From positions 1,184,001 to 1,248,000 of the forward strand of contig CP169074.1 of the NCBI GenBank assembly GCA_041891055.1: DNA of 64,000 bases, given 5' to 3'. Under the pieces are notes generated by a model. That model was given only the letters and a program-made list of their open reading frames with translations, ran no database searches and was not told where the DNA came from. The DNA comes from Halorutilales archaeon Cl-col2-1. Lineage in GTDB: Archaea; Halobacteriota; Halobacteria; Halobacteriales; Afararchaeaceae. The position numbers were made by a program, and so were the translations under genes. Below, one piece after another: positions 1-64,000 of this stretch; positions within the stretch are counted from its first letter, which is position 1, and every line of letters begins with the position of its first letter.

Positions 1-155
1 TCGTAGCCGCGGCGGAGCTCTACGGAGTCGACGCCTTTGATCAGCCCGGGGTTGAGTTAGGCAAGAAAGCGACCTACTCACTCCTCGACAGAGACGGCTA
101 CGACGGATACGACGGCTACGTCCGTAACATCGACGAGACCCTCTTTGAGGTCTGA
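1..155 (+). CDS. pgi: Glucose-6-phosphate isomerase, 3' end (partial)
   Basis: Frame from nt 3 reads VAAAELYGVDAFDQPGVELGKKAT...EV*; FDQPGVELGK is the PGI C-terminal signature. Confidence 0.9.
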   Translation, partial: VAAAELYGVDAFDQPGVELGKKATYSLLDRDGYDGYDGYVRNIDETLFEV

Positions 156-160
156 TGTTA

Positions 161-230
161 CCTTACCCCACCCTACTCGCCCACTCCGTTCGCTCCTTGA
201 GGCGGGAGGCCCCACCTCGAAAGTGGTGAA
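161..230 (-). mobile_element. Solo IS200/IS605-family end remnant (left-end-like)
   Basis: Minus strand TTCACCACTTTCGAGGTGGGGCCTCCCGCCTCAAGGAGCGAACGGAGTGGGCGAGTAGGGTGGGGTAAGG has imperfect hairpins and resembles haloarchaeal IS1341-type ends (from recall); no adjacent transposase. Confidence 0.5.
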
Positions 231-277
231 GTGAAACAAGAAAAACCCTTTTTGACCTCTGCGGCTAAGTATCCTTG

Positions 278-1033
278 ATGAATGAGAACTACAGGCTGAA
301 GGCATCCGAGACTCTCTCGGTGGTCATGGTGGCTGTGTCGGCATTTCTGATAGGGACTGCGGTGACTGCGTTCACGGGTCTCTTTCTCCGATCAGTCGGA
401 GTGGGTCTCGAAAGTACGGCGGTTCGTCTGGGTCTCTCGGTTGTTCTCTTACAGGGCGTCTCTTTCGGCGGTGTCGCGTATATCTACCTCCGCCTCAGAG
501 GTCTCGGTCTCGGATTCATACAAGCACGTCTGCCGAGTCTGAGAGACATAGGATGGGTGGTCGCGGGATTCCTCGGCTTCCTCGCCTCCGTGATGGCGAT
601 CAGCATAATCCTCAACAGCCTCGGTATAGAGTCGGCTACAAACCGGATACAGTCAGTCGGCGAAGAAAGTCCTGAGGTCTTCCTACTCCTCGTTCCCCTC
701 TCATTCCTACTGATAGGACCCGGAGAGGAGCTACTATTCCGCGGAGTCGTACAGGGAGTCCTGAGGAGGAGCTTTGACACGGCTCCCGCGATAGGGATAG
801 CCAGCCTGATATTCTCGGTCGGACACGCGTCGTCTATACAGGGTGGCTTGGAGGGGAAGATCGTCTACCTAGGCGTTGTCTTCGTACTGTCACTCATACT
901 CGGAGGTCTCTACGAGAGAACCTCGAACCTCGTCGTCCCCGCCCTGATACACGGAGCCTATAACGCTCTCCTCTTCCTCGGGATGTACGTCGCGAGCACA
1001 CGTAACATCGAGATGGCAGTCTCACTATTCTGA
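278..1033 (+). CDS. CPBP/Abi (CAAX) family intramembrane glutamic protease
   Basis: Multi-TM protein with EELLFRG, FSVGH and HGAYN motifs. Confidence 0.9.
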   Translation: MNENYRLKASETLSVVMVAVSAFLIGTAVTAFTGLFLRSVGVGLESTAVRLGLSVVLLQGVSFGGVAYIYLRLRGLGLGFIQARLPSLRDIGWVVAGFLGFLASVMAISIILNSLGIESATNRIQSVGEESPEVFLLLVPLSFLLIGPGEELLFRGVVQGVLRRSFDTAPAIGIASLIFSVGHASSIQGGLEGKIVYLGVVFVLSLILGGLYERTSNLVVPALIHGAYNALLFLGMYVASTRNIEMAVSLF

Positions 1034-1092
1034 TTCGACTAACGTAACGTAACAGTAACAAATTTCAAGTCGAGGCGCGTTAGTTTTCGAGT

Positions 1093-2280
1093 ATGGACAT
1101 AGCAGAGATGGCTTCTACGGAGTTCGACGAGTTCGACACCGACGCGCGTCTATCCAAGATCTCAAGCGCATTCGAGAATGACAACCTCAAGGCTGTCGTC
1201 CTGACCGACGGATCCGACTACAAAGGTATCGTGACCGAGAGACAGCTTATCTCGTCACACATAAAGCCGAAACAGAAGGCGAAGACTGTGATGACACATC
1301 CTTCGAAGGTGGAGAGAACCGAGGACGTGAGGGAGACGGCACGTCTGATGGTCGAGAGCAACTCGAAGGTTCTCCCCGTATTTGAGGGTGGAAGCCTCTA
1401 CGGAATCGTGACCGCTGACACTCTCCTCGGCGAGGTCAACTCACACCTCGATGTGCTCACAGTAGGTCAGATATACAGCCAGAACCTCGTGACCGTAACA
1501 CCCGGAACGACCCTAGGAGAGATAATAAACGACTTCCGCGAGAACGGAATCTCACGCATGCCCGTGATCGAGGACGGAAGCTTAGAGGGAATAGTCACTA
1601 TACACGACGTTATAAACTTCTCGGTACGTGAGATGTCTAAGAGCCAGGGTGGCTCGCCCGGAAGCTTCGCAGACGGAAGGTCACAGGAGTCTCACGGCGG
1701 CTTCGGTTCACGTGAGGGCGGAGAGGACAGGATGCTCGACCTCCCCGCATACGACGTGATGAGCTCCCCCGTGGCGACCACGACACCAGACACCGACGTC
1801 AACGAGGCTGTTGACGAGATGCTAGAGATGGGATACTCGTCTCTCGTCGTGACAGACGACGGAGAGACAGACGGAATTCTCACGAAGACCGATGTACTCC
1901 GGGCGCTGTCGCTCGAAGAGGAGACGCAGATGCAGGTCAGGATAGCCAACATCGACCTCCTCGACGACATGACGAGGGGCGACGTCGTGAACGTGATAGA
2001 GAACGTCTCTGACAAGTACTCCGAGATGCAGGTTCTCGAAGCCCACGTCGACCTTCACAAGCACAAGGAACAGCTCAGAGGGAGTCCTCTGATACTCGCA
2101 CGTCTCCGCCTCTTCACCGACAAGGGACAGTTCGCGGGTACAGGTGAGGGATACGGTGCCGAACACGCCATCCATCTCGCGCGTAACAAGCTGGAAAGGA
2201 ACGTCCTCGACACTAAGGAGTTGCAGAGCGACCAGCAGCAGGCTGAGATGCTCCTCAGAAGGTTCGGAACTGAGATATAG
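1093..2280 (+). CDS. Four-CBS-domain protein with C-terminal HPF/RaiA-like domain (Hib-type ribosome hibernation factor candidate)
   Basis: Two CBS pairs (GIVTERQL, GIVTADTL, GIVTIHDV, GILTKTDV) followed by a ~110-aa domain with the HPF-like beta-alpha-beta-beta-beta-alpha pattern (LEAHVDLHKH...ARLRLFTDKGQFAGTGEGYGAEHAIHLARNKLERNV). Confidence 0.75.
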   Translation: MDIAEMASTEFDEFDTDARLSKISSAFENDNLKAVVLTDGSDYKGIVTERQLISSHIKPKQKAKTVMTHPSKVERTEDVRETARLMVESNSKVLPVFEGGSLYGIVTADTLLGEVNSHLDVLTVGQIYSQNLVTVTPGTTLGEIINDFRENGISRMPVIEDGSLEGIVTIHDVINFSVREMSKSQGGSPGSFADGRSQESHGGFGSREGGEDRMLDLPAYDVMSSPVATTTPDTDVNEAVDEMLEMGYSSLVVTDDGETDGILTKTDVLRALSLEEETQMQVRIANIDLLDDMTRGDVVNVIENVSDKYSEMQVLEAHVDLHKHKEQLRGSPLILARLRLFTDKGQFAGTGEGYGAEHAIHLARNKLERNVLDTKELQSDQQQAEMLLRRFGTEI

Positions 2281-2289
2281 TCTTAGACT

Positions 2290-2949
2290 CTAGTCCTCTA
2301 CGCCGACTCTCTCGCATTTTTGGGACACGATACAGTCATCGCACGAGGGTGATCTCGGAGTACAGACCTCACGTCCGTGGCGTATAAGAGACAGATGTGC
2401 GTCTCTGAGGTCGAGACCACAGTCGTCACGTAGGTCGAGGAGGAGGTCACGTGTCTTACGTCTCGAAAGACCGTCGGCGACCCCGAGACGGCTCGTAACT
2501 CTCTGGACGTGTGTGTCGACCGGACAGATGTTGGCGTCCGACGAGAAGAGGAGAACGACATCCGCAGTCTTGTGTCCTATCCCCTTGATACTCGTTAGTT
2601 CGTCGTATGCGTCTTCGAAGTCGGAGCTGTCGGCTTCTATCCAGTCGGTACTTCGGTTTCTCTCCTCGACTATGTACCGCGCGGCGTTACGTATGTACTC
2701 CGACTTCGACGGTGCGAGACCCGCGGGACGTATCAGCCTCTCGACCTCCTCGGCGTCGGCTTCGAGTATCTCGTCGGGTGTCTCGTGTTCCTCAACGAGA
2801 CGTTCGTACGCCTCACGCGAGTTATCGTCGGTCGTGTTCTGAGACAGAATCGTCCGGAGTATCACGTTCCACGGCTCCCTCTTCTCAACGGTCGGGTCGT
2901 ACTTGTCGCCGAGATCTTCGAGGACTTTCTTAAAAGTAACACAGTCCAT
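2290..2949 (-). CDS. Endonuclease III / HhH-GPD DNA glycosylase
   Basis: ILSQNTTD, HhH motif LTSIKGIGHKTADVV, PVDTHV, C-terminal 4Fe-4S motif C-x6-C-x2-C-x5-C; start taken at Met39 of the ORF. Confidence 0.9.
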   Translation of the reverse strand: MDCVTFKKVLEDLGDKYDPTVEKREPWNVILRTILSQNTTDDNSREAYERLVEEHETPDEILEADAEEVERLIRPAGLAPSKSEYIRNAARYIVEERNRSTDWIEADSSDFEDAYDELTSIKGIGHKTADVVLLFSSDANICPVDTHVQRVTSRLGVADGLSRRKTRDLLLDLRDDCGLDLRDAHLSLIRHGREVCTPRSPSCDDCIVSQKCERVGVED

Positions 2950-3020
2950 CAGACCGTCTTGGAAACAGAGAGACAAAAGATCACCGAAAGCACTAATCCA
3001 CTGACGGTCGATCTTAGTAC

Positions 3021-3980
3021 ATGGCGAGTCTGAGGGAGGAGGTAGAGTCCTACGTCGAAGCACAGATGACCGAGTTCCTCGACTGGGTCGTCAACAGGGT
3101 TCCTGAGATAGTCGCGGGAGTCGTAATCATCCTCATAGGATACAGACTCTCGAAGACCGCAGTGAGCTTCCTTGGACGTCCCGTCTATTCGTGGGTTCAG
3201 CGCGAGAGTATAGCCAAGACGACTCTGCGCCTCGTGAGGTACTCGGTAGTCGCCCTCTCGGTTCTAACTGCGGCGAGGATAGCCTTTGGAATCTCACTCA
3301 CGTCTGTCTTCCTCACGGCGACAGTCTTCTCGGCTGTCCTAGGTATAATACTCGCTCCTCTTGTCGGAGACATAATTAACGGCGTCTTCGTTCTAGGAGA
3401 CCAGCCCTATGAGATAGGGGACATGATAGAGCTCGTCGACACAGGGGAGAAGGGATTCGTCGACGACGTCACGATACGTTACACGAAGATATTCACGATG
3501 GACAACAGCTTTCTGGTGATACCCAACTCGGAGATCAGGAAGAGGGATGTCAACAACTACAGCGCGGGTGACCTACGTACGAGGGACGAGATAGACGTCA
3601 CGGTGAGCTACGAGAGCGACGCCGACAAGGCGAGAGAGATAATGAGGGAGTCAGCGCGTGAGATGCCTGAGGTCATAAGTACCCACGGAAACATACGTAT
3701 AGGACATGCCGAGTACCCCTTATCCCCGCGGTGTCTCATCTCCGAGTTCGGGGATCACGGTATAAGGCTCACACTGAGATACTGGCTACGTGAGCCCTAC
3801 TACATAGCGAGTGTGAAGTCGGAGATAAACCAGAAGGTAAGGAGGAAGTTCGAGAGGGAAGGTGTGGATATACCATACCCACACTCACATCTCGTCATAG
3901 ATGACGAGAGGAACTCAGTCAGTGTCAGAAGAGAGGACGAGGGAGACGAGGACACGGGAGCGACAGACATAGCCGAGTGA
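3021..3980 (+). CDS. Small-conductance mechanosensitive channel (MscS family)
   Basis: Three N-terminal TM helices, PYEIGDMI, IPNS, C-terminal IPYP motif. Confidence 0.9.
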   Translation: MASLREEVESYVEAQMTEFLDWVVNRVPEIVAGVVIILIGYRLSKTAVSFLGRPVYSWVQRESIAKTTLRLVRYSVVALSVLTAARIAFGISLTSVFLTATVFSAVLGIILAPLVGDIINGVFVLGDQPYEIGDMIELVDTGEKGFVDDVTIRYTKIFTMDNSFLVIPNSEIRKRDVNNYSAGDLRTRDEIDVTVSYESDADKAREIMRESAREMPEVISTHGNIRIGHAEYPLSPRCLISEFGDHGIRLTLRYWLREPYYIASVKSEINQKVRRKFEREGVDIPYPHSHLVIDDERNSVSVRREDEGDEDTGATDIAE

Positions 3981-4027
3981 GAGCTGAGAGCGGGTCAGAT
4001 CGAGTGAAAGCCAGTGTCGAAGCAGGG

Positions 4028-4423
4028 TCAAGAGACGACGTGAACCTCGGCGTCGAGACGTTCACGCAAGAACCTCTCTATGTCGGGGTTGTTTCCTATC
4101 ATACGTCTGAGAGCACGTCTCCATCTACCCGTCTGTGTCCTTCCTATAACTATCATGTCAGTGTCACGTGATGCGGCTTCCTGAAGTATCGACTCCTCGA
4201 CGAGGAATCCCTCTCTGACCGAGTAGTCGGCGTCTATACTACCCACCTTCGACTCGACCTCACGTCTGAGGTCGACGGTGTCGACGTCCTTAGAGTCCTG
4301 GAACAGATCTATGTGGAGAACCGTGAGGTTCGCGTCCCTCTCGTCGGCTATCTCAACGGCTCTCTTCAGGGTACTTATGCTGTTGTCCTCAAGAGGGTAA
4401 CGAACAGGGACTATTATATTCAC
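4028..4423 (-). CDS. Universal stress protein (UspA family)
   Basis: IIVPV...LTVLH...DMIVIG Usp fold pattern. Confidence 0.85.
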   Translation of the reverse strand: MNIIVPVRYPLEDNSISTLKRAVEIADERDANLTVLHIDLFQDSKDVDTVDLRREVESKVGSIDADYSVREGFLVEESILQEAASRDTDMIVIGRTQTGRWRRALRRMIGNNPDIERFLRERLDAEVHVVS

Positions 4424-4494
4424 TAATGGACGTAAGTATCGCGTTTAAAAGAAACTGTCTTTTTAACTGTGCGTCTACTCAGACGTCGCTACTC

Positions 4495-4770
4495 CTACTC
4501 CTCCGAGGATTCGCCTGCGGCGAGTACGACTGACTTCACGAGAGGGACTACTACCCAGAACACGAGGGGTCCAAGAAGCATAACCGCCATCGAGACGTCG
4601 GCGAGAAATACGCCGATGTCGTGGGGTATGCCTATAGTAGGAGGAGCCGCCTCCTCCGGGAAACCAAGCTGGTTCTGGAAATTGGAAGTCTTGAAGAGAC
4701 CCCCGAATATCAGCCAGAGCAGTCCTCCGCCCGTGAACAGTCCACCGCCTATTATGAATTCATCTGCCAT
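4495..4770 (-). CDS. Small 2-TM membrane protein of the haloarchaeal pet cluster
   Basis: MADEFI... two hydrophobic segments; last gene of the co-oriented pet cluster. Confidence 0.75.
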   Translation of the reverse strand: MADEFIIGGGLFTGGGLLWLIFGGLFKTSNFQNQLGFPEEAAPPTIGIPHDIGVFLADVSMAVMLLGPLVFWVVVPLVKSVVLAAGESSEE

Positions 4771-5056
4771 TCTTTATCTCCTCGATTGTCTTGAATCTCG
4801 TAGAGAAGACGTAGAGTCCTCCCGCCGCGAGTATGAGTAGAACCCCTACTCCGGTTACTACGTTCGGGTCGCCACGCGCAGGCCAGCCTATCGAACGGTC
4901 TATGAGGTAGAAGCCCGCGAATATCATCGAGACCGAGACGAGGGTAGTGAAGACCGTTGTAGCCTTGTAGGCGCGCTCGGTCACTACGACCTCCCGGGTC
5001 TCGGAACTGGTGTCGGGACTTGAGTCGTCGGTCTGTGTCTTCGTCTGTGTTCGCAT
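4760..5056 (-). CDS. Small 2-TM membrane protein of the haloarchaeal pet cluster
   Basis: REVVV...YKATTVFTTL...STRF pattern, two TM helices, overlaps next gene. Confidence 0.75.
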   Translation of the reverse strand: MRTQTKTQTDDSSPDTSSETREVVVTERAYKATTVFTTLVSVSMIFAGFYLIDRSIGWPARGDPNVVTGVGVLLILAAGGLYVFSTRFKTIEEIKNGR

Positions 5057-5116
5057 ACGTCTTCTCTTTCGAGTTTATTTTTAATGTTGGTGTGTTTTCG
5101 GTCTGTGCTCCACGGA

Positions 5117-6040
5117 CTACCTGAGACGGTAGTATCTCCTGTTGAGGTCGTACATGTACCCCTTCTGGAAGCTCTTGAGTATCGGATACGTCACGAGCGC
5201 CGCCGCGACGGGAAGGAGGAACGTGAGGTCGAAGAGTAACGACGTACTCATCGTGAAGCCGAATATGGGGTAGCTCACAACGAGGTTCTTCACGGCGAGA
5301 ACGCTTATGGTGAAGGCGAAGACTACGCCTCCTACCCCGAGCGACGCCCAGAACGGCTCCTCGACGGGTCTACGTGCGGTTCCCGGGTTGAGGAACGGCA
5401 GGACGGCTATGATACCCACGACGACTATGTTTGCCAGGACTCCGTAGGTTCTGTCTGGCATTATGGGCTTACCGCCAAGTATCGCGAGCGGTGGGTTGAT
5501 CGGACCCAGCTTGAGGAGTCCGAACGACCAGTAGAGGTACCAGTCAGGGAGTATTATGAAGGGCGTCTGACTCAGGTTAGCGGGCTCTGCTATGTGTGGC
5601 GGAAGCATCGCCGCGAGGAGTATCATTACTCCCGAGAAGAACGACGCAAGCGATAGGTTACGCACCATCTCGTGGGGCCAGAAGGGCTGAAGGGATACCT
5701 CTCGGTACCTCTTCTGATCCATGACCCTGTTCTTCTCGCGTTTCGACCTCTCGAAGAACTCGTAGGTCAGCTTCGCGAGACCCGACGTATTTTCTTTCCT
5801 GTCCTCGAAGGTCGGGACATCCTCGGCGTAGTCGGTCTCCTCAAGTGCGGCGAGTCTGTCCTGTAGATCCTCTAGCTCGTCAAGCTTATCCTCTATCTCG
5901 TCCTCCGACATCTCGGCGAGTATACCTTCCTCGCCTTCTTGTTCCTCACCGCCGTCGGGAACCCTCAAGAGTTCCTCATCTTCAAAGTCGTCGGCTTGTG
6001 TTTGGTTTTCTTGTTTGTCTTTGTCCATGTTATGTTTCAC
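5117..6040 (-). CDS. petD: Cytochrome b/b6 C-terminal subunit (subunit IV)
   Basis: FWPHE motif and Qo-site ILPDWYLYW (PEWY-like), followed by TM helices. Confidence 0.9.
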   Translation of the reverse strand: MKHNMDKDKQENQTQADDFEDEELLRVPDGGEEQEGEEGILAEMSEDEIEDKLDELEDLQDRLAALEETDYAEDVPTFEDRKENTSGLAKLTYEFFERSKREKNRVMDQKRYREVSLQPFWPHEMVRNLSLASFFSGVMILLAAMLPPHIAEPANLSQTPFIILPDWYLYWSFGLLKLGPINPPLAILGGKPIMPDRTYGVLANIVVVGIIAVLPFLNPGTARRPVEEPFWASLGVGGVVFAFTISVLAVKNLVVSYPIFGFTMSTSLLFDLTFLLPVAAALVTYPILKSFQKGYMYDLNRRYYRLR

Positions 6041-6043
6041 CTC

Positions 6044-6847
6044 TCAGTGTGGCTCAGCTATTCCCTGTACCCAGACGATCCAGACGTGGACGGCTATAAG
6101 ACCCGTGACGGCGAGTGGGAGGAGGAAGACATGGAGTATGTACATCCTCATGAGTGTGCTTCCCGACGGCGTGAATCCGCCGAAGAGAAGCTGTGCGGTC
6201 CACTCACCTATCACGGGTATCGAGAGCGCCATCTCGACTCCGATCTGTGAAGCCCAGACAGAAAGCTGATCCCACGGGAGAAGGTATCCCGAGTATCCGA
6301 AGACCATCGTGAGCGATATCAAGATTATTCCGATGAGCCAGTTGATCTCACGCGGCTCCTTGTAGGCACCCGTGAAGTAGACACGGAGCATATGGAGGAA
6401 GACCGCTGCGACCATAATCTGGGCACTCCACCGGTGTAACGACCGGAGGAAGAGACCGAAGTTGAGCTCGGTCATTATGAAGCTTATAGAGCTGTACGCC
6501 TGCGTGACCGCGCCCGTCGCACCCTCGGCACCCGGTGCGTAGTAGAGTCCGAGTATCGCTCCGGTTACGGCGGCAAATAGGTACGCGAGTATCGAGAAGC
6601 TACCGAGCGCGTAGAGCGGGTACCAGTACCAGAACTTGTTGTCGAGCTCGTACTGCTGTGTGTGTGAAGTCGGAAGCTGGAGGTACGTCTTGTAGTAGAG
6701 GTTCTCCATCGTCTCCATGTAGTCAACGAGCCCGAGGCGTTTGTCGAGGTACGCGAGGCTCCTCAGGTAGCCGCTCTCGAACGTCGACAGCTCCTTCTCC
6801 TTGTCACGTATCCAGTCGGAGTGGTCGGGTAGATCCTCTCGTTTCAT
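6044..6847 (-). CDS. petB: Cytochrome b/b6 N-terminal subunit
   Basis: Four heme His (RSLHRW...FLHMLR; YILHVF...AVHVW), GYLLPWDQ. Confidence 0.95.
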   Translation of the reverse strand: MKREDLPDHSDWIRDKEKELSTFESGYLRSLAYLDKRLGLVDYMETMENLYYKTYLQLPTSHTQQYELDNKFWYWYPLYALGSFSILAYLFAAVTGAILGLYYAPGAEGATGAVTQAYSSISFIMTELNFGLFLRSLHRWSAQIMVAAVFLHMLRVYFTGAYKEPREINWLIGIILISLTMVFGYSGYLLPWDQLSVWASQIGVEMALSIPVIGEWTAQLLFGGFTPSGSTLMRMYILHVFLLPLAVTGLIAVHVWIVWVQGIAEPH

Positions 6848-7218
6848 GTCTTCCTCTCAAAGGGTGAGCTCGACTTCTTGAACTCTTCTTCGAGTCGGTC
6901 ACGGAGGCTGTGCCCATCGGCGTCGTCCTCGGCGACCCAGATGTCCTCGTACTTCTTTCTCCTCTTCTTGAGGACGAGGACATCAGGGAGGAACTCGATC
7001 TTGTAGACCATGAGTATGAACGCGAGGTCTATGAAGATGAAGGCGAGTATTCCTCCGAGGAACATGTTTGCAGCCTCCGACGTTGCGCCTGAACTTATTC
7101 CCCAGATGAAGAAGCCCACGAGGACGAACTCGATCAGCGTCAGAACCGATATCGCGATCATCCCTACGAGGCTTTCCCTGGGAGGTTCGTAACGTTGTAT
7201 ATCTCCGTACTTTCCCAT
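6844..7218 (-). CDS. Conserved 2-TM membrane protein of the pet cluster
   Basis: YGDIQRYEPPRES...EFLPDV motif; 4-nt overlap with petB. Confidence 0.75.
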   Translation of the reverse strand: MGKYGDIQRYEPPRESLVGMIAISVLTLIEFVLVGFFIWGISSGATSEAANMFLGGILAFIFIDLAFILMVYKIEFLPDVLVLKKRRKKYEDIWVAEDDADGHSLRDRLEEEFKKSSSPFERKT

Positions 7219-7224
7219 CTTTTA

Positions 7225-7959
7225 TCACCTGTCTCTCTGATCCGTGTGTTCGGGGCTGTCGGCGTACTTGAGGAAGAAGAACGAGTAGACGACAGAAGTC
7301 AGGACGGCGAAGATGGCTCCGATCCCCACGAAATGAGCCTGGTACGGCACACCGAGTTCGTGTAAGGCTACTCCGCCCTCGCCGCCTTCACCGCCTCCTG
7401 CTTCGCCGCCGCCTCCACCGCCTCCGCCGCCACCGCCTCCGTCACCGCCTCCTGAGAACTGAGAGAACGAGACGGAGCCCTCGTCGACGATCGTCTGACT
7501 CTCTGGGACGTCGCCGTCAGCTGGCATGCTTCCGTCAGCGGGACCTCCGGGCTCGCCGACGACTATCCTTCCGACCATCCCTAGCGACTTGTGTGGTATG
7601 CAGAAGTAGTCGTACGTACCCGGCGTCTCGAATGTGTGTGAGAACGACTCGCCCTGTCCGCTTATAGTCCCTGAGTCCCATGCGCTCGCCCCCTCAGGAA
7701 TCCTATCTTCGTACGCAGTCGACGAGTGGGCACCGCTCTCTATCACGAACTCGACGGTGTCTCCCTCTTCTACGTGGAGTCCTATCGGATCGAAGTAGTA
7801 GGTCGTTCCTTCGGTGTACATTCCGACCTGTGTCGCGCCGTCCTGTGCCGACGCCTCGCGCGATACACCCGCCGCCGTGGCACCTGCACCCGCAGCGGTA
7901 GCCGCAGCCATCGTCATGAAGTCACGTCTCTTTACTCCCATCGTATCACCCTCTCCCAA
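7225..7959 (-). CDS. Halocyanin (blue copper protein) with TAT signal and C-terminal membrane anchor
   Basis: KRRDFM TAT motif, AHSS and YFCIPHKSLGM type-1 copper ligands, Gly-rich linker, C-terminal TM helix. Confidence 0.9.
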   Translation of the reverse strand: MGEGDTMGVKRRDFMTMAAATAAGAGATAAGVSREASAQDGATQVGMYTEGTTYYFDPIGLHVEEGDTVEFVIESGAHSSTAYEDRIPEGASAWDSGTISGQGESFSHTFETPGTYDYFCIPHKSLGMVGRIVVGEPGGPADGSMPADGDVPESQTIVDEGSVSFSQFSGGGDGGGGGGGGGGGGEAGGGEGGEGGVALHELGVPYQAHFVGIGAIFAVLTSVVYSFFFLKYADSPEHTDQRDR

Positions 7960-8091
7960 GGTGTGTTATTCGGTCTCATATGCACGGCTTAACGCGTGTT
8001 TTTACTCTCATAGTAGTATAAATGTACTGATTTATACTTCGAGAAGAGAATGAAGAAGAGTGTACGAGTACGTCGCCGTGTCTTTGCTATC

Positions 8092-8484
8092 CTAGTACTC
8101 ACAGAGCTCTAAGAGGACTCCGTGGGTGTCCCCGGGATGGAGGAAAGCTACCTGTTTACCGCCAGCACCGGGACGCGGCTCGTCGTCTATGAGACGTATC
8201 CCGAGGTCTTCGAGACGTTCTAACTCGTCTTCTATCGAGTCGACCTTTACTGCGACGTGCTGTATTCCCTCGCCTCTCTTCTCTAAGTGTCGTGCGACCG
8301 CACCGTCGTCGTCGAGGGGTTCGAGTAGCTCGAACTCGCCCTCGCCGGCTTCGAGGAAGATGACACGCATGCCTCCGAACTCCTCCTCGTAGTCGAACTC
8401 CATGCCGATGACATCGCGGTAGGTCTTGAGTGCCTCGTCGGCGTCCTCGACCGCGATCCCTACGTGGTCGAACTCGACCGACAT
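8092..8484 (-). CDS. mce: Methylmalonyl-CoA epimerase
   Basis: DHVGIAV, ELLEP, GEGIQHVA, FLHPGDTHGVLLEL; coupled to the mutase gene. Confidence 0.92.
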   Translation of the reverse strand: MSVEFDHVGIAVEDADEALKTYRDVIGMEFDYEEEFGGMRVIFLEAGEGEFELLEPLDDDGAVARHLEKRGEGIQHVAVKVDSIEDELERLEDLGIRLIDDEPRPGAGGKQVAFLHPGDTHGVLLELCEY

Positions 8485-10163
8485 CAGTAATCAGCCCCCA
8501 CTCTGTACTCCCCGAATACGTCTCTGAGTGCGTCGGCTATCTCCCCGACCGTGGCGTACGCCTTAACCGCGTCTATTATGTAAGGCATCAGGTTGTCGTC
8601 TCCCTCGGCGGCGTCCTTGAGTGCTTCGAGTGCCTCGTCTACTGCGTCGTCGTCCCTGTCGTCGCGGAGCTCTTCAACCTTCTGTATCTGTCTCTCCTGC
8701 TGTTTCTCGTCGACTTCATGTATGTCTTCCTCGGGCTCCTCGTCGACTGTGAACTCGTTGACTCCGACGATTATACGTTCGTTCTCCTCTATCTCCTGCT
8801 GACGCTCGTAGGCGGCGTCCTGTATCTCGTCCTGTATCCAGCCTTCCTCTATGCACGAGAGGACACCTCCGCGTTCGTCTATCTCGTCGAAGTAGTCGTA
8901 GACGCGTTCCTCTATCTCGTCAGTGAGACTCTCCACGTAGTACGATCCCGCGAGGGGGTCTATCGTGTCGGCTACACCGCTCTCGTGTCCGAGTATCTGC
9001 TGTGTCCTCAGTGCGGTACGTACCGACTCCTCTGTCGGGAGCGAGAGAGCTTCGTCCTTTCCGTTCGTGTGTAGAGACTGCGTGCCTCCTAAGACTGCGG
9101 CGAGAGCCTGGTACCCGACACGGACGATGTTGTTCTCTATCTGCTGTGCCGTGAGTGTCGAACCCGCAGTCTGTGTGTGGAAACGCAGCATCTTGCTCTT
9201 CGGGTTCTCGGCTCCGAACTCCTCCTCCATGACATCAGCCCAGATACGTCTCGCCGCGCGGAACTTGGCGACCTCCTCGAATATCTCGTTGTGAGCGTTG
9301 AAGAAGAAAGAGAGACGCGGAGCGAACTCGTCGACGTCAAGTCCTGCCTCGACGGCTTCCTCGACGTACTTCTTACCGTCTGCGAGAGTGAAGGCGAGCT
9401 CCTGTACGGCGGTCGCGCCCGCCTCACGTATGTGGTATCCCGAGATAGATATAGTGTTGAAGTTGGGAACCTCGTCAGAACAGAACTCGAATATGTCGGT
9501 GACGATCCTCATCGAGGGCTCGGGGGGATAGACGTAGAGGTTACGTGCGATATACTCCTTGAGTATGTCGTTCTGTATAGTGCCTCTGAGCTCCTCGCGG
9601 TCGACCCCCTGTTTGTCCCCGACCGCGATGTACATAGCGAGCATTATCGACGCGGGGGCATTTATGGTCATGCTCGTCGAGACCTCGTCTAAGGGAATCC
9701 CGTCAAAGAGAGTCTCGAAGTCGGCGAGAGAGTCTATCGCGACTCCCGCCTTTCCGACCTCTCCCTGTGACAGGGGATGGTCGGAGTCACGTCCCATCTG
9801 GCTCGGGAGGTCGAAGGCGACCGAGAGACCCGTCTGACCCTGATCTAAGAGGTAATGGAACCTCTCGTTGGTCTCCTCGGCGGTAGCGAATCCCGAGTAC
9901 TGACGCATAGTCCAGAGACGTCCGCGGTGCATCGTCGAGTATATGCCGCGGGTGTAGGGCTCCTCACCCGGGAAGCCGAGATCCTCGTCGTAGTCGAGAT
10001 CCGAGACATCGTCGGGGGTGTATAGCTGGTCGACCTCTATTCCCGAGTCGGTCGTGAACTCGTCCTCACGCTCCCCGAACCTGTCGAGCGTGGGACCCAA
10101 TGTCTCTTCCTCCCACTCCTGTCTAGACTCTCTTATTTCCTCTAGATCATCCTCGTCGAACAT
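8484..10163 (-). CDS. Methylmalonyl-CoA mutase, substrate-binding (large) subunit
   Basis: [36 protein letters not shown]; no B12-binding domain. Confidence 0.93.
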
Positions 10164-10207
10164 CTTACCCGACCTAACACTCGAACCGTCTAATGTCTTT
10201 TCTTTGA

Positions 10208-10891
10208 TTATTCAACTTCGACTGCGACCTCATTTTCGACGAGGACGTCGGCGTTAGGCTCGGGGAGTACGACTACGTCTTCCTCCGAGAGGGAGTAGGA
10301 TCTGCCGTCAGTTGCAACGAACTCGGGGAGGTCGTCGAGGAGACGGACAGTCTTGTAGTCGTCATGGTCAGTCTCGAGATCGGCTTCGGAAACAGAGTCG
10401 TCGGTGTGTTGCGTCAGTTCATCGGTCTGAGACGTCTCGGTCTCAGCCTCGTGTTCGGGTTGATACCTGTTATCTCCGTCACGGTCAACGTCTTCTTCGT
10501 CTTCGACATCGAGAGGCGGGCCCTCTTCGAGACGTTCGACGACCTTCGAGTGGTTGTCACGTATGAGACCGACTATAGAGTCGTAGAGCTCACGCTCCTC
10601 GTCGGTCATTCCCGACTCATCGACCGACGTGCCGTTCGCCGACAGAGATGCAAGCTTGACTATCTTTCCGACACGTCTCCTGTATATCGACTCGACAACC
10701 TGACGCGAGGTCTGTACGGCGTCGTTGATCTTCTGAGCCTCGTCGGAGTAAGGGCTGTCGAGACTGTCACGCTCCTCCCTGAGACCATCGATGTACTCTG
10801 CGGCGTCGGAGTAGAACGAGTCGTGGAGGTCACGTAACGAGTCGGTTTCCCTCTCCTTCGACTGTGTGTGTCTGAGGTCGTTGAGATCCAT
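10208..10891 (-). CDS. GINS complex protein (Gins51/GINS15 type)
   Basis: [23 protein letters not shown]-terminal B domain; conserved position after priS. Confidence 0.85.
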
Positions 10892-10908
10892 GGTTATGTC
10901 ATGCTATA

Positions 10909-12060
10909 CTACGCGAGTTCTACGTCCCTGCGAAGTACCGCGAAGACTCCAGCGTACTCTGGGACTTTACTGACTCCCTCTTCTATATTAAAGCTTCTTC
11001 CTCCGACCTCGACGGTCGTCGGCTCGGAAGCCTCGACCTGTATCTGGCTGTCGCTGAAGACTACGGCGTCGGTGAGGGGATCGAAAGACTCTATCTCGTC
11101 GACTGGGACGCGTGTGACCCTGAGACCCGTGCCTCCGTGGAGCGACCCCGGGAGACGTATCAGACGTTTGGTGTCGGTCGTGACGGGCTCGTCAGCCTCG
11201 GCACGTCTCTCGGAGACCGCCTCACGCATCAGTTTCTCCCAGAAGCCCTGTGTTCCGCCGACTACATCGAGGTTACCCCGCGCCAGTTCCTCCCTTCTGT
11301 CGGGATCTCTGAAGACCGAGAGTAGCTTCTCCGCCTTCTTCTGTCCCACACCCTCGAACTCACGGAGACGTTCGACGGCAGTACCGTCCTCGGTCTCGGC
11401 GACTTCGTCGGCGAAGTCGAGGACGTAGTCACGTATACGTCTTCCCCATCCTCCCGACTCAAGCTTCTTGACCCCTGTGGGCGTCCTCCCGAAGTCGCCC
11501 GCCGCAGTCTCGTCGGAGAAGGCGAGTTCGGGGTCGAATCCCATCCCCTGTACATAGTCGACTATCTCGCGCCTCGCCTCGCTTCCGAGTCTCTGAACCT
11601 CGTCGTCGTAGACGTGGACGTGGTAGCCACGCCCTCCCGAGAAGACCGTCTCGACGTCGTCGAAGCCGAAGTCGTCTACTAGGAAGTCTACGAGTCTCAC
11701 GAGTGCCGTCTTACAGTTCGAGAGCATCTCGGAGTACGAGTCGTCGGGCGATGTCTCACGTAGATGGTCGGCGTCGAGGTCGAAGACTAACTGGGCTCCC
11801 TTCCATCCCTTCGCGTTCATCGACGACGCCTCGGGACTCTCGTACCTCGCGCTCGAGAAGTAGACGTGTCGAGGCTTCTGGTCGGCGAGCCACGTCTCGA
11901 GGTCACCCAGGTCGAGGAGAGACCTGTGTCTCACCATGCCTCCCGAGAAGGGTATGAATGCCCACTCACGGTCGTCGGGGCTACGTGGAAGATCGATAGA
12001 CGCACGACGGTAGTAGTCGCCGAAACGTCCCCTCACGTACGACTGGGTGCGGTCGTTCAT
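10909..12060 (-). CDS. priS: DNA primase small (catalytic) subunit
   Basis: LVFDLDAD, FSGGRGYH, DEPVTTDTKRLIRLPGSLHG. Confidence 0.96.
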   Translation of the reverse strand: MNDRTQSYVRGRFGDYYRRASIDLPRSPDDREWAFIPFSGGMVRHRSLLDLGDLETWLADQKPRHVYFSSARYESPEASSMNAKGWKGAQLVFDLDADHLRETSPDDSYSEMLSNCKTALVRLVDFLVDDFGFDDVETVFSGGRGYHVHVYDDEVQRLGSEARREIVDYVQGMGFDPELAFSDETAAGDFGRTPTGVKKLESGGWGRRIRDYVLDFADEVAETEDGTAVERLREFEGVGQKKAEKLLSVFRDPDRREELARGNLDVVGGTQGFWEKLMREAVSERRAEADEPVTTDTKRLIRLPGSLHGGTGLRVTRVPVDEIESFDPLTDAVVFSDSQIQVEASEPTTVEVGGRSFNIEEGVSKVPEYAGVFAVLRRDVELA

Positions 12061-12065
12061 GGCTA

Positions 12066-13673
12066 TTACTCGAAGTCCTTCACCATGTAAGGACCGTCCT
12101 TCTCGTAGTCGAGAGACCTGTAGTACTCGCGTACGCCTATTCCGCTTATGACCGAGAGACGTGAGTAGCCCGCCTCGCGCGACATCTCCTCCGCCCTCTC
12201 GACCAAGTCGGTTCCGAGACCCGAGTGCTGGAATCCGTCGCCCTGTCTTCCGACGCCGACCTCGTCTCCGTAGACGTGTACCTCCCTGACTATCGCGGAG
12301 TCTTCGAGTTCGGAACGGACTGTCTGTCCGGGGAAACGCAGACGCAGGAATCCCGCTAAGAGTCCCGACTCCGACTTGTACTGGAGGAACTTCTCGTCGC
12401 CTCCCGCACAGCCGTACTCGGTCATGTCGAAGCCGAAGTCGAGGTCGTCGGGAGTCTCGTCGTTCATCCCGACCTCTCTACATCTTATGCAGTCACAGTC
12501 GCCTCCGATCTCTTCGAGACGGTGGCGCGCTAACTGGCGGAGGTTGGACTTCCAGACGCCCGCCTCTATGTTGTCGGCGGGTATGTCTCTCTGTACGCGT
12601 GAGAGACGCGTGTACTCGGGAATCATCCTCTTCGCTCGGGCGACTACGTCCGCCGCCTCCTCGTTTCCGAGAGGCTCGAACTCGTCCTGCTGCCACATCT
12701 TGTAGAGACCCGTGTCCTCGACGACGAGAGTGGGGTATATCTTGAGGTAGTCGGGGCGGTACTCGGGGTTGTCGAATATCTCGCGGAAGTCTTCTATGTC
12801 GTCCTCGGGGTCACGTCCCGGGAGCCCGGGCATCATGTGGAAGCCGACCTTGAAGCCGGCGTCGTGTAGACGTCTGTTCGCCTCGCGCGTCTCGGCGTCG
12901 TCGTGCCCCCTGTGTGTGAGACGCAGTGTCTCGTCGTCTGTGGTCTGGACTCCCATCTCGACTTTTGTCCCTCCGAGACGTAACATGTGGTCGATCTGTT
13001 CCTTGCCGCACCAGTCGGGTTTTGTCTCGAAGGTCGTGCCTATGTTACGTACGTCGGCGGTCTCGTTTCTCGTCTCGACCTCCTCGAAAGGCTTCCAGTC
13101 GTTGTCCTCGCCCTCCGATGTGCCGAAGGTATTCATGGCTTCGAGACATCTTCTCACGAACCACTCCTGGTAGTCAAGTGACCGCGACGTGAGAGTCCCG
13201 CCCATAAGTATGAGTTCGACCTTGTCGACGAGATGTCCCGTCTCCCTCAGGTCGCTCAGACGTTGTGTGACCTGGTCGTAGGGATCGTAGTCGTTGTGTT
13301 TGCCCCTCATCGCCGCGGGCTCCTCCCCCGTGTACGACATAGGCGACTCGAACTCCGAGTCTGGTCCTCCGGGGCAGTAGACACATTTCCCGTGAGGGCA
13401 CGGAGCCGGCGAGGTCATCACCGCCACGGGTGTGACACCGCTCGCAGTCCTCACAGGGGTCGTCTGGAGAACAGACTCGGCTTCGTCGCGTTCTTCGTCG
13501 GGGACTGCTTCGAGTATGTCGGAGTTCTTCGGAACCTTCTCTGCACCGTGTTTTCCGCAGACGGAGTTCTTGACGGATTCGAGCTCGTCACGGTCGACCT
13601 CCCCCGAGACTACGAGGTCGGCGAGCTCTCTCTTGACCCTCTCGAAGGCGTCGGAGTCAGCGTCGGTACTCAT
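12066..13673 (-). CDS. elp3: Elp3 radical SAM/GNAT tRNA U34 modification enzyme
   Basis: CPHGKCVYCPGG, LKIYPTLV, CIRCRE, QHSGLG, ISGIGVREYY. Confidence 0.96.
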   Translation of the reverse strand: MSTDADSDAFERVKRELADLVVSGEVDRDELESVKNSVCGKHGAEKVPKNSDILEAVPDEERDEAESVLQTTPVRTASGVTPVAVMTSPAPCPHGKCVYCPGGPDSEFESPMSYTGEEPAAMRGKHNDYDPYDQVTQRLSDLRETGHLVDKVELILMGGTLTSRSLDYQEWFVRRCLEAMNTFGTSEGEDNDWKPFEEVETRNETADVRNIGTTFETKPDWCGKEQIDHMLRLGGTKVEMGVQTTDDETLRLTHRGHDDAETREANRRLHDAGFKVGFHMMPGLPGRDPEDDIEDFREIFDNPEYRPDYLKIYPTLVVEDTGLYKMWQQDEFEPLGNEEAADVVARAKRMIPEYTRLSRVQRDIPADNIEAGVWKSNLRQLARHRLEEIGGDCDCIRCREVGMNDETPDDLDFGFDMTEYGCAGGDEKFLQYKSESGLLAGFLRLRFPGQTVRSELEDSAIVREVHVYGDEVGVGRQGDGFQHSGLGTDLVERAEEMSREAGYSRLSVISGIGVREYYRSLDYEKDGPYMVKDFE

Positions 13674-13950
13674 TTGTAGTAGGTTGTCCCTCGACGGGAT
13701 TATACTTGGTGGTTGGGTCAGTGTGCTGGATTATACTTCTCCAGAGGTGTTGGAGATACGCACAATAGCCTTATACTGTTGGACAGTAACAAGAGTCGAT
13801 ATCGGAGGGGCGGGATGGCGTGGTACAGATCCTGGACGTCGGTGAACGTTTCCCCGAGAGTGGTTCCGACGAAGTCTCTGGAGGGAGACGAGTCAGACTT
13901 TCGCCGTCGTTAGATACCTATGTCCTGACCGAAGGATTTGGGTACTGAGA

Positions 13951-14526
13951 GTGTCGAATACAGGAAACAGAAGAATGTTTGATCCCTACGATCCGACCGA
14001 TGAGTTTACTAGCGACGGTGGTGATGACAGAATAACTGAAGTCACCGTCGATGTCGACGGAGTAGTAGTAGCGAACATGGACGAGTTCAAGATGTCGACT
14101 GAGCCGGATTCAGACGTCGACTACGAAGACCCACATTCGTACACCCATCTTGGCACTCGGAGAAAGATCAAACTCGGAAGAGGAGACAGAGAAGACCTCA
14201 GCAGAATCATCGATGACTTCCCTACTGACGAGCCACTCGTCGTCCAGTCAGCCCTATGGATGCACGCAATAGCTGGCGTCCATTTCTTCCCCGACGCGAA
14301 CCACCGTACAGCGATGAAGACATTGAGAGCTATGATGGACGATAATGGAACTGAGCCGTTCAAGCCGTTCGGTGATTTTGAGAGGAGGACTTACACTGCC
14401 CTTGATGCGTCAAAGAAAGTCCGTAGAAACCTGAATATCGATATGGGTAACTACTATGAAAAAGACGACTTGTACGAGGTATGGCGTCGTTACTTTGACG
14501 ACGTGTTATATCCGTCAGGAAGATAA
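13951..14526 (+). CDS. Fic/Doc family protein
   Basis: HFFPDANHRTA matches the Doc-type HxFx(D/N)ANxR motif; alternative ATG at 13975. Confidence 0.8.
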   Translation: MSNTGNRRMFDPYDPTDEFTSDGGDDRITEVTVDVDGVVVANMDEFKMSTEPDSDVDYEDPHSYTHLGTRRKIKLGRGDREDLSRIIDDFPTDEPLVVQSALWMHAIAGVHFFPDANHRTAMKTLRAMMDDNGTEPFKPFGDFERRTYTALDASKKVRRNLNIDMGNYYEKDDLYEVWRRYFDDVLYPSGR

Positions 14527-14654
14527 TCGTACTCGTCGTGATCTAACTCCTCGTCTGTATTACCCGCAAGTGCCTGATAGAGTTCGGCATTCTCCTCCCT
14601 GTCTCGCCTCATTTTCTCTATGAAGGACTCGTCTTCCTGATTAACTGTACTCAT
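14490..14654 (-). CDS. 54-aa acidic protein, candidate antitoxin (not in the ORF track)
   Basis: Hand translation: MSTVNQEDESFIEKMRRDREENAELYQALAGNTDEELDHDEYDYLPDGYNTSSK*; TATA-like CTTATAC about 27 nt upstream. Confidence 0.6.
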   Translation of the reverse strand: MSTVNQEDESFIEKMRRDREENAELYQALAGNTDEELDHDEYDYLPDGYNTSSK

Positions 14655-14701
14655 CTTAGAGGACTATACGAGTAGGTCATGTATAAGTCCTGTGTCGAAA
14701 G

Positions 14702-14941
14702 ATGAAACGCTCTCTCTACAGCTGGACTTTCCGTAAGCTCCGGTCTATGATTGAGTACAAGGCTGAGGAAGAGGGGATTCCTACCGAAGATGTCGAGCCC
14801 AGTCTAACATCTCAGACATGTAATGAATGTGGCAGTCATGACACACGGCGAGACGGCATACATTTCGCGTGTCACGACTGCGGATACAGTGTCAACGCGG
14901 ATGTGAATGGGGCTTTCAACATAGCCCTCAGAAAGTCTTAA
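14702..14941 (+). pseudogene. tnpB: IS200/IS605 tnpB C-terminal fragment
   Basis: LRSMIEYKAEEEGIP...TSQTCNECG...FACHDCGYSVNADVNGAFNI (zinc ribbon + RuvC-III); in-frame stop five codons upstream, N-terminal ~300 aa absent. Confidence 0.88.
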
Positions 14942-14982
14942 TGGAAGAGTTAAGTGGCACCGAAGCGCAGTAAGAAGAAAGA

Positions 14983-15837
14983 ATGAGAAGAGGCGAGGCA
15001 GAGGCACCCGGCGCTGCGACGGTTATAAATGCGATAGCTACTCTCAAGGGTAGTGCCTTCGCCGTCGACCTCTACACGTCGGCGGAAGTCGTAGTCGGCG
15101 GAGACGGAGGTGTCACGGGGGAGATAGAAGACAAACCTGACGCCGATACGTCCCTGATAGAGAGATGCGCCGAACTCGTGCTCGAACGGTTCGACGTCGA
15201 CGACGGAGCACACGTCACGACTTCGAGCGATGTGCCTATGGCGAGCGGTCTCAAGTCGAGTAGCGCGGCGGCGAACGCGACAGTCTTAGCGACACTCGAC
15301 GCCATCGGAGAGTCGGAGGGATTCGACAGGAGGGAGGCGACACGTATAGGGGTCGAGGCGGCGAGGGACGCCGGAGTCACGATCACAGGGGCGATAGACG
15401 ACGCCGCCGCCTCTATGCTCGGAGGAGTCGTCCTCACTGACAACTCAGAGGACGAGATAATCAGGCGTGAGGAGGCAAACTGGGACGTCGCAGTCTATGT
15501 CCCCGACGAGACCGCGAAGAGTGCCGACACAGACGTCGAGAGGTCACGTCTCGTGGGGTCGGTCGTCGACAGAGCTTTCGAGGTAGCGAGGGACGGAGAG
15601 TACGCCGATGCGATGACGATAAACGGACTCGCCTACTCGGCGGCTCTCGGATTCGATCCTTCGGTTGCTGTCGACGCCCTCGAACACGTCGACGGCGCGG
15701 GTCTGAGCGGCACAGGTCCATCGTACGCTGCGATAGGAGACAGACAAGACATAAAGGAGGTAGTTAAAGAGTGGGAGAAACACCCGGGAACGGTTCTGGA
15801 AGTCGAGACCGACAACGACGGAGCGAGGGTAGTCTAG
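14983..15837 (+). CDS. aroK: Archaeal shikimate kinase (GHMP family)
   Basis: PMASGLKSSSAAANA, ITGAIDDA, GLSGTGPS. Confidence 0.95.
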   Translation: MRRGEAEAPGAATVINAIATLKGSAFAVDLYTSAEVVVGGDGGVTGEIEDKPDADTSLIERCAELVLERFDVDDGAHVTTSSDVPMASGLKSSSAAANATVLATLDAIGESEGFDRREATRIGVEAARDAGVTITGAIDDAAASMLGGVVLTDNSEDEIIRREEANWDVAVYVPDETAKSADTDVERSRLVGSVVDRAFEVARDGEYADAMTINGLAYSAALGFDPSVAVDALEHVDGAGLSGTGPSYAAIGDRQDIKEVVKEWEKHPGTVLEVETDNDGARVV

Positions 15838-16118
15838 ACCTCGACAGTCTCCGTGAGGAGATAGAGGCAGTCGACGAGGAGATAGTCGAGACTGTAGCGC
15901 GCAGAACCTACATCGCCGAGAGCATTGCCGAGGTCAAGATGCAGGAGGGGAGGGAGATAAACGACCCCGAGCGTGAGGAGGTCGTCTACGACAGGGTCGC
16001 CGAGAAGGCGGAGGCACTCGGAATCGACCCCGAGAGGACGTGTGAGATATTCGAGATCCTCATAGAGATGAGCAAGGAGAAACAGAGAAGTCACGCCGAC
16101 ACAGAGGCGTCGGAGTAG
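15771..16118 (+). CDS. Chorismate mutase (AroQ type)
   Basis: LDSLREEIEAVDEEIVETVARR...DPEREEVV; GTG start preceded by GGAGGT; start uncertain. Confidence 0.88.
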   Translation: MGETPGNGSGSRDRQRRSEGSLDLDSLREEIEAVDEEIVETVARRTYIAESIAEVKMQEGREINDPEREEVVYDRVAEKAEALGIDPERTCEIFEILIEMSKEKQRSHADTEASE

Positions 16119-16149
16119 ACGACGAAGGAAAAGACAGGACACAGACTGC

Positions 16150-17184
16150 ATGGCAAGACAGACACGTCTGCGTTTTCTGGTCGGCTTCGGTGTCGCCGCA
16201 GTAATAATTTTCCTCTTCGTCTACGCGATAGGCTGGGACGAGGTAGTCTCAACCCTCTCGAAGACCGACCTGGGTGTGTTCTCGCTCGGCTTGGTCTCGT
16301 CATTCGTCTGTCTCGTGGCGTGGAGTGCGGTCTGGAACCGCGTCCTCTCTGTCATAGACCACGCCCTGTCCCGCGGACGTATCACTCTAATCTTCCTGAG
16401 TGCGATGTTCGCCAACTACGTCACTCCGCTCGGACAGGTCGGCGGCGAGCCCTTCATCGCCTACGTCCTCTCGAAGTCGTCCGACATAGACTACGAGCAC
16501 AGCTTAGCCGCGGTCATGACATCTGACTTCCTCAACCTGATTCCCTTCTTCTCGTACGCAGTCGTCGGCTTCTCCTACTTCGTCACGAGGAGATCGTTCA
16601 ACTCCGACGTCCGGAACTACGCCGCGGTCTTCGTCGTAGTAGCCGCCGTCGCCGTCTCCGCCGCCCTCTTCATATGGCACAGACGCGACTTAGTCGAGTC
16701 GTTTGTTCTGAGAGTCGCAGGATTTCTGCGTAAGACTGTCGGGAAACTGTCGTCGAACCTCCGAACCGCTCTCAGAGAAGAGGACGTAAAGGAGCGGATA
16801 GACGGCTTCTTCGAGACACTCGACCTCTTCTCTGAGAACAGACGTGAGATGGCGACCGCAGTCGTCTTCTCGCACATAGGCTGGTTCTTCTTCATACTCC
16901 CTCTCTACACGAGCTTTCTGTCGCTCGGCTACGATGTACCTCTCGGGACGACTCTCCTCATAATACCGGTGAGCGGACTCGCGGGCTTCATTCCACTCCC
17001 CGGTGGACTCGGGGGTGTCGAGATTGCGATCGCCGTCACGATATTCAGCCTCACGGGTCTCAGCCTACCCGCGGCATCGGCGGCGGCACTACTCTACCGC
17101 CTGTGTGTCTACTGGTTTACCATACTCGTGGGAGGCATAAGCTCGATGTACCTAAGCGTCGACCTGCGTAGGATAGAGACTTAG
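16150..17184 (+). CDS. Lysylphosphatidylglycerol synthase TM-domain / UPF0104 flippase-like membrane protein
   Basis: FANYVTPLGQVGGEP, PLPGGLGGVE, LLYR motifs. Confidence 0.88.
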   Translation: MARQTRLRFLVGFGVAAVIIFLFVYAIGWDEVVSTLSKTDLGVFSLGLVSSFVCLVAWSAVWNRVLSVIDHALSRGRITLIFLSAMFANYVTPLGQVGGEPFIAYVLSKSSDIDYEHSLAAVMTSDFLNLIPFFSYAVVGFSYFVTRRSFNSDVRNYAAVFVVVAAVAVSAALFIWHRRDLVESFVLRVAGFLRKTVGKLSSNLRTALREEDVKERIDGFFETLDLFSENRREMATAVVFSHIGWFFFILPLYTSFLSLGYDVPLGTTLLIIPVSGLAGFIPLPGGLGGVEIAIAVTIFSLTGLSLPAASAAALLYRLCVYWFTILVGGISSMYLSVDLRRIET

Positions 17185-17185
17185 C

Positions 17186-18175
17186 TCAGAGTAGGGAGTC
17201 GTAGACATCTATCAGACTCTCACCCACGTTTTCGAGCGAGTGCTTCTCGGCTTCGCGTCTCGCGTTCTTCCCCATCCCGTTCCTGAGTTCGTCGTCTCTC
17301 ATGCGTTCTATCGCCTCCTCGTACTCGTCTATATTCTCGCCCTTGAAGCAGTTCTCGCCGTCGGTTAGGAACTCGTCGAATACGGGGAGGTCGCTCACGA
17401 CTACGCCCTTCTCACACGCCATGGCTTCTAAGACTGCGATTCCCTGGTTCTCCTCCTTAGTCGGGAAGAGGAAGACGTCGCCCGCTCCGAAGCCGCCGCG
17501 TATGTCCTCGATAAATCCGGTGAACTCGACGTTATCGGGTGGGTTCTCTATCCATCTCTTAGTCTGCTTCGAGCCGAGTGGGTTGTCCATTACGGGACCG
17601 AACCAGATGAAGTCTGTCTCGGGCATACGTTGTGCGAGCTTACAGAAGGTCGAGAGCCCCTTCCTCTCGAAGACGTGTCCGACTGCGAATACGACTGTTC
17701 CGTCGAGGTCGTACTTCTCACGGTACTCTTCCCTGAGTTCCTCGTGTCCCTCAAGCGACTCGATGTCGACGCCGTTAGAGACCGCCCGTACAGGAGGCTC
17801 AATGCCGTAGCCTTCTACGACACCTTTCGTGTAGTCGCTCGGGACGATCACTGCGTCAGCCCGGGAGTAGAAGAAGCTGAGATAACGTCGGAGAGCGGGA
17901 GCGAGTAAGTTACTCCCACGGAAAGAGTCACGGAAGTCCTTCGCGGTCGTGTGGGCGTGGACGACAGCCGGCTTTCCGTTCGTCTGTGCCTTCTTGAGAT
18001 GGTAGAGGCTCTTTGGACCCACCGTATTGATATCGATCACGTCGTAGTCGTCGGAGGGGTCGTCGGTGACCTCGATACAGTTCTTCCTAAGAGCCTTCCT
18101 CTGTTGACGAGCCGAGGTTCCTATGCCGCTCTTAGAGACCTGGGACTCCCACTCGACGTAGACACATACCTTCAT
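17186..18175 (-). CDS. Glycosyltransferase family 4
   Basis: VSNGVD, ERKG, ENQGIAVLEAMA; start at Met31 of the ORF. Confidence 0.92.
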   Translation of the reverse strand: MKVCVYVEWESQVSKSGIGTSARQQRKALRKNCIEVTDDPSDDYDVIDINTVGPKSLYHLKKAQTNGKPAVVHAHTTAKDFRDSFRGSNLLAPALRRYLSFFYSRADAVIVPSDYTKGVVEGYGIEPPVRAVSNGVDIESLEGHEELREEYREKYDLDGTVVFAVGHVFERKGLSTFCKLAQRMPETDFIWFGPVMDNPLGSKQTKRWIENPPDNVEFTGFIEDIRGGFGAGDVFLFPTKEENQGIAVLEAMACEKGVVVSDLPVFDEFLTDGENCFKGENIDEYEEAIERMRDDELRNGMGKNARREAEKHSLENVGESLIDVYDSLL

Positions 18176-18179
18176 TCTA

Positions 18180-19139
18180 CTATAGCTCGATCCCTCTGAC
18201 CTCGACTCCCTCGCCGTCCTCGACACGTCCGACGACCTTCGCCTCGTACTCGTCGTCGTCCTCAACGATCTCGTCGGCGTCTTCCTCGGGGACGACTAAG
18301 GCGAAGCCCATTCCCATGTTGAATGTCGTGTGCATCTCCTTCTCGGAGACATCGCCGAGATCCTTTATGAAGTCGAAGACAGGGGGTATCGGAAGGGGGT
18401 CGTCGACGACGTACCTGTGGTCGGAGATACGTCCCAGGTTACTGAAGCCTCCTCCCGTGATATGTGCCATCCCGTGGACGTCGTACTCGTCGGCTATCCC
18501 GAGAGCCTCTGTGTAGATACGTGTCGGCTCTAAGAGTTCCTCTCCGACCGTCCTTCCGTCGTACGGGAGTTGGTCGTCGTACGAGTACTCCCGTGTCACC
18601 GCCTTCCTCGCGAGAGTCAGACCGTTCGAGTGGACGCCGCTCGAAGGAAGTCCGACGACTACGTCTCCCGCCTCGACCTCGGAGCCGTCTACTACCTCGT
18701 CGGGCTCTCCGATTCCGAGACAGGTTCCGGCGAGGTCTACGCCGTCGACGACCTCGGGCATCACGGCGGTCTCTCCGCCCACGATCTTGGCTCCTGCCCT
18801 CTCGGCACCTTCTTTTATCCCCTCGCCTATCTCACGTGATACGTCCTCGCTCGGCTCGTCGACGACGAGGTAGTCGACGAAGGCAGCGGGTGTGAGATTC
18901 ATGGCTATGAGGTCGTTGGCGTTCATCGCCATGCAGTCGATTCCTATAGTCGAGTAGTCGTCGACCGCCTCGGCGACGAGTATCTTCGTACCCACTCCGT
19001 CGGTAGTGAGTCCGAGGACGTAGTCACCAAGTTCGAGAAGACCCGCGTAGTCGCCGTGTTCCATCTCTATCTCGTCGGCGAGCGCCGACACCGCACGCTC
19101 GCTCGCTTCTATGTCCACACCCGCTTCAGCGTAGTCCAT
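18180..19139 (-). CDS. purM: Phosphoribosylformylglycinamidine cyclo-ligase (AIR synthetase)
   Basis: YAEAGVD, DGVGTK, GGETA, SSGVHSNG, HITGGG, FNMGMG. Confidence 0.97.
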   Translation of the reverse strand: MDYAEAGVDIEASERAVSALADEIEMEHGDYAGLLELGDYVLGLTTDGVGTKILVAEAVDDYSTIGIDCMAMNANDLIAMNLTPAAFVDYLVVDEPSEDVSREIGEGIKEGAERAGAKIVGGETAVMPEVVDGVDLAGTCLGIGEPDEVVDGSEVEAGDVVVGLPSSGVHSNGLTLARKAVTREYSYDDQLPYDGRTVGEELLEPTRIYTEALGIADEYDVHGMAHITGGGFSNLGRISDHRYVVDDPLPIPPVFDFIKDLGDVSEKEMHTTFNMGMGFALVVPEEDADEIVEDDDEYEAKVVGRVEDGEGVEVRGIEL

Positions 19140-19183
19140 GTTCCATCTGAGACAGGAGTTCTAAAATCGGTTATGGTTACGCT

Positions 19184-19828
19184 CTACAGAGACAGGAATC
19201 CCGACGAGTAGACAACGAGAACTACACTCAGTCCGAGGACTCCCGCGAAGACGCCCTTGCTCCACGACAGAACCTTTCTGCCGTCAAGAGGACCGAAAGG
19301 TATCATGTTGAAAGCCGCGAGGAAGGCGTTTACGAACATCCCGAACCGTCCCGCGCGCTCGACAATCCCTATATCCATGGTTCCCGCAACTGCGGTTGTG
19401 AGGCCGAAGACGGCGAAGAGACCCAGGTTGGTGGCGGGACCTGCGACCGAGATGACTCCGTTCTCACGGTCGGTTATACTTCTCTTCCCGTACGAGTATA
19501 TCTGAACAGCGCCGGGAGCGGCGAATAGGAAGCCCACAGCCGCGCTCACGATAGCTATCACAAGCATCTCGGGGTCGGCACGGAACTCAGCCCAGTAGCC
19601 GTAACGCTGTGCGACGACCTTGTGTGCGAGCTCGTGAAGGAGAAAGCCCGCACCCGCCGTGACGAAAGAGATTCCGAAGACGACTCCGAGCTCTAGGGGA
19701 TCTACGAGCATCGACGGGGACGAGAAGGGATCGGCGAATAGAAGCGTGACTGCGAGACTGAGAGCTAGCCACGCTACCCCAAGATGGAGTATCTCGGTCT
19801 TGCTAGTGCTGTCTTTATTGGTCGACAT
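19184..19828 (-). CDS. Site-2 (M50) family zinc metalloprotease
   Basis: HELAH, AGPATN, FNMIPFGPLDG. Confidence 0.9.
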   Translation of the reverse strand: MSTNKDSTSKTEILHLGVAWLALSLAVTLLFADPFSSPSMLVDPLELGVVFGISFVTAGAGFLLHELAHKVVAQRYGYWAEFRADPEMLVIAIVSAAVGFLFAAPGAVQIYSYGKRSITDRENGVISVAGPATNLGLFAVFGLTTAVAGTMDIGIVERAGRFGMFVNAFLAAFNMIPFGPLDGRKVLSWSKGVFAGVLGLSVVLVVYSSGFLSL

Positions 19829-19884
19829 CTACATAATATACTGACTCGAAAGGCTTGGGACTGTCGTTCTACTCATACATACAG

Positions 19885-20289
19885 TCACAGATCCTCTGTC
19901 TCGGCGACGAACTCCCTCACCTCGTCGGGTATCCTCACGGAGTTAAAGTCGTCGTCGGTGAAGACGTGTTTGACGTAGCCGTCTGCGACGTCGTCGCCGT
20001 CCCTCGTGACCTCGAACTCGAAGCTCAGAGACGTCTCACCCATCTCGACGACCTCCGCCTCGACTACGGCGATGTCTCCCGCCTTGAGAGGTGTGTAGAA
20101 GTCACAGTCGGCGGTCACGGTGGGTATCTTGATCCCCTCGTGTCTCATCTCTTCCATGAGATGGTCGGAGATCGGCTCGAAGTATGCGTTGAACGCCTTG
20201 ACGAAGAACGAGAAGATCTGTGGGTAGTAGATCAGACCTCCCGCGTCGGTGTCACCCCATCTGACGTCTATAGAAGACTTCCTCGGCAT
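19885..20289 (-). CDS. Acyl-CoA thioesterase (4HBT hotdog family)
   Basis: VRWGDTDAGGLIYYP, PLKAGD, GETSLSFEF. Confidence 0.88.
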   Translation of the reverse strand: MPRKSSIDVRWGDTDAGGLIYYPQIFSFFVKAFNAYFEPISDHLMEEMRHEGIKIPTVTADCDFYTPLKAGDIAVVEAEVVEMGETSLSFEFEVTRDGDDVADGYVKHVFTDDDFNSVRIPDEVREFVAETEDL

Positions 20290-20352
20290 ACTACGAGGTC
20301 GTAGTCGCCGAATAAAAGTTAAAGGATATATGTCGGGGTACGAAGTTGGCTT

Positions 20353-21783
20353 ATGGGACTTCTAGACAGATTCAGGTCTGACGAGGATCAGAGTCAGAAG
20401 GTCGCTTTCATAGGAATAGACGGTGTGCCGAAGTCTCTCCTCACGGATCTCATCGAAGACGGCAGGCTCCCCAACATAGAACGTATCTCGGGCGGCGATA
20501 TCGATAGCATGAACGCAGTCGTTCCCCCAGAGTCAAGCGCGTGCTGGCCTGCGATGACGACGGGTACGAACCCCGGGAAGACGGGGGTTCTCGGCTTTCA
20601 GGAACGTGAGAGAGGCTCCTACGACACCTATATACCCCTTGGAAAACACGTCAAGTCGAAACGCGTCTGGGACGTAGTCGGGGACTCGGGAAGGAGAAGC
20701 GTCGTCTCGAACGTTCCCGTGACATTCCCGCCCGAGGAGATAGACGGTACTATGGTGTCGGGCTTCCTCACGCCCGAGATAGAGTCGGTATCGAACGACC
20801 CCGAGGTCGTCGAGTACCTCAAGTCGATAGACTACCGCGTAGACGTCGACGCCAGCTTAGGACACGACGACAAGGAGGAGTTCATACGTAACGCGAGGGA
20901 GACACTCGACGCACGTGCCGAGGCTCTCTACCATTTCATAGAGAACGAGGACTGGTCGCTCCTCTGGCACGTCTTCATGGCGACCGACAGGGTCAACCAT
21001 TTCCTCTGGGAGAACTACGAGGAGGGTGACCAACTCGGCGACGAGTTCGTGGAGTTCTACGAGAGAGTCGATGAGATCATAGGCGAGATCCGTGAGAGGC
21101 TCGACGACGACACGTCGATGATAGTCGCCGCCGACCACGGCTTCTGCCGACTCGAACACGAGATAGACATGAACGCGTGGCTACGTGACGAGGGATGGCA
21201 GTCACTCGACGTCGAAGCCGAGGAGGGTGACTGCGAAGTCGAGACGAGCCTCGAAAACATCACCGACGACACGAAGGCATACAGCCTGATACCCGGACGT
21301 TTCTACATAAACCTCGAAGGACGCGAGCCACGAGGAAGCGTCTCAGAAGACGACTACGACGAGGTGCGCGACCAACTCGTCGGGATGCTCGAAGACCTCG
21401 AAGACCCCGATGGCAACGAGGTTATGGAGGAAGTCTATGTCCGCGAGGAGGTCTATGAAGGCGACGAGTTCGGTATAACACCCGATGTCGTCTGTGTCCC
21501 CAACCGAGGATACGACCTCAAGGCGTCTTTCGGTCCTGACAAGCCCGTCTACAAGAAGGGCGAGAGGAACGGAATGCACACATTCGACGACGCTACTCTG
21601 ATAGTCGATATTCGCGAATCTGAGGATTCGCGTGCACACGAGAACGAAAGTTCTCGGGATACCGGCGACGAAGTCGAGATAGACGCCGACGACGCCTCGA
21701 TTATCGATGTGGCTCCGACTGTCCTCGACCTGATGGATATAGACGCGCCCGATGAGATCGACGGCGAGAGTCTGGTTAAGTAA
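20353..21783 (+). CDS. Alkaline phosphatase superfamily (nucleotide pyrophosphatase/phosphodiesterase-like), with a 17-aa insertion near the C-terminus
   Basis: FIGIDG, PPESSACW...TGTNPGKTG, DRVNH, ADHGF, GMH, DVAPT. Confidence 0.88.
   Translation: MGLLDRFRSDEDQSQKVAFIGIDGVPKSLLTDLIEDGRLPNIERISGGDIDSMNAVVPPESSACWPAMTTGTNPGKTGVLGFQERERGSYDTYIPLGKHVKSKRVWDVVGDSGRRSVVSNVPVTFPPEEIDGTMVSGFLTPEIESVSNDPEVVEYLKSIDYRVDVDASLGHDDKEEFIRNARETLDARAEALYHFIENEDWSLLWHVFMATDRVNHFLWENYEEGDQLGDEFVEFYERVDEIIGEIRERLDDDTSMIVAADHGFCRLEHEIDMNAWLRDEGWQSLDVEAEEGDCEVETSLENITDDTKAYSLIPGRFYINLEGREPRGSVSEDDYDEVRDQLVGMLEDLEDPDGNEVMEEVYVREEVYEGDEFGITPDVVCVPNRGYDLKASFGPDKPVYKKGERNGMHTFDDATLIVDIRESEDSRAHENESSRDTGDEVEIDADDASIIDVAPTVLDLMDIDAPDEIDGESLVK
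21611..21659 (+). repeat. 49-bp double-hairpin mini-element, in frame in CDS, TA flanking duplication
   Basis: ta|TT CGCGAATC tgag GATTCGCG tgcac aCGAGAAC gaaa GTTCTCGg GA|ta. Confidence 0.8.
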
Positions 21784-21834
21784 ATAATCTGGTTGAGTAA
21801 GTAAGAGTGAGGAATTCTACTCTACTCTTTACCC

Positions 21835-22602
21835 TCACTCCGTGAATCCGTAGCCTCTTCTGAAGAGGTAGACGTCGACGCCTATTACGACAGCGGTGAG
21901 TACCGAGAGTACGACGAAGGCGGCGTTGGGATCGACGTCGGAGTAGCCTATCATTCCGTAACGCAGACCGTTGACCATGTAGACCATCGGGTTGAGGAGA
22001 GAGACTGTCTCCCACGGCGACGGGAGTATCTCTAACGAGTAGAAGACTCCGCCGAAGAAGACGAGGGGACGGACTATGAACTGGTTCATCACGGTGAGGT
22101 AGTCGAAGTCCTCCGCCCAGAGTCCTCCTATCACGCCGAGCGACGCGAAGAGGAGTGATATCACTGAGATGAAGCCGATAATGTAGACGGGATGCGCGAA
22201 GCTCACGGGTGTGAAGAAGGCTCCGACGATACCGATCAGGATTCCTATCAGGACTCCCCTCAACGCGCTCGAAAGTATGTAGGCGAGAACCATCTCAGTG
22301 TACGACAGAGGCGAGGTTATGACCTCGTGTATGTACTCGTTCCATCTGCCGTGGAAGATCGAGAAAGACGAGTTCTCGAACGAGTTCGAGATCATGCCGA
22401 GGACTATCAGACCCGGGAGAATGAAGAGTATGTACGAGAAGCCCTGTATCTCGTCTATGCGTCCTCCGAGTATGACTCCGAAGACTGAGAAGTAGAGTAT
22501 GTTGGTGATGAGAGGCGGCACGAACGTGTTCCGAGGTCTCCTGAGATATCTCATCGTCTCGCGCCTCAGAAGTGTCACGAACCCCCTAGATACTACAGAC
22601 AC
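21835..22602 (-). CDS. ABC-2 type transporter permease (YadH-like)
   Basis: Six TM helices, FILPGL, FGGVFY, LLNPMVYMVNGLRY. Confidence 0.92.
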   Translation of the reverse strand: MSVVSRGFVTLLRRETMRYLRRPRNTFVPPLITNILYFSVFGVILGGRIDEIQGFSYILFILPGLIVLGMISNSFENSSFSIFHGRWNEYIHEVITSPLSYTEMVLAYILSSALRGVLIGILIGIVGAFFTPVSFAHPVYIIGFISVISLLFASLGVIGGLWAEDFDYLTVMNQFIVRPLVFFGGVFYSLEILPSPWETVSLLNPMVYMVNGLRYGMIGYSDVDPNAAFVVLSVLTAVVIGVDVYLFRRGYGFTE

Positions 22603-22603
22603 T

Positions 22604-23560
22604 CTAACACCTCCCCTCGGCTTCTGCTTCGGAGTCTGTCTCCTCCCTAGTCATGTCGACGAATATCTCTTCGAGAGAAGTCCGTGACATCTCCATGTCG
22701 AGTATCTCGTGTCCCTCGGCTTCAAGCTCCTTTATGACCTCGGGGGCTACCTCGCCACAGCAGTCCGACTCGACGACGACCTCGCCGTCACGTACCTCTG
22801 TTCCGACGACTTGGGGATTGTCACGGCAGACCGACGGGGCCTCGTCGGGCGTCTCCCTGAGTCTGAACCTCAGCCTGTCGACCCCTCTGTCGGTGAGGTC
22901 GTCGGGGCTCGCGACCTCTATCTTCTCGCCCTCGTCGAGTATCGCGACGCGCTCACAGAGGCGTTCCGCCTCCTCTATGTAATGCGTCGTGAGGAGTATA
23001 GTCGTACCGTCCTGGTTCATCTCACGTATTATGTCCCAGAGGTCGTGTCTTAGCTGTACGTCGACTCCCGCGGTGGGCTCGTCGAGTATGAGGAGGTCGG
23101 GGTCGGTGACCATCGCGCGTGCGAGCATGAACCTCCTCTTCATCCCCCCCGAGAGCCAGTCGAATCTCGTGTCACGTTTGTCGTATATCCCGACGGTTCG
23201 GAGAGCCTCCTCCGCCCTCCTCGTCGCCTCGTCGCTCGCGACACCGTGGTACCCCGCCTTGTGTTCGAGAACTTCCTGTATAGAGAAGAAACGGTCGACG
23301 TTGAACTCCTGAGGCGCGATACCCACTATGTCACGCACCTTCTGGTAGTCGTCCTCGACGTCGTAGCCGAAGACTCTCGCCTCACCGCGGCTCTTCTTGA
23401 CGAGTCCGACGAGTATGTTGATGAAAGTGGTCTTCCCCGCGCCGTTGGGTCCCAGAAGACCGAAGAACTCGCCGTCCTCGACCTCTATGTCGACGCCCTC
23501 AAGTGCCTTGAGGTCGCCGTACTCCTTCTCCAGACCTTCAGTCTCTATAGCAAGAGGCAT
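22604..23560 (-). CDS. ABC transporter ATP-binding protein (YadG-like)
   Basis: GPNGAGKTT, LSGGMKRR, ILDEPT, TTH. Confidence 0.95.
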   Translation of the reverse strand: MPLAIETEGLEKEYGDLKALEGVDIEVEDGEFFGLLGPNGAGKTTFINILVGLVKKSRGEARVFGYDVEDDYQKVRDIVGIAPQEFNVDRFFSIQEVLEHKAGYHGVASDEATRRAEEALRTVGIYDKRDTRFDWLSGGMKRRFMLARAMVTDPDLLILDEPTAGVDVQLRHDLWDIIREMNQDGTTILLTTHYIEEAERLCERVAILDEGEKIEVASPDDLTDRGVDRLRFRLRETPDEAPSVCRDNPQVVGTEVRDGEVVVESDCCGEVAPEVIKELEAEGHEILDMEMSRTSLEEIFVDMTREETDSEAEAEGRC

Positions 23561-23629
23561 CTACACGAGATACGTCGCTCGCAGGATTAAGCCTGCTGAA
23601 TTAAGCTGTAAAGAGAAGATACGTCTATT

Positions 23630-23809
23630 CTACTCTTCGTCCTGTACGTCGTTCTTGAACCTCTCCAGAAGCTCGTCCGCCTCGGGAGTCTCGTACGAGA
23701 CGTCCCCATCGTAAGACTCAGTAGTTATCTGATCTGTGTCGGCGACGTCGTCTTCGATGTTACCCTCGTGTTTCTGCTGTTCGCTCTCGTCATAGGAGCC
23801 CATCCCCAT
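23630..23809 (-). CDS. Small acidic haloarchaeal protein (DUF5786-like)
   Basis: MGMGSYDESEQ... N-terminus typical of this family (from recall). Confidence 0.7.
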   Translation of the reverse strand: MGMGSYDESEQQKHEGNIEDDVADTDQITTESYDGDVSYETPEADELLERFKNDVQDEE

Positions 23810-23906
23810 TTTATCGCCCACCTAGTAAAAATGGCTGAAAGTTTAAAAAAACTACTGACGCCCGAGTGGGAACCCTTTTTGTTACGCCGAGACCAACTCT
23901 ACTTTC

Positions 23907-24140
23907 ATGGAGGACATAGAGTCAGAGAGAAAAAAGGGACTGTATCTCGTGGTCGGCGGGATCGTTCTCGTGGTCATAGGGGGACTACTCAGCACCCCCT
24001 CGACACCCCTTTCAGTGACTACTAAGACAGCGAGTTTGCTTCCTGTCGTCGGTGTAGTCCTAGTGATCTGGGGAGTCGTCGTCCTCAAACGCGTCAAGGA
24101 AGACGAGATGAGAAGAAAGAGAAGATCCAAACGAGAGTAA
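23907..24140 (+). CDS. Small 2-TM membrane protein
   Basis: Two hydrophobic segments and a basic tail; ends immediately before the IS right end. Confidence 0.6.
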   Translation: MEDIESERKKGLYLVVGGIVLVVIGGLLSTPSTPLSVTTKTASLLPVVGVVLVIWGVVVLKRVKEDEMRRKRRSKRE

Positions 24141-24167
24141 CGTGAAGTACCTCGGGGACAAGCCCCG

Positions 24168-24263
24168 TCACAAGATCTCCGATCTTGTTGGCACGTCAAA
24201 CAAAGTTTGACGAACGTCCCGAGATCTTCGATCTCGTGTGCTCGCAAATCGAAGATTTGCGAA
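24168..24263 (-). repeat. Two tandem 47-bp double-hairpin mini-elements separated and flanked by CG
   Basis: cg|TC ACAAGATC tcc GATCTTGT tggca CGTCAAAC aaa GTTTGACG AA|cg|TC cCGAGATC ttc GATCTCGt gtgct CGCAAATC gaa GATTTGCG AA|cg. Confidence 0.8.
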
Positions 24264-24593
24264 CGAGGCTTCACCGTTTTGTCCATGTCGTCCAGAAACG
24301 GACGGATGGACGCATGCGAATTTAATTCCCCTCGTCCTTCCCGAGATGGGTCGGCTGGAATTAACACCCGAACACTCGCTATGTCCGTGAGGGTCGGTCG
24401 CTCCACCACGACCCGACAACTCCCGTCTCACTGCCAGTGGCAGGTTTTGAGAGGAGTCGCATTTCCAAGCCTCCGCAGTCAGCATTGGATTAAGGTCTTT
24501 AATCCGTCTTTTGGGTCTCTGACTGTACCAACGTATTGGAAATGTGTGTTGATTAACCTTTACCTTTCGACGGGCTTCACCCTCGGGGTCAAG

Positions 24594-24645
24594 TCAAGGA
24601 AAATCTTTGATTTTCCGTATCCCAAAAAGCTCTGCTTTTTGAAGA
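24594..24645. repeat. Variant double-hairpin insert in the IS left end
   Basis: GGAAAATC ttt GATTTTCC gtatcc CAAAAAGC tct GCTTTTTG; removing it restores GGGGTCAAG-CCCCGAGG. Confidence 0.65.
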
Positions 24646-24712
24646 CCCCGAGGCACTCGCCCTGTTCAACCTGTAGAGTAGAAAGGAAGCCACACCTTAC
24701 GCTACTCCTAAT

Positions 24713-25006
24713 CTAAAGCATACTGCTGCTGTCGGAGCCGTCTACCCCGGGGTCATCGGTGTACTCAGTTCCGGTGTCGGACGCACAGTTTCTGCAGTAC
24801 CTGTACTGTGCCTCAGTCATCTCATCACACTCGGGACACGGAACCATACTACCCCACTCGGTCTCGACCACCTCATCCTCCGCACGGCGGCGTGTCAGCC
24901 AGCCTCTCAGAATCTGTAGGAGTGCGAGACCCACGAAGACGGCTGTGCTGAAGACTAGTATAGCGTAGGGTGACGTCGTCCCGGATAGCTGTTCGATGCC
25001 GAACAT
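24713..25006 (-). CDS. Membrane-anchored zinc-ribbon protein
   Basis: One TM helix then CPEC...YRYCRNC. Confidence 0.75.
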   Translation of the reverse strand: MFGIEQLSGTTSPYAILVFSTAVFVGLALLQILRGWLTRRRAEDEVVETEWGSMVPCPECDEMTEAQYRYCRNCASDTGTEYTDDPGVDGSDSSSML

Positions 25007-25007
25007 A

Positions 25008-25361
25008 CTATGCCTCCTCGTGACTGAGCTCGAGTATCCACTGCGTGAAGGCGTCCGAGCTCACCGGGTCTACCTCCTCCTCGGTTCCTATGAAGGGCGA
25101 TATCATGTCTCCCGCCATCAGGAGCGAGTAGTCGAGGCTCTGACGCACGGGTCTCACGACGTAAGTCCTGTTGCCCTCGTAGACCGCCTCCTCGCGCTCA
25201 ACGAGACCCGCGTCGGCGAGCTTCGAGACTATACGGCTTGCCTTCTTGCTACTGATGTCGAGCTCCTTCCAGATCTGACTCTGATAGGCTTCGCCCTCGT
25301 CTTCTATGTGTCGTAACGCCTTCCTCTCGTCGGCGCTGAGTTCTTCGTCGGACATCTTCAT
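25008..25361 (-). CDS. MarR-like winged-helix transcriptional regulator
   Basis: YQSQIWKELDISSKKASRIVSKLADAGLVER. Confidence 0.85.
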   Translation of the reverse strand: MKMSDEELSADERKALRHIEDEGEAYQSQIWKELDISSKKASRIVSKLADAGLVEREEAVYEGNRTYVVRPVRQSLDYSLLMAGDMISPFIGTEEEVDPVSSDAFTQWILELSHEEA

Positions 25362-25367
25362 CTTGGA

Positions 25368-25781
25368 TTAAAACGGGTCTTCGACGTCCCTCTCGACTAG
25401 CTCTATCTCGTGTCCGTCTGGATCCTTGACGAAGGCGTAGGAGCCGCCACACGAGTCGGGGTCACGGTAGTCGTCGACACCGCGTTCCATAAGTTCGTCG
25501 TAAGCCTCGTAGACATCATCGACCGCTATGGCGAAATGTCCCCATGCGTCTCCGAAGTCGTAAGTCTGTTTCTCGCCCGTCTCGGGGTCGGGATGGTTGT
25601 AGGTCATCTCTATGAGATGGTGGTCGTCCTCAGCGTCCTCGGGACCCATGAATATGAGGTCGAAGCCGTCGGCGTTGACCTCCCTGTGTACAACCCAGTC
25701 GAGCATCTCACGGTACCACTCGACCGACTCCTCCCTGTCCTCGACCCTTATCATCGTGTGGTCGATGTAGCTTCCTACCAT
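25368..25781 (-). CDS. VOC family protein (lactoylglutathione lyase-like)
   Basis: DHTMIRV, IEMTYN, WGHFAIAVDD, FVKDPDGHEIE. Confidence 0.88.
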   Translation of the reverse strand: MVGSYIDHTMIRVEDREESVEWYREMLDWVVHREVNADGFDLIFMGPEDAEDDHHLIEMTYNHPDPETGEKQTYDFGDAWGHFAIAVDDVYEAYDELMERGVDDYRDPDSCGGSYAFVKDPDGHEIELVERDVEDPF

Positions 25782-25847
25782 GTCGGTAGATAACTCGGCT
25801 TGTAGTAACAGTCTTGCGGTTGTTATAAGCTACTAACCACGAAAAGC

Positions 25848-26693
25848 TCAGAGTAGCTTCTCCCTCACGTTGTCGAAGAAGGTCTTCTCAGTCTTGACGA
25901 AGAGAGCGTCCTTCTCGGCTCGTGTAAACCGTATCTCGTCTCCCGGCTCTATGTTCGTGATATGTGATCCGTCTATGACTACCGCCGCCTCCCTCTCGGA
26001 TCTCTTCGGCTCTATGACTGTCTCGTCCTCCGAGTCGAGAACCCAAGGCACGGTGTTCATACGGAACGGGGCGAGAGGTACGACGAGGAAAGCCTCGACG
26101 CTCGGATTGACGAGGGGCCCCCCCGCGCTCATCGAGTAGGCGGTCGACCCCGTCGGCGTCGCCGTGACTATGCCATCGGATCTCACCGACTCGACGTGTT
26201 CGCCCGCGTGGTAGACATCGAACTCCATTATCTTAGCGGGACGTGACGTGACTATCACGGTCTCGTTGAGTCCCGGAGGTAGCTTAGTCCCATTTAGCTC
26301 TATCCCGAGACGCTCACGTCTCTCTGTCTCGAAGCCTTCGAGAACCTCGGCGACTGCTTCGACTGCGTCGGTGGGGTCGACGTGGGCGAGGAAGCCGACA
26401 CGTCCCGTGTTTATTCCGAGTACTGGGACAGGGTCACGCATCTGTCGTATGGTTCTGAGTATAGTTCCGTCTCCTCCGACAGTGACCACAACATCGGCGT
26501 CCATCTGGTCTATCGCGACGGCGTCTTCCGATCCGAGCGCACGCCCTGTTCCCTTGTTAAAGGTGTACTCGACGCCCTCATCTTCGAGGAACTCGGCTAT
26601 GTCGGTCACGACCTCCTCCGAGAGATCGACACGTTCCTTCGCTGTGTCGCCGTCGGAGTCACGTACGTAGTGTGAGACAATGCCTATCCTCAT
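25848..26693 (-). CDS. nadK: NAD kinase
   Basis: GGDGTIL, GRVGFL, NE, DG...TPTGSTAYSMSAGGP. Confidence 0.95.
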   Translation of the reverse strand: MRIGIVSHYVRDSDGDTAKERVDLSEEVVTDIAEFLEDEGVEYTFNKGTGRALGSEDAVAIDQMDADVVVTVGGDGTILRTIRQMRDPVPVLGINTGRVGFLAHVDPTDAVEAVAEVLEGFETERRERLGIELNGTKLPPGLNETVIVTSRPAKIMEFDVYHAGEHVESVRSDGIVTATPTGSTAYSMSAGGPLVNPSVEAFLVVPLAPFRMNTVPWVLDSEDETVIEPKRSEREAAVVIDGSHITNIEPGDEIRFTRAEKDALFVKTEKTFFDNVREKLL

Positions 26694-27469
26694 CCGTCGG
26701 TCACCTCGTCTACTATCTCAGAATGTACACCCGGCGTCGCGGCAACTAGGTCAGAGCACTCGTCGGGACGTAGACGCATCTCTATCTCGTCTCCGTCGGA
26801 GTCTGTGACCACACCCCCCGCCTCCTCGACTATGAGCTTCGAGGCGGCGAAGTCGACGACACGTAGCTTCGAACGTAGATCCATGAAGGCATCGAGACGG
26901 TCTGCGGCGGCGTACGACATCTCCAGGCTCGCCGATCCCAGTACTCTCAGACGTTTGAAGCTCGATACATCGATCCTACTCGTGTTGTATATCCCAACGC
27001 TCATTCTGTGTAGATCCGTGTCGTCTGACATCTCTATCCTCTCGCCGTTCAAGTAGGCTCCTTCTCCTCTACGGGCAGTGAAACATTCGTCGCACTTGAG
27101 TTCCCTCACATAGCCGTACTCGGCGTCTTCTGTCGTCCTGCCGTCGGCGATACAGACCGAGACGGTATAGAGAGGTATTCCGACTGATGCGTTGTAGGTT
27201 CCGTCGACGGGATCGAGTACGACAGTGAACTCGGGGTCGCCGTAGACGACCTCGCCGACCTCCTCGCTTATGACCCTGAGGTCGCCGTACTCCTCTAAGA
27301 CATCGAGTGCGGCGTCCTCCGCAGTCCTGTCTATGTACTTCGTCGGGGTTCCGTCGGCTCCGGTTCCGACGACCTCGTCGGCTCTCGCACCGTCTATCTT
27401 CGAGACGCTCGACTCGACGGCATCGCCGACTTCCTCACACAGGCTCTTCATCTCGGTTCCGTGTATCAT
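26690..27469 (-). CDS. Inositol monophosphatase / FBPase family phosphatase
   Basis: GADGTPT, ISEE, LDPVDGTYN, DFAASKLIVEEAGG. Confidence 0.92.
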   Translation of the reverse strand: MIHGTEMKSLCEEVGDAVESSVSKIDGARADEVVGTGADGTPTKYIDRTAEDAALDVLEEYGDLRVISEEVGEVVYGDPEFTVVLDPVDGTYNASVGIPLYTVSVCIADGRTTEDAEYGYVRELKCDECFTARRGEGAYLNGERIEMSDDTDLHRMSVGIYNTSRIDVSSFKRLRVLGSASLEMSYAAADRLDAFMDLRSKLRVVDFAASKLIVEEAGGVVTDSDGDEIEMRLRPDECSDLVAATPGVHSEIVDEVTDG

Positions 27470-27471
27470 GC

Positions 27472-28041
27472 TTAGGAATCGGTGTCAGTGTCAGTATCGC
27501 TGAGTATCTCGACCTCTCCGTCGACTACATCGACCTCTATGAGGCTCTTGAACTCCGTCTCTATTTCTCTCTCGTCCGATCTCTTCTGTATGACAGTGAC
27601 GACATCAGCGACCTCGGCACCTATGTCTTCGAGTGCTCCGACGATAGACGAAAGTGTCCCGCCCGTCGAGACGACGTCGTCGAGGAGTACGACGGTGTCG
27701 CCCTCGTTGACGTTGTTTATGTACATCTCGTTCTCGGAGTAGCCCGTCGTCTGGCGCACCTGTGTCTCACCCTCTAAGCCGTATCCCCTCTTCCTCACAA
27801 CGACCACAGGGACGTCGGTCGCGAGCGAGACAGCAGTCGAGATATGTATACCCATCGCTTCGGGGGCAACTATCTTGTCCGCCTTCTCGACCTCCGACTT
27901 ACGCAGAATCCCCGTCACGATCTCGCGGAGAAGGGACGGTTCGAGAAGAGGTATGCCGTCGGTGATCGGATGGACGAAGTAGTCGTAGTCTCCCTTCGAG
28001 ACCACGGGAGCGTTGAGAAGCGACTCTCTGAGCCTTTCCAT
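27472..28041 (-). CDS. hpt: Hypoxanthine/guanine phosphoribosyltransferase (archaeal)
   Basis: YFVHPITDG, EAMGI, LLDDVVSTGGT. Confidence 0.9.
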   Translation of the reverse strand: MERLRESLLNAPVVSKGDYDYFVHPITDGIPLLEPSLLREIVTGILRKSEVEKADKIVAPEAMGIHISTAVSLATDVPVVVVRKRGYGLEGETQVRQTTGYSENEMYINNVNEGDTVVLLDDVVSTGGTLSSIVGALEDIGAEVADVVTVIQKRSDEREIETEFKSLIEVDVVDGEVEILSDTDTDTDS

Positions 28042-28088
28042 GGTATGAGATGACAGACTGCCTACTAAGTCTTCACGGTAGGCACGTG

Positions 28089-28424
28089 TCAGACCTCTAT
28101 GTATCTACTCAGCTTACCGACTGCTTTCTCGACAGTAGCCGCCCTAAGTTCGCCCTGTTGGCTGTCGAGGTCACGTTTCTTGACCGTAGTCACGTACCAG
28201 GGTGAGATATACGAGTCCTTGTCGGAGCCTCCTCGAACCCAGTCAGTGTCCTGTACTTCGATTCCTTCGGAATGTGTCTGGGAAGTCATAGCGAGCACGA
28301 TACATTCGTCCTTCGAGAAAGGATGTCTTTCATCGCTTATTATCAGCCAGGGTCGGTAGGCAGGAGACGACTTATGTGGTGCAGGACCCCACCAGACTTC
28401 ACCATATCCGTAGTCGTTAGACAT
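28089..28424 (-). CDS. PemK/MazF-like toxin
   Basis: GEVWW...RPWLIIS...IVLAMTS PemK pattern. Confidence 0.75.
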   Translation of the reverse strand: MSNDYGYGEVWWGPAPHKSSPAYRPWLIISDERHPFSKDECIVLAMTSQTHSEGIEVQDTDWVRGGSDKDSYISPWYVTTVKKRDLDSQQGELRAATVEKAVGKLSRYIEV

Positions 28425-28784
28425 CTATGGGTTCTCCGTCTCAGACTCGACGCCGCGACCCCATTCCTCGGGGTCTTCGGCTCCGAGACGCTGTGTCACA
28501 GCACGTGACACCGACATCGAAGTCAGTGTCTTGTCGAGATCCTCGACATCACCTACTGCCCAGTACTCTCCGCGGTGACGGACGAGATCCCTCTCCTCCA
28601 GACGCGACAGGACGACGCCGACACTTCCCCTTGCGACACCGGTTTCTTCGTGTATCTCCTTCGGAGTGTATGCCTTATCGGGGTTCGAGGCTAAGAAAGA
28701 AAGTATCTCCTCGGAGTTAGTCTTCCCCTCGGAACGTAGCTCAGTCTCCGAGTCCTCCTCGAAGCTCTCTATGTCGATGGGCAT
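28425..28784 (-). CDS. Winged-helix protein, putative cognate antitoxin
   Basis: AYTPKEIHEETGVARGSVGVVLSRLEERDLVRHRGEYW; abuts the toxin gene. Confidence 0.75.
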   Translation of the reverse strand: MPIDIESFEEDSETELRSEGKTNSEEILSFLASNPDKAYTPKEIHEETGVARGSVGVVLSRLEERDLVRHRGEYWAVGDVEDLDKTLTSMSVSRAVTQRLGAEDPEEWGRGVESETENP

Positions 28785-28830
28785 ACTACTCGTACGCAAC
28801 CCCGTGTAATAGATGTAATGGCTATAAGTT

Positions 28831-29781
28831 TCAGTCGAGAGCGTCGGCGGCTAGACGTATCGCAGACTCGGGGTCGGAACCGAGGGGCGATCCCACGACT
28901 ACGGTGTCTACGCCGACCTCGAAGAGTTCGTCGACCTGCTTTCGGCAGTCGTCAGGTGTGCCATGGACTGAGAACGAGTCGAGCATGTTAGGTGTCACGA
29001 GAGAGAACGCCTCCGAGAACTCGCCCTCCTCTATCTTCTCGCCTATCTCGTCGGCGATCTCCTTGTCTATGTCGTGTCTGTCGAGTACAGGCGGGGGCGA
29101 CGCCGACGCAACGAAAGAGACGGGCTGACGTGCTGCCTCCGCTGCCTTCTCTGGGTCTTCGTCTACGGAGAACGAGGTGTAGGCGACTATCTCAGCATCG
29201 GTCTCGCCTATCTGTTCGAGAGACCACTCGAAGTCGTCGGGGTGTGACGCGTTTATGAGTATTCCGTCGCCGTGATCCGCCGCCATCCTGAGCATGTTGG
29301 GACCCTGAGCACCTATGTAGACGGGGATATCACGTGAGTCGTAGTTGAGCTTCGCTCCGTTTGCGAGACCGTCTACGTCCATACTCTCGCCACGGAAGAG
29401 ACCCCGCGAGAGCTTCACGGCGTCGAGTACTTCGTATAAGGGAGACTCCCTCTCGACGTCGAGCGCCTTGAGAGTGTTTGGGTCTCCAGGTCCTAAGCCG
29501 AAACGCACCCTTCCGTCGCTCATCTCGTCGAGTGTCGCCATCGCGCTCGCAGTCCACGCTGGATGTGCGTAGTAGGGGTTGGTGATCCCCGTTCCTATTC
29601 CAATCTCGTCTGTCGCACGCGCTATAGCCGTGAGAGCCACGATGGGGTTCCTGTTGTTGTAATGGTCGGTGATCCAGATTCCCTCGAAGCCCTCCTCCTC
29701 TGCGACCTCGGAGAGTTCGACGAGTTCGTCGACGGGTTCCTCGGCTACGAGCTCTATTTCGAGACTGTCCATACGTGTCAT
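28831..29781 (-). CDS. F420-dependent LLM-family oxidoreductase (methylene-H4MPT reductase-like)
   Basis: WITDHYNNR, GITNPY, GLGPGD, GAQGP, INASHP, VVGSPLG. Confidence 0.88.
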   Translation of the reverse strand: MTRMDSLEIELVAEEPVDELVELSEVAEEEGFEGIWITDHYNNRNPIVALTAIARATDEIGIGTGITNPYYAHPAWTASAMATLDEMSDGRVRFGLGPGDPNTLKALDVERESPLYEVLDAVKLSRGLFRGESMDVDGLANGAKLNYDSRDIPVYIGAQGPNMLRMAADHGDGILINASHPDDFEWSLEQIGETDAEIVAYTSFSVDEDPEKAAEAARQPVSFVASASPPPVLDRHDIDKEIADEIGEKIEEGEFSEAFSLVTPNMLDSFSVHGTPDDCRKQVDELFEVGVDTVVVGSPLGSDPESAIRLAADALD

Positions 29782-29874
29782 ACGTCCGAGACGCGTTTTG
29801 TCCTTTCGGTGTTAATCGATACCTTAATACTCGGGAACCAATACGTCAATAATGACAGATTCGGTGGTAATTGA

Positions 29875-32745
29875 ATGTCAACAATAAGACAAGCTAACGA
29901 GGAGTACGAGAACTTCGTGGTCGAGTACTTCGCCCACGACGACGGAACAGTCGCAGAGATAACAGTTTCAAACCCGCCCGTCAACGCCCTCAACTCGACG
30001 GCTCTCAACGAGCTTAACGGGATAGTCGACGAGATAGAGGAGGAAGCCGACGCAGCGGTCATCACGGGTGAAGGAACCACGGCTTTCGTCGCGGGGGCTG
30101 ACATAGAGGAGTTCCTCGAACAGGACGAAGCCGACGACGTCGAGGCGATGTGCGAGACCGCACACACAGCATTCGACAAGATAGAGAGCCTCGACATCCC
30201 CGTAGTCTCGGCTGTCAACGGAGTCGCGCTCGGAGGAGGAAACGAGCTCCAGATGTCGACCCATTACACGGTCGTCGACGGAGACGCCGAGTTCGGACAG
30301 CCCGAAATCAACCTGTATATAATACCCGGATACGGAGGCACACAGCGTCTCCCGAGACTCGCCTACGACGAGAACGGCGACGAGGGATACAAGCAGGCTG
30401 CCTACATGATCCTCAACGGCAGGAACTACTCCGCCGATGAGGCTCTCGAGATGGGATTCGTCGACGAGGTAGTCGACAAGGAAGCCGCCGTCAACAGGGC
30501 ACACGACCTCGCCTACGGCTACATCACGGGAGAAGACGACACTCTCGAAGACGCACACTCCCAGAGACAGTCCGACCGTGAGCGGTGGGAGTCGGGAGAC
30601 GACTATCCCGACCTCTCCGACGACGCCGAGTACAGCCGTATACTCACACAGTCGGAGGACGTCGGACGCGCCCCCGCAGTCGAAGCCGCAGTCGAGGCTA
30701 TCGAAGAGGGATTCGAGAACGGAATATCCGACGGACTAGAAGCAGAGGGTGAGCTCTTCGGAGAGGTCGTCGTCGACGATGACCTCGGTAAGACGGGTAT
30801 ACAGGACTTCCTCGACGGGAGTTCGAACCCGCTTCCCCTCAAGCCCCACGACCCGCCGCTCGTCCCTGACGAGGAGACGAAGGAGGAGCTAATAGAGGAC
30901 GGCGTCGTACTTCCGCCCGACTCGCCCTTCTACCCCGGAGCGACCCCCGTCCCCGACTACCAGCTCGCGTGGGCACTCACGGGAGACGAAGAGACAGGAG
31001 AGCCCGACCACGGTGAGCCCGTCGAAGACGGAGCCGAGAAGGAGATCGTCGTGCCTGTCGAGGATCCGGGTCCCAACGACGCCCTTCTCTACATGCTGAC
31101 GTCTGAGGTCAATTACAACGACGTCTGGGCTATAACGGGAATACCCGTCTCGACCTACAAGAACTACGACAAGGACTACCACATAACCGGATCGGGAGGT
31201 CTCGCTCTCGTCGCCGAGACGGGACAGGCTCTCAAGGAAGAGGGACGTATAGAGGTAGGCGACCTCGTCCACGTCTATGCGGGACAGTTCGACGTCCTCT
31301 CGCCCAACGTCGGACGCGACCCGATGGACGCGAGCTACGAGATACAGGGATACCAGACCCCTGACGGGTCGCACCAGCAGTTCATGGTCGCACAGGGTCC
31401 CCAGCTCTTCAAGCCTCCTCAGAACCTCGACCTCACCGAGGCGGGAAGCTACATACTCACGATGGGTACGATCTACCGTGCCCTCTTCACCAACCTCGAC
31501 GTCGAGCCCGACAAGAACATATTCATAGAGGGGTCGTCGACGGGTACGGGAAGAGACGCAGTCATGATGGCTTCGTCACGTGGACTCAACGTCACGGGAC
31601 TTGTCTCGAGCGACGATCGTGCCGAGAGAGCCAAGGACGCTGGCGCTCACGCCGCGATCAACAGGAAGCAGGAGGCTCTCGAAGACGCGATGCATATGGT
31701 TCCGAACGACCCCGACGAGTGGGACGACTGGGTCGAAGCGGGTCAGCCTCTCCTCGACGAGTACCGTGAGAAGAACGACGGCGACCTCGCCGACTACGTC
31801 ATATCACACGCCGGAGCGCACGCCTTCTCGCGCTCGTACCAGCTCCTCGACGACGGCGGACGTCTCGCCTTCTACGGAGCCTCGACGGGATACGAGATGG
31901 CGTTCATCGGAAAGGGCGGCGAGGCGACGCCCGAGGAGATGTACAGACGTGCCGACCTCCGCGCCGGAGAGGGCGTCATGGTCTGGTACGGTACGCCCGA
32001 GGACGTCGAGGGCGTAGAGGACGAAGTCGGAGAGGAAGCCATAGAGGCGGCTATAGACAACGACGCACGTGTGGCTGTCGTCACAGAGACCGACGAACAG
32101 AAGGAGTACGTCGAGGACAGCTACGATGTCGAGGGCGTCGTATCACTCGACGAGATAGACGAACAGAGTGACAGGTTTGAGTGGCTCGACACGATGCCCC
32201 AGCTTCCGGGTCCGAGCAACCCCGACGAGCTTTCGGCGGCTATCGGCGACTACATGAACAAGATGTTCAAGCCGATAGGTATCGCGGTGGGTCAGATACT
32301 CGAAACACCCGACAACCCGCGTGGAAACCCCGAGGTCATATTCGAGAGAGCGGGACAGAACACACTCTCCGCCTCGACTATGATGTGTTCGTCGTACATG
32401 GGTAAGGTCGTCTTCTCCGAGGACATGGAAGGAGACCGTTACTCGTTCTACGCGCCTCAGGTCTGGATGCGTCAGAGACGTATCTACATGCCGTCGACCG
32501 AGATATTCGGTACGCACATGAAGAACCACTACGAGGTCAAGCAGATGAACTCCGCAATAGAGCAGGGCATCTTCGACATACCCGAGACACATCTCACGCC
32601 TTGGGACGAGGCTCCCGTCGCTCACCAGGAGATGTGGGACAACGTCCACGAGGAAGGCTCGTACGTCATAAACCACGCTCTCCCTGAGGACGGTCTTGAG
32701 ACGAAGGAAGAGCTTCTCGAGACGTGGGAAGAAGAGTGGAGCTGA
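29875..32745 (+). CDS. Enoyl-CoA hydratase + enoyl-CoA reductase fusion resembling the dehydratase-reductase part of propionyl-CoA synthase
   Basis: N-terminal crotonase (NPPVNALN, AFVAGADI, GGGNEL, QPEINL, PGYGGTQRLPRL); C-terminal MDR with SEVNYNDVWAITGIPVS, TGSGG, YAPQVWMRQRRI. Confidence 0.88.
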   Translation: MSTIRQANEEYENFVVEYFAHDDGTVAEITVSNPPVNALNSTALNELNGIVDEIEEEADAAVITGEGTTAFVAGADIEEFLEQDEADDVEAMCETAHTAFDKIESLDIPVVSAVNGVALGGGNELQMSTHYTVVDGDAEFGQPEINLYIIPGYGGTQRLPRLAYDENGDEGYKQAAYMILNGRNYSADEALEMGFVDEVVDKEAAVNRAHDLAYGYITGEDDTLEDAHSQRQSDRERWESGDDYPDLSDDAEYSRILTQSEDVGRAPAVEAAVEAIEEGFENGISDGLEAEGELFGEVVVDDDLGKTGIQDFLDGSSNPLPLKPHDPPLVPDEETKEELIEDGVVLPPDSPFYPGATPVPDYQLAWALTGDEETGEPDHGEPVEDGAEKEIVVPVEDPGPNDALLYMLTSEVNYNDVWAITGIPVSTYKNYDKDYHITGSGGLALVAETGQALKEEGRIEVGDLVHVYAGQFDVLSPNVGRDPMDASYEIQGYQTPDGSHQQFMVAQGPQLFKPPQNLDLTEAGSYILTMGTIYRALFTNLDVEPDKNIFIEGSSTGTGRDAVMMASSRGLNVTGLVSSDDRAERAKDAGAHAAINRKQEALEDAMHMVPNDPDEWDDWVEAGQPLLDEYREKNDGDLADYVISHAGAHAFSRSYQLLDDGGRLAFYGASTGYEMAFIGKGGEATPEEMYRRADLRAGEGVMVWYGTPEDVEGVEDEVGEEAIEAAIDNDARVAVVTETDEQKEYVEDSYDVEGVVSLDEIDEQSDRFEWLDTMPQLPGPSNPDELSAAIGDYMNKMFKPIGIAVGQILETPDNPRGNPEVIFERAGQNTLSASTMMCSSYMGKVVFSEDMEGDRYSFYAPQVWMRQRRIYMPSTEIFGTHMKNHYEVKQMNSAIEQGIFDIPETHLTPWDEAPVAHQEMWDNVHEEGSYVINHALPEDGLETKEELLETWEEEWS

Positions 32746-32746
32746 A

Positions 32747-33667
32747 CTAAGCGGTTTTGGGTTTCTGACTCTCTTTTCCTTTATCTTTCTGTTTTTTGCC
32801 CATACTCACGAGACGTTCGGCACGTTGCTTGACGTCTAGACCTAAGCCACCTATCTCCGACTCGTACTCCGACGCCTTGACGAGCGCACGCGCGAGACAT
32901 CTTGGATTTCCCGTGACCTCGACGGCTCTGTCGTCGGCACCGTACTCCTGTCTTCTGCGTATCGAGTACTTTACCCTCTGTACGAGGGGATCGAAGAATA
33001 GGAGACGTCCGAGTATCTCGAAGTAGGGACGGAATCTGCCGTCTAGCTCCTCTATGTGTGCGAGTTCGTGTGCGAGAACTGTCTCAAGTTCCTCGGGTTC
33101 GAGCATTCTAACGAGAGGACTCTTGACTACGACGATGTCCTCGCCGAGCGCTGGCGAGACAAGGGACGGGCTGGCTATCACCATCGTATGTGCCCCCGCC
33201 TCTATGTCGTCGACGGCTAAAAGACGTAGACTCCCCACCTCGAACTCATCTATCAGGCTGTCCAAGTCTACCATCTGGTTTAAATCACGCGTCACTTCTG
33301 CGTTGGCGAGGTCGTCGTACCTATCGAACATCCGTCTCATGCTCCACTGGTTGAAGACGAAGAGTGCTGACAGTAGAGCTACCGAGAGGATGTGTGCGAG
33401 TTCGACGACAGAGACGAGGAGTTCCCACGACAACGGAGGTTTTCCAGTGGTTAACCAGAATCCACTTATGGCGACGAGCATACCGCTCGTCAGCCATAGA
33501 GTCATTATTCCTGCGACCCCGAAGCTAGCGAACATCGACACTACGGCTCTCCTCTTCGAGAGCGCGGCGTAGTAGACCGTAAGGATTCCGAACCAGCCGG
33601 CCCCCGCTACCGAGAGATATAGGAGAACATCCTCGGGACTACTCACCAACGCTTGCAGATCCACCAT
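32747..33667 (-). CDS. M56/M48 family membrane zinc metallopeptidase (BlaR1-like protease domain)
   Basis: Three N-terminal TM helices, ELETVLAHELAH, EYGADDRA, LARALVK. Confidence 0.82.
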   Translation of the reverse strand: MVDLQALVSSPEDVLLYLSVAGAGWFGILTVYYAALSKRRAVVSMFASFGVAGIMTLWLTSGMLVAISGFWLTTGKPPLSWELLVSVVELAHILSVALLSALFVFNQWSMRRMFDRYDDLANAEVTRDLNQMVDLDSLIDEFEVGSLRLLAVDDIEAGAHTMVIASPSLVSPALGEDIVVVKSPLVRMLEPEELETVLAHELAHIEELDGRFRPYFEILGRLLFFDPLVQRVKYSIRRRQEYGADDRAVEVTGNPRCLARALVKASEYESEIGGLGLDVKQRAERLVSMGKKQKDKGKESQKPKTA

Positions 33668-34071
33668 CAGTCAGACACATCCTCCTTAGCTGTCGTTAGT
33701 TCTGACTCAGACTCCTCTTCGGACTCCAAATCCTCACCGTTACACAGCTCATCATCCCTCTTCTTGGAGATCTTCTCATGGAGACTGTCTATTCCCTCAC
33801 AGCCGAAGAGGTCGACTACGTCACGTAGAATTTCGTTGAGGTAGTCCTCCTCGAAGTCGACGTACTCGTAGACGTACCTAGATCCGCCCTTGTAGGGCTC
33901 CTCACGTCTCTCGATTATGTCCTTCTCGTAGAGCCTGTCGAGTATAGTCCCCACCGTGGTGTACGCCTTGTCCTCACCCCTCTCTTCGAGACCATCGACG
34001 ACCTCTCTCACACTCGCTTCCCCCTCGTCCTCTAATACCCCCAGTACCTTTGCCTCCAGGCTTCCGAGCAT
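33667..34071 (-). CDS. BlaI/MecI/CopY family repressor
   Basis: LGSLEAKVL...AYTTVGTILDRLYEK. Confidence 0.88.
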   Translation of the reverse strand: MLGSLEAKVLGVLEDEGEASVREVVDGLEERGEDKAYTTVGTILDRLYEKDIIERREEPYKGGSRYVYEYVDFEEDYLNEILRDVVDLFGCEGIDSLHEKISKKRDDELCNGEDLESEEESESELTTAKEDVSD

Positions 34072-34188
34072 ACACAGAGTTGGGCTTAGAGTAGTATATG
34101 CTTTTTTGATGTAAGACTAGTAGGTTCCTAGAACGAATTCGAAGTATGTACCAGAACAGTTAGTACAACATCAGACAATTGCATAGAT

Positions 34189-34695
34189 ATGGACAGAAGA
34201 GACTTCCTGAAGGCTGCGGGAGCGACATCGATAGCTGGACTCGCCGGCTGTACAGGCGGCGGGGGCGGAGGAAACGGCGGAGACACCGGCGGTGACGGCG
34301 GTGGTGACATGGGAGGTAACGAATCCGGCGGAGATACCGGCGGTGACGGTGGAGGCGACACCGGCGGCGACACTGGTGGAGACTCCGGCGGAAACGGCGG
34401 AGGCGGAACCACGGGACTCCCCGAAGGTGTCTCTCAGGAACAGTTCGACACTGGTCCCGTCCCCGACGCCTACTCGACCGCAACCTCACAGGGTGGTACC
34501 GCCAGAAACCCCGACGTCCTCCAGGCAAAGAGCGGCGTCAGCTACCAGGCAGAGCCGAGTTCGGGTGACCGGTGTGACGGCTGTGTCCAGTACGTACCCG
34601 ACCAGAACGACGACGGCTACGGCGCGTGTTCGCTCGTAGAGGGCTACATCCATCCCCAGGGATGGTGCTCGCTCTACGCTGCGTACCAGGGTTAA
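34189..34695 (+). CDS. TAT lipoprotein with HiPIP (high-potential iron-sulfur) domain
   Basis: DRRDFLK and LAGC lipobox, Gly/Asp linker, YQ...CDGC...C..VEG.I.PQGWC HiPIP Cys pattern. Confidence 0.82.
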   Translation: MDRRDFLKAAGATSIAGLAGCTGGGGGGNGGDTGGDGGGDMGGNESGGDTGGDGGGDTGGDTGGDSGGNGGGGTTGLPEGVSQEQFDTGPVPDAYSTATSQGGTARNPDVLQAKSGVSYQAEPSSGDRCDGCVQYVPDQNDDGYGACSLVEGYIHPQGWCSLYAAYQG

Positions 34696-34778
34696 AGGCA
34701 TCGGCGTCTTCGAGACGAGACATACGTTTCTCTTTCTATGAAAAACATTATTTAAGTCAGAGGCGAAGCGGTAAATGC

Positions 34779-34862
34779 GCGAGGGTAGCCAAGCCTGGAA
34801 ACGGCGGCGGACTCAAGATCCGCTCCTGAAGAGGTCCAAGGGTTCGAATCCCTTCCCTCGCA
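34779..34862 (+). tRNA. tRNA-Leu(CAA)
   Basis: GCGAGGG/CCCTCGC acceptor stem, GCGGA-CTCAAGA-TCCGC anticodon arm, long variable arm, GGTTCGAATCC. Confidence 0.95.
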
Positions 34863-34929
34863 GTGAACGAACGATTCTTAGAGTGAGTGAACGAGAAGGA
34901 AGGTTTGAACCAGGGAACAGAGTGACCGA

Positions 34930-34951
34930 GGTTCGAATCCCTTCCCTCGCA
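34930..34951 (+). repeat. 22-bp direct duplication of the tRNA-Leu 3' end
   Basis: GGTTCGAATCCCTTCCCTCGCA identical to 34841-34862. Confidence 0.9.
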
Positions 34952-35005
34952 TTCGAACTAAGTGAGAATCGAGGGACAGTGAACGAAGTGACCGTTTGGT
35001 CTAGT

Positions 35006-35266
35006 TCATAAACGCTCTATATACGCGACTACGCCTGACTCGGAGTTACGTATCTCCACGAGCTCGCCGCCGTCGAGCTTAGAGACCCACGACTCGACCT
35101 CGTCACAGTCTTCCGACGGCTTTCCTGTCTTTATGGCTATCAGATCGCCCGGCTCCGACGAGTCGAGTTCCTTCTTCGCGTTCATTATAGGCATGAAACA
35201 GACTTCGTCCTCTACGTCTATGACGGCGTCACAGTCTTTCAGAGTCACGGAGTTACTCCCCACCAT
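35006..35266 (-). CDS. TusA/SirA-like sulfur carrier protein
   Basis: IDVEDEVCFMPIMNAKKEL...GDLIAIKT (CPxP-like motif reads CFMP); start at Met46 of the ORF. Confidence 0.72.
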   Translation of the reverse strand: MVGSNSVTLKDCDAVIDVEDEVCFMPIMNAKKELDSSEPGDLIAIKTGKPSEDCDEVESWVSKLDGGELVEIRNSESGVVAYIERL

Positions 35267-35315
35267 ACCCCAAGAACGGCTTCGGGTCTCTAAAGTATTG
35301 GTGTCGTAGGGTAGA

Positions 35316-35798
35316 TCAGAGACCCTCAATCTCGGAGGGCTTCTGCTTACGCACGACGTAGACGTCGTAGTCGCCCGCGCTCGCTGCGCGACCCCCGACA
35401 CTCGTGACGGGTGTCGCTATACGTCCGACGTTGTCACTCCCTATGAAGATTATACTCGGGTCGTACTCTCGTATGACTGATCCGAGCTCTGTGGCTATTG
35501 ATCCCTTGGTCGAGTAGCCGCCTATTACGCTGTGTTCGAACGCAGCGTTCGGGGCTATCTCTGCGACCTCGTCCTCGAGGTACTCAGCAGCCCTCTCCAA
35601 GCTGAAGCCGTCGCCTTCATCGATCCAGCCTCTCGACCTCACGTACCTCTCGTCGTCGGGGACTACGGAAGCGGCGACTATTACCCAGTCTCCGAGAGCG
35701 TCAGCGTACTCCTTAGCGCGTCTCAGGGCGGCTTTCGAGAGGTCGGAGGCGTCGAAGGGGACGAGAGCGATCATAGACCGTGTGGTGGCTCCATGCAT
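35316..35798 (-). CDS. Universal stress protein
   Basis: LVPFDASDLSKAAL...IIFIGS...SVG...YDVYVVR. Confidence 0.85.
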   Translation of the reverse strand: MHGATTRSMIALVPFDASDLSKAALRRAKEYADALGDWVIVAASVVPDDERYVRSRGWIDEGDGFSLERAAEYLEDEVAEIAPNAAFEHSVIGGYSTKGSIATELGSVIREYDPSIIFIGSDNVGRIATPVTSVGGRAASAGDYDVYVVRKQKPSEIEGL

Positions 35799-35877
35799 AT
35801 TCTACTTTCTCTTGGCTCCGGGTGTCAAGGCGAGACGTCCGTTATTGTTATATACTTTTGTGTACTAATTGTAGGAC

Positions 35878-36516
35878 ATGGTATCAGGGGTAAGGGTAGA
35901 GCTAACAGTTGGCAAGCCTCAGGACTGTCCCGTCGCCGAGGTGTCGTCCGAGGGCGGCGAGTCGGGTGCTGTCTCTAAGGCTGTGACACCCGACGGAAAG
36001 GCAGTAGAGGAGTTCACGTACACGGAGAACTCAGTCGGAAAATCGGAGAAGGAGGTCGACGAGGTATTCTCTTACGGCTCCGAGAACGTATACAGGTTCG
36101 AGAGAGACACGGGAATAGGATGTGTGTGCGAGGTCATAGAGGAGGCAGGATGTCCCGTCTCCGACGTCAAAGGGGACAACGGCTCTCTCCTAATCTCGTT
36201 CCACGCTCCCGACGTCGATACCCTCAAAGATATAACCACGGAGCTACGTAACGAGTTCTCGGACATCAGTCTCCAGCGTCTTGTGAGAACAGAGGACGAG
36301 GGATCGAAGTCCGACCTCGCCTTCGTCGACAGATCGGCTCTGACCCAAAGACAGACAGAGGTTCTCAGAAAGGCACACGAGATGGGCTACTTCGAGTACC
36401 CGAAGGGGGCGAACGCGAAGGAGGTTGCCGACGAACTCGGTATCTCCGCCTCGACCTTCTCGGAACATCTCTCGGCGGCACAGAACAAGATACTCGGGGC
36501 TCTCCTCGACGACTGA
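35878..36516 (+). CDS. Bat/HTH-10 family transcriptional activator (DmsR-like)
   Basis: Cys-containing N-domain (CPV, CVC, CPV) plus LTQRQTEVL...GYFEYPK...HLSAAQ. Confidence 0.88.
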   Translation: MVSGVRVELTVGKPQDCPVAEVSSEGGESGAVSKAVTPDGKAVEEFTYTENSVGKSEKEVDEVFSYGSENVYRFERDTGIGCVCEVIEEAGCPVSDVKGDNGSLLISFHAPDVDTLKDITTELRNEFSDISLQRLVRTEDEGSKSDLAFVDRSALTQRQTEVLRKAHEMGYFEYPKGANAKEVADELGISASTFSEHLSAAQNKILGALLDD

Positions 36517-36585
36517 GGTGACGTTTAAACCCCCCGAAAATAAGGGCTGTTTATATTAGTGTCACCGCCGACTACACAGTATTGT

Positions 36586-37749
36586 ATGGTGGGGACAGTA
36601 ACGGCAGAAGAACTCAGAGACCTGCAGGACTCTGACGAGGAGTATGAACTTATAGACATGCGTTTCGAGGATCAGTTCGACGACTGGCACATACAGGGGG
36701 CTAAGAACATACCCTTCATGGAGTTCGAGGAAGATCCCGACTCTTACCTCGACGAGATACCCGAGGACGAGCCCGTGTATCTACTTTGTGCAGAGGGAGG
36801 ATCGTCGGAGTACGCCGCCGAGATGCTCGAAGAGAGAGGCTACGACAACGTCCACAACGTCGAGGGAGGAATGAAGGCGTGGAGTGCGGTCTATGACGTG
36901 ACTCCCGTGTCGACACAGGACGACGACCTCGAGATAGTACAGCTACAGAGGAGATCGAAGGGCTGTCTCGGATACATAGTCGGTGACAAGGCGACGGGAG
37001 AGGCTGCGGCGATAGACGTCACACGTCACACGAACGAGTACAAGGACGCCGCCGCCGAACGTGGCTTCGAGATAACCAAGGTCTTCGACACACATATCCA
37101 CGCAGACCATATCTCGGGAGGAAGCAGACTCGCCGACGAACTCGACGTTCCGTACCATCTCGGATCTCCCGCTGAGACTCGTAATCCGGGATTCGACTAC
37201 GATCCCGTCAATCCGAACGACACAGTTGAGGTCGGTAACGTGAGCATAAAGGCGGTACACACTCCGGGACACACCACAGGTTCGACGTCTTGGCTAGTCG
37301 AGGACGAGGCTCTGATGACTGGAGACACTCTCTTCGTCGAGTCGGTCGGACGTACTGAGCTCCAGTTCTCGGGGGAGGACGCCGAGGACGCCTCGACAGT
37401 ACTCTACGACACTCTCCAGAACATGATGTCACAGCCCGACACAGTCAAGATACTCCCCGCACACTTCTCGGTCACAGACTGCGGAGAGTTCATCGATGTC
37501 ACACCCGGAACACCGATGGTGTCGACTGTGGGCAAGATAAGGACGAGCAACGAGATGATACAGATGGACAAGGACGAGTACGTCGAGGCTGCCTTCGAGA
37601 ACATGCCGTCGAAGCCTCCCAACTACGAGGACGTCATCTCTATAAACGAGGGCAAGCAGGAGCTTGAAGGCGAGGAGGAGGCGACCAACCTCGAACTCGG
37701 ACCTAACCGGTGCGCAGCGACCGAGGAGAGCGTAGTCGCAGACGACTGA
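36586..37749 (+). CDS. Rhodanese + MBL-fold (persulfide dioxygenase-like) fusion
   Basis: Rhodanese (WHIQGA, CAEGGSS, GGMKAW) then THIHADH, HTPGHT, GDTLF...GR, PAH, C-terminal GPNRC. Confidence 0.88.
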   Translation: MVGTVTAEELRDLQDSDEEYELIDMRFEDQFDDWHIQGAKNIPFMEFEEDPDSYLDEIPEDEPVYLLCAEGGSSEYAAEMLEERGYDNVHNVEGGMKAWSAVYDVTPVSTQDDDLEIVQLQRRSKGCLGYIVGDKATGEAAAIDVTRHTNEYKDAAAERGFEITKVFDTHIHADHISGGSRLADELDVPYHLGSPAETRNPGFDYDPVNPNDTVEVGNVSIKAVHTPGHTTGSTSWLVEDEALMTGDTLFVESVGRTELQFSGEDAEDASTVLYDTLQNMMSQPDTVKILPAHFSVTDCGEFIDVTPGTPMVSTVGKIRTSNEMIQMDKDEYVEAAFENMPSKPPNYEDVISINEGKQELEGEEEATNLELGPNRCAATEESVVADD

Positions 37750-37790
37750 CCGGAAGAAGATAGATAAGAAGGCGTCTCTTCTTTGTGGAC

Positions 37791-38453
37791 ATGAAAAACT
37801 CCGTAGTCGTAGGAGTAGCTGTAGCTATGGCTCTGTTCGTGCTGGCGTCTGTCTCGGTGGCGGCGTCGGTGGGTACCGTCTCGGCTCAGGAAGACAGTGG
37901 GGGAGACAGTAACAGTAACGAGAGCCTCGACCTCGCCGAGGCAAACGTGATGGAGGTCGAGTACTCGGCTTCGGGTTCGGGAGCCTACGGCTTCGACGTT
38001 ACTCTCTACCACGACGACTCGGGAGAGGAAGCCTACGCCAACTGGTGGCAGGTCGAGACGACCGGCGGCGAAAGGTTGGGCAGACGTGACCTCCTCCACG
38101 CCCACGGAACGAGGGAGTTCACCCGGTCGGAGACTGTCGAGGTACCGATGGGAACGAGGTACGTCGTCGTACGTGGACACGACGAGACCCACGGATACGG
38201 CGGAAGGGCGGCAGTAGTCGACCTCGAATCCGGCGACGTCGAGTTCGTGGATCAGGGAAACGAGGCTCAGAGCTTCTCAGGCTACTCAGGCTCTAAGACA
38301 GAGAAGAACAGTAACCGCACGGAGTCGGGGTCAGCGTCGAAACCCGAATCAGAGTCAGAAACAGAGTCACAGCCTCAGCCGGGATTCAGCGTATCGGCTC
38401 TGGCGTCGGTATTTCTGATGGCTCTGATAAGGAGACTGCTGTGGAATAGGTAG
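37791..38453 (+). CDS. Secreted cell-surface protein with PGF-CTERM sorting signal
   Basis: N-terminal signal peptide, HDD...YANWW...HAH core, Ser/Glu linker, QPGF + TM + RR. Confidence 0.8.
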   Translation: MKNSVVVGVAVAMALFVLASVSVAASVGTVSAQEDSGGDSNSNESLDLAEANVMEVEYSASGSGAYGFDVTLYHDDSGEEAYANWWQVETTGGERLGRRDLLHAHGTREFTRSETVEVPMGTRYVVVRGHDETHGYGGRAAVVDLESGDVEFVDQGNEAQSFSGYSGSKTEKNSNRTESGSASKPESESETESQPQPGFSVSALASVFLMALIRRLLWNR

Positions 38454-38465
38454 AAGTGGTTAGAG

Positions 38466-40154
38466 TTAGTACGACCTCTCCTTCGGCTCGTACTCCTTTA
38501 TGACAACGTCGTCGTACTCAAGACGCGGGTACTCGTTCTCGCCCGCGTAGTATGCCATCGTGTGTTTGAGCCACTCGTCGTCGTTCCTCTCGGTGTAGTC
38601 GTCGCGCGAGTGTGCGCCCCTCGACTCGGTTCTCGCAAGGGCGCTCTCAGTGATGACCTCGGCGACGTCGAGTATACTCCTGAGTTCGAGAGTCTGTGTG
38701 AGGTCGGTGTTGAATGTCGAGCTTGAGTCCTTGACTGTGACGTCCTCGTACCGTCTCTTCGCCTCCTGTATAGCCTCGCGTGCCTCCTTGAGACCTTCCT
38801 CAGTTCTGAAGACTCCTACCTTCTCGGTCATTATCTCCTGGACTTCCTCACGTATCTCGGACTGGTGAACTCCCGTACCCGACATAAGCTCCTCGATACG
38901 TTCCCTCTCCTCCTCGGCTCTCGCCTCGACCTCGCTCGGTGAGACCGAAGACGATCCGGCTGACGCCTTCGCGGCGTGTTCACCCGCTCTCTTTCCGAAG
39001 ACGACGAGCTCTAGGAGTGCGTTTCCTCCGAGACGGTTCGCGCCGTGGACTGAGACACACGCCGCCTCCCCGACGGCGTAGAATCCTTCGACGTTTGTCT
39101 TTCCGTCGGCGTCACACGCGATTCCCCCCATCGTGTAATGCTGACCCGGCTTCACGGGTATGGGCTCCTCGACGGGGTCGACCCCCTCGAAGTCGCGCGC
39201 AAGTTCGAGGATCTGTGCGAGACGTTCCTCTATCTTCTCCTCTCCGAAATGGGTTAGGTCGAGATGTACGGTTCCCTGTTCGAAGCCACGTCCCTCCTGA
39301 ACCTCTATGAGCTCGGCACGTGAGACGACGTCACGTGACGCGAGCTCTCCGGCGTTGGGGGCGTAGCCGCGCTCGTACATGAACCGCTCACCCTCGTTGT
39401 TATAGAGGATTCCACCCTCTCCACGGCATCCCTCTGTGATCAGGATTCCCGTACTCGGGAGGGTCGTGGGATGGAACTGTATGAACTCCATGTCCTCCAT
39501 CGGGACTCCCGCCCTGTACGCGATAGAGAGACCGTCTCCGGTGTTGGCGACTGCGTTCGTGGTGTGTTCATAGACCTGTCCCATTCCTCCCGTGGCGAAT
39601 ATAGTCGCGTTCGCGGCGAAGGAATCGACACGTCCCGTCTGGAGATCGATCGCCGTGACACCGTGGGCGCGTCCGTTCTCGACGACGAGGTCGGTGACGT
39701 ACCACTCGTCGTAGACAGTTATGCCCCTCTTGAGAACCTGTTCGTACATAGTGTGGAGGAGCATATGTCCCGTCTTGTCACTCGCATACGTCGTACGCGG
39801 GAACGAGAGTCCTCCGAACGCCCTCTGGGCGACCCTCTCGTTCTCCTCGCGCGAGAAAGCCATTCCCATGTTCTCGAGGTTGATGACCTCGTTGGGAGCC
39901 TCGCGCGTCATTATGTTGATAGGCTCCTGGTCGCCTATGTAGTCGCTCCCCTTTACGGTGTCATAGGCGTGGTCGTGCCAGTCGTCCTCGTCCTTGAGTG
40001 CGGCATTTATTCCTCCCTCGGCGGCTCCCGTGTGTGACCTAACGGGATGTAGCTTCGAGACTATCGCTACGTCAGCACCCGCCTCGTGTGCGGCGACGGC
40101 GGCTCTGAGACCCGCTCCGCCCGCGCCGACTATGAGTACGTCGTGTTTGTGCAT
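38466..40154 (-). CDS. sdhA: Succinate dehydrogenase flavoprotein subunit
   Basis: GAGGAG, RSHTGAAEGG (covalent FAD His), QFHPT, HGANRLGGN, ESRGAH. Confidence 0.96.
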   Translation of the reverse strand: MHKHDVLIVGAGGAGLRAAVAAHEAGADVAIVSKLHPVRSHTGAAEGGINAALKDEDDWHDHAYDTVKGSDYIGDQEPINIMTREAPNEVINLENMGMAFSREENERVAQRAFGGLSFPRTTYASDKTGHMLLHTMYEQVLKRGITVYDEWYVTDLVVENGRAHGVTAIDLQTGRVDSFAANATIFATGGMGQVYEHTTNAVANTGDGLSIAYRAGVPMEDMEFIQFHPTTLPSTGILITEGCRGEGGILYNNEGERFMYERGYAPNAGELASRDVVSRAELIEVQEGRGFEQGTVHLDLTHFGEEKIEERLAQILELARDFEGVDPVEEPIPVKPGQHYTMGGIACDADGKTNVEGFYAVGEAACVSVHGANRLGGNALLELVVFGKRAGEHAAKASAGSSSVSPSEVEARAEEERERIEELMSGTGVHQSEIREEVQEIMTEKVGVFRTEEGLKEAREAIQEAKRRYEDVTVKDSSSTFNTDLTQTLELRSILDVAEVITESALARTESRGAHSRDDYTERNDDEWLKHTMAYYAGENEYPRLEYDDVVIKEYEPKERSY

Positions 40155-40159
40155 CTATT

Positions 40160-40918
40160 TCACCTCCAGAATCTGAGTTTCTGTTTGACTGCTTCCTTGC
40201 TCATCTCCATTATAGCTTCCGTGGGTGAGATTCCCTTCGGACAGACGTCTGTACAGTTGAACTGTGTGTGGCATCTCCAGAGTCCGTGTGACTCGTTGAG
40301 CATCTCGAGACGTCTCTGTCTCGTCTCGTCACCCTCGCGCTCGTCCTTGAAGAACCTGTACGCCTTCGCGAGCGCGGCGGGACCTGTGAAGTCGTCGTCA
40401 TTTCCGGCGGGGTTACACGAAGACGAGCAACAGCCACACCAGATACAGTCGAGTACGGTGTCTATGTTCTGCCTGTTCTCGTGTGACTGAAGGTACTCCT
40501 CCCCGGTCTCAGGCTCGTGGTCGGGCTGGAACCACGGCTCCACGCTCTCCATCCTGTCGTAGAAGCCGTCCATATCGACGACGAGATCACGTTCGACATC
40601 CTCGTTCGGAAGAGGCTCTATCTGAACCGGCGTCGACAGGTCGAGATCCTCTATCTGTGTGTTACACGCGAGCCTCTGTCTTCCGTCTATGTACATCGCA
40701 TCGCTTCCGCATCTCGCCATCCTGCACGAGTGTCGGAAGGTGAGGGTAGGATCCTGGTGGTCACGTATACGTATTAGGGCGTCGAGTACCGTCATTCCTT
40801 CCTGCCTCTCGACGGTGTACTCCTTGAAGTACGACTCTTCGTCTTCCTCAGGCACGTACCTGAAGACCTTGAGGTTTACAGTTCCTCTGTGGGTGTCGTC
40901 TGCTGTTTTAGTTGACAT
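40160..40918 (-). CDS. sdhB: Succinate dehydrogenase iron-sulfur subunit
   Basis: SCRMARCGSD...C, CIWCGCCSSSC, CHTQFNCTDVCP. Confidence 0.96.
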   Translation of the reverse strand: MSTKTADDTHRGTVNLKVFRYVPEEDEESYFKEYTVERQEGMTVLDALIRIRDHQDPTLTFRHSCRMARCGSDAMYIDGRQRLACNTQIEDLDLSTPVQIEPLPNEDVERDLVVDMDGFYDRMESVEPWFQPDHEPETGEEYLQSHENRQNIDTVLDCIWCGCCSSSCNPAGNDDDFTGPAALAKAYRFFKDEREGDETRQRRLEMLNESHGLWRCHTQFNCTDVCPKGISPTEAIMEMSKEAVKQKLRFWR

Positions 40919-40924
40919 CTTTTA

Positions 40925-41338
40925 TCACATCGATGTTGCGGTGAACGCCTGGAATATGAGTATTCCCTGTACGAAGAGGGCTATGCCGGCGACTACGAGG
41001 ACGGCACGTACCGTCTTCTCAGCCTTACGGCTCCATCCCTGTTCGGTGGCTATCGTGTATACGCCGTTGAAGCCGTGGTATATAGAGAAGCCTAAGAGGA
41101 GTATAGCGATCGTCTGGTAGAGGAGTGCGGAGATCTCGACAGTTCCGAACTGACCCGAGATTACTCCCTGTGTCATCCTCTCGACGGTGTTGTCGAATGT
41201 GACCTCAGCGGCTCCGACTATGAAATGTTCGACTGCGAAATGGAAGCCGAGTAGGACGATCAGACCGACTCCCGTGACTCTCTGTAATAGCCATCCTCTG
41301 TACGCCCTTCCGCTCGGTTCTTTGCCTTCTTCCATCAT
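40925..41338 (-). CDS. sdhD: Succinate dehydrogenase membrane anchor
   Basis: WLLQRVTG, YHGFNG; ATGA overlap with sdhC. Confidence 0.9.
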   Translation of the reverse strand: MMEEGKEPSGRAYRGWLLQRVTGVGLIVLLGFHFAVEHFIVGAAEVTFDNTVERMTQGVISGQFGTVEISALLYQTIAILLLGFSIYHGFNGVYTIATEQGWSRKAEKTVRAVLVVAGIALFVQGILIFQAFTATSM

Positions 41339-41730
41339 ATTAACCACTCCCATCCCATGAAGAACGGGACGCCTACTGCTACCACAGCCGCGCTAACCGC
41401 GACACTGAGGTAGAAGAGCTGTTCCTGTATGTCGAGACCTACCGTCATGTCGAAGAGGACTACGCGTGTTCCGTTGAGTGCATGGAACACGAAAGCCGCG
41501 AAGAGACCGAGTTCGAGAACCTTTACGATCGTGAGGCTCTCGAATCCGTGTATGATCGAGTTGAACGTCTCGGGTCCTATCCAGTAGGCTGTCCCGAGAA
41601 CCATGAGATGCATCACGAGGTAGAGTGTCAGAACCAAGCCCGTGATCCTATGTAGATAAAAAGCCCAGGTTCCGGGCGCGAAGTCCCTCCAGCGGCTGAA
41701 GTCCTCTATGCGTCCTCTGTCAAGACTCAT
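41335..41730 (-). CDS. sdhC: Succinate dehydrogenase cytochrome b subunit
   Basis: LHRITG, MH, FHALNG. Confidence 0.92.
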   Translation of the reverse strand: MSLDRGRIEDFSRWRDFAPGTWAFYLHRITGLVLTLYLVMHLMVLGTAYWIGPETFNSIIHGFESLTIVKVLELGLFAAFVFHALNGTRVVLFDMTVGLDIQEQLFYLSVAVSAAVVAVGVPFFMGWEWLI

Positions 41731-41768
41731 TGTTAGATATGACTCTTTTATCCGTTATAGTAGTTTCT

Positions 41769-42098
41769 TTAGGGCTGAGCCCCTGCCTCTGCCTCTGGGT
41801 TCTTCTCGTCCTTGAGCCTCTCGACGCGTTTGTTGTGTAGCTCCCTGAGGTAGGCTACGTCATCCATGTCGTCGGGAGTCTCGACGGGCTGGTACTCGTT
41901 GCCGTCTGTGACCTCGACGGCATCCCTGTCGGACTCGAAGACAGTCGACTCGATGACCCTGTTCGACCAGTCACGTATCTGGAGGAGCCAGACGCCATCC
42001 TCGTCTGTCGAATAGAGTCCTACGAGGTCGTCTCCTACGGTGTCGCGGGCTATGGGAGAGTCTATCTCGGGAAGACTTTCCACGTCTATCTCTGTCAT
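41769..42098 (-). CDS. Hypothetical acidic protein
   Basis: 109-aa ORF with haloarchaeal composition, co-oriented with sdh. Confidence 0.65.
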   Translation of the reverse strand: MTEIDVESLPEIDSPIARDTVGDDLVGLYSTDEDGVWLLQIRDWSNRVIESTVFESDRDAVEVTDGNEYQPVETPDDMDDVAYLRELHNKRVERLKDEKNPEAEAGAQP

Positions 42099-42218
42099 AC
42101 TTACTTACTCCTACTACCGACAGGGGTATGAATCTGGTGGAAATTCGGTCACATACCGACTTCTGTAACCGAAACCGAGAATAAAAGGCGTTTAATAACT
42201 CCGCGACTTTCGGTATAT

Positions 42219-43205
42219 ATGAAGCTCAAGGAGTCAGCATTCGACTTTGAACTCGACAGGGTCGTAAATGAGATAGAAGAAGAGGGATACGACAGAGTGG
42301 GTCTCCAGTTCCCACAGGGGCTCAAGAGACGCGCGACAGAGGTCGTGAGAGAGCTAAGGCAGAGAGCACCCGGGACTCAGTTTCTTATATCGGGAGACCC
42401 GTGTTACGGCGCGTGTGACCTCGACGAGTACCTCCTCAAACGCACCGACGTCCTCGTTCATTTTGGACATTCGCCCATACGTAACACAGACAGCGTGATC
42501 TATGTCGAGTCGCGTTCACACGCCGAGATAGAGCCGATAATAGAAGAGAGCTTGGAGAAGATAGACGACGACAAGCCCGTCTGTCTCGTGACGACCGCAC
42601 AGCACTCACACGTCTTCGGGGAGGCGCGCGAGATAATAGAGGAGAGAGGCTACGACGTCGTGACACAGGAGGGCGACGACAGGCTCGAAAACGAGGGACA
42701 GGTTCTCGGCTGTAACTACACTACTGTAGACTCCGACGCTCCTCAGGTACTCTACCTCGGCGGAGGCGACTTCCATCCCGTGGGTCTCGCTATGGATCAC
42801 CCCGACAAGCTTCTCGTCGTCGCAGATCCCGTCAACAAGGAGGTCAGAGAGGTTGACGGGGAGAAGTTCATACGTCAGAGGTACGCCGCCATCGCACGTG
42901 CCGAGGACGCCGAGTCATGGGGTGTCATACTCTCGACTAAGATAGGACAGAAGAGGGAGAGGATAGCCGAGGAGATAGTCGAGAACCACGACGAGGCGTT
43001 CCTCATCACGATGAACGAGGTTACCCCCGACAGACTTCTACATTTCGACGCAGACGCCTACGTCAACACGGCGTGTCCACGTATAACTACTGACGACGGT
43101 CCGAGGTACGACGAGCCGGTTCTCACGCCTATCGAGTTCGAGATCGCTGTCGGAGAAAGAGACTGGGACGACCTGAGGTTCGACACCTTCCACGGAGCCT
43201 TCTAG
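42219..43205 (+). CDS. dph2: Diphthamide biosynthesis enzyme Dph2
   Basis: LQFPQG, CYGACD, GQVLGC, TACPR. Confidence 0.95.
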   Translation: MKLKESAFDFELDRVVNEIEEEGYDRVGLQFPQGLKRRATEVVRELRQRAPGTQFLISGDPCYGACDLDEYLLKRTDVLVHFGHSPIRNTDSVIYVESRSHAEIEPIIEESLEKIDDDKPVCLVTTAQHSHVFGEAREIIEERGYDVVTQEGDDRLENEGQVLGCNYTTVDSDAPQVLYLGGGDFHPVGLAMDHPDKLLVVADPVNKEVREVDGEKFIRQRYAAIARAEDAESWGVILSTKIGQKRERIAEEIVENHDEAFLITMNEVTPDRLLHFDADAYVNTACPRITTDDGPRYDEPVLTPIEFEIAVGERDWDDLRFDTFHGAF

Positions 43206-43418
43206 CTAGACGCCTTCCATCTCGCCGTGTTTGATCTTGGCGTTGTTGGGAGCCGCAGTCGTGAGATTCTTCTGTTTGAGACGTACAGTCTCACCGCTCT
43301 CGTATACGTATACCTTGAAGTAGTCGCCGTACTCGTTCTGCGTTATTATCCCCATGCTGCCGTTGTAACGGCTGTCGGGATCGTCAACCCGCACACGTGC
43401 ACCATTTGACAGTGACAT
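43206..43418 (-). CDS. Small hypothetical protein, SH3/KOW-like
   Basis: GARVRV...YNGSMGII...KVYV...VRLKQKNL beta-barrel pattern; start at Met15 of the ORF. Confidence 0.55.
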   Translation of the reverse strand: MSLSNGARVRVDDPDSRYNGSMGIITQNEYGDYFKVYVYESGETVRLKQKNLTTAAPNNAKIKHGEMEGV

Positions 43419-43471
43419 ATGTTGACAGTGTGCTGCGTGGGATATAATACTATCGGACAAAAAGAGTTAGA

Positions 43472-43663
43472 TTACCTCTTGGCTCTGTACTCGCCGTGTT
43501 TGACGCCTATGGCGAGCGTTATGAGACCGTAGATCACCATAGAGGGAAGAACCATCATCAGAACCGTGCTCGGTCTCATCATAGGTGCGGCTACGAGTCC
43601 TCCAACTCCGAGTGCCACTATCAGTACGAACAAGCCAGCTGTCTTAGTTAAGTCGAACTCCAT
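43472..43663 (-). CDS. Small 2-TM haloarchaeal membrane protein
   Basis: TVLMMVLPSM...GVKHGEYRA. Confidence 0.75.
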   Translation of the reverse strand: MEFDLTKTAGLFVLIVALGVGGLVAAPMMRPSTVLMMVLPSMVIYGLITLAIGVKHGEYRAKR

Positions 43664-43759
43664 GTGGTTAGACAGGAGATCTAGATACTTATACTGTCGG
43701 ACAGACTCGAAGTGGAGTACCGTCTCCTGAGAGCCGTGAAGACGGGAAGCTTCGGTCGA

Positions 43760-44191
43760 CTACTTGACTCTCTCCTGAAGAACCGAGGGATGTGACGCCG
43801 TGACTCCTTCTATTCCCTCGATGCCATCGGAGATTATGCCGTGGAGGCTACGGTTGTCGCGCGCGACGACCTTCGCGAGTATGTCGTGATCACCGCTGGT
43901 TATGTAGACGTCCCTGACGCCTTCGACATCCTTTATCTCCTCCGAGACACGCAGAAGGCTGTCGCTCTCGGTGTCGATCCCAACAAGAGCGACCGTCCGA
44001 CCGCTGACCTTCTTAGGATCGACCTCCGCCGTGTATCCGGTTATAGCCCCCGTCTCTTCGAGCCGCTCCATGTACTTACGCACGGTGGGCTCGCTTACCC
44101 CCACCTTCTCGGCGATATCGCCGTACGAGGCGCGTGCGTTCTCCTCAAGCGCCTCTATTATCGCCTGTTCGGTGTCCGTAGAGTCAGTCAC
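43760..44191 (-). CDS. Lrp/AsnC family regulator (LrpA1-like)
   Basis: NARASYGDIAEKVGVSEPTVRKY...ITGY, SGDHD. Confidence 0.9.
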   Translation of the reverse strand: MTDSTDTEQAIIEALEENARASYGDIAEKVGVSEPTVRKYMERLEETGAITGYTAEVDPKKVSGRTVALVGIDTESDSLLRVSEEIKDVEGVRDVYITSGDHDILAKVVARDNRSLHGIISDGIEGIEGVTASHPSVLQERVK

Positions 44192-44266
44192 AGTAAGTAG
44201 TACGTTCGTCTAATATAAAAAAACTCATAAATATACCAAAGAAAGTTTTTCTAAGCCTAAAGAGAG

Positions 44267-45181
44267 ATGGAGTGTTCTAACTGCAGCCAGCCCGCGGTTC
44301 TGAGACAGGCGTACAGCGGCAAGCATCTGTGTGAGACGCATCTCTACGAGTCGGTCGAGAAACGCGTCAAACAGAGAATACGTGAAGACGACATCCTACA
44401 GGGCGACGAGACGTGGGTCGTGGGTCTGAGCGGTGGAAAGGACTCATCTGTTCTCCTCGACATAATCGCGCGCGTCTTCGACGACAACCCCTCTGTCGAG
44501 ATAGTCGCCCTTACACTCGACGAGGGGATAGAGGGATACAGGGACGAGAGCGTCAAGGAGGCGGAAAGGCTGTGTGATAGACTCGGGATTAGACACGAGA
44601 TCGTGGAGTTCGACGAAGACATAGACGTCACGATGGACGAGGTCGTCGACCAGAAGCCCCAGAGACAGGCGTGTTCCTACTGCGGTGTCTTCAGACGCAC
44701 ACTCCTCAACAGACACGCCGAACGTCTCGGCGCGACGAAGCTCCTGATGGGACACAACCTAGACGACGTCGCACAGACCGCCCTGATGAACTTCCTCGAC
44801 GGCGACGTGGAGAGGATGTCACGCCATTACCGTGCGTCTCTGTCGCCGAAGAACGAGGAGGGCGACTTCGTGAGACGCGCGAAGCCTCTTCGGGACGTGC
44901 CCGAGAAGGAGATCGCGGTCTACGCACAGCTCAAGGATCTCCCCGTCTACCTCGAGGAGTGTCCCAACGCAGAGGGCGCGACGCGGGGCGACATACGTGA
45001 TCTCCTAATGGAGTACGAACGTAAACACCCGGGTACTCGCCACTCCCTGATGAGCTCTTACGAGAAGATAGCCGAGAGGCTCGACTGGTCATCACAGGAT
45101 CTCGTGGAGTGTGATAGATGTGGCGAGCCGACTACAGGAGATCTGTGTCGGGCGTGTTCTATGTTAGAAGAAGTTGGTTAG
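44267..45181 (+). CDS. ncsA: tRNA 2-thiolation protein (TtuA/Ncs6 family)
   Basis: N- and C-terminal zinc fingers, SGGKDS, CSYCGVFRR, GHNLDD. Confidence 0.93.
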   Translation: MECSNCSQPAVLRQAYSGKHLCETHLYESVEKRVKQRIREDDILQGDETWVVGLSGGKDSSVLLDIIARVFDDNPSVEIVALTLDEGIEGYRDESVKEAERLCDRLGIRHEIVEFDEDIDVTMDEVVDQKPQRQACSYCGVFRRTLLNRHAERLGATKLLMGHNLDDVAQTALMNFLDGDVERMSRHYRASLSPKNEEGDFVRRAKPLRDVPEKEIAVYAQLKDLPVYLEECPNAEGATRGDIRDLLMEYERKHPGTRHSLMSSYEKIAERLDWSSQDLVECDRCGEPTTGDLCRACSMLEEVG

Positions 45182-45219
45182 CTTACTTGGTAGAGAAGGC
45201 GAGTCTACGGTGGGGAAAA

Positions 45220-45603
45220 CTATGTCAGTTTATAGACTACTAACCCCAGTAATAGAGATATAATCATCCCAATATAGACCCCTATAAGAGAGCTTATTCT
45301 AAGTAATTCTCGTGAGGCTACGAAGCTCAAGGGAACTACGACCAACATAATTACAAATACGACTATGAGAAATACTATCAGATCCCCTTTCGACTGGTCT
45401 GTTCTGAATCCCAGAACTATACGACGTCCTAAGAAGGTAAAGGTTCCCAGCCCAGTTCCTGCGAGAAGACTAAACTGAACCGGATTATGGTTTACGTAGA
45501 GAAGAAGGCTCTGACCAACCCCGGCTAATACCCCGATCAAAAGACTGTCCCCCCAGAGTCCAAAATGTCGACGTAGCCAGGACTGGTTCTTAGACTGTGT
45601 CAT
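45220..45603 (-). CDS. 4-TM membrane protein, immunity-like
   Basis: Hydrophobic, non-acidic 127 aa in a lower-GC region. Confidence 0.65.
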   Translation of the reverse strand: MTQSKNQSWLRRHFGLWGDSLLIGVLAGVGQSLLLYVNHNPVQFSLLAGTGLGTFTFLGRRIVLGFRTDQSKGDLIVFLIVVFVIMLVVVPLSFVASRELLRISSLIGVYIGMIISLLLGLVVYKLT

Positions 45604-45676
45604 GGCTAAGTGTCCAGGAAAATAGATGGGTCATGTAGGTTGATTCTATTCCACTTGTCATACTGAAGGACAAAAA

Positions 45677-46174
45677 TCATATCTGTACCATCCTATCACT
45701 CGGACAGCTTTCGAACGACGGATCCGAGACGACACCTGTACATCCTGACGGATCGCCGTTCTGGTAAAACTTTACACGGACTCCATCGGCTCCTGGATTT
45801 ACTTCGGCTGTGACGGTGTACTTAATCCCGTAGTTGTCCCTACAGCTTTCAGTGCCAATAATGTTAGTTGTGTTGACGTTTACAGAGTAGACGCCGTCGC
45901 CTGTTTTCGATATGCCAGATACCAATGCCGCTTCCGAACCGTTTTTCCAGACGATATCAGTCTTGTTAGCCATAACTGTGTGATTCGGTGTCCCGGAGAG
46001 GTAACTCGGATACGACAGAGACAGATTCGACTCACAACCGGCGTCGATTTGTGTGACATCGACCGAAGATACCGACGCTGTCTCATCACTGCCCGTACCC
46101 AGACTTAATCCGACGCCGACGGCTACGATCAGTCCTATGCTTAGAACGCCGAGAAGCTTTCGGCTAATATTCAT
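45677..46174 (-). CDS. Membrane-anchored exported protein with four Cys
   Basis: N-terminal hydrophobic helix, beta-rich Ser/Thr-rich body. Confidence 0.65.
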   Translation of the reverse strand: MNISRKLLGVLSIGLIVAVGVGLSLGTGSDETASVSSVDVTQIDAGCESNLSLSYPSYLSGTPNHTVMANKTDIVWKNGSEAALVSGISKTGDGVYSVNVNTTNIIGTESCRDNYGIKYTVTAEVNPGADGVRVKFYQNGDPSGCTGVVSDPSFESCPSDRMVQI

Positions 46175-46235
46175 CGTCTGGTTTACGTAGATTCATGCTT
46201 TACTGTCTTCACTCATTGAGCAGTAGCTTCCACCA

Positions 46236-46370
46236 TTACTGCTTAATGATAGGGCTAGAAGTCTCGGCAGAACCTACCGTTACCATCGGCGTAGCTAATG
46301 CACCCGACGCTACTCCCGTTTTTCTCAGAAAGCTCCTCCGTCCCATACTATTCTCGTTTTCTTCGAACAT
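46236..46370 (-). pseudogene. Truncated TAT-precursor gene (44 aa; not in the ORF track)
   Basis: Hand translation MFEENENSMGRRSFLRKTGVASGALATPMVTVGSAETSSPIIKQ*; directly downstream of the duplicated promoter. Confidence 0.65.
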
Positions 46371-46380
46371 ACAGTTCCAC

Positions 46381-46526
46381 AGTAACACTCCGTTTATTTA
46401 TAATTTCGGTCTAGAATATGTTTCAAATTATTAGATATTTCTACAGTATGAAATCTTCTCACTATATGAAATGATTCCGCTCAACGAAGCTGTTTGACTG
46501 AGTGAAAGCTGTCTCAAAATGTGAAA
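46381..46526 (-). repeat. 146-bp direct repeat copy 1 (promoter region)
   Basis: About 92% identical by hand alignment to 47910-48055; contains TTATAAA on the minus strand. Confidence 0.92.
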
Positions 46527-46715
46527 TAGATATTCATACTGAAGAAAAGTCATAAACTCTTCGGATTTATGAGTATATGTAAGTCTTGAACCACACTCAT
46601 CCCAAAATCGCTGATTTTGAGGGCTCGTAAATCTCCAATTTGTAAAGATCAACCAAAGATTAATGAATAGATAAGGTCTCAGATCTTTCAGTAGCAACGG
46701 TGAATGTATCTCCCT

Positions 46716-47063
46716 CTATGAAACATTTTCTAGTGAAAGTTTGGATAAAATCCCCGCAACACCAACTCCAACAATAAATGATACTCCCATAGAAACTGAG
46801 TGATTTACCATCTGACTCGGTATAAAAGCTGAAAAAATCATTAGTAAGAATTCGATCACACGCCTAGTACGTGACTTATGAAAGTCAAAATACCCATATA
46901 ATAATATTATAAGATAGCCATATAAAATCCCAAAAGCCAAACCTAAAATAGAAATACCAACCTCTTCAACAAAAAGCAGAATTAGTCCGGTTATAAGTGT
47001 AATTAAACCTACATATAGACCCAACCGTTGTGTGAATTCTTCAGTTAGTTTCATTACACACAA
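46716..47063 (-). CDS. 4-TM small membrane protein, immunity-like
   Basis: Very hydrophobic 115 aa, 6 nt downstream of the TAT precursor, AT-rich. Confidence 0.7.
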   Translation of the reverse strand: MCVMKLTEEFTQRLGLYVGLITLITGLILLFVEEVGISILGLAFGILYGYLIILLYGYFDFHKSRTRRVIEFLLMIFSAFIPSQMVNHSVSMGVSFIVGVGVAGILSKLSLENVS

Positions 47064-47069
47064 TAGAGA

Positions 47070-47906
47070 CTATAAGACAATAAAATCGGGATCCTTTCCT
47101 GCATGATCATTTACTGATGCGACAGGCATAGTTTCCGAAGCATCAGCCAAGTATTTATTCGATATTACTGTACTGTACATAGGTGTGTTAGTTATTGGGG
47201 TATCAAAGTCCTTTGCTCCGACAGTAAAATCCTTATCCGTGTATAAGGATAGTACTGTTCCAGCTATAATTGAGATTACAGTTCCTATTCCCCCACCTAA
47301 GAAATAACCAATCAATCCCGCGAGAGTATTTTTTGATAAAGTATCGATAGACTGTGTTAGTTCAATAGCATCTCCTGCGTAGAAATGGTTGTAATCTGAA
47401 TAATATGCACATGATCCTATGGTTTTGGAAAAACTCTCATGTCTTCTAACCAGTGTTGAGTAGTCATAGCTGGCTAACTGGAGATGAGGACTGGGGTTAA
47501 AATCCATGAGGGTAAAATCGTTTTGCCAGCTTTTGCTACTGGCGGGATTGGGTTCATTGTTATCTTTTCTCTTATTACTCTGTCCCTCTCTTCTAGGATT
47601 GCCATTTTTAGATCCCAGCTTAACATGATCTATTCTGCCTTTTCTCTGCCCTTTCTTGAATTCCTTAAACAAATGAAACACATCATTTACTCCCACGCGG
47701 GCTATACGTACTGATTGGTTATCTACTAAAATCTTCCTTTTAACATCCATCCCTTCATCGCTACTTGCCCGACTCATCTTCTTCCTATTTGGGAGACCTG
47801 TCAAAGGGACTGTCGCAATACCTAAGCTCTTCAGAAACTCACGTCTGTTTGAGCCGATTTTATCTTTTTCCTTGTCTTCTTTCTCTGCCATGTCTGATAC
47901 CACCAT
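47070..47906 (-). CDS. TAT-exported protein, halocin-like precursor candidate
   Basis: NRREFLK TAT motif, Lys/Arg-rich pro-region, C-terminal Gly-rich hydrophobic segment LAGLIGYFLGGGIGTVISIIAGTVLSL. Confidence 0.7.
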   Translation of the reverse strand: MVVSDMAEKEDKEKDKIGSNRREFLKSLGIATVPLTGLPNRKKMSRASSDEGMDVKRKILVDNQSVRIARVGVNDVFHLFKEFKKGQRKGRIDHVKLGSKNGNPRREGQSNKRKDNNEPNPASSKSWQNDFTLMDFNPSPHLQLASYDYSTLVRRHESFSKTIGSCAYYSDYNHFYAGDAIELTQSIDTLSKNTLAGLIGYFLGGGIGTVISIIAGTVLSLYTDKDFTVGAKDFDTPITNTPMYSTVISNKYLADASETMPVASVNDHAGKDPDFIVL

Positions 47907-47909
47907 AAT

Positions 47910-48055
47910 AGTAATACTCCGTTTATTTATAATTTCGGTCTAGAATATGTTTCAAATTATTAGGTATTTTCACAGAATGAAACTCTTCCACCATATGAAA
48001 TGATTCCGCTCAACGAAGCTGTTTGACTGAGTGAAAGCTGTCTCAAAATGTGAAA
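47910..48055 (-). repeat. 146-bp direct repeat copy 2 (promoter region)
   Basis: Matches 46381-46526; fills the whole intergenic space upstream of the precursor gene. Confidence 0.92.
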
Positions 48056-48062
48056 CAGTCGA

Positions 48063-48824
48063 CTACGGGTACTTAGCCTCCGACTCTGCGAAGTATGACT
48101 CGAATCTCTCACGTCCCCATTCAGTAGCCTCTTCCGAGGTATTTTCGACGAGTGCAACCAGACTGCTGTGGCTGTAGGCTCCAATGAGAAGCTTTTCGTC
48201 GGTGAGTACGAGACCATGGGGTATACTTCCGTCGTACGCGCGGAGTTCGAAGTCTCCTGTCTCAACTGTCTCCGAAAGCTTATCGGGGTACTCATCTTCG
48301 AGTACTCGCACTAAAGGATTCTCCAAGACTATCTCCGCCTGCATGCCTTCAGTTATACGTCTGTGGAAGACCGTGACATAAGTTGGAGTTACGACAGGGG
48401 AGAAGCCGCGAACGTATGACGCTTCCTCAACGGATTCTATGAGACGTTTTACCGGATAATGTGGTCTTCCGTCTTTCGGAGTGTAGACAGTCGATCCCGA
48501 GAGTCTACTGAGTTCGTCGACAGTCTCTCCCACGTGTTCAAGAAAGGGTTCGAGTTCTTCGACTGTCTTTATATGGTGTGTGAACTCAGACAGCCCATCG
48601 AGAACAGCCTCGCCTTTCGGAGTGAGTCCGAAAGCATCGTCATCTCTGCGTACGAGATTACGGTTTCTCAGAAACTTCATCTTACGGTGGAGAGTCGACC
48701 TCGATCCATCGACGTGATCCTCCAGATCATCCATCTGGTCTTTTCCCTGTCTAATTCCGTCGAGAATTTCTGCGGAGTCGAAGAGTCCATGAAGGTAGTC
48801 GATATCGATGTCCCGACCAGACAT
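48063..48824 (-). CDS. Winged-helix transcriptional regulator (haloarchaeal DUF1724-like family)
   Basis: SRSTLHRKMKFL...FGLTPKG wHTH plus C-terminal sensor-like domain ending EEATEWGRERFESY. Confidence 0.82.
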   Translation of the reverse strand: MSGRDIDIDYLHGLFDSAEILDGIRQGKDQMDDLEDHVDGSRSTLHRKMKFLRNRNLVRRDDDAFGLTPKGEAVLDGLSEFTHHIKTVEELEPFLEHVGETVDELSRLSGSTVYTPKDGRPHYPVKRLIESVEEASYVRGFSPVVTPTYVTVFHRRITEGMQAEIVLENPLVRVLEDEYPDKLSETVETGDFELRAYDGSIPHGLVLTDEKLLIGAYSHSSLVALVENTSEEATEWGRERFESYFAESEAKYP

Positions 48825-48917
48825 GGCTACGGTTCACAAAGAGGATACTAAGCATTTCTGGTTGGGTTAGAAAGCGAGATAGAGGTAACGAAAATTAGGA
48901 ACGCAGAAACTCTAACG

Positions 48918-50021
48918 TTAACGTATTACGTCGACGTTCGCGGAGTTCTTCTTCACCGAGTCGTCTCCGCCGTCACTCGTCGACGTCGTCTTGCTCGCGC
49001 TCGTCATCTCGGATCCGAGTACCTGCGAGCTCTGGACTCCGGTCATTATAGCCATCACACGTACCTTCGAGTCGTAGTCCTCCTGTATACGTGCTCCCCA
49101 GATGACGTTCGCCGACGACCCGAGACGCTCTGTGATGTTCTGTGCGATCCCCTCAGCCTCTCCGAGAGTGAGGTCGGGTCCTCCCGTGATATGGACGAGG
49201 CTGCCCGAGGCTCCGCGGTAGTCGACGTCTAAGAGCGGATGGTTGAGAGCGTCCTCGACGACTGCGTCTATCTTGTTCTTGTCCTGTGTCTCGCCGACGA
49301 GCATCACCGCGACTCCGCCCTGGTTCATGATAGTCGTCATGTCGGCGTAGTCGAGGTTGATGAGGCTCGGCTGTGTGATGGTCTCCGAGATCCCCTTGAC
49401 CGTCTCGGCGATTATCTGATCCATCACAGAGAACGCCTTGCTTATCGGAAGGTTGGGGACGTAGTCGAGGAGCCTGTTGTTGTCGAGGACGATTATCGAG
49501 TCCGCCTCCTTCCTCAGGTTTTCGAGTCCCTGCTTAGCCTTAGACGTCCTCGCGCGTTCGACGTCGAACGGCGTACTCACCATTCCGAGGACGATAGCGC
49601 CCTGATCCTTAGCTATCTTAGAGACGACGGGTGCGGCACCCGTACCTGTTCCGCCACCCATTCCCGCGGTGACGAAACACAGGTCGGCGTCCTCAAGTAT
49701 GTCCTTGAGAGTGCCACGCGCCATCTCAGTAGCGCGCTCACCCATCGAGGGGTCGCCTCCCGCACCGAGTCCGTTGGTGAGTGACTTGCCGACGAGTATC
49801 TTTGTGTCGGCTTCGATCATCTGAAGATGCTGTTTATCGGTGTTGATGGCGATTGTCTCAGCCCCCTCGGCACCGATATTATACAGGCGGTTTACAGTGT
49901 TGTTGCCCGCACCCCCACATCCGACGACCACTATGTTGGGGTCGCCGAAGTCCTCGGCGTTCTGCTTCATCTCCTTTTCCTTCTCGTCGTTTTCAAGAGC
50001 CTCTTGTACTATGTCTTCCAT
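48918..50021 (-). CDS. ftsZ2: Cell division protein FtsZ2
   Basis: [23 protein letters not shown]; downstream of cdrS. Confidence 0.95.
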
Positions 50022-50024
50022 GTC

Positions 50025-50192
50025 TTACACTCTCGCAAGTCTTCTGTCGTCGGAGTCGGTGTCTCTGTCCGTAACCATGTTCCGTACGGCGGCTCTGATA
50101 GCCTCGCTCCTATTGGGGAACTCCCCCTTGTCAACCAGGTCTTCGACAGCATCTATCTGCTGTTCGGGTATTCTTAGTGTAACTCGTTCCAT
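50025..50192 (-). CDS. cdrS: Ribbon-helix-helix cell-division regulator CdrS
   Basis: MERVTLRIP...[15 protein letters not shown]; immediately upstream of ftsZ2. Confidence 0.92.
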
Positions 50193-50287
50193 TTTTGCCC
50201 TCCTCCCTCTGTCTCTGGGAGACTTCCGGTTTTCTGAGGATCCTTCTGTCGTTTCAAGCGTGTGACCGGATCCACTGTCACACACTT

Positions 50288-50304
50288 GTAAGACGATGTC
50301 TTAC
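50288..50304. promoter_or_regulatory. Palindrome GTAAGAC-gat-GTCTTAC upstream of cdrS
   Basis: Perfect 7-bp inverted repeat; extra GTCTTAC half-sites at 50022 and 50360. Confidence 0.6.
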
Positions 50305-50362
50305 GAATTACCCTTATTGACTAATCCCATATAAAGTTTTCCCGGGACTCAGAAAATTTGTC

Positions 50363-50839
50363 TTACTTGCTCTCGGGAGATTGAGCGGGAGAAGTGCGTC
50401 GACCGCAAGACGGGCAGAACCTCCAGTCGCTCCGCACCTCGTCACCACATTCACAGAACACGCGTGAGACCTTCGTACCACAGTTAGGACAGTAGACAGA
50501 GTCGTCGTCGAGAGATTCACCGCACTGACTGCACGACGACACCGCGTCTATGTCAGACAGTCGGTCAGACTGAGCGCGAGACTTCGACTCTGGATTCGAT
50601 CCCGCTTGAGGGGTGAATGCGTCGGATTCACTGAGTTTTTCGTCTATTATCTCCTCTATCCTCTGAGATATCAGACTGTCGAGCGACTCAGAAGTATTAC
50701 GTGTCTCACGCGGACGTGAACACGAGTCGAGGTAGTCGCGGAGAGCGCGTCTCATTATTTCCGAGCGCGACTCGTCGATACGGTCGACCCTCTCTATGAG
50801 GTCGTCGCTGACACGGAAAGTTATCTTACTGTCTCTCAT
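50363..50839 (-). CDS. cdrL: RHH + double zinc ribbon regulator CdrL
   Basis: KITFRVSDDL...SRSEIMRRALRDYL plus CSQC..CPNC..CEC..CPSC. Confidence 0.88.
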   Translation of the reverse strand: MRDSKITFRVSDDLIERVDRIDESRSEIMRRALRDYLDSCSRPRETRNTSESLDSLISQRIEEIIDEKLSESDAFTPQAGSNPESKSRAQSDRLSDIDAVSSCSQCGESLDDDSVYCPNCGTKVSRVFCECGDEVRSDWRFCPSCGRRTSPAQSPESK

Positions 50840-51263
50840 CGTCTAACACCCACGAAGGTTTCTTACGTGACATCTCGCCTATCTCATTGGAGAGCCTCAC
50901 AGCTTCCTCCTCTAAGACATCGGAGACTATCTCCGAGAGGGGAGTCTCAAAAGCCTTTGTGTACCTCTCGTAGAAGTCGTAGACCCTGGGGTCGATCTCG
51001 AACTCGACCTTCATCCGTTTTCCGTCAGCTGCCTTACCCTCGTCGTCTTCGAGTTTATCGTAGATATTCCCGAGACGTGGATATATCTCGTCTTCGAGCT
51101 TCTGTTCGACGACTTCCTCGACTGTCTCGGCTTCGGCATCCGTGTCGTTCTCGATACCGAGATGTGACTTGAGAGCCTGTCTTACGACCTCACTCCTGAC
51201 GTCACCCTCTGAGTCGACCTCTTCGAGGAGGTCGTCGTCGACACGGACGTTGATACGACCCAT
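50826..51263 (-). CDS. Additional ribbon-helix-helix protein
   Basis: RINVRVDDDLL...RSEVVRQALKSHL, and a second RHH-like segment KVEFEIDPRVY...LSEIVSDVLEE. Confidence 0.75.
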   Translation of the reverse strand: MGRINVRVDDDLLEEVDSEGDVRSEVVRQALKSHLGIENDTDAEAETVEEVVEQKLEDEIYPRLGNIYDKLEDDEGKAADGKRMKVEFEIDPRVYDFYERYTKAFETPLSEIVSDVLEEEAVRLSNEIGEMSRKKPSWVLDDERQ

Positions 51264-51318
51264 TACGAGATTCTAGTAATAGTAGACATATAAATCTATC
51301 CCGAGTGTCATACATACG

Positions 51319-52044
51319 TCATCCGCGGCTGAGACCTCTCTCGGATACCTCGGTGTTGAGCTCGTCACGAACCATCTCACCCGTCTCATAGTCGTTCGCG
51401 GTCGTTACAATCCGGTTCTCCTGTACGGAAGAGCCGTCACGTATCAGTAGACGTAGGTTGCCGTTGGTGTCAGACCGCGTGACCTTCGCCCCGAATCCGC
51501 CGCTAGAGTTGCTCCCCGCGGCGTTTATAGGACCCGGGACGAGTTTCTTGACATTGGGATGGCGTGTCACAGCCTTCACGGCTTCGAGACCCTTTGACTC
51601 GCCTATAAGAGTCGTGTGGCTCCCGCCTATCTTCTCGTTGGGTGGCTTGTCGACGACCTGGAGTCCCGCGGTGTCTTCGTCGAGAACAGACTCGACCGAC
51701 TCATCTCCACGTATACGTTCGACAGTATGGTGGAGCCGTGTGCGTATCTCGTCGAGAACTTCCCTCGACCCGCGCGCGTAGACCTCGTCGACTCGTTTGC
51801 GTCTTACCTCATCGACGACAAGACCCGCGTAGTTACGTATCTCCCTCCTTTCCTCGTCGGGGTCGTCATCCTCGGGTACCGTGGTAACGGTCGTCTCACC
51901 GACGATCTCAGAGCCGTATGACACAGTAATACGCGTCCGTTCGCGTCCAACCTCTAAGAAGACGGTGTCGGCGTTCGGGGTGCGGCAGACGAGACAGTAG
52001 TCGCCGGGTTTCTCGATAGACGTGCCGCACCTTCTGCAGTCCAT
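51319..52044 (-). CDS. DUF2103 domain protein with N-terminal zinc ribbon
   Basis: CRRC...DYCLVC, KIGGSHTTLIG, KKLVPGPI. Confidence 0.82.
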   Translation of the reverse strand: MDCRRCGTSIEKPGDYCLVCRTPNADTVFLEVGRERTRITVSYGSEIVGETTVTTVPEDDDPDEERREIRNYAGLVVDEVRRKRVDEVYARGSREVLDEIRTRLHHTVERIRGDESVESVLDEDTAGLQVVDKPPNEKIGGSHTTLIGESKGLEAVKAVTRHPNVKKLVPGPINAAGSNSSGGFGAKVTRSDTNGNLRLLIRDGSSVQENRIVTTANDYETGEMVRDELNTEVSERGLSRG

Positions 52045-52167
52045 ATACAGTGTTTCTTCTGGTTCCTATTACACGTGTCGGTCAGACGGATTCGTGAGTA
52101 TGACAGACAAGCCGGACGTTCTTAGCAAGAGTTAAGTCTTTACCCCATCTACGGAATGATGTAGTCA

Positions 52168-52241
52168 CCCGCCCTAGCTCAGTCTGGTAGAGCGGTCGAC
52201 TGTAGATCGACTGGTCCTCCGTTCAAATCGGAGGGGCGGGA
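52168..52241 (+). tRNA. tRNA-Tyr(GTA)
   Basis: CCCGCCC/GGGCGGG acceptor (archaeal C1-G72), GTCGA-CTGTAGA-TCGAC, GTTCAAATC. Confidence 0.95.
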
Positions 52242-52281
52242 TTCCCTCCCCGATATGAACAGGGAGCGAACTAGCGACCGT

Positions 52282-52305
52282 GTTCAAATCGGAGGGGCGG
52301 GATTC
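52282..52305 (+). repeat. 24-bp direct duplication of the tRNA-Tyr 3' end
   Basis: GTTCAAATCGGAGGGGCGGGATTC identical to 52221-52244. Confidence 0.9.
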
Positions 52306-52389
52306 GATCCCGGTCTGACAGTTAAGATCGGGATGAATTGAGAGGAAAAGCAAGACTTATACGGTGTCTTGTAAAACGTATATGTGTAA

Positions 52390-52462
52390 GCCCGAATGGT
52401 GTAGTGGCCCATCATACAACCCTGTCACGGTTGTGACGCGGGTTCAAATCCCGCTTCGGGCG
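52390..52462 (+). tRNA. tRNA-Asp(GTC)
   Basis: GCCCGAA/TTCGGGC acceptor, CAACC-CTGTCAC-GGTTG, GGTTCAAATCC, G73. Confidence 0.95.
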
Positions 52463-52516
52463 TACTTCGTTTACTTTAACTCCCGATAAGACATTCCCCC
52501 TTAGTCACTACGTTTC

Positions 52517-52942
52517 CTACACGTCACGGAACCTCGGCGCTCCGAGAGGAACTGTTATAACTGGAACCGGAGACATGTCGACGAGCTTGTGTGCAGTTGT
52601 CTCGGTGTCTCCACCTCTCTTGTGGCTTACACGTGTATGGCCCATCAGGATCAGGTCATAGTCATCCGCCTCGTCTGCGATGTAGCCTGCGACGTCTTCG
52701 TACTCTACGGGCTCGTCCCTCAGCTCCGTCGTAACATTGACACCTGACTCGCGTAGGCTCGAAGCGAAGCTCTCGAACGACTGTCTGTGCTCCTCGACGT
52801 CCGACTTGCCCTCGTCCTGGAGTGTCAGAGACAGGAGATGGACGTCTGCATCGAATCCCGAGGCTATCGCCTCTCCGTGTCGTCGTACATCGCTCTGGTC
52901 GAGGAGGTAGAAGCTCACGGGGAAGAGTATGTCGTCGTACAT
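52517..52942 (-). CDS. Universal stress protein
   Basis: MYDDILFPV...VHLL...DLILMG...PVITVP. Confidence 0.82.
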   Translation of the reverse strand: MYDDILFPVSFYLLDQSDVRRHGEAIASGFDADVHLLSLTLQDEGKSDVEEHRQSFESFASSLRESGVNVTTELRDEPVEYEDVAGYIADEADDYDLILMGHTRVSHKRGGDTETTAHKLVDMSPVPVITVPLGAPRFRDV

Positions 52943-52979
52943 GGCGAAGCATAAGAACCGGGGTGTCTTTTATCTTTGT

Positions 52980-53585
52980 GTGGTAACAGACAGGAGGAGT
53001 CTTGAGATCGCTCTGGAGGAGATTGAGGGATTCGAGGAGCCGTCCCCGAATCTCGAACAGTACGCGACCCCCTCCGACTTAGCGAGTCACGTCTTACATT
53101 TCGCGTACATGCAGGGAGACATAGAGGGCGAACGTGTCGTAGACCTCGGCTGTGGCACGGGTGTCCTATCGGTCGGCGCGGCTCTCTTGGGCGGCGATGT
53201 AGTTGGAGTCGACATCGACACCGCCGCTGTCGGGAGGGCGAGACAGAACGCCGCCGCTGTGGGAGTCTCCGACCTGACCGACTGGGTAAACGCCGAGGTC
53301 GGCGATGTCTGTCTCCGCCTCGAAGACGTGACCGTGGTTATGAACCCGCCGTTCGGAGCACAGAAACACGGCGCTGACAGACCCTTCCTCGAAAAGGCAA
53401 CAGAGATTGGAGACGTCATATACAGTATACACAACGAGGGAAGCCGTGACTTCGTCGAGGGGTTCTTGGGAGACAGAGGAGAGATCACACACGGCTTCGC
53501 GGCGAAGCTTCGGCTGCCACGTCAGTTCGAGTTCCACACACGCGAAAGCCACGAGATAGACGTCGAGGTCTACCGCATAGGATAG
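52980..53585 (+). CDS. METTL5-family N6-adenine methyltransferase
   Basis: LEQYATP, DLGCGTG, MNPPFG, YSIH; GTG start inferred. Confidence 0.9.
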   Translation: MVTDRRSLEIALEEIEGFEEPSPNLEQYATPSDLASHVLHFAYMQGDIEGERVVDLGCGTGVLSVGAALLGGDVVGVDIDTAAVGRARQNAAAVGVSDLTDWVNAEVGDVCLRLEDVTVVMNPPFGAQKHGADRPFLEKATEIGDVIYSIHNEGSRDFVEGFLGDRGEITHGFAAKLRLPRQFEFHTRESHEIDVEVYRIG

Positions 53586-53593
53586 AACAGATG

Positions 53594-55258
53594 TCAATTG
53601 TCACTGAGACGTCCGACTACTGCGCGGGTCTCCCCCGATACGTCTGACGCGACTACGGTCGAGTTCTCGACACGAAGTTCTACACCGAGTGCGCGAGGCG
53701 TCGAGTTGGGAGACACCGACACTGTTCTTGATATCGAACTCGACTCAAGCACTGCTGTGTAGTTACGACGCGAGACGCCAACCGATATATTGGTGCCGTT
53801 TACACGTACTCCTGTCGGAGCGGGTGGCGACTCGAAGAGAACCGTATCGGAGTCTTTCTTCTCCCGACTCACAACGACTGAGTAGGCGGATTCACCCGAC
53901 GGTGTCGATACGCCTACGCGTTCGACTATGACACGTGTCTCGCTCCGGAGGTCGCCAGCGTAGAAGCTGAGGGTCGACTCCGACTTGAGCTCGGATGGAG
54001 ACGCCTGACGGAGCCAGATGCCTCTGTCAGGGTCTCTGACCACGACGCCGGAGGCGTCCCAGGAGACGTTGATACCCGGAACGGAGACCGGGGCGACACG
54101 TCGGAGGCGTGCCGAGTCTACGTAGGAGATTTCGTATCCCTCGTACTCTACCTGACCGTAAGTCGCGTTAGCTTTGTCTCCGGCGTCGTCGGACACGGAA
54201 GCCGCACCGTCGACACCGACGACGGAGGATACGTTTACGGGAACTGCGATGAAACAGATCACCAGAACCGGTAGGAGAAGACCCACGTAGCCGTAGCTTC
54301 CGAAGCTAATCCTCTCGGAGACGACGTTCGAGACTGTCGGCGGACGTGACCTGACCGCGAGAGCCGTTCCGAGACCCGCGAGTAATGTGAAGCTCAGACC
54401 GAGCGACTGATAGAGGACGTACGACGAACCGTTAGCTATCCAGAGAGCATATATCCCCTCGAAGACACCGACTACGACGACGGCTGCGCCGACCTTCGTA
54501 GCCCTCGTATCGGTTCTGACCCGGTCAGCGAGGCGCGAGTCCAAGAGAAGAGCCCCCACTAGGATTCCGACGAAGAAGCCAAGTATATGACTGTCGACGG
54601 CTATCTGTGCCCACCACGGTGTCACGAACTCCTCCGTGGGTGTCTGGGTGATTACGGGGTACTGGAGTATGCTTACGACCGAGTCGAGAACCGAGGTTAC
54701 AGCGACGAGGACGACGGCTCCCAAGGGGTAGAAGACCGTAATGAAGCCGATAAGGGCGAATACGGCTCCTGAGAAGCCGACGGTAGGACCCGCGGAGAAA
54801 GCTGAGGTGAATACACCGATGACATAGAGAGAGACGGCGAATCCGACGACACGTACGACGGATCTGTGCCGGGGGTCGGAATCGGTGTTACGGTGTCCGA
54901 CGACGTACTCAGCAACAGGTGCGAATACAGCAGTGGCGACGAGGTTCGAGGTTATGTGTCCGACATTGGCGTGAGATATCGGACTTGCGAGGATACCGAC
55001 GGGGTACGAGTAAGACCACGAGTAGTAAGGTATTACGAGAGGATTCGACGAGTGCCACAGACCCCTCTGGGCGAACGCGTAGAAGCCGAGGTTGACGGCG
55101 ACTACGGCGGCGGTTCCAAGGGGGAGGCCAAGAACGAGACGTCTCCTCGACCTCTCGTAGATGTCGGAGAGCGAGTCACGTTCGAGGAGGTATACGGCAA
55201 CGAGAGCCGCCGAGAGGGCGACGATGACCGCGAGGTTGGATACTATGTCTTCGTCCAC
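53594..55258 (-). CDS. Rhomboid family serine protease with C-terminal extracytoplasmic extension
   Basis: HANVGHITSN, GFSG, downstream SH, multiple TM helices. Confidence 0.85.
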   Translation of the reverse strand: MDEDIVSNLAVIVALSAALVAVYLLERDSLSDIYERSRRRLVLGLPLGTAAVVAVNLGFYAFAQRGLWHSSNPLVIPYYSWSYSYPVGILASPISHANVGHITSNLVATAVFAPVAEYVVGHRNTDSDPRHRSVVRVVGFAVSLYVIGVFTSAFSAGPTVGFSGAVFALIGFITVFYPLGAVVLVAVTSVLDSVVSILQYPVITQTPTEEFVTPWWAQIAVDSHILGFFVGILVGALLLDSRLADRVRTDTRATKVGAAVVVVGVFEGIYALWIANGSSYVLYQSLGLSFTLLAGLGTALAVRSRPPTVSNVVSERISFGSYGYVGLLLPVLVICFIAVPVNVSSVVGVDGAASVSDDAGDKANATYGQVEYEGYEISYVDSARLRRVAPVSVPGINVSWDASGVVVRDPDRGIWLRQASPSELKSESTLSFYAGDLRSETRVIVERVGVSTPSGESAYSVVVSREKKDSDTVLFESPPAPTGVRVNGTNISVGVSRRNYTAVLESSSISRTVSVSPNSTPRALGVELRVENSTVVASDVSGETRAVVGRLSDN

Positions 55259-55375
55259 ACACCAAATACGTGTCGCTCGTCTTTAGGCTACTGTTCACGC
55301 TACCGGCGCGTCGTGTTCTCGGTCGCTTCGTGTCTAATCAGAAAGTTCAAACATCTCACCTACGTAGACGGGGAC

Positions 55376-55651
55376 ATGAACATAACAGTCCTCTCGAAGA
55401 CCGGTACAGAGGTCGAGGTCGAGATAGGGGGAGAGGGACACACGTTTCTCAACGTACTCAAGGACGCGCTTCTCGATGTCGAAGGCGTAGAGGCGGCAAG
55501 CTACGACATGAATCCCGAACAGAGCGGGGGCAACACCGAGCCTATACTCTATGTCAAGACCGACGACTCGGTCGATCCACTCGACGCCGTCTCAGAGGCA
55601 ACCGACGGAATAAAGGATGAAGTCTCGGAGTTCAAGGACGCTCTGGCTTAG
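55376..55651 (+). CDS. rpoL: RNA polymerase subunit Rpo11 (L)
   Basis: EIGGEGHTFLNVLK...ASYDMNPEQSGG; true start at ATG 55376 inside the longer ORF. Confidence 0.93.
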   Translation: MNITVLSKTGTEVEVEIGGEGHTFLNVLKDALLDVEGVEAASYDMNPEQSGGNTEPILYVKTDDSVDPLDAVSEATDGIKDEVSEFKDALA

Positions 55652-56238
55652 TTATTTTTAGTCAGACGCAGAACCACGAGCTCCTCGAAGAATAGGCTAC
55701 TTCTCGCGGCTTGATCGACACCGAAGCCCTCGTCGCGCGCGCGCTGGGTGACCTCTCGTATCCCCGTCTTACTGCTGACCAGAAGTAAGACAGTGCCGTC
55801 GTCGGCGAGAACCCTTCCGACAGTTTCGAGAAACTCGACGGTGACACCGCGTCCCGTCTTTCCCGAGGTGAGAGCCTCGTCGATCCAAGACCACGACCGC
55901 GACTCGTCCTCGTCGTCTCTCTCAGGTAGATAAGGCGGGTTGAAGACGACGTAGTCGAACTCCCAACAGACGGCGTCGACGAGATTTGTTCTCACGGCTT
56001 CGACTCCTCTATGGCTCGCCTCTCTGACCGCGTGAGGGTTGATGTCGGTCGCGACGACCTCGGCGGGCGTCTTCTCGTCTATCTTGTGTGAGACGAATCC
56101 CGACCCCGTGCCGACTTCGAGTAGCTTACCCCCGTCTATCTCGTCTAAGCAGGCTTCGAGAAGAAGATGGGTGTCCTCCGACGGAGGGTAGACCTCGTCG
56201 GATTCGAAGTTACTGTCGCTGCCGCGGTCGTCCTCCAT
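55648..56238 (-). CDS. HemK2/MTQ2 family protein methyltransferase
   Basis: VYPPSEDTHLL, EVGTGSG, FNPPYLP. Confidence 0.92.
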   Translation of the reverse strand: MEDDRGSDSNFESDEVYPPSEDTHLLLEACLDEIDGGKLLEVGTGSGFVSHKIDEKTPAEVVATDINPHAVREASHRGVEAVRTNLVDAVCWEFDYVVFNPPYLPERDDEDESRSWSWIDEALTSGKTGRGVTVEFLETVGRVLADDGTVLLLVSSKTGIREVTQRARDEGFGVDQAARSSLFFEELVVLRLTKNN

Positions 56239-56240
56239 CC

Positions 56241-57047
56241 TTAGGAGTAGACGGTGTTGACTATCTCAGCGTACTCCTCGGGCGTTATCTTACCCGGACG
56301 TTTCCGGAGCGTGTCGTCGGAGAGACGTGAGACCACCTCCTCGGGGTCTTCTATCCCGGTTATATGTGTCGTGTTACGTATACAGTTCCTGAGTGTCTTA
56401 CGTCTCTGTGTGAAGACCCCCCTGAGGAAGTCGAGGAAGACGTCGTCGTCGACTTCGAGGTCGTAGTCGGGGTCTCTCGGTTCGAGACGTAAGACAGCAC
56501 TCTCGACCTCTGGCTGAGGATCGAACGAAGACGGCGCGACCGTCTCCTCTATAACCGGCTGAGCGTAATGGCGCGCAGTCACTGAGAGACGTGAGTAGTC
56601 GTCCTCGCCGGCTTGAGCCACGACTCTCTCGGCGAACTCCCTCTGTACGGTCACGACTAAGGGCTTTCCGAGGGGCAGGAGACGGAAAAGTATGGGGCTC
56701 GAAGCCGAGTAGGGGAGGTTCGAGACGCAGACGTCGAACCCGGGCAGGTCGACTTCGAGCACGTCTCCCTCTATCACCTCGACCTCGACCGAATTGAACT
56801 CGTGTCTCAGGAAGTCGGCGAGGTCGGAGTCTAACTCGACGGCTGTGACCTTCTCGACCCTCTCGGCGAGACGTGACGTGAGTACGCCCGCGCCGCCGCC
56901 TATCTCTAAGCAGTGGTCGTCGGGGTTCGAGACCGAGTCGGCGTATCCGACTATACGGTCGAGGAGGTCGTCGTCGACGAGGAAATGCTGATCCCTCGAA
57001 CTGTCGGGACGTATCCCGGCCTTCCTCACGAGATCCTTAGCCTTCAC
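56241..57047 (-). CDS. rsmA: 16S rRNA dimethyladenosine transferase
   Basis: DQHFL, EIGGGAG, SNLPYS, QREFAER, FTQRRKTLRN. Confidence 0.95.
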   Translation of the reverse strand: MKAKDLVRKAGIRPDSSRDQHFLVDDDLLDRIVGYADSVSNPDDHCLEIGGGAGVLTSRLAERVEKVTAVELDSDLADFLRHEFNSVEVEVIEGDVLEVDLPGFDVCVSNLPYSASSPILFRLLPLGKPLVVTVQREFAERVVAQAGEDDYSRLSVTARHYAQPVIEETVAPSSFDPQPEVESAVLRLEPRDPDYDLEVDDDVFLDFLRGVFTQRRKTLRNCIRNTTHITGIEDPEEVVSRLSDDTLRKRPGKITPEEYAEIVNTVYS

Positions 57048-57067
57048 GGTGTCACCTTCATATTCAT

Positions 57068-57619
57068 CTACCTTGCGAATACCCTGTACTTGAGATCCTC
57101 GTCCTTTATCTCGTTGACTATCCTCTCGGCGAGAATCTCCCTGACGTTATGGAGACCGCCGACCCTCTCCTCTATGTCGTCGAGGCTCTCGAACTCCTTT
57201 TCGCGTCTCTCTTCGAGTATGCCGTTACGTATCTTCTTGCCTATCCCGGGAAGAAGGTTAAGCTGGTGGAGACGCGTCGTGATAGAGCCCGCGGTGTTGA
57301 AGAACTCGACGTACCTCTCCTCGTCGTCGTCGATTATAGCCTTGACACCGTACTCAAGCTCTGCCTTGGCGCCCTGTGTCAGATCCTCGTATCCGAGGCG
57401 TCTCTTGACCCTCTCTATTCTTTCCCTCTCGCCCTGACCTACGTAGACGAAGTCGCCTATCTTGATACGCGCGTCTTCCCTCGCGGCGAGTTCGAGAAGC
57501 GTGAAGTTATCGCTTCCGACGCCCTGTACTATGGGTTCGTTGTGCGTCCTGTCCTCTGCGTGACCCTGGGGAAGGAAGTCGAGAACGTAGACGTACTCCT
57601 CTCTTTCGGTGTCAGACAT
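57068..57619 (-). CDS. DUF655 RNA-binding protein
   Basis: VLDFLPQG, FTLLEL, RLHQLNLLPGIGKK; conserved rpl21e-rpoF-DUF655-rsmA order. Confidence 0.9.
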   Translation of the reverse strand: MSDTEREEYVYVLDFLPQGHAEDRTHNEPIVQGVGSDNFTLLELAAREDARIKIGDFVYVGQGERERIERVKRRLGYEDLTQGAKAELEYGVKAIIDDDEERYVEFFNTAGSITTRLHQLNLLPGIGKKIRNGILEERREKEFESLDDIEERVGGLHNVREILAERIVNEIKDEDLKYRVFAR

Positions 57620-57681
57620 TGATGTTCTGAGTAATATATAACCTATAAAAACTTATAACTAAGTGCTGCTTTCGTGTCGCG

Positions 57682-58032
57682 TCAGCGGTACTTGGCTACG
57701 ACGTCGAGAATCTCGTCTAGCTCGTCACCTGTGAGGGTGTACCTCTCCTCGGCGAATATAGAACGTATCTCATCACGTGTCGCGGGTAGGAGGTCTGCGA
57801 TCTTGTGTGCGACGAGTTCGTCGACCTTCTCAAACTCCGAGACCTCATCTATGAGTTCACGCGACTCTTCCGCCTCTAACTCGGCGAGTTCATTGGCGTG
57901 GTCTATCGCGCGTCTGAGCTCGTAGCTCATCTCACGATCCTGGGCGGCTCTCTCCTCCGAGACCTGGTTGAGAACCTCCTTTACCTCGGCGAGGCTGACG
58001 TACTCCTCGTCGAGTTTCTCCTTTACTATCAT
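57682..58032 (-). CDS. rpoF: RNA polymerase subunit Rpo4 (F)
   Basis: MSYELRRAIDH, KIADLLPATRDEIRSIF. Confidence 0.93.
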   Translation of the reverse strand: MIVKEKLDEEYVSLAEVKEVLNQVSEERAAQDREMSYELRRAIDHANELAELEAEESRELIDEVSEFEKVDELVAHKIADLLPATRDEIRSIFAEERYTLTGDELDEILDVVAKYR

Positions 58033-58035
58033 GTC

Positions 58036-58329
58036 TCAGTTACTCTGAGGCTTGAGGTGCTGTGGCTTTACGAAGAGTGTCTTCTTCTTGTCGCCGTCGT
58101 GTATCTCGACCTCGAAGGCAGTTCCCTGCTCTCCGACAACGACTCCCGTCTCACCGTGGAACCTGGGGTTGGGACGTCCGTCGGGGACACTCGGGTCTAT
58201 GGCTACGTGGACGTTTTCTCCCTCATCGAACTCCTGTACTGCACGGCTAGGCGGGCTCTGTCCCCTGTCGCGCGGGTCGTTGCGCAGCTTGTTACGTGTC
58301 TTGTTCCTCGGTCCTTTAGAGTTGGGCAT
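58036..58329 (-). CDS. rpl21e: 50S ribosomal protein L21e
   Basis: MPNSKGPRNKTRNKL...IDPSVPDGRPNPRFHG...PQHLK. Confidence 0.96.
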   Translation of the reverse strand: MPNSKGPRNKTRNKLRNDPRDRGQSPPSRAVQEFDEGENVHVAIDPSVPDGRPNPRFHGETGVVVGEQGTAFEVEIHDGDKKKTLFVKPQHLKPQSN

Positions 58330-58542
58330 ATCTCTACGGTGGTGTGCTATGGACATAAGGCTTTTCGTAAGTCTGACGCGCGCCAGAGGCAGTTTCACAC
58401 ACCGATTTTACCTCAGCTGAAGATCCCACCCCAGTCATGTGCCCGGGTTTTCTTTGGACGTATGTAGAGACGTGTATATTTATGCCAAAGGTATTTATAC
58501 TATAATTACTGAGTCTCAAATGAGCACGGAGGAACTCCAACG

Positions 58543-58986
58543 TTGGCACAAGAAAGCATAACGGGATTCCGTAAGGAAGGAAGCTGGGAAGAAGTAGTCG
58601 AACACGGCGAGGAGATAACCCAGGTAATGAAGGAGGCAGACGCGGAGATCGAAGGCGGTAACTTCGACGACTGGGAAGAGTGGCGTCCCAAGAACAAGGA
58701 CGACATGGGAGATGAAGTCGTGGAAAAGACAGCAAAGAAAGCGAGCATAGATCCTGACAGTGACTCAGGGATAAAGAAGGCAGGTAAGAAACTCTTCTGT
58801 AGCCTCGAAGAAGCGGTGTACGAGAACGTCATGGGGAAGGCGTCACCCTGCTACTTCGACAACGACCTCGTGAGCGCCAACATAAAGGACACGTCGGGTA
58901 GGATAGGAGACACCGAGACGTTCGCTCTGGAAGTCGATGTCTACGACGCCGATCTCAAGGACGAGATAAGACAGAATCTAGAATAA
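58543..58986 (+). CDS. Haloarchaeal conserved protein (DUF5828-like)
   Basis: ESITGF...WEEVVEHGE, WEEWRPK, PCYFDNDLVSAN; TTG start after GGAGGA. Confidence 0.75.
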   Translation: MAQESITGFRKEGSWEEVVEHGEEITQVMKEADAEIEGGNFDDWEEWRPKNKDDMGDEVVEKTAKKASIDPDSDSGIKKAGKKLFCSLEEAVYENVMGKASPCYFDNDLVSANIKDTSGRIGDTETFALEVDVYDADLKDEIRQNLE

Positions 58987-59152
58987 AACACTTAGAGCTT
59001 TTCTTATAAATGGTCGAAGTTGAAGAGACAAGACGAAGCTAATTTATACACGAAGAGTGACGCCAAAGATACATCAAGACAATGGTAGACAGACACAGTA
59101 GTGAACTGTTCTCGGAAAGGAGGACATGTGTGGGACGAAGAGGTGAAGGAAG

Positions 59153-60112
59153 ATGGATCTAATTCTACTGCCGGCTCTCGTGATATCGTTCTTCGTGGCA
59201 GCAGTCACGGGAGCAGTCAGCATTCCGGTGTCGATGGCTCCCGCGGTGGGGTCGAACACGACGGGCGTGATGAGGGCGGCGTTCCTCGTGGGTATATTTG
59301 GCTTCTTGGGTGCTGTCGCACTTGGGGCGGGGGTCGCGTCGGGGATAGGAAGTAATATAGTCAACGGAGAGCTTCAGCTTCCGACGACAGTTATCGCTCT
59401 CTTCGTGATAGGCTTCTACGTCGCCCTCGGTCTCATAAAAGAGTATCCTATACCCGCGGCGTTCACTGCATTTGGAAGCGTCGCAGGAGCGGGAATAGCA
59501 CAGGGGCTGACGCCCAACGAGGGATACTGGATGACAGCAGTCGTCTCGTGGATAGGAATGGGTCTCGCCGCGATAATCATATCTTGGGTTCTGACGGTCG
59601 CACTCAGGAGGTACGTCAAGAAGACAGACAAGTCGGTCTCTGTGATGGAGAAGATAATCCTCTTCTCAGGTATCGTCTTCGCGTTCATAGGAGGAGGAAG
59701 TCAGGTTGGACTTGCGGTCGGACCTCTCGTAGCGCCGTTTACGGATCTAGGATACGGAATCACTCCGCTTCTCGCCTTCGGTGGCTTAGGACTCTTAGTC
59801 GGAGCGTGGGTCAGAAGCCCCGTGATGCTCAACGCAGTCGGTAGGCAGTACTCCGACATGGGAACCAGAACCTCGATCTCGATACTCTTTTCGGCGATAC
59901 CTCTCGTACAGATCGTGGCTAACGTCCTAGGCGTCCCAGTCTCGTTCAACCAGATAATCATAAACAGCATAATGGGAAGCGGATTCGCCGGAGATGGTAG
60001 CTCAGTCGACAAGAAGAGAATGGTTTACACCGTCGGAGCCTGGATAGCCTCGCTCTTCGCGTCTTTCGGAACGGCTTACGGCATCTACTACGTCGTATTC
60101 GATGTCATCTAA
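59153..60112 (+). CDS. PiT-family (inorganic phosphate transporter-like) membrane protein
   Basis: Duplicated PiT-like halves (GAVS...MAPAVGS; GGSQVGLAVGPL; GVPVSFN). Confidence 0.78.
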   Translation: MDLILLPALVISFFVAAVTGAVSIPVSMAPAVGSNTTGVMRAAFLVGIFGFLGAVALGAGVASGIGSNIVNGELQLPTTVIALFVIGFYVALGLIKEYPIPAAFTAFGSVAGAGIAQGLTPNEGYWMTAVVSWIGMGLAAIIISWVLTVALRRYVKKTDKSVSVMEKIILFSGIVFAFIGGGSQVGLAVGPLVAPFTDLGYGITPLLAFGGLGLLVGAWVRSPVMLNAVGRQYSDMGTRTSISILFSAIPLVQIVANVLGVPVSFNQIIINSIMGSGFAGDGSSVDKKRMVYTVGAWIASLFASFGTAYGIYYVVFDVI

Positions 60113-60302
60113 AAAGGAGTAGATCGCCAGATAGGAAGACCGAAGAACTGAGAGAGGGTTCTACTCTTCTGTCTGGGCTCGCCGACAGGAAGGGGAACTG
60201 TCGGCACTTACAGATTAGTAAGCCGTATTATTAGTCTTACTGGTAGGTTACTCGAAGACCGAGACAGAAAGAATCGGATAGGGAGACAGAGGAGAGTCGG
60301 AA

Positions 60303-60809
60303 TTAAGCTTCTAGGAGACCGAGTATCTTCCTCGACTTGTCGGTCGGCTTTGCCGTACCGTCGTCGTCGGTCTCAACAAGTCCCCACCTCTCGTAACTCT
60401 CTATGTAGTTCTCAACAGGTTCGTCGGCGTCGACCTCGTCACTTATCTCGTCGGTAGTCGCGGGAAGAGTTTCGAGTATCTCGTGTGTCACAGACCCCGA
60501 GTAGTCAGAGATAGCCGAGACCGCCTGTGAGAGAGGACCCACGCACGTGTTGGGGTTACAGAACTCCTCACACTTGTCACGGCTCAGAAGGTTGTATGTC
60601 ACGGCTGCCTCCTTTCCCTTCGAGGTGATAACGTACTTCTCGCCGTCGGTCTCGACGAAGCCGTCGTCTATGAGTTCCTTGAGACGTCTGTCGACCATAC
60701 TGGGGTTGATTCCGAGGTACTCCTCTATCTCCGAGAAACGTGACTCTCCGTTCATACAGAGATAGACAATAATACCCTCGCTCTTCGAGTACGAGAGGGT
60801 CTTGAGCAT
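60303..60809 (-). CDS. Winged-helix regulator with two wHTH-like modules
   Basis: RFSEIEEYLGINPSMVDRRLKEL...ITSKG, and C-terminal WGLVET...PTDKS. Confidence 0.75.
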   Translation of the reverse strand: MLKTLSYSKSEGIIVYLCMNGESRFSEIEEYLGINPSMVDRRLKELIDDGFVETDGEKYVITSKGKEAAVTYNLLSRDKCEEFCNPNTCVGPLSQAVSAISDYSGSVTHEILETLPATTDEISDEVDADEPVENYIESYERWGLVETDDDGTAKPTDKSRKILGLLEA

Positions 60810-60856
60810 AGACGAAGATAAGACGCCGAGAGAGGATAAGCTTACTGATTAGTACG

Positions 60857-61603
60857 CTACACGCGTTTCGCGGCTTCGAGTGCTATCTCTATGACACGTC
60901 CGACGCCCGCGCGCGCCTCCTCGGGAAGCTCCTCGTCGTCCTCTGTCTCGCCCTTCTGTTCTCCTGCTACGAGGTTTCCGTCGACTGCGAGGACGGCTCC
61001 GGCTTTCACACCGCGTCTCCTTGCAAGAGTGAAAAGAGCCGACGCCTCCATCTCAACCGAGAGCATTCCCGCCTCCTCCCAGTCACTCGCGGGCTCGTCC
61101 TCAGCGTAGAAGGCGTCGTCTGTCACTACCGACCCGACGTGAACCTCGTGTCCTCCCTCGTCTGCGGCGTCTACGAGAGAATTCGTGACATCGAGAGACG
61201 GTACGGCGGGATACTCGACCTCCTCGTACCTCTTGGTCGTCCCCTCGTACTTCGCCGAAGCAGTCGGTATTACGACGTCACCAGTTGTCACGTCCTCCTG
61301 AAGACCACCCGTAGTACCGGGACGTATGAAGGTCTCCGCGCCGATGTTGACTAACTCCTCGACTGCGACCGCGGCACTCGGGCTTCCGACCCCTGTCGAA
61401 CAGACTGTCACGGGTTCGCCTTCGTAGACACCGTTGACGAGCCTGTACTCTCGGTTGTGTGAGACTACCTCTACGTCTTCGAGTCTCTCGGCTATTCTGT
61501 CGACCCTGTCGGGGTCTCCGGGAACGAGAACCGTCTGGTTTATGTCGCCCTCGGAGGCGAGTATGTGAGGCTGTTTTACCTCGGTGTCACCGTCTTGTGT
61601 CAT
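60857..61603 (-). CDS. Nucleoside (uridine) phosphorylase
   Basis: PGDPDRV, STGVGSPS, RPGTTG, VEMEAS; start at Met53 of the ORF. Confidence 0.92.
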   Translation of the reverse strand: MTQDGDTEVKQPHILASEGDINQTVLVPGDPDRVDRIAERLEDVEVVSHNREYRLVNGVYEGEPVTVCSTGVGSPSAAVAVEELVNIGAETFIRPGTTGGLQEDVTTGDVVIPTASAKYEGTTKRYEEVEYPAVPSLDVTNSLVDAADEGGHEVHVGSVVTDDAFYAEDEPASDWEEAGMLSVEMEASALFTLARRRGVKAGAVLAVDGNLVAGEQKGETEDDEELPEEARAGVGRVIEIALEAAKRV

Positions 61604-61658
61604 ACGGCTTCTGTGGTACCGATAAGTAGAAAAAGCTTCCGAGGGATACGCTAACCAG

Positions 61659-62366
61659 ATGGACGTTCCCAAATCTTCAGATTCGCGTGCACCCGAGAAT
61701 GGGGGTTCTCGGGACGCAGAGAAACTCGGCTCGGCGATAGACCACACACTCCTCGACAAGGATCACACGACGGAGGACGTTGACGAAGCTGTGAGAACGG
61801 CGGACGACTACGGCATGAATATCTGTCTCCCGCCGTCGAGGATCGAACGCGTACCAGCATCCTTCATGGGTGAGGTATGTAGTGTCGTCGGCTTCCCCCT
61901 CGGGTACAACGACACCGAGACGAAGGTATTCGAGGCACAGCGTGCATCCGAGGACGGCGCTACGGAGGTCGACGTCGCGTGTAATGTCTCACATCTCAAG
62001 TCGAGGAGCTACTACGAGTTCAGGAGCGACGTCGAGAGGGTCGTCGAAGCCGCCGACGTCAGGGTAAAGGCTATAATAGAGACGGGTCTTCTCTCGAAGT
62101 CGGAGATAAAGAGGGCGTCTAAGCTGTGTGTCGAGGCGGGTGCCGACTACGTCAAGACGTGTTCGGGGTTTACCGACGGTGAGGCTACGCCGAGCGACGT
62201 GAGGACTATCAGAGAGGCTGTGGGCGAGGGAGTAGGCGTGAAAGCAAGCGGAGGAATAAGGAGCTACTCCGATGTCGTCGAGATGGTGAGGGCGGGAGCG
62301 ACACGTATAGGAAGTAGCTCAGGGAAGGAGATAGTCGAAGATTTCAGTCAGAGTCAGAGCCGATGA
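61659..62366 (+). CDS. deoC: Deoxyribose-phosphate aldolase, with a 17-aa N-terminal insertion
   Basis: IDHTLL, VVGFPLG, KAIIET, YVKTCSG, VKASGGIR, RIGSS. Confidence 0.95.
   Translation: MDVPKSSDSRAPENGGSRDAEKLGSAIDHTLLDKDHTTEDVDEAVRTADDYGMNICLPPSRIERVPASFMGEVCSVVGFPLGYNDTETKVFEAQRASEDGATEVDVACNVSHLKSRSYYEFRSDVERVVEAADVRVKAIIETGLLSKSEIKRASKLCVEAGADYVKTCSGFTDGEATPSDVRTIREAVGEGVGVKASGGIRSYSDVVEMVRAGATRIGSSSGKEIVEDFSQSQSR
61666..61714 (+). repeat. 49-bp double-hairpin mini-element (partly decayed), in frame in deoC, CG flanking duplication
   Basis: cg|TT CCCAAATC ttca GATTCGCG tgcac CCGAGAAt gggg gTTCTCGG GA|cg. Confidence 0.78.
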
Positions 62367-62823
62367 CGTAGTCGTTTACTGTGTTCCTGGGTATCAGAAC
62401 CACCTCCTTCGCGTCCATCCTTCCGTCCTTGAGAGAAGCCGCGAGCCGTGTGGCTGTCTCGAACTCGACCGCCCTTACAGTACCGTCTATCTCGTAGGTC
62501 GTCTCGTCAGTCTGAGTCAGAGCTAAGTAGTCGTCGCCGAACTTCCTGTCCTCGTCGGACTTGTAGTGGTACTCGTATTCGTCGCCCTCGGAGTCTCCGT
62601 AGGTTCCAGTCGACGTCGACGCGGTTCCGACAGCCGTACGTCTTATCACTGAGTCGGCGGGGACAACCCAGATCTCGGAGCCGTCTTCTACGTCTATCTC
62701 TCCGGCATCACGTCTCTCCTCTATCATATGTACTATCTCGTCGGGAGTCGTCGCAGTCGCGGAGCCGACGTCGAGGAGGTACTCGTCGAGCTTGAGAAAG
62801 GCACGGAACTTTATGCCTCGCAT
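62344..62823 (-). CDS. Hypothetical acidic protein
   Basis: 159-aa ORF with haloarchaeal composition. Confidence 0.65.
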   Translation of the reverse strand: MRGIKFRAFLKLDEYLLDVGSATATTPDEIVHMIEERRDAGEIDVEDGSEIWVVPADSVIRRTAVGTASTSTGTYGDSEGDEYEYHYKSDEDRKFGDDYLALTQTDETTYEIDGTVRAVEFETATRLAASLKDGRMDAKEVVLIPRNTVNDYVIGSDSD

Positions 62824-62895
62824 TAACGGGCGTAGACGCGGAACGGGTTTTATACTATCGGTCGGTGGGTCGGTGACGAGGCTGGATCTTCAGTA

Positions 62896-63555
62896 TCACT
62901 CGAATATGTCGAGTACGTCTTCAGTCATCCCCTCACGTGAGAAGACAGTGACCAAGTCATCCTTCTGTATACGTGTCTGACCCTTGGGGATTATCACATC
63001 GCCGTCCCTGTCGACCGCGACTATCAGGACTCCCTCGTCGAGGTATCCCTCATCGTCGGCTTCGGCTATCGTCATTCCGACCAGGTCTGAGTCCGCGCCG
63101 ACGGGAATCTCGAATATCTCGGCTGTCTCTCCGACGTGCATGAAGTCCTCAACCGAGGGAAGCTGTACCGCCCGGAAGAGGTAGTCGGCGATGAGATGCT
63201 GGGGGTTTTCTAAGACATTCGCGCCGACCCGTCGGAAGAGGTTGAGGTGTTCGGGGTTCTGGACTACAGTGACCCTTTGTGGTATGCCTATCTCCTCCGA
63301 GAGGAGGAGTACCATCATGTTGGTGGCGTCGGACTCCGTAGTGCAGATCACAGCGTCGGCTTCGTCGGCACCCGCGTCTTCGAGAACTGATTTGTCGCTC
63401 GCGTCCCCCTCGATCACGAGGCAGTCGTAGTCACGGCTCATCTTCTCGGCTCTCTCGGGGTCTTTCTCTATCACGACGGTGTCGACCCCGGCTTCGGTGG
63501 CGAGGTCTATGACCTGTGACCCTATGTCACCCGCGCCGACGACTATGAGGTACAT
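62896..63555 (-). CDS. trkA: TrkA potassium uptake regulatory protein
   Basis: IVVGAGDIG Rossmann RCK-N and RCK-C (IIPKGQTRIQKDD); start at Met22 of the ORF. Confidence 0.92.
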   Translation of the reverse strand: MYLIVVGAGDIGSQVIDLATEAGVDTVVIEKDPERAEKMSRDYDCLVIEGDASDKSVLEDAGADEADAVICTTESDATNMMVLLLSEEIGIPQRVTVVQNPEHLNLFRRVGANVLENPQHLIADYLFRAVQLPSVEDFMHVGETAEIFEIPVGADSDLVGMTIAEADDEGYLDEGVLIVAVDRDGDVIIPKGQTRIQKDDLVTVFSREGMTEDVLDIFE

Positions 63556-63577
63556 AGACTCTAATCTCACTCCTTCC

Positions 63578-63793
63578 CTAAGTCTCTTTTCTAAGAGCTT
63601 TACGTAGTAGGTTGACAAGGAAGACTCCGATGTAAGAGACTGCGAGAGACGTAGTCAGGCTGTTTCTGCCCAAGACTCCTATGACGACAACCAAGACGGG
63701 AGCCACGAGTATAAGGGAGTCGAAGACCCTGTCGTCGGCTCCCATCTCGTAGACAGTCCGGAGAACCGGGATTCGGTCTATGTCTATGTCCAT
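63578..63793 (-). CDS. Small 2-TM protein between trkH and trkA
   Basis: GADDRVFDSL...LGRN; two hydrophobic segments. Confidence 0.65.
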   Translation of the reverse strand: MDIDIDRIPVLRTVYEMGADDRVFDSLILVAPVLVVVIGVLGRNSLTTSLAVSYIGVFLVNLLRKALRKET

Positions 63794-63833
63794 GTCTCAC
63801 CACTCCACCTCGATCTACATCTCGGTCTTATAC

Positions 63834-64000
63834 TCATACCTCGAATCCTCCCGTGATGCTCTTGAAGACGACGAGAACTGGTATTATCTCCAGGCGTCCT
63901 ATCCACATGTTGAGGAGGAAGAAGCTCTTGGCTACGGTCGACATCTCGGGTGACGTGATACCCGCCGAGAGACCGACGTTGCCCTGTGCGCTCGCGACCT
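63834..64000 (-). CDS. trkH: TrkH potassium uptake permease, 3' end (partial)
   Basis: Hand translation VASAQGNVGLSAG...MWIGRLEIIPV...EV*. Confidence 0.9.
   Translation of the reverse strand, partial: VASAQGNVGLSAGITSPEMSTVAKSFFLLNMWIGRLEIIPVLVVFKSITGGFEV

Follow-up and report, generated by a model that had tools for sequence, protein, structure and literature searches.

The window, that is, the whole stretch of 64,000 nucleotides analysed here, contains a phosphodiesterase gene into which an element made of two short hairpins has been inserted in frame, and this genome (G000, contigs C1 and C2) holds more than 100 copies of such twin-hairpin elements, with a unit length of 43–54 bp. Sequence comparisons indicate that the family is a recently active, widespread mini-element, the mechanism of which we infer. 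The element inserts as a unit, with a 2-base direct repeat in one class of copies (class I) and without duplication in another (class II). Its landing sites are the end palindromes of IS605-type elements and PATEs, its own ends, tRNA ends and genes, and the gene copies survive at lengths that are multiples of three (3n). With moderate confidence, we favour a non-autonomous mobile element that moves as folded single-stranded DNA (ssDNA) by means of an enzyme acting in trans. A sequence-only reading of this DNA had proposed an ultra-short mobile element that adds peptide segments to proteins; empty sites, covariation, in-frame copies and a search in which no mobiliser was found uphold that proposal, but the single geometry that it assumed gives way to two junction classes (Table 1).

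Table 1. Twin-hairpin elements of the window, their direct repeats and their hosts (positions of the window).
Feature	Position	Strand	Evidence and remarks
Alkaline-phosphatase-superfamily phosphodiesterase, host gene	20353..21783	+	ORF; PF01663, E 7.5e-42; orthologues
Left GATA direct repeat of the phosphodiesterase insert	21607..21610	+	Right copy 21658-21661; empty allele of G001 is GACA
Class I element with both TA copies	21609..21661	+	TT, hairpin 21613-21632, spacer TGCAC, hairpin 21638-21657, GA; 51 bp, or 17 codons, gained overall
Non-coding, PATE-like host element; near-terminal palindromes of IS605 type	24142..24677	.	Three mini-elements inside; missing from a related strain (run X1 joins 24141 to 24678)
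Class I element, 49 bp net, CG at both ends	24166..24216	-	Head-to-tail with the 24215 copy; geometry scan, covariance model, fold
Class I element, 49 bp net, CG at both ends	24215..24265	-	Best covariance-model match, 75.4 bits (itself in the training set)
Class II element, 52 bp, T...A ends, no duplication	24594..24645	+	At G|C in the apex of a host palindrome; palindrome empty at other loci; joints in run X4
deoC, host gene (235 aa)	61659..62366	+	Element right behind Met-Asp
Class I element in deoC, 51 bp net, CG at both ends	61664..61716	+	Decayed first stem; common to congener G001

The phosphodiesterase comprises 476 residues, or 459 without the insert, which lies near the C-terminus. 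The layout drawn earlier for this insert (TA, TT, stem, TGCAC, stem, GA, TA) is borne out by sequence and DNA fold. The first hairpin has an 8-bp stem and the loop TGAG, the second a stem with 7 of 8 bp paired and the loop GAAA, and TA stands on either side (21609-21610 and 21660-21661), the direct repeat being in fact 4 bp long (GATA) and not just TA. Folded as DNA, the insert forms two hairpins with a stability equalled in none of 200 shuffles (z −4.4), and two hairpins form on either strand (z −4.4 and −5.2). The addition of 17 codons is confirmed by the congener G001 (98% protein identity), where exactly 51 bp are missing, and by an alignment of 11 orthologues, this congener included, none of which has the 17 residues. 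Among public contigs, run X1 crosses the insert without a gap and runs X2 and X3, which belong to one study, skip it; one related strain has the insert and two others are without it. Because the site is empty in G001, in the orthologues and in X2 and X3 and filled in X1, the insertion is polymorphic and recent. GAC-A in the empty allele stands against GAT-A on both sides in the filled one, so that one substitution must be assumed. No solved structure was matched by the phosphodiesterase sequence, and its AlphaFold model (seven sequences) has a mean pLDDT of 42, too low to place the insert.

The same geometry recurs as previously described at 61666, 24168 and 24217. The copy at 24594 had been taken for a variant, but it lacks the TT, GA and 2-bp geometry and is instead a 52-bp T...A unit between G and C. 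Relatives of its non-coding host element are present elsewhere in the genome, and the label PATE-like is suggested by analogy with the description in the available sections of PMC3119063. The deoC copy is older than the phosphodiesterase copy, being common to G001 and having a decayed first stem (z −2.2). Elsewhere in the window, an 84-aa frame with a TnpB zinc-finger fragment (14729-14923, plus strand) is an IS605-type remnant, and tRNA genes at 34779-34862, 52168-52241 and 52390-52462 are the only Rfam matches.

The family emerges, as had been anticipated, from genome-wide searches. A geometry scan of this genome gives 48 rows with 45 distinct starts, which are the strict copies, and none in each of three shuffles of C1, and a covariance model built from 32 copies gives at least 139 matches on both strands (150 of 979 candidates scored), with at least 144 in G001 (150 of 858 candidates scored). 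Further counts refer to 110 copies, namely the 108 covariance-model places that remain once doubles on the opposite strand and matches below the level of about 1e-4 are removed, and two from the geometry scan or another search. CG stands on both sides of 57 of the 110 copies, 48 abut another copy, with head-to-tail arrays, and 38 fall in the 3.4% of the genome surrounding tnpB or tnpA, an excess in IS ends that can reflect neutral DNA and passenger spread. Clusters also occur at the 3′ ends of tRNA-Pro, tRNA-Glu and tRNA-Ile genes, and 44 of the 93 non-coding matches are 49 bp long. At C1:1463952-1464948, which lies beyond the window, an 81-bp unit is repeated head-to-tail about 12 times, each repeat with a fragment of the upstream tRNA 3′ end.

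Stems differ between copies while pairing is kept, as had been noticed from a few of them. Indeed, 11 of 16 stem pairs are altered on both sides (0 of 500 shuffles) and the stems are 92.7% paired, compared with 17–48% in slid registers, under a control that is lenient in that the structure is drawn from the same sequences and the copies are related. Left and right hairpins are variously combined, with 27 combinations among 37 matches, and the class I ends are only pseudo-symmetric. The designation ‘structure-defined' thus stands for the conservation of structure but is too narrow, the AATC/GATC...GATT core and the purine-N-A loops being conserved in sequence.

These loops carry a signature of DNA folding. 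Closed by C-G, they read GAA, GGA, AAA, GTA, AGA, ATA, GCA or the reverse complements; triloops dominate, on either strand, and 4-base loops are often GNRA. A-N-A loops behave like GNA loops. Purine-N-A is found on one strand or the other in 179 of 199 AATC/GATC-armed hairpins (~90%) against 194 of 389 other C-G-closed triloop hairpins (p 9e-24), a background that includes family relatives, with copies that are not independent. Among 29 distinct copies of this genome, the stable loop lies on the top strand in hairpin 2 of 27 and on the bottom strand in hairpin 1 of 17, and in a 54-mer of which metagenomes provide 78 copies, the loops take all four orientations on stems that are almost the same. 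According to PMC13037366 and PMC3201870, C-G-closed GNA triloops form unusually stable DNA hairpins, far more stable than those of RNA, that are poorly bound by SSB; GCGAAAGC has a melting temperature of 76.5 °C as DNA, against 39 °C for its RNA counterpart. Selection for folding as ssDNA, with frequent loop inversion, would account for such a pattern. Movement as folded ssDNA is proposed because the stems covary and the loops are the purine-N-A triloops of very stable DNA mini-hairpins.

Comparison of 48 filled and empty pairs, many of them ambiguous and within arrays, resolves the clean ones into the two junction classes. In class I (TT...GA), the flanks form a direct repeat of 2 bases, mostly CG and also GC, CA, CT or TA; class II (T...A ends) sits mostly at G|C and is exemplified by the 24594 copy, by copies in an IS5-family element and by the 54-mer that dominates the metagenome loci, which has TCGT(T/C)CG at both ends and reads T-CG...CG-A in 53 of 78 parsed loci. 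The 2-bp duplications noticed earlier hold for class I and fail for class II, and some class I flanks are mismatched (CG/TG, TG/CG, TA/CG), which subsequent C-to-T changes could explain, as could exchange of a 2-base core. Two different units found at one CT site, both CT-flanked, together with a TA pair and a GC pair, favour true target duplication. Overall, direct repeats measure 0–12 bases, the long ones being found at targets that look like the element end (tRNA ends, DnaK, locus L284 of G001). Empty sites are seen for the phosphodiesterase, BioF, three coding inserts present only in G001, paralogous IS ends and two genes of the f25 genomes described below. At C1:682501, a class I copy occupies the exact centre of an IS605 end palindrome that is empty at C2:112958; such IS ends are GC-rich palindromes with elements inserted, distinct from the AATC/GATC-based element arms. 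One IS5 lineage (C1:368602, 1015999 and 1299287, and C2:71430) has acquired four separate mini-elements (43, 45, 48 and 51 bp), and the IS5-family copy at C1:304610 has an intact transposase ORF and no mini-element.

With our own ORF caller, 17 of the 110 copies lie inside ORFs, a number that includes paralogous tnpB copies and one doubtful ORF, the deoC copy being booked to an overlapping antisense ORF. The predicted enrichment of 3n lengths in coding sequences is observed, 16 of 17 copies in ORFs having such a length versus 32 of 93 outside (Fisher p 4e-6), in a test that is partly circular in that a frameshifted gene would escape calling; in the 17th, the model boundary is 2 bases short. 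Ten ordinary genes of this genome carry a sense copy: those of SAM synthetase, MetRS, BioF, an M24 peptidase, a GT4 glycosyltransferase, an HTH-ThiN protein, a thioredoxin-like protein and a 209-aa protein, the phosphodiesterase gene and deoC. Their copies are always in the frame that gives an acidic or polar peptide of 16–18 residues, of the type D-V-R-E-S-E-D-S, the other sense frames being often closed, or basic and hydrophobic. The rule that coding copies have 4-nt loops and non-coding copies 3-nt loops does not survive: because copies inside genes measure 48, 51 or 54 bp and some of 51 bp are found outside genes as well (for example, C1:1615258), the loop-length pattern is selection on a pool of variable length. 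GA, which matches the element's own right end, precedes 9 of the 10 host-gene copies, and GAC is found in 8 of 9 compared with 17.8% among C-G codon junctions (p 8e-6), a preference for GA that can reflect, as a confounder, Asp-rich loops. A palindromic target as a requirement was rejected for coding sites, which are not hairpin-prone (p 0.77).

The deoC, MetRS, SAM synthetase, ThiN and 209-aa copies are common to both congeners; the phosphodiesterase and BioF copies are restricted to this genome, and G001 in turn has three of its own in coding sequence, of 51, 54 and about 60 bp. The GT4 glycosyltransferase gene, whose element has TA/CG flanks, has no orthologue match in G001. In the MetRS of G027, which belongs to another family, a different intact element lies one codon away in the same loop, and the MetRS loops of G011, G005 and G002 are without an element; these look like two independent insertions in one tolerant loop. 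The added peptides are probably tolerated loop insertions and not selected functions. A XerA-like tyrosine recombinase ORF (C1:1836609-1837721) contains two tandem elements, 99 bp in antisense orientation with the frame kept, and the element at C1:1893628-1893679 overlaps the stop-codon region of RNA polymerase subunit A″.

The family extends well beyond the genus. The class I pattern has 28 and 15 matches in the two genomes of this genus and 0–1 in 299 other genomes searched, 12 of which have one match, about half of these by chance. With the covariance model, at least 112 of 150 genomes of the order match (39 candidates scored per genome). In-frame copies of other genera lie in genes that, by our reading of their sequences, are presumably DnaK-like, LysK-like, PurK-like and oxidoreductase genes. 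In other genera (L129-L131, L140, L122), an element is located within a longer GC-rich repeated hairpin sequence with many copies per genome. The element is present on plasmids of cultured haloarchaea, with 14 haloarchaeal plasmid records in all; the best match lies outside any annotated feature in 13 of them and in frame in tnpA in one. The latter, on the Haloferax larsenii plasmid NZ_CP078064.1 (L141:1259-1711), is a 54-bp element just ahead of the HUH motif of an IS200/IS605 tnpA. A phylum-wide sample gave matches in 14 of 150 genomes at E 1e-5, four of them outside the order, namely all three sampled genomes of family f25 and one of four of f30. In the f25 genomes, the pattern has 146, 71 and 19 strand matches and a reversed control none; the f30 genome has 0 matches to the same pattern. 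The family is thus abundant in f25, a non-halophilic lineage of the phylum, the loci of which have 29–47% GC and proteins that do not look halophilic; the copies keep the AATC-NNN-GATT core and the same loops, and two in-frame insertions were found by comparison with close relatives (48 bp with a 4-base repeat, and 51 bp with no clear repeat). Viral contigs gave 0 matches in three pattern scans, a phage collection no full-length match, and a species-genome collection, which may lack records close to the source genome, only two loci with the strict class I pattern.

In the favoured reading, the hairpin pair would be recognised by an enzyme supplied in trans, which would cut about 4 bases from each stem; the ends would then be joined, probably after closing into a small circle (junction GA-CG-TT), to a target resembling that junction. 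Exchange of a 2-base core agrees with the hybrid flanks, in which CG stands on one side and TG or TA opposite it. The most likely single enzyme class would be an HUH strand transferase like the TnpA of IS200/IS605, an assignment that is possible but doubtful. TnpA makes no duplication of its target, and the CT-site units and the TA and GC pairs favour a genuine one. The connection with HUH enzymes suggested by the sequence-only reading gains no support from the correlation it proposed, as the presence of TnpA does not track the element. Y1 TnpA occurs in 9 of 14 genomes with the element and in 9 of 17 without it, is missing from G053, G318 and G328, and so shows no co-occurrence; this genome has one intact TnpA. 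Tyrosine recombinases, present in 14 of 14 element genomes and 14 of 14 controls, are uninformative. No autonomous partner was found among 49 lone element ends of this genome or among the ORFs between its neighbouring element clusters, and the recurrent neighbours at 80 metagenome loci are TnpB and TnpA only, with no other partner. Among the mobile enzymes tested (TnpA, Ssn-type nuclease, IS110, serine recombinase), none tracks the family; several genomes are incomplete, and absence of an enzyme today is compatible with past action.

That no tested enzyme tracks the family would also agree with spread by host replication or repair without a dedicated enzyme, in which a strand that is stalled or nicked would change template through microhomology onto an existing hairpin pair and then change back, producing short direct repeats, loop inversions and matched stem changes. 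The variable length of the direct repeats, greatest where the target resembles the element end, the free flipping of loops and the many hairpin combinations are consistent with it. Such an origin is nevertheless rather unlikely, for unit boundaries are base-precise over dozens of unrelated sites, coding targets show no tendency to form hairpins, and copy number is uneven by lineage, the genus standing apart from the 299 other genomes.

A dedicated hairpin nuclease or recombinase, so far unrecognised and comparable to RAYT on GTAG REPs or perhaps Ssn on CGTC REPs, is in our view distinctly unlikely; such a gene could be uncommon, be passed on horizontally or no longer be present in this genome. 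Distant lineages do show the same core and loops. The bottom strand of CG-flanked copies starts with CGTC followed by an 8-bp stem, like the CGTC-tagged REPs in the available text of PMC3733652, and SsnA cuts ssDNA beside such hairpins, as stated in that of PMC11893778. However, the candidate did not hold: the single-domain GIY-YIG gene of this genome has conserved neighbours and no element pair nearby, a pair lies within about 1.5 kb of only 1 of 35 GIY-YIG loci, where the protein is multi-domain, the f25 genomes have only long GIY-YIG proteins (519-aa frame) or none, the small type being absent, and the 80 metagenome loci yield TnpB and TnpA alone as recurrent neighbours.

A classical MITE, moved by a DDE transposase with 2-base duplication or by an IS607- or IS110-type recombinase acting on a 2-base core, is very improbable. 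The 2-base direct repeats, the preference for self-complementary CG, imperfect terminal inverted repeats and arrays with 2-base spacers have a MITE-like appearance, yet class II lacks a duplication, and a length of about 50 bp leaves very little room for the two ends to be paired on double-stranded DNA. No IS607-type serine recombinase is found in this genome, and IS110 is limited to 2 of 14 genomes, with none in this genome, G001 or f25. In one arm variant, 10 of 11 bases agree with an IS5-family terminal repeat of this genome, but the likeness is out of register with the element end, fits that variant only and is probably due to chance; no IS of this genome has matching ends in register, whereas the autonomous partner of a MITE shares with it both the terminal repeats and the target duplication. 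Finally, an RNA route (retroposition), or a functional RNA or regulatory hairpin, is scarcely credible despite the GNRA-type 4-base loops and the copies at tRNA 3′ ends and in the tnpB 3′ region, since triloops dominate on either strand, close relatives differ in the presence of copies, copies decay once inserted, and Rfam gives no match at gathering score.

The mobile ssDNA element favoured here has several counterparts. The SMR-A repeats of Haloquadratum walsbyi (HqIRS42, 43 and 55; Dyall-Smith et al. 2011, PMC3119063) are described in the available sections as transposase-free repeats of about 110 bp with no known mobiliser. Like them, the present elements are haloarchaeal, free of a transposase, in tens of copies per genome and without an identified mobiliser, and insert in near-terminal palindromes of PATEs and IS605-type elements (C1:682501, the 24594 copy and those near tnpB/tnpA); class II, which makes no duplication, may further resemble SMR-A in its inverted ends, SMR-A having prominent inverted terminal repeats and no target duplication. 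Class I differs by its 2-base direct repeat, and the units are shorter, two abutting ones amounting to about 100 bp. The main text of that source has no occurrence of ‘hairpin', and the available sections mention no two-hairpin fold and no in-frame SMR insertion. The statement that no such family had been described in haloarchaea was thus too strong, SMR-A having the same targeting and likewise no known mobiliser; no description of a two-hairpin family was found in the literature covered (Haloquadratum supplements and subscription papers lying outside it). The terminal-only PATEs of the same source (52 bp; HqIRS46, ISHwa23 derivatives) are of the same size, hairpin-based, possibly mobile and tied to IS605, yet they are fused IS605 ends keeping one copy of the repeated palindrome, whereas the present elements have two hairpins unlike the IS605 palindromes of this genome, inside which they lie.

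PMC2229807 and PMC10969869 give an account of Rickettsia palindromic elements (RPEs), which are long stem-loops of 105–146 bp inserted in frame in conserved protein genes of bacteria, and of coding palindromic repeats of an archaeon (Suyama 2005). Like the present elements, both are structured, add peptide segments in conserved genes and have no known mobiliser. Of the two parallels drawn earlier, that with RPEs holds for in-frame insertion, here in the ten ordinary genes and in DnaK-like and PurK-like ones elsewhere, and that with HUH/RAYT systems gains no support from the co-occurrence counts. As regards identity with a described family, size sets the elements (about 50 bp, two short hairpins, archaeal hosts) apart from SMR-A and RPEs, and behaviour is partly the same. 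CGTC-tagged REPs (PMC3733652) and Ssn/SRM repeats (PMC11893778), as far as the available text describes them, share CGTC next to an 8-bp stem, dimers, clusters and some copies in genes or target palindromes; in the present family, CGTC is found in CG-flanked class I copies (bottom strand, 8–9-bp stem) and is absent from the TA-flanked phosphodiesterase copy. The CGTC REPs are bacterial single units with loops of 4–5 bases and a CCA tail, in contrast to a fixed hairpin pair with mostly 3-base loops. A single-domain GIY-YIG gene with the repeat at its flanks, the trait of Ssn systems, was not found.

The mode of movement of transposase-free repeats (SMRs, RPEs, CGTC REPs) has long been an open question, and this family makes it testable, being short, synthesizable, present on haloarchaeal plasmids and endowed with a DNA-fold signature and polymorphic insertions with known empty sites. 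To the SMR-A behaviour (2011) and the coding palindromic repeats already known, the present analysis adds two junction classes, the mini-hairpin loop signature, a non-halophile lineage, the double insertion in MetRS and negative enzyme tests. The family accounts for lineage-specific inserts of 16–19 residues in archaeal housekeeping proteins, and inserts that arise twice in one loop, as in MetRS, could mislead indel-based phylogeny. A bolder and unlikely reading would make it the smallest self-delimited mobile DNA of archaea: a ssDNA dumbbell of ~50 bases capped by GNA mini-hairpins resistant to nucleases and SSB, moved by an undescribed chemistry or enzyme, found in halophiles as well as in non-halophilic anaerobes, and repeatedly giving rise to new loops in essential proteins, including two independent cases in the same MetRS loop. 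A separate insertion of 132 bp, present only in G001 after the 209-aa gene (L282, contig C9 of that genome), has long terminal inverted repeats, is SMR- or MITE-like and is unrelated to the twin-hairpin family.

Follow-up and report, generated by a model that had tools for sequence, protein, structure and literature searches.

A ligase-less homologue of propionyl-CoA synthase in a haloarchaeon: a dehydratase–reductase didomain with a likely role in propionyl-CoA formation

Propionyl-CoA synthase (PCS) is the textbook enzyme that encloses toxic acrylyl-CoA in a chamber of three fused domains. A reading frame in Halorutilales archaeon Cl-col2-1 that resembles PCS but has no ligase raises the question of what such a protein does, and whether it represents an early stage in the evolution of the enzyme or a later reduction of it. 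The frame lies within the 64,000-nt stretch of DNA that was analysed (GCA_041891055.1, CP169074.1:1,184,001-1,248,000, forward strand), referred to below as the window, whose coordinates are used throughout. It occupies positions 29875..32745 of the forward strand and encodes a protein of 956 aa (P0001), with an ATG start and no internal stops. On the evidence of its sequence, P0001 comprises two of the three PCS modules, without the ligase.

The preliminary description had identified P0001 with the two C-terminal domains of PCS and the linker between them, and called for a comparison with both PCS and crotonyl-CoA carboxylase/reductase (CCR). A phmmer search of the PDB sequences bears the identification out: the top match is 6eqo_A (1850 aa; E 2.9e-290), with residues 8-952 of the query aligned to residues 887-1840, whereas the next, CCR 4gi2, is far weaker (E 3.3e-47). 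As a sequence relationship, the match to PCS is far beyond chance. 6EQO is the PCS of Erythrobacter sp. NAP1, an attribution based in part on passages of PMC10266731 and PMC11599936. The dehydratase, linker and reductase of that enzyme are colinear with P0001, and the glutamate pair, glycine-rich motif and PCS inserts are common to both; the Erythrobacter protein, however, has an ACS-like ligase domain of ~880 residues that P0001 lacks. Indeed, given the extent of the alignment, the start of the frame corresponds to the ligase/dehydratase boundary of PCS, at approximately residue 880 of 6eqo. In BLASTP comparisons, P0001 is 43-53% identical to full-length PCS proteins.

The dehydratase module of P0001 is delineated by the Pfam domain ECH_1 (residues 24-212, E 1.8e-39; 29944..30510, forward strand), a crotonase (enoyl-CoA hydratase) core that aligns with the dehydratase domain of PCS; the protein scores 136 bits against PF00378 (enoyl-CoA hydratase/isomerase superfamily), for which the gathering cut-off is 27. 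The motifs GGGNEL (residue 120) and QPEINL (residue 142) contain Glu124 (codon 30244..30246) and Glu144 (codon 30304..30306), which align with the first and second catalytic glutamates of the crotonase fold; we take this pair, spaced 20 residues apart, to be catalytic from established knowledge of crotonases. Residues 213-372 (30511..30990) comprise the helical C-terminal part of the dehydratase and a PCS-type interdomain linker (GKTGIQDF at 305-312, and PFYPGATPVPDYQ); this stretch is colinear with 6eqo, as it is with the PCS of haloarchaea and bacteria. The remainder, residues 373-956 (30991..32742), is a CCR-like enoyl-CoA reductase domain of the MDR type, indicated by a match to TIGR01751 below its cut-off, by ADH_zinc_N (residues 559-672, E 1.1e-16) and by the CCR structures, and it carries the motifs SEVNYNDVW (residue 410), GSHQQF (residue 498) and FYAPQVWMRQRRI (residue 858). 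Its glycine-rich dinucleotide-binding motif, GSSTGTG (residues 553-559; 31531..31551), aligns with GASGGLG and GGSGGIG of CCRs. Alignment of three didomains, three haloarchaeal full-length PCS and three bacterial full-length PCS shows the catalytic and cofactor motifs to be kept in all nine.

The features that define the trifunctional enzyme (KEGG K14469) are thus divided. P0001 has the crotonase dehydratase with its two catalytic glutamates, colinear with PCS, and the CCR-like reductase with PCS-specific inserts and the linker GKTGIQDF...PFYPG (residues 359-952 of the query align with 6eqo); the ligase is missing, as no AMP-binding Pfam domain is present in P0001. Moreover, in trees that include five CCRs and five crotonases as outgroups, both of its domains fall inside the PCS ingroup. 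Only 93 bp (29782..29874) separate P0001 from a divergent gene for an F420-type (LLM) oxidoreductase (28831-29781, reverse strand), leaving no space for a fused ligase; the ligase had been described as unfused, the frame as starting at the dehydratase boundary and the upstream gene as divergent, and all three points are confirmed. By reading the sequence, resemblances to consensus elements can be seen in this intergenic region, namely a TATA-like TTAATA (29824-29829) and GGTGGT (29863-29868), the latter 7 nt before the ATG. Besides the oxidoreductase, the neighbours of P0001 are an M48/BlaR-type peptidase and its repressor, and none of these genes is one that would supply a substrate.

Across 401 genomes of Halobacteria, we found full-length PCS in 11, a reductase-only form in six and the didomain in two; the two shorter forms (8/401 genomes) were otherwise seen only among hypersaline metagenome proteins. 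Full-length PCS extends to Chloroflexota, Pseudomonadota, and Acidobacteriota-like and Gemmatimonadota-named proteins. A second didomain lineage has the same architecture (961 aa, 64% identity to P0001; one member of its 90%-identity cluster is named Natronomonas sp.). On a second didomain contig the neighbours are DnaJ, HisD and UbiA, again with no ligase close to the didomain. Two apparent bacterial didomains, P0084 and P0094, are probably truncated gene calls, as their 90%-identity clusters include members of 1827 and 1830 aa, and many other bacterial matches of 900-1070 aa start within a domain or at a conserved Met of the ligase C-terminus. A group II intron was considered as the basis of split PCS genes, and Rfam returned no match; a search among shorter proteins for CCRs gave 62 matches, all of them PCS fragments. 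The sole remaining bacterial candidate, P0188, is closest to the full-length bacterial PCS P0117 (52% identity, against 40% to P0001), and its sequence suggests an independent loss of the ligase.

The preliminary description had also offered P0001 as a possible intermediate in PCS evolution. On that account, the didomain would be an ancestral stage in which dehydratase and reductase were fused first, the ligase being added later, before the divergence of all full-length PCS. The trees point elsewhere. With the reductase tree rooted on the five CCRs (taken from plasmid records), the 36 haloarchaeal rows all fall together in a single clade (SH-aLRT 99): 11 of them are full-length, and the other 25, didomain or reductase-only, group with support of 100. 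The didomains also group with haloarchaeal full-length PCS in the crotonase-rooted dehydratase tree (support 80) and in the concatenated trees (88 under C20, 100 under LG+G4), so that all four free trees place the clade beside the haloarchaeal three-domain enzymes. Since this sister relationship recurs in every tree, ligase loss is favoured over an early PCS stage as the probable origin of the didomain. The restriction of didomain and reductase-only forms to Halobacteria, set against the spread of full-length PCS over several bacterial phyla, and the affinity of P0188 likewise argue against an ancestral stage. Nevertheless, AU tests did not reject a topology in which all full-length PCS are monophyletic and the clade of didomain and reductase-only forms lies outside them (p 0.227 for the reductase domain under C20; p 0.083 for the concatenation under LG+G4), and at its base the PCS tree is a polytomy. 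Additionally, the stem of the didomain and reductase-only clade is long, at 0.68-0.74 changes per site, so that the position of this clade is less secure. Taken together, we regard an ancestral didomain as unlikely.

The sister group consists of full-length PCS from Natrialbales-type haloarchaea (P0019 of Natronorubrum tibetense, and Natribaculum and Natronococcus plasmid records), which are 54-56% identical to P0001 across the dehydratase core and the reductase. The two groups have in common NELQ at the first catalytic glutamate, where the three bacterial PCS aligned have [ML]EFA; unlike P0001, the Natrialbales-type frames (1798-1859 aa) include the ligase. Both of the Natrialbales-type loci examined adjoin a SauS-like CoA-acylating aldehyde dehydrogenase and an Fe-ADH, with a 3-hydroxyisobutyrate-dehydrogenase-like gene in one and a mutase in the other. 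Haloarchaeal full-length PCS is 55% identical to that of Chloroflexota across ~1850 residues. The favoured sequence of events would be that a full-length PCS entered Halobacteria and that its ligase domain was then lost in one lineage to give the didomain; in related lineages the dehydratase would later have gone too, and genes for an unrelated ligase and hydratase would have been recruited.

The reductase-only homologues ('zinc-binding dehydrogenase'; e.g. in Haloferax marinum and Haladaptatus spp.) belong to the same clade as P0001 (SH-aLRT 100) and are 65-74% identical to it across the reductase and the final part of the linker, although they lack its dehydratase domain. Their clusters contain an ADP-forming CoA ligase, hydratases ~30% identical to the PCS dehydratase, a BCCT transporter, an IclR protein and a Rieske-type protein. 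The ligase, the closest solved relatives of which are 4-hydroxybutyrate- and 3-hydroxypropionate-CoA ligases [ADP-forming], adjoins the reductase-only gene in five of the six loci (Pfam-scanned or annotated), and a stand-alone hydratase does so in four of the six; beside the reductase, these genes would restore all three steps of PCS with separate proteins. The hydratases were considered as the lost dehydratase domain and rejected, being 29-34% identical to P0001 and grouping with the outgroup. This company of ADP-forming ligases, unrelated hydratases and BCCT transporters supports a role of the reductase in acrylyl-CoA reduction.

For P0001 itself, homology makes conversion of 3-hydroxypropionyl-CoA via acrylyl-CoA to propionyl-CoA the likely function. 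In the crotonase domain, Glu124 and Glu144 would dehydrate 3-hydroxypropionyl-CoA to acrylyl-CoA, and the CCR-like domain would then reduce acrylyl-CoA with NADPH to propionyl-CoA. Elsewhere, unfused proteins carry out the same two reactions: the archaeal HP/HB cycle has a separate 3-hydroxypropionyl-CoA dehydratase and acryloyl-CoA reductase, and bacteria have AcuI/YhdH. The HP/HB-cycle dehydratase (PDB 5zai) matches the dehydratase domain of P0001 (E 2.5e-24). None of these proteins is a specific relative, however: the P0001 fusion is of the PCS type, and its reductase is of the CCR type rather than the AcuI or Sulfolobales type.

Downstream, propionyl-CoA could pass through a carboxyltransferase, an epimerase and a mutase to succinyl-CoA. 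Genes for a single carboxyltransferase, for two large subunits of the mutase and for a likely epimerase are present in the genome. One methylmalonyl-CoA mutase large subunit (8484..10163, reverse strand; Pfam MM_CoA_mutase, E 5.3e-237; the second, like the carboxyltransferase, is encoded elsewhere) adjoins a glyoxalase-fold protein that is likely to be the methylmalonyl-CoA epimerase (8092..8484, reverse strand; Glyoxalase_4, E 3.6e-22). These putative partners are unlinked to P0001: they lie ~20 kb away, on the opposite strand and surrounded by unrelated genes. It is plausible that 3-hydroxypropionate or acrylate is turned into propionyl-CoA in this way, which would supply the mutase and epimerase. 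Upstream, the search of the genome for a stand-alone PCS-type ligase and a malonyl-CoA reductase that had been suggested at the outset found neither: the best match to the ligase is a canonical AcsA (33-36% identity), and no candidate for a dedicated ligase, a CoA-transferase or a malonyl-CoA reductase emerged. 3-Hydroxypropionyl-CoA or acrylyl-CoA would instead have to be delivered by an unlinked enzyme. Candidates are the five AMP-forming ligases (the canonical AcsA, an ACS/MbcS-like enzyme of 547 aa, two FadD-like enzymes and MenE) and the genome's only ADP-forming acyl-CoA synthetase. The last of these is only 33% identical to the ligases of the reductase-only clusters, and homologues of the BCCT and Rieske proteins of those clusters are absent from the Cl-col2-1 genome.

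With no operon context to fix its substrate, P0001 could also be a PCS fold turned to another substrate (e.g. 3-hydroxybutyryl-/crotonyl-CoA or methacrylyl-CoA) or a CCR-like reductive carboxylase. CCRs act on a C4 substrate and carboxylate it. The P0001 reductase belongs to the same MDR fold family, is matched by CCRs of the PDB with E-values from 1e-47 to 1e-19, and scores 199.9 bits against TIGR01751 (crotonyl-CoA carboxylase/reductase). Among the didomains, moreover, the dehydratase has diverged faster than the reductase (51-54% versus 71% identity), so its substrate could have drifted. That TIGR01751 score, however, is reached in two stretches and falls far short of the curated cut-off of 378.55. 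The features peculiar to PCS are all present: the stretch of ~195 residues (622-816; 31738..32322) matches 6eqo and has no counterpart in CCR 4gi2, which covers P0001 in two blocks (359-621 and 817-950); the 7-residue insert MPSTEIF is likewise missing from CCRs, as is a fused dehydratase; and in NYND, Asp416 (codon 31120..31122) aligns with Asp1302 of 6eqo, whereas both CCRs aligned have Gly or Asn. Furthermore, the reductase is 55-56% identical to those of haloarchaeal full-length PCS, and the sister reductase-only genes adjoin relatives of 3-hydroxypropionate/4-hydroxybutyrate-CoA ligases. We therefore consider a different substrate or a carboxylating activity quite unlikely.

Synteny of the locus is preserved in another genome of the genus (97% DNA identity), where the orthologue differs from P0001 at 17 of 956 residues (98% identical); P0001 is under purifying selection (dN/dS 0.08). 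It is very improbable that P0001 is a decaying, functionless remnant: its ligase is gone and its relatives lack the dehydratase too, but the 956-aa frame and every catalytic motif are intact, dN/dS is low, the dehydratase core shows no changes in 215 residues against the same-genus orthologue, and the architecture is kept in a lineage of just 64% identity. With a net acidic fraction of 0.156 and an acidity at the 93rd percentile, P0001 is a strongly acidic protein, and its base composition is host-like (GC3 0.746, genome mean 0.674 +/- 0.081); together with the synteny and dN/dS, these values support the earlier view of P0001 as acid-adapted and not recently imported. Overall, we think it rather probable that P0001 is a stand-alone dehydratase–reductase derived from a three-domain PCS by loss of the ligase, converting 3-hydroxypropionyl-CoA to propionyl-CoA with an unlinked supply of substrate.

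In annotation, a haloarchaeal match to K14469 or to 'PCS' should thus not be taken to mean that the full enzyme, or a 3-hydroxypropionate cycle, is present, and the initial caution that P0001 is not evidence of autotrophy stands. Proteins of this type may serve as salt-adapted dehydratase–reductase modules for pathway engineering. In PMC10266731, Pcs is described as an enclosed three-domain 'multicatalytic compartment'; with the ligase domain missing, such a compartment cannot form in the same way in P0001. A bolder and more tentative reading is that Halobacteria hold a disassembly series of the PCS 'nanocompartment', from the three-domain enzyme through the didomain to a reductase-only form with a recruited ADP-forming ligase and an unrelated hydratase, beside a BCCT osmolyte transporter. 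On this possible reading, the BCCT-linked clusters may constitute an undescribed haloarchaeal route for degrading a sulfonium- or quaternary-ammonium-propionate osmolyte (DMSP-like or beta-alanine-betaine-like) by way of acrylyl-CoA. Should the didomain function with no ligase covalently attached, then either sequestration of acrylyl-CoA would be dispensable in these cells, or a new, non-covalent assembly would provide it. Natural forms of PCS without one (didomain) or two (reductase-only) walls of the chamber would thereby offer a test of the need for the compartment in vivo, and would show what replaces a missing module.

The ORF at window positions 29875–32745 on the forward strand runs uninterrupted from an ATG start and encodes a protein of 956 aa, P0001. 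Pfam places a crotonase domain at residues 24–212 (ECH_1, E 1.8e-39), followed by an MDR nucleotide-binding domain at residues 559–672 (ADH_zinc_N); the motifs quoted in the preliminary description are all present, at the positions assigned to them. The top NCBIfam model is crotonyl-CoA carboxylase/reductase (CCR), at 199.9 bits well below its cut-off of 378.55. Among all PDB sequences, the best match is 6eqo_A (1850 aa; E 2.9e-290), the propionyl-CoA synthase (PCS) of Erythrobacter sp. NAP1, in a single alignment that pairs residues 8–952 with 887–1840. A CCR comes second (E 3.3e-47) and aligns in two blocks, 359–621 and 817–950, the ~195 P0001 residues between them being common to PCS only. 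Passages in two papers identify 6EQO as the Erythrobacter synthase (PMC10266731, PMC11599936). Both domains of P0001 are intact and PCS-type. The point at which the PCS alignment begins, together with a divergent gene 93 bp upstream (28831–29781, reverse strand), therefore sets the N-terminus at the ligase/dehydratase boundary of PCS (domain order ligase–dehydratase–reductase), with no ligase fused to it, as had been proposed.

The product of the divergent gene scores above the cut-off of the F420-type 'methylene-H4MPT reductase' LLM model; downstream lies a convergent M48/BlaR-like peptidase gene with a BlaI-type repressor. Beyond the divergent neighbour, at 28089–28799 on the reverse strand, are ORFs for a MarR-type winged-helix protein (124 aa) and then a PemK/MazF-like toxin (111 aa). 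Elsewhere, GC falls steeply at window positions 46001–48000 (0.389, against ~0.55 in the rest of the window), and this stretch may be an inserted element.

The window (G000:C1:1184001–1248000) belongs to a genome of 2.06 Mb that is 99.5% complete. Against a reference set of 760 long acidic ORFs, the didomain gene (dehydratase and reductase, without ligase) has a GC content of 0.596 (genome 0.566 ± 0.039; 88th percentile) and a GC3 of 0.746 (0.674 ± 0.081; 93rd percentile), and the net acidity of its product lies at the 93rd percentile. The locus is syntenic in G025, a genome of the same genus, at 97% DNA identity; the orthologues differ at 17 of 956 residues (dS 0.101, dN 0.008, dN/dS 0.08), and the dehydratase core is identical within the genus at all 215 residues. 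Host-like composition, synteny and the dN/dS value therefore mark the gene as resident and under purifying selection, neither a recent import nor a relic, which bears out the earlier view of an acid-adapted protein that was not recently imported. A database protein at 98% identity is labelled 'Halobacteria archaeon'.

Matches to P0001 at E ≤ 1e-60 occur in 18 of 401 Halobacteria genomes, the 956-aa didomain itself being confined to two, G000 (which carries the window) and G025. Full-length PCS frames are found in 11 of the 401 (1798–1859 aa, 51–54% identity; one frame ends at a contig edge, at 1560 aa), and reductase-only frames, which lack both ligase and dehydratase, in six (612–772 aa, 65–71% identity to P0001 residues ~321–954); one genome has full-length and reductase-only copies together. 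In named records, the full-length form is present in Natronorubrum, Natribaculum and Natronococcus, and the reductase-only form in Haloferax marinum, Haladaptatus and Natribaculum luteum. A second didomain lineage comes from the protein database (P0003–P0006, at 64% identity and 921–961 aa); within its 90% clusters, one member is named Natronomonas sp. Across 1.84 billion cluster representatives, 124 proteins match at E ≤ 1e-30, generic crotonases included. P0188, a non-halophilic didomain candidate of 969 aa, is 40% identical to P0001 and 52% to one full-length bacterial PCS, and fits an independent loss of the ligase. For two more bacterial 'didomains', a truncated gene call is the probable explanation.

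For the phylogeny, 74 of the 139 candidates past the coverage filter were used; all trees are 'quick' searches, with support given by SH-aLRT only. In the reductase tree (P0001 residues 345–951, rooted on five CCRs taken from plasmid records), the 36 haloarchaeal rows all fall in a single clade (support 99). Its two branches hold the 11 full-length rows (100) and the 25 rows of didomain or reductase-only type (100, stem length 0.74). The dehydratase tree (55 rows, five crotonase outgroups) brings the five didomains together with the 11 haloarchaeal full-length rows (80) and places one stand-alone hydratase row (L025) with the outgroup. In a concatenated alignment of 57 rows, from which 23 and this stand-alone hydratase were left out, the haloarchaeal clade is supported at 88 under C20 and at 100 under LG+G4. 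The deepest branches of the PCS tree form a polytomy. Over ~1850 residues, two Chloroflexota MAG proteins share 55% identity with haloarchaeal full-length PCS, and the three-domain arrangement is therefore one that domains of life have in common.

By parsimony on these trees, the didomain is most likely a derived form from which the ligase was lost. The preliminary description had offered it as a possible intermediate in PCS evolution, a suggestion that the trees disfavour. What counts against ligase loss is the AU topology test, in which a tree with all full-length PCS monophyletic and the didomain/reductase-only clade outside is not rejected, either for the reductase domain under C20 (delta lnL 7.07, p 0.227) or for the concatenated alignment under LG+G4 (delta lnL 11.66, p 0.083). 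In these probably ligase-stripped proteins the dehydratase has diverged faster, identity between didomains being 51–54% for the dehydratase against 71% for the reductase.

PCS domains are also seen in other arrangements. P0190 (939 aa) is permuted, its reductase preceding its dehydratase, and PCS-type reductase domains lie inside larger proteins of 1316–6910 aa, with P0191 (6910 aa), P0192, P0204 and P0211 among the very large multidomain ones. On metagenome contigs L061, L062, L063, L067 and L068, two genes share PCS between them, with the break inside the dehydratase domain (the P0185 cluster is named Chloroherpetonaceae bacterium): the first encodes the ligase and the dehydratase N-half, to haloarchaeal PCS residue 1020, and the second the C-half and the reductase, from residue 1026 (790–804 aa). 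Between the halves lie 1.1–2.8 kb of variable genes (restriction-modification fragments, PIN, cytochrome P460), an interval seen on the four of five contigs with both halves present; L062 begins within the first half. Rfam finds no group II intron at the split. A cobalamin riboswitch (106.5 bits) is located ~7 kb 3' of the split genes (L061 14622–14817; L063 19266–19461).

P0001 is genuinely a PCS derivative without the ligase, is conserved and most likely works as a 3-hydroxypropionyl-CoA (3-HP-CoA) dehydratase/acrylyl-CoA reductase. Glu124 and Glu144 of the crotonase domain would dehydrate 3-HP-CoA; the reductase (GSSTGTG, residues 553–559; Asp416 aligned with Asp1302 of 6eqo) would turn acrylyl-CoA and NADPH into propionyl-CoA; and a single carboxyltransferase, a likely epimerase and a mutase of the genome would carry propionyl-CoA to succinyl-CoA. 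The substrate may derive from exogenous 3-HP or acrylate via a promiscuous ligase, or acrylyl-CoA and 3-HP-CoA may arise as side products. When the genome was searched with the full-length PCS of Natronorubrum tibetense (P0019), the sole match to its ligase region beyond the didomain was a 662–664-aa ORF (33–36% identity), a canonical AcsA (NCBIfam TIGR02188, 867 bits, cut-off 725). The AMP-binding genes number exactly five: AcsA, two FadD-like, MenE adjoining MenB, and a 547-aa ACS/MbcS-like enzyme that scores under all NCBIfam cut-offs. Neither the PCS search nor this set yields a stand-alone PCS-type ligase. The genome carries one ADP-forming acyl-CoA synthetase (730 aa), and no CoA-transferase by PF02515, PF01144 or PF13336.

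Six reductase-only loci were covered, five by Pfam and one by its own annotation. An ADP-forming acyl-CoA ligase adjoins the reductase gene in five and is replaced by an AMP-forming one at one; a stand-alone hydratase, 29–34% identical to the PCS dehydratase, is present at four, an IclR regulator at four, a BCCT transporter at three and a Rieske/SRPBCC protein at two. The three activities of PCS are thus rebuilt from separate genes, which supports a predicted acrylyl-CoA reductase role for the whole didomain/reductase-only clade. These clusters may serve catabolism of an osmolyte (DMSP-like or betaine-like), or of 3-HP or acrylate, via acrylyl-CoA. The window genome holds no homologue of their BCCT or Rieske proteins, its ADP-forming ligase is only 33% identical to theirs, and no ligase lies near the second didomain (contig L050). 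Clusters L026, L028, L030, L031 and L037 also have EamA and an FAD oxidoreductase; hosts include Haloferax marinum, Natribaculum luteum and Haladaptatus sp. YSMS36.

At two full-length haloarchaeal loci (L033 6839–18988; L034 6980–16623), the neighbours of PCS are an Fe-ADH and a CoA-acylating aldehyde dehydrogenase of SauS-like type (592 bits, cut-off 600), joined in L034 by a 3-hydroxyisobutyrate-dehydrogenase-like gene and in L033 by a methylmalonyl-CoA mutase. On chemical grounds the SauS-like enzyme is a plausible candidate for a malonyl-CoA reductase, and together these genes resemble a segment leading from malonyl-CoA through 3-HP and propionyl-CoA to succinyl-CoA. A SauS-like gene is absent from the window genome (best match 24%); the Fe-ADH of this genome is 74% identical to that beside full-length PCS. 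At G000:C1:149864–152527 (L072 8865–11528), the large subunit of a second methylmalonyl-CoA mutase (572 aa) is encoded immediately 3' of a tartronate-semialdehyde/3-hydroxyisobutyrate-dehydrogenase-like gene; mutase and dehydrogenase are, respectively, 71% and 50% identical to full-length-PCS neighbours in other haloarchaea. TnpB/Cas12f-like ORFs (OrfB_IS605/TNB domain) occur near this pair (L072 13729–15042) and near the Fe-ADH gene (L073 9576–10805).

Searches of CC-licensed PMC and bioRxiv full text found no description of a ligase-less PCS homologue or of PCS in haloarchaea; existing database labels are 'enoyl-CoA hydratase-related' or K14469 (KEGG). In the available passages of PMC12806544 and PMC13384644, K14469 serves only as a marker; those of PMC7137286 report that a route from 3-hydroxypropionate to propionyl-CoA has been proposed for Haloferax mediterranei, with genes not named, and those of PMC11237513 concern the archaeal HP/HB cycle, with its fusion and fission events, rather than PCS. 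The didomain is a new architecture of a known enzyme, and the natural gradation of three-, two- and one-domain forms could be used to probe whether the PCS compartment is needed.
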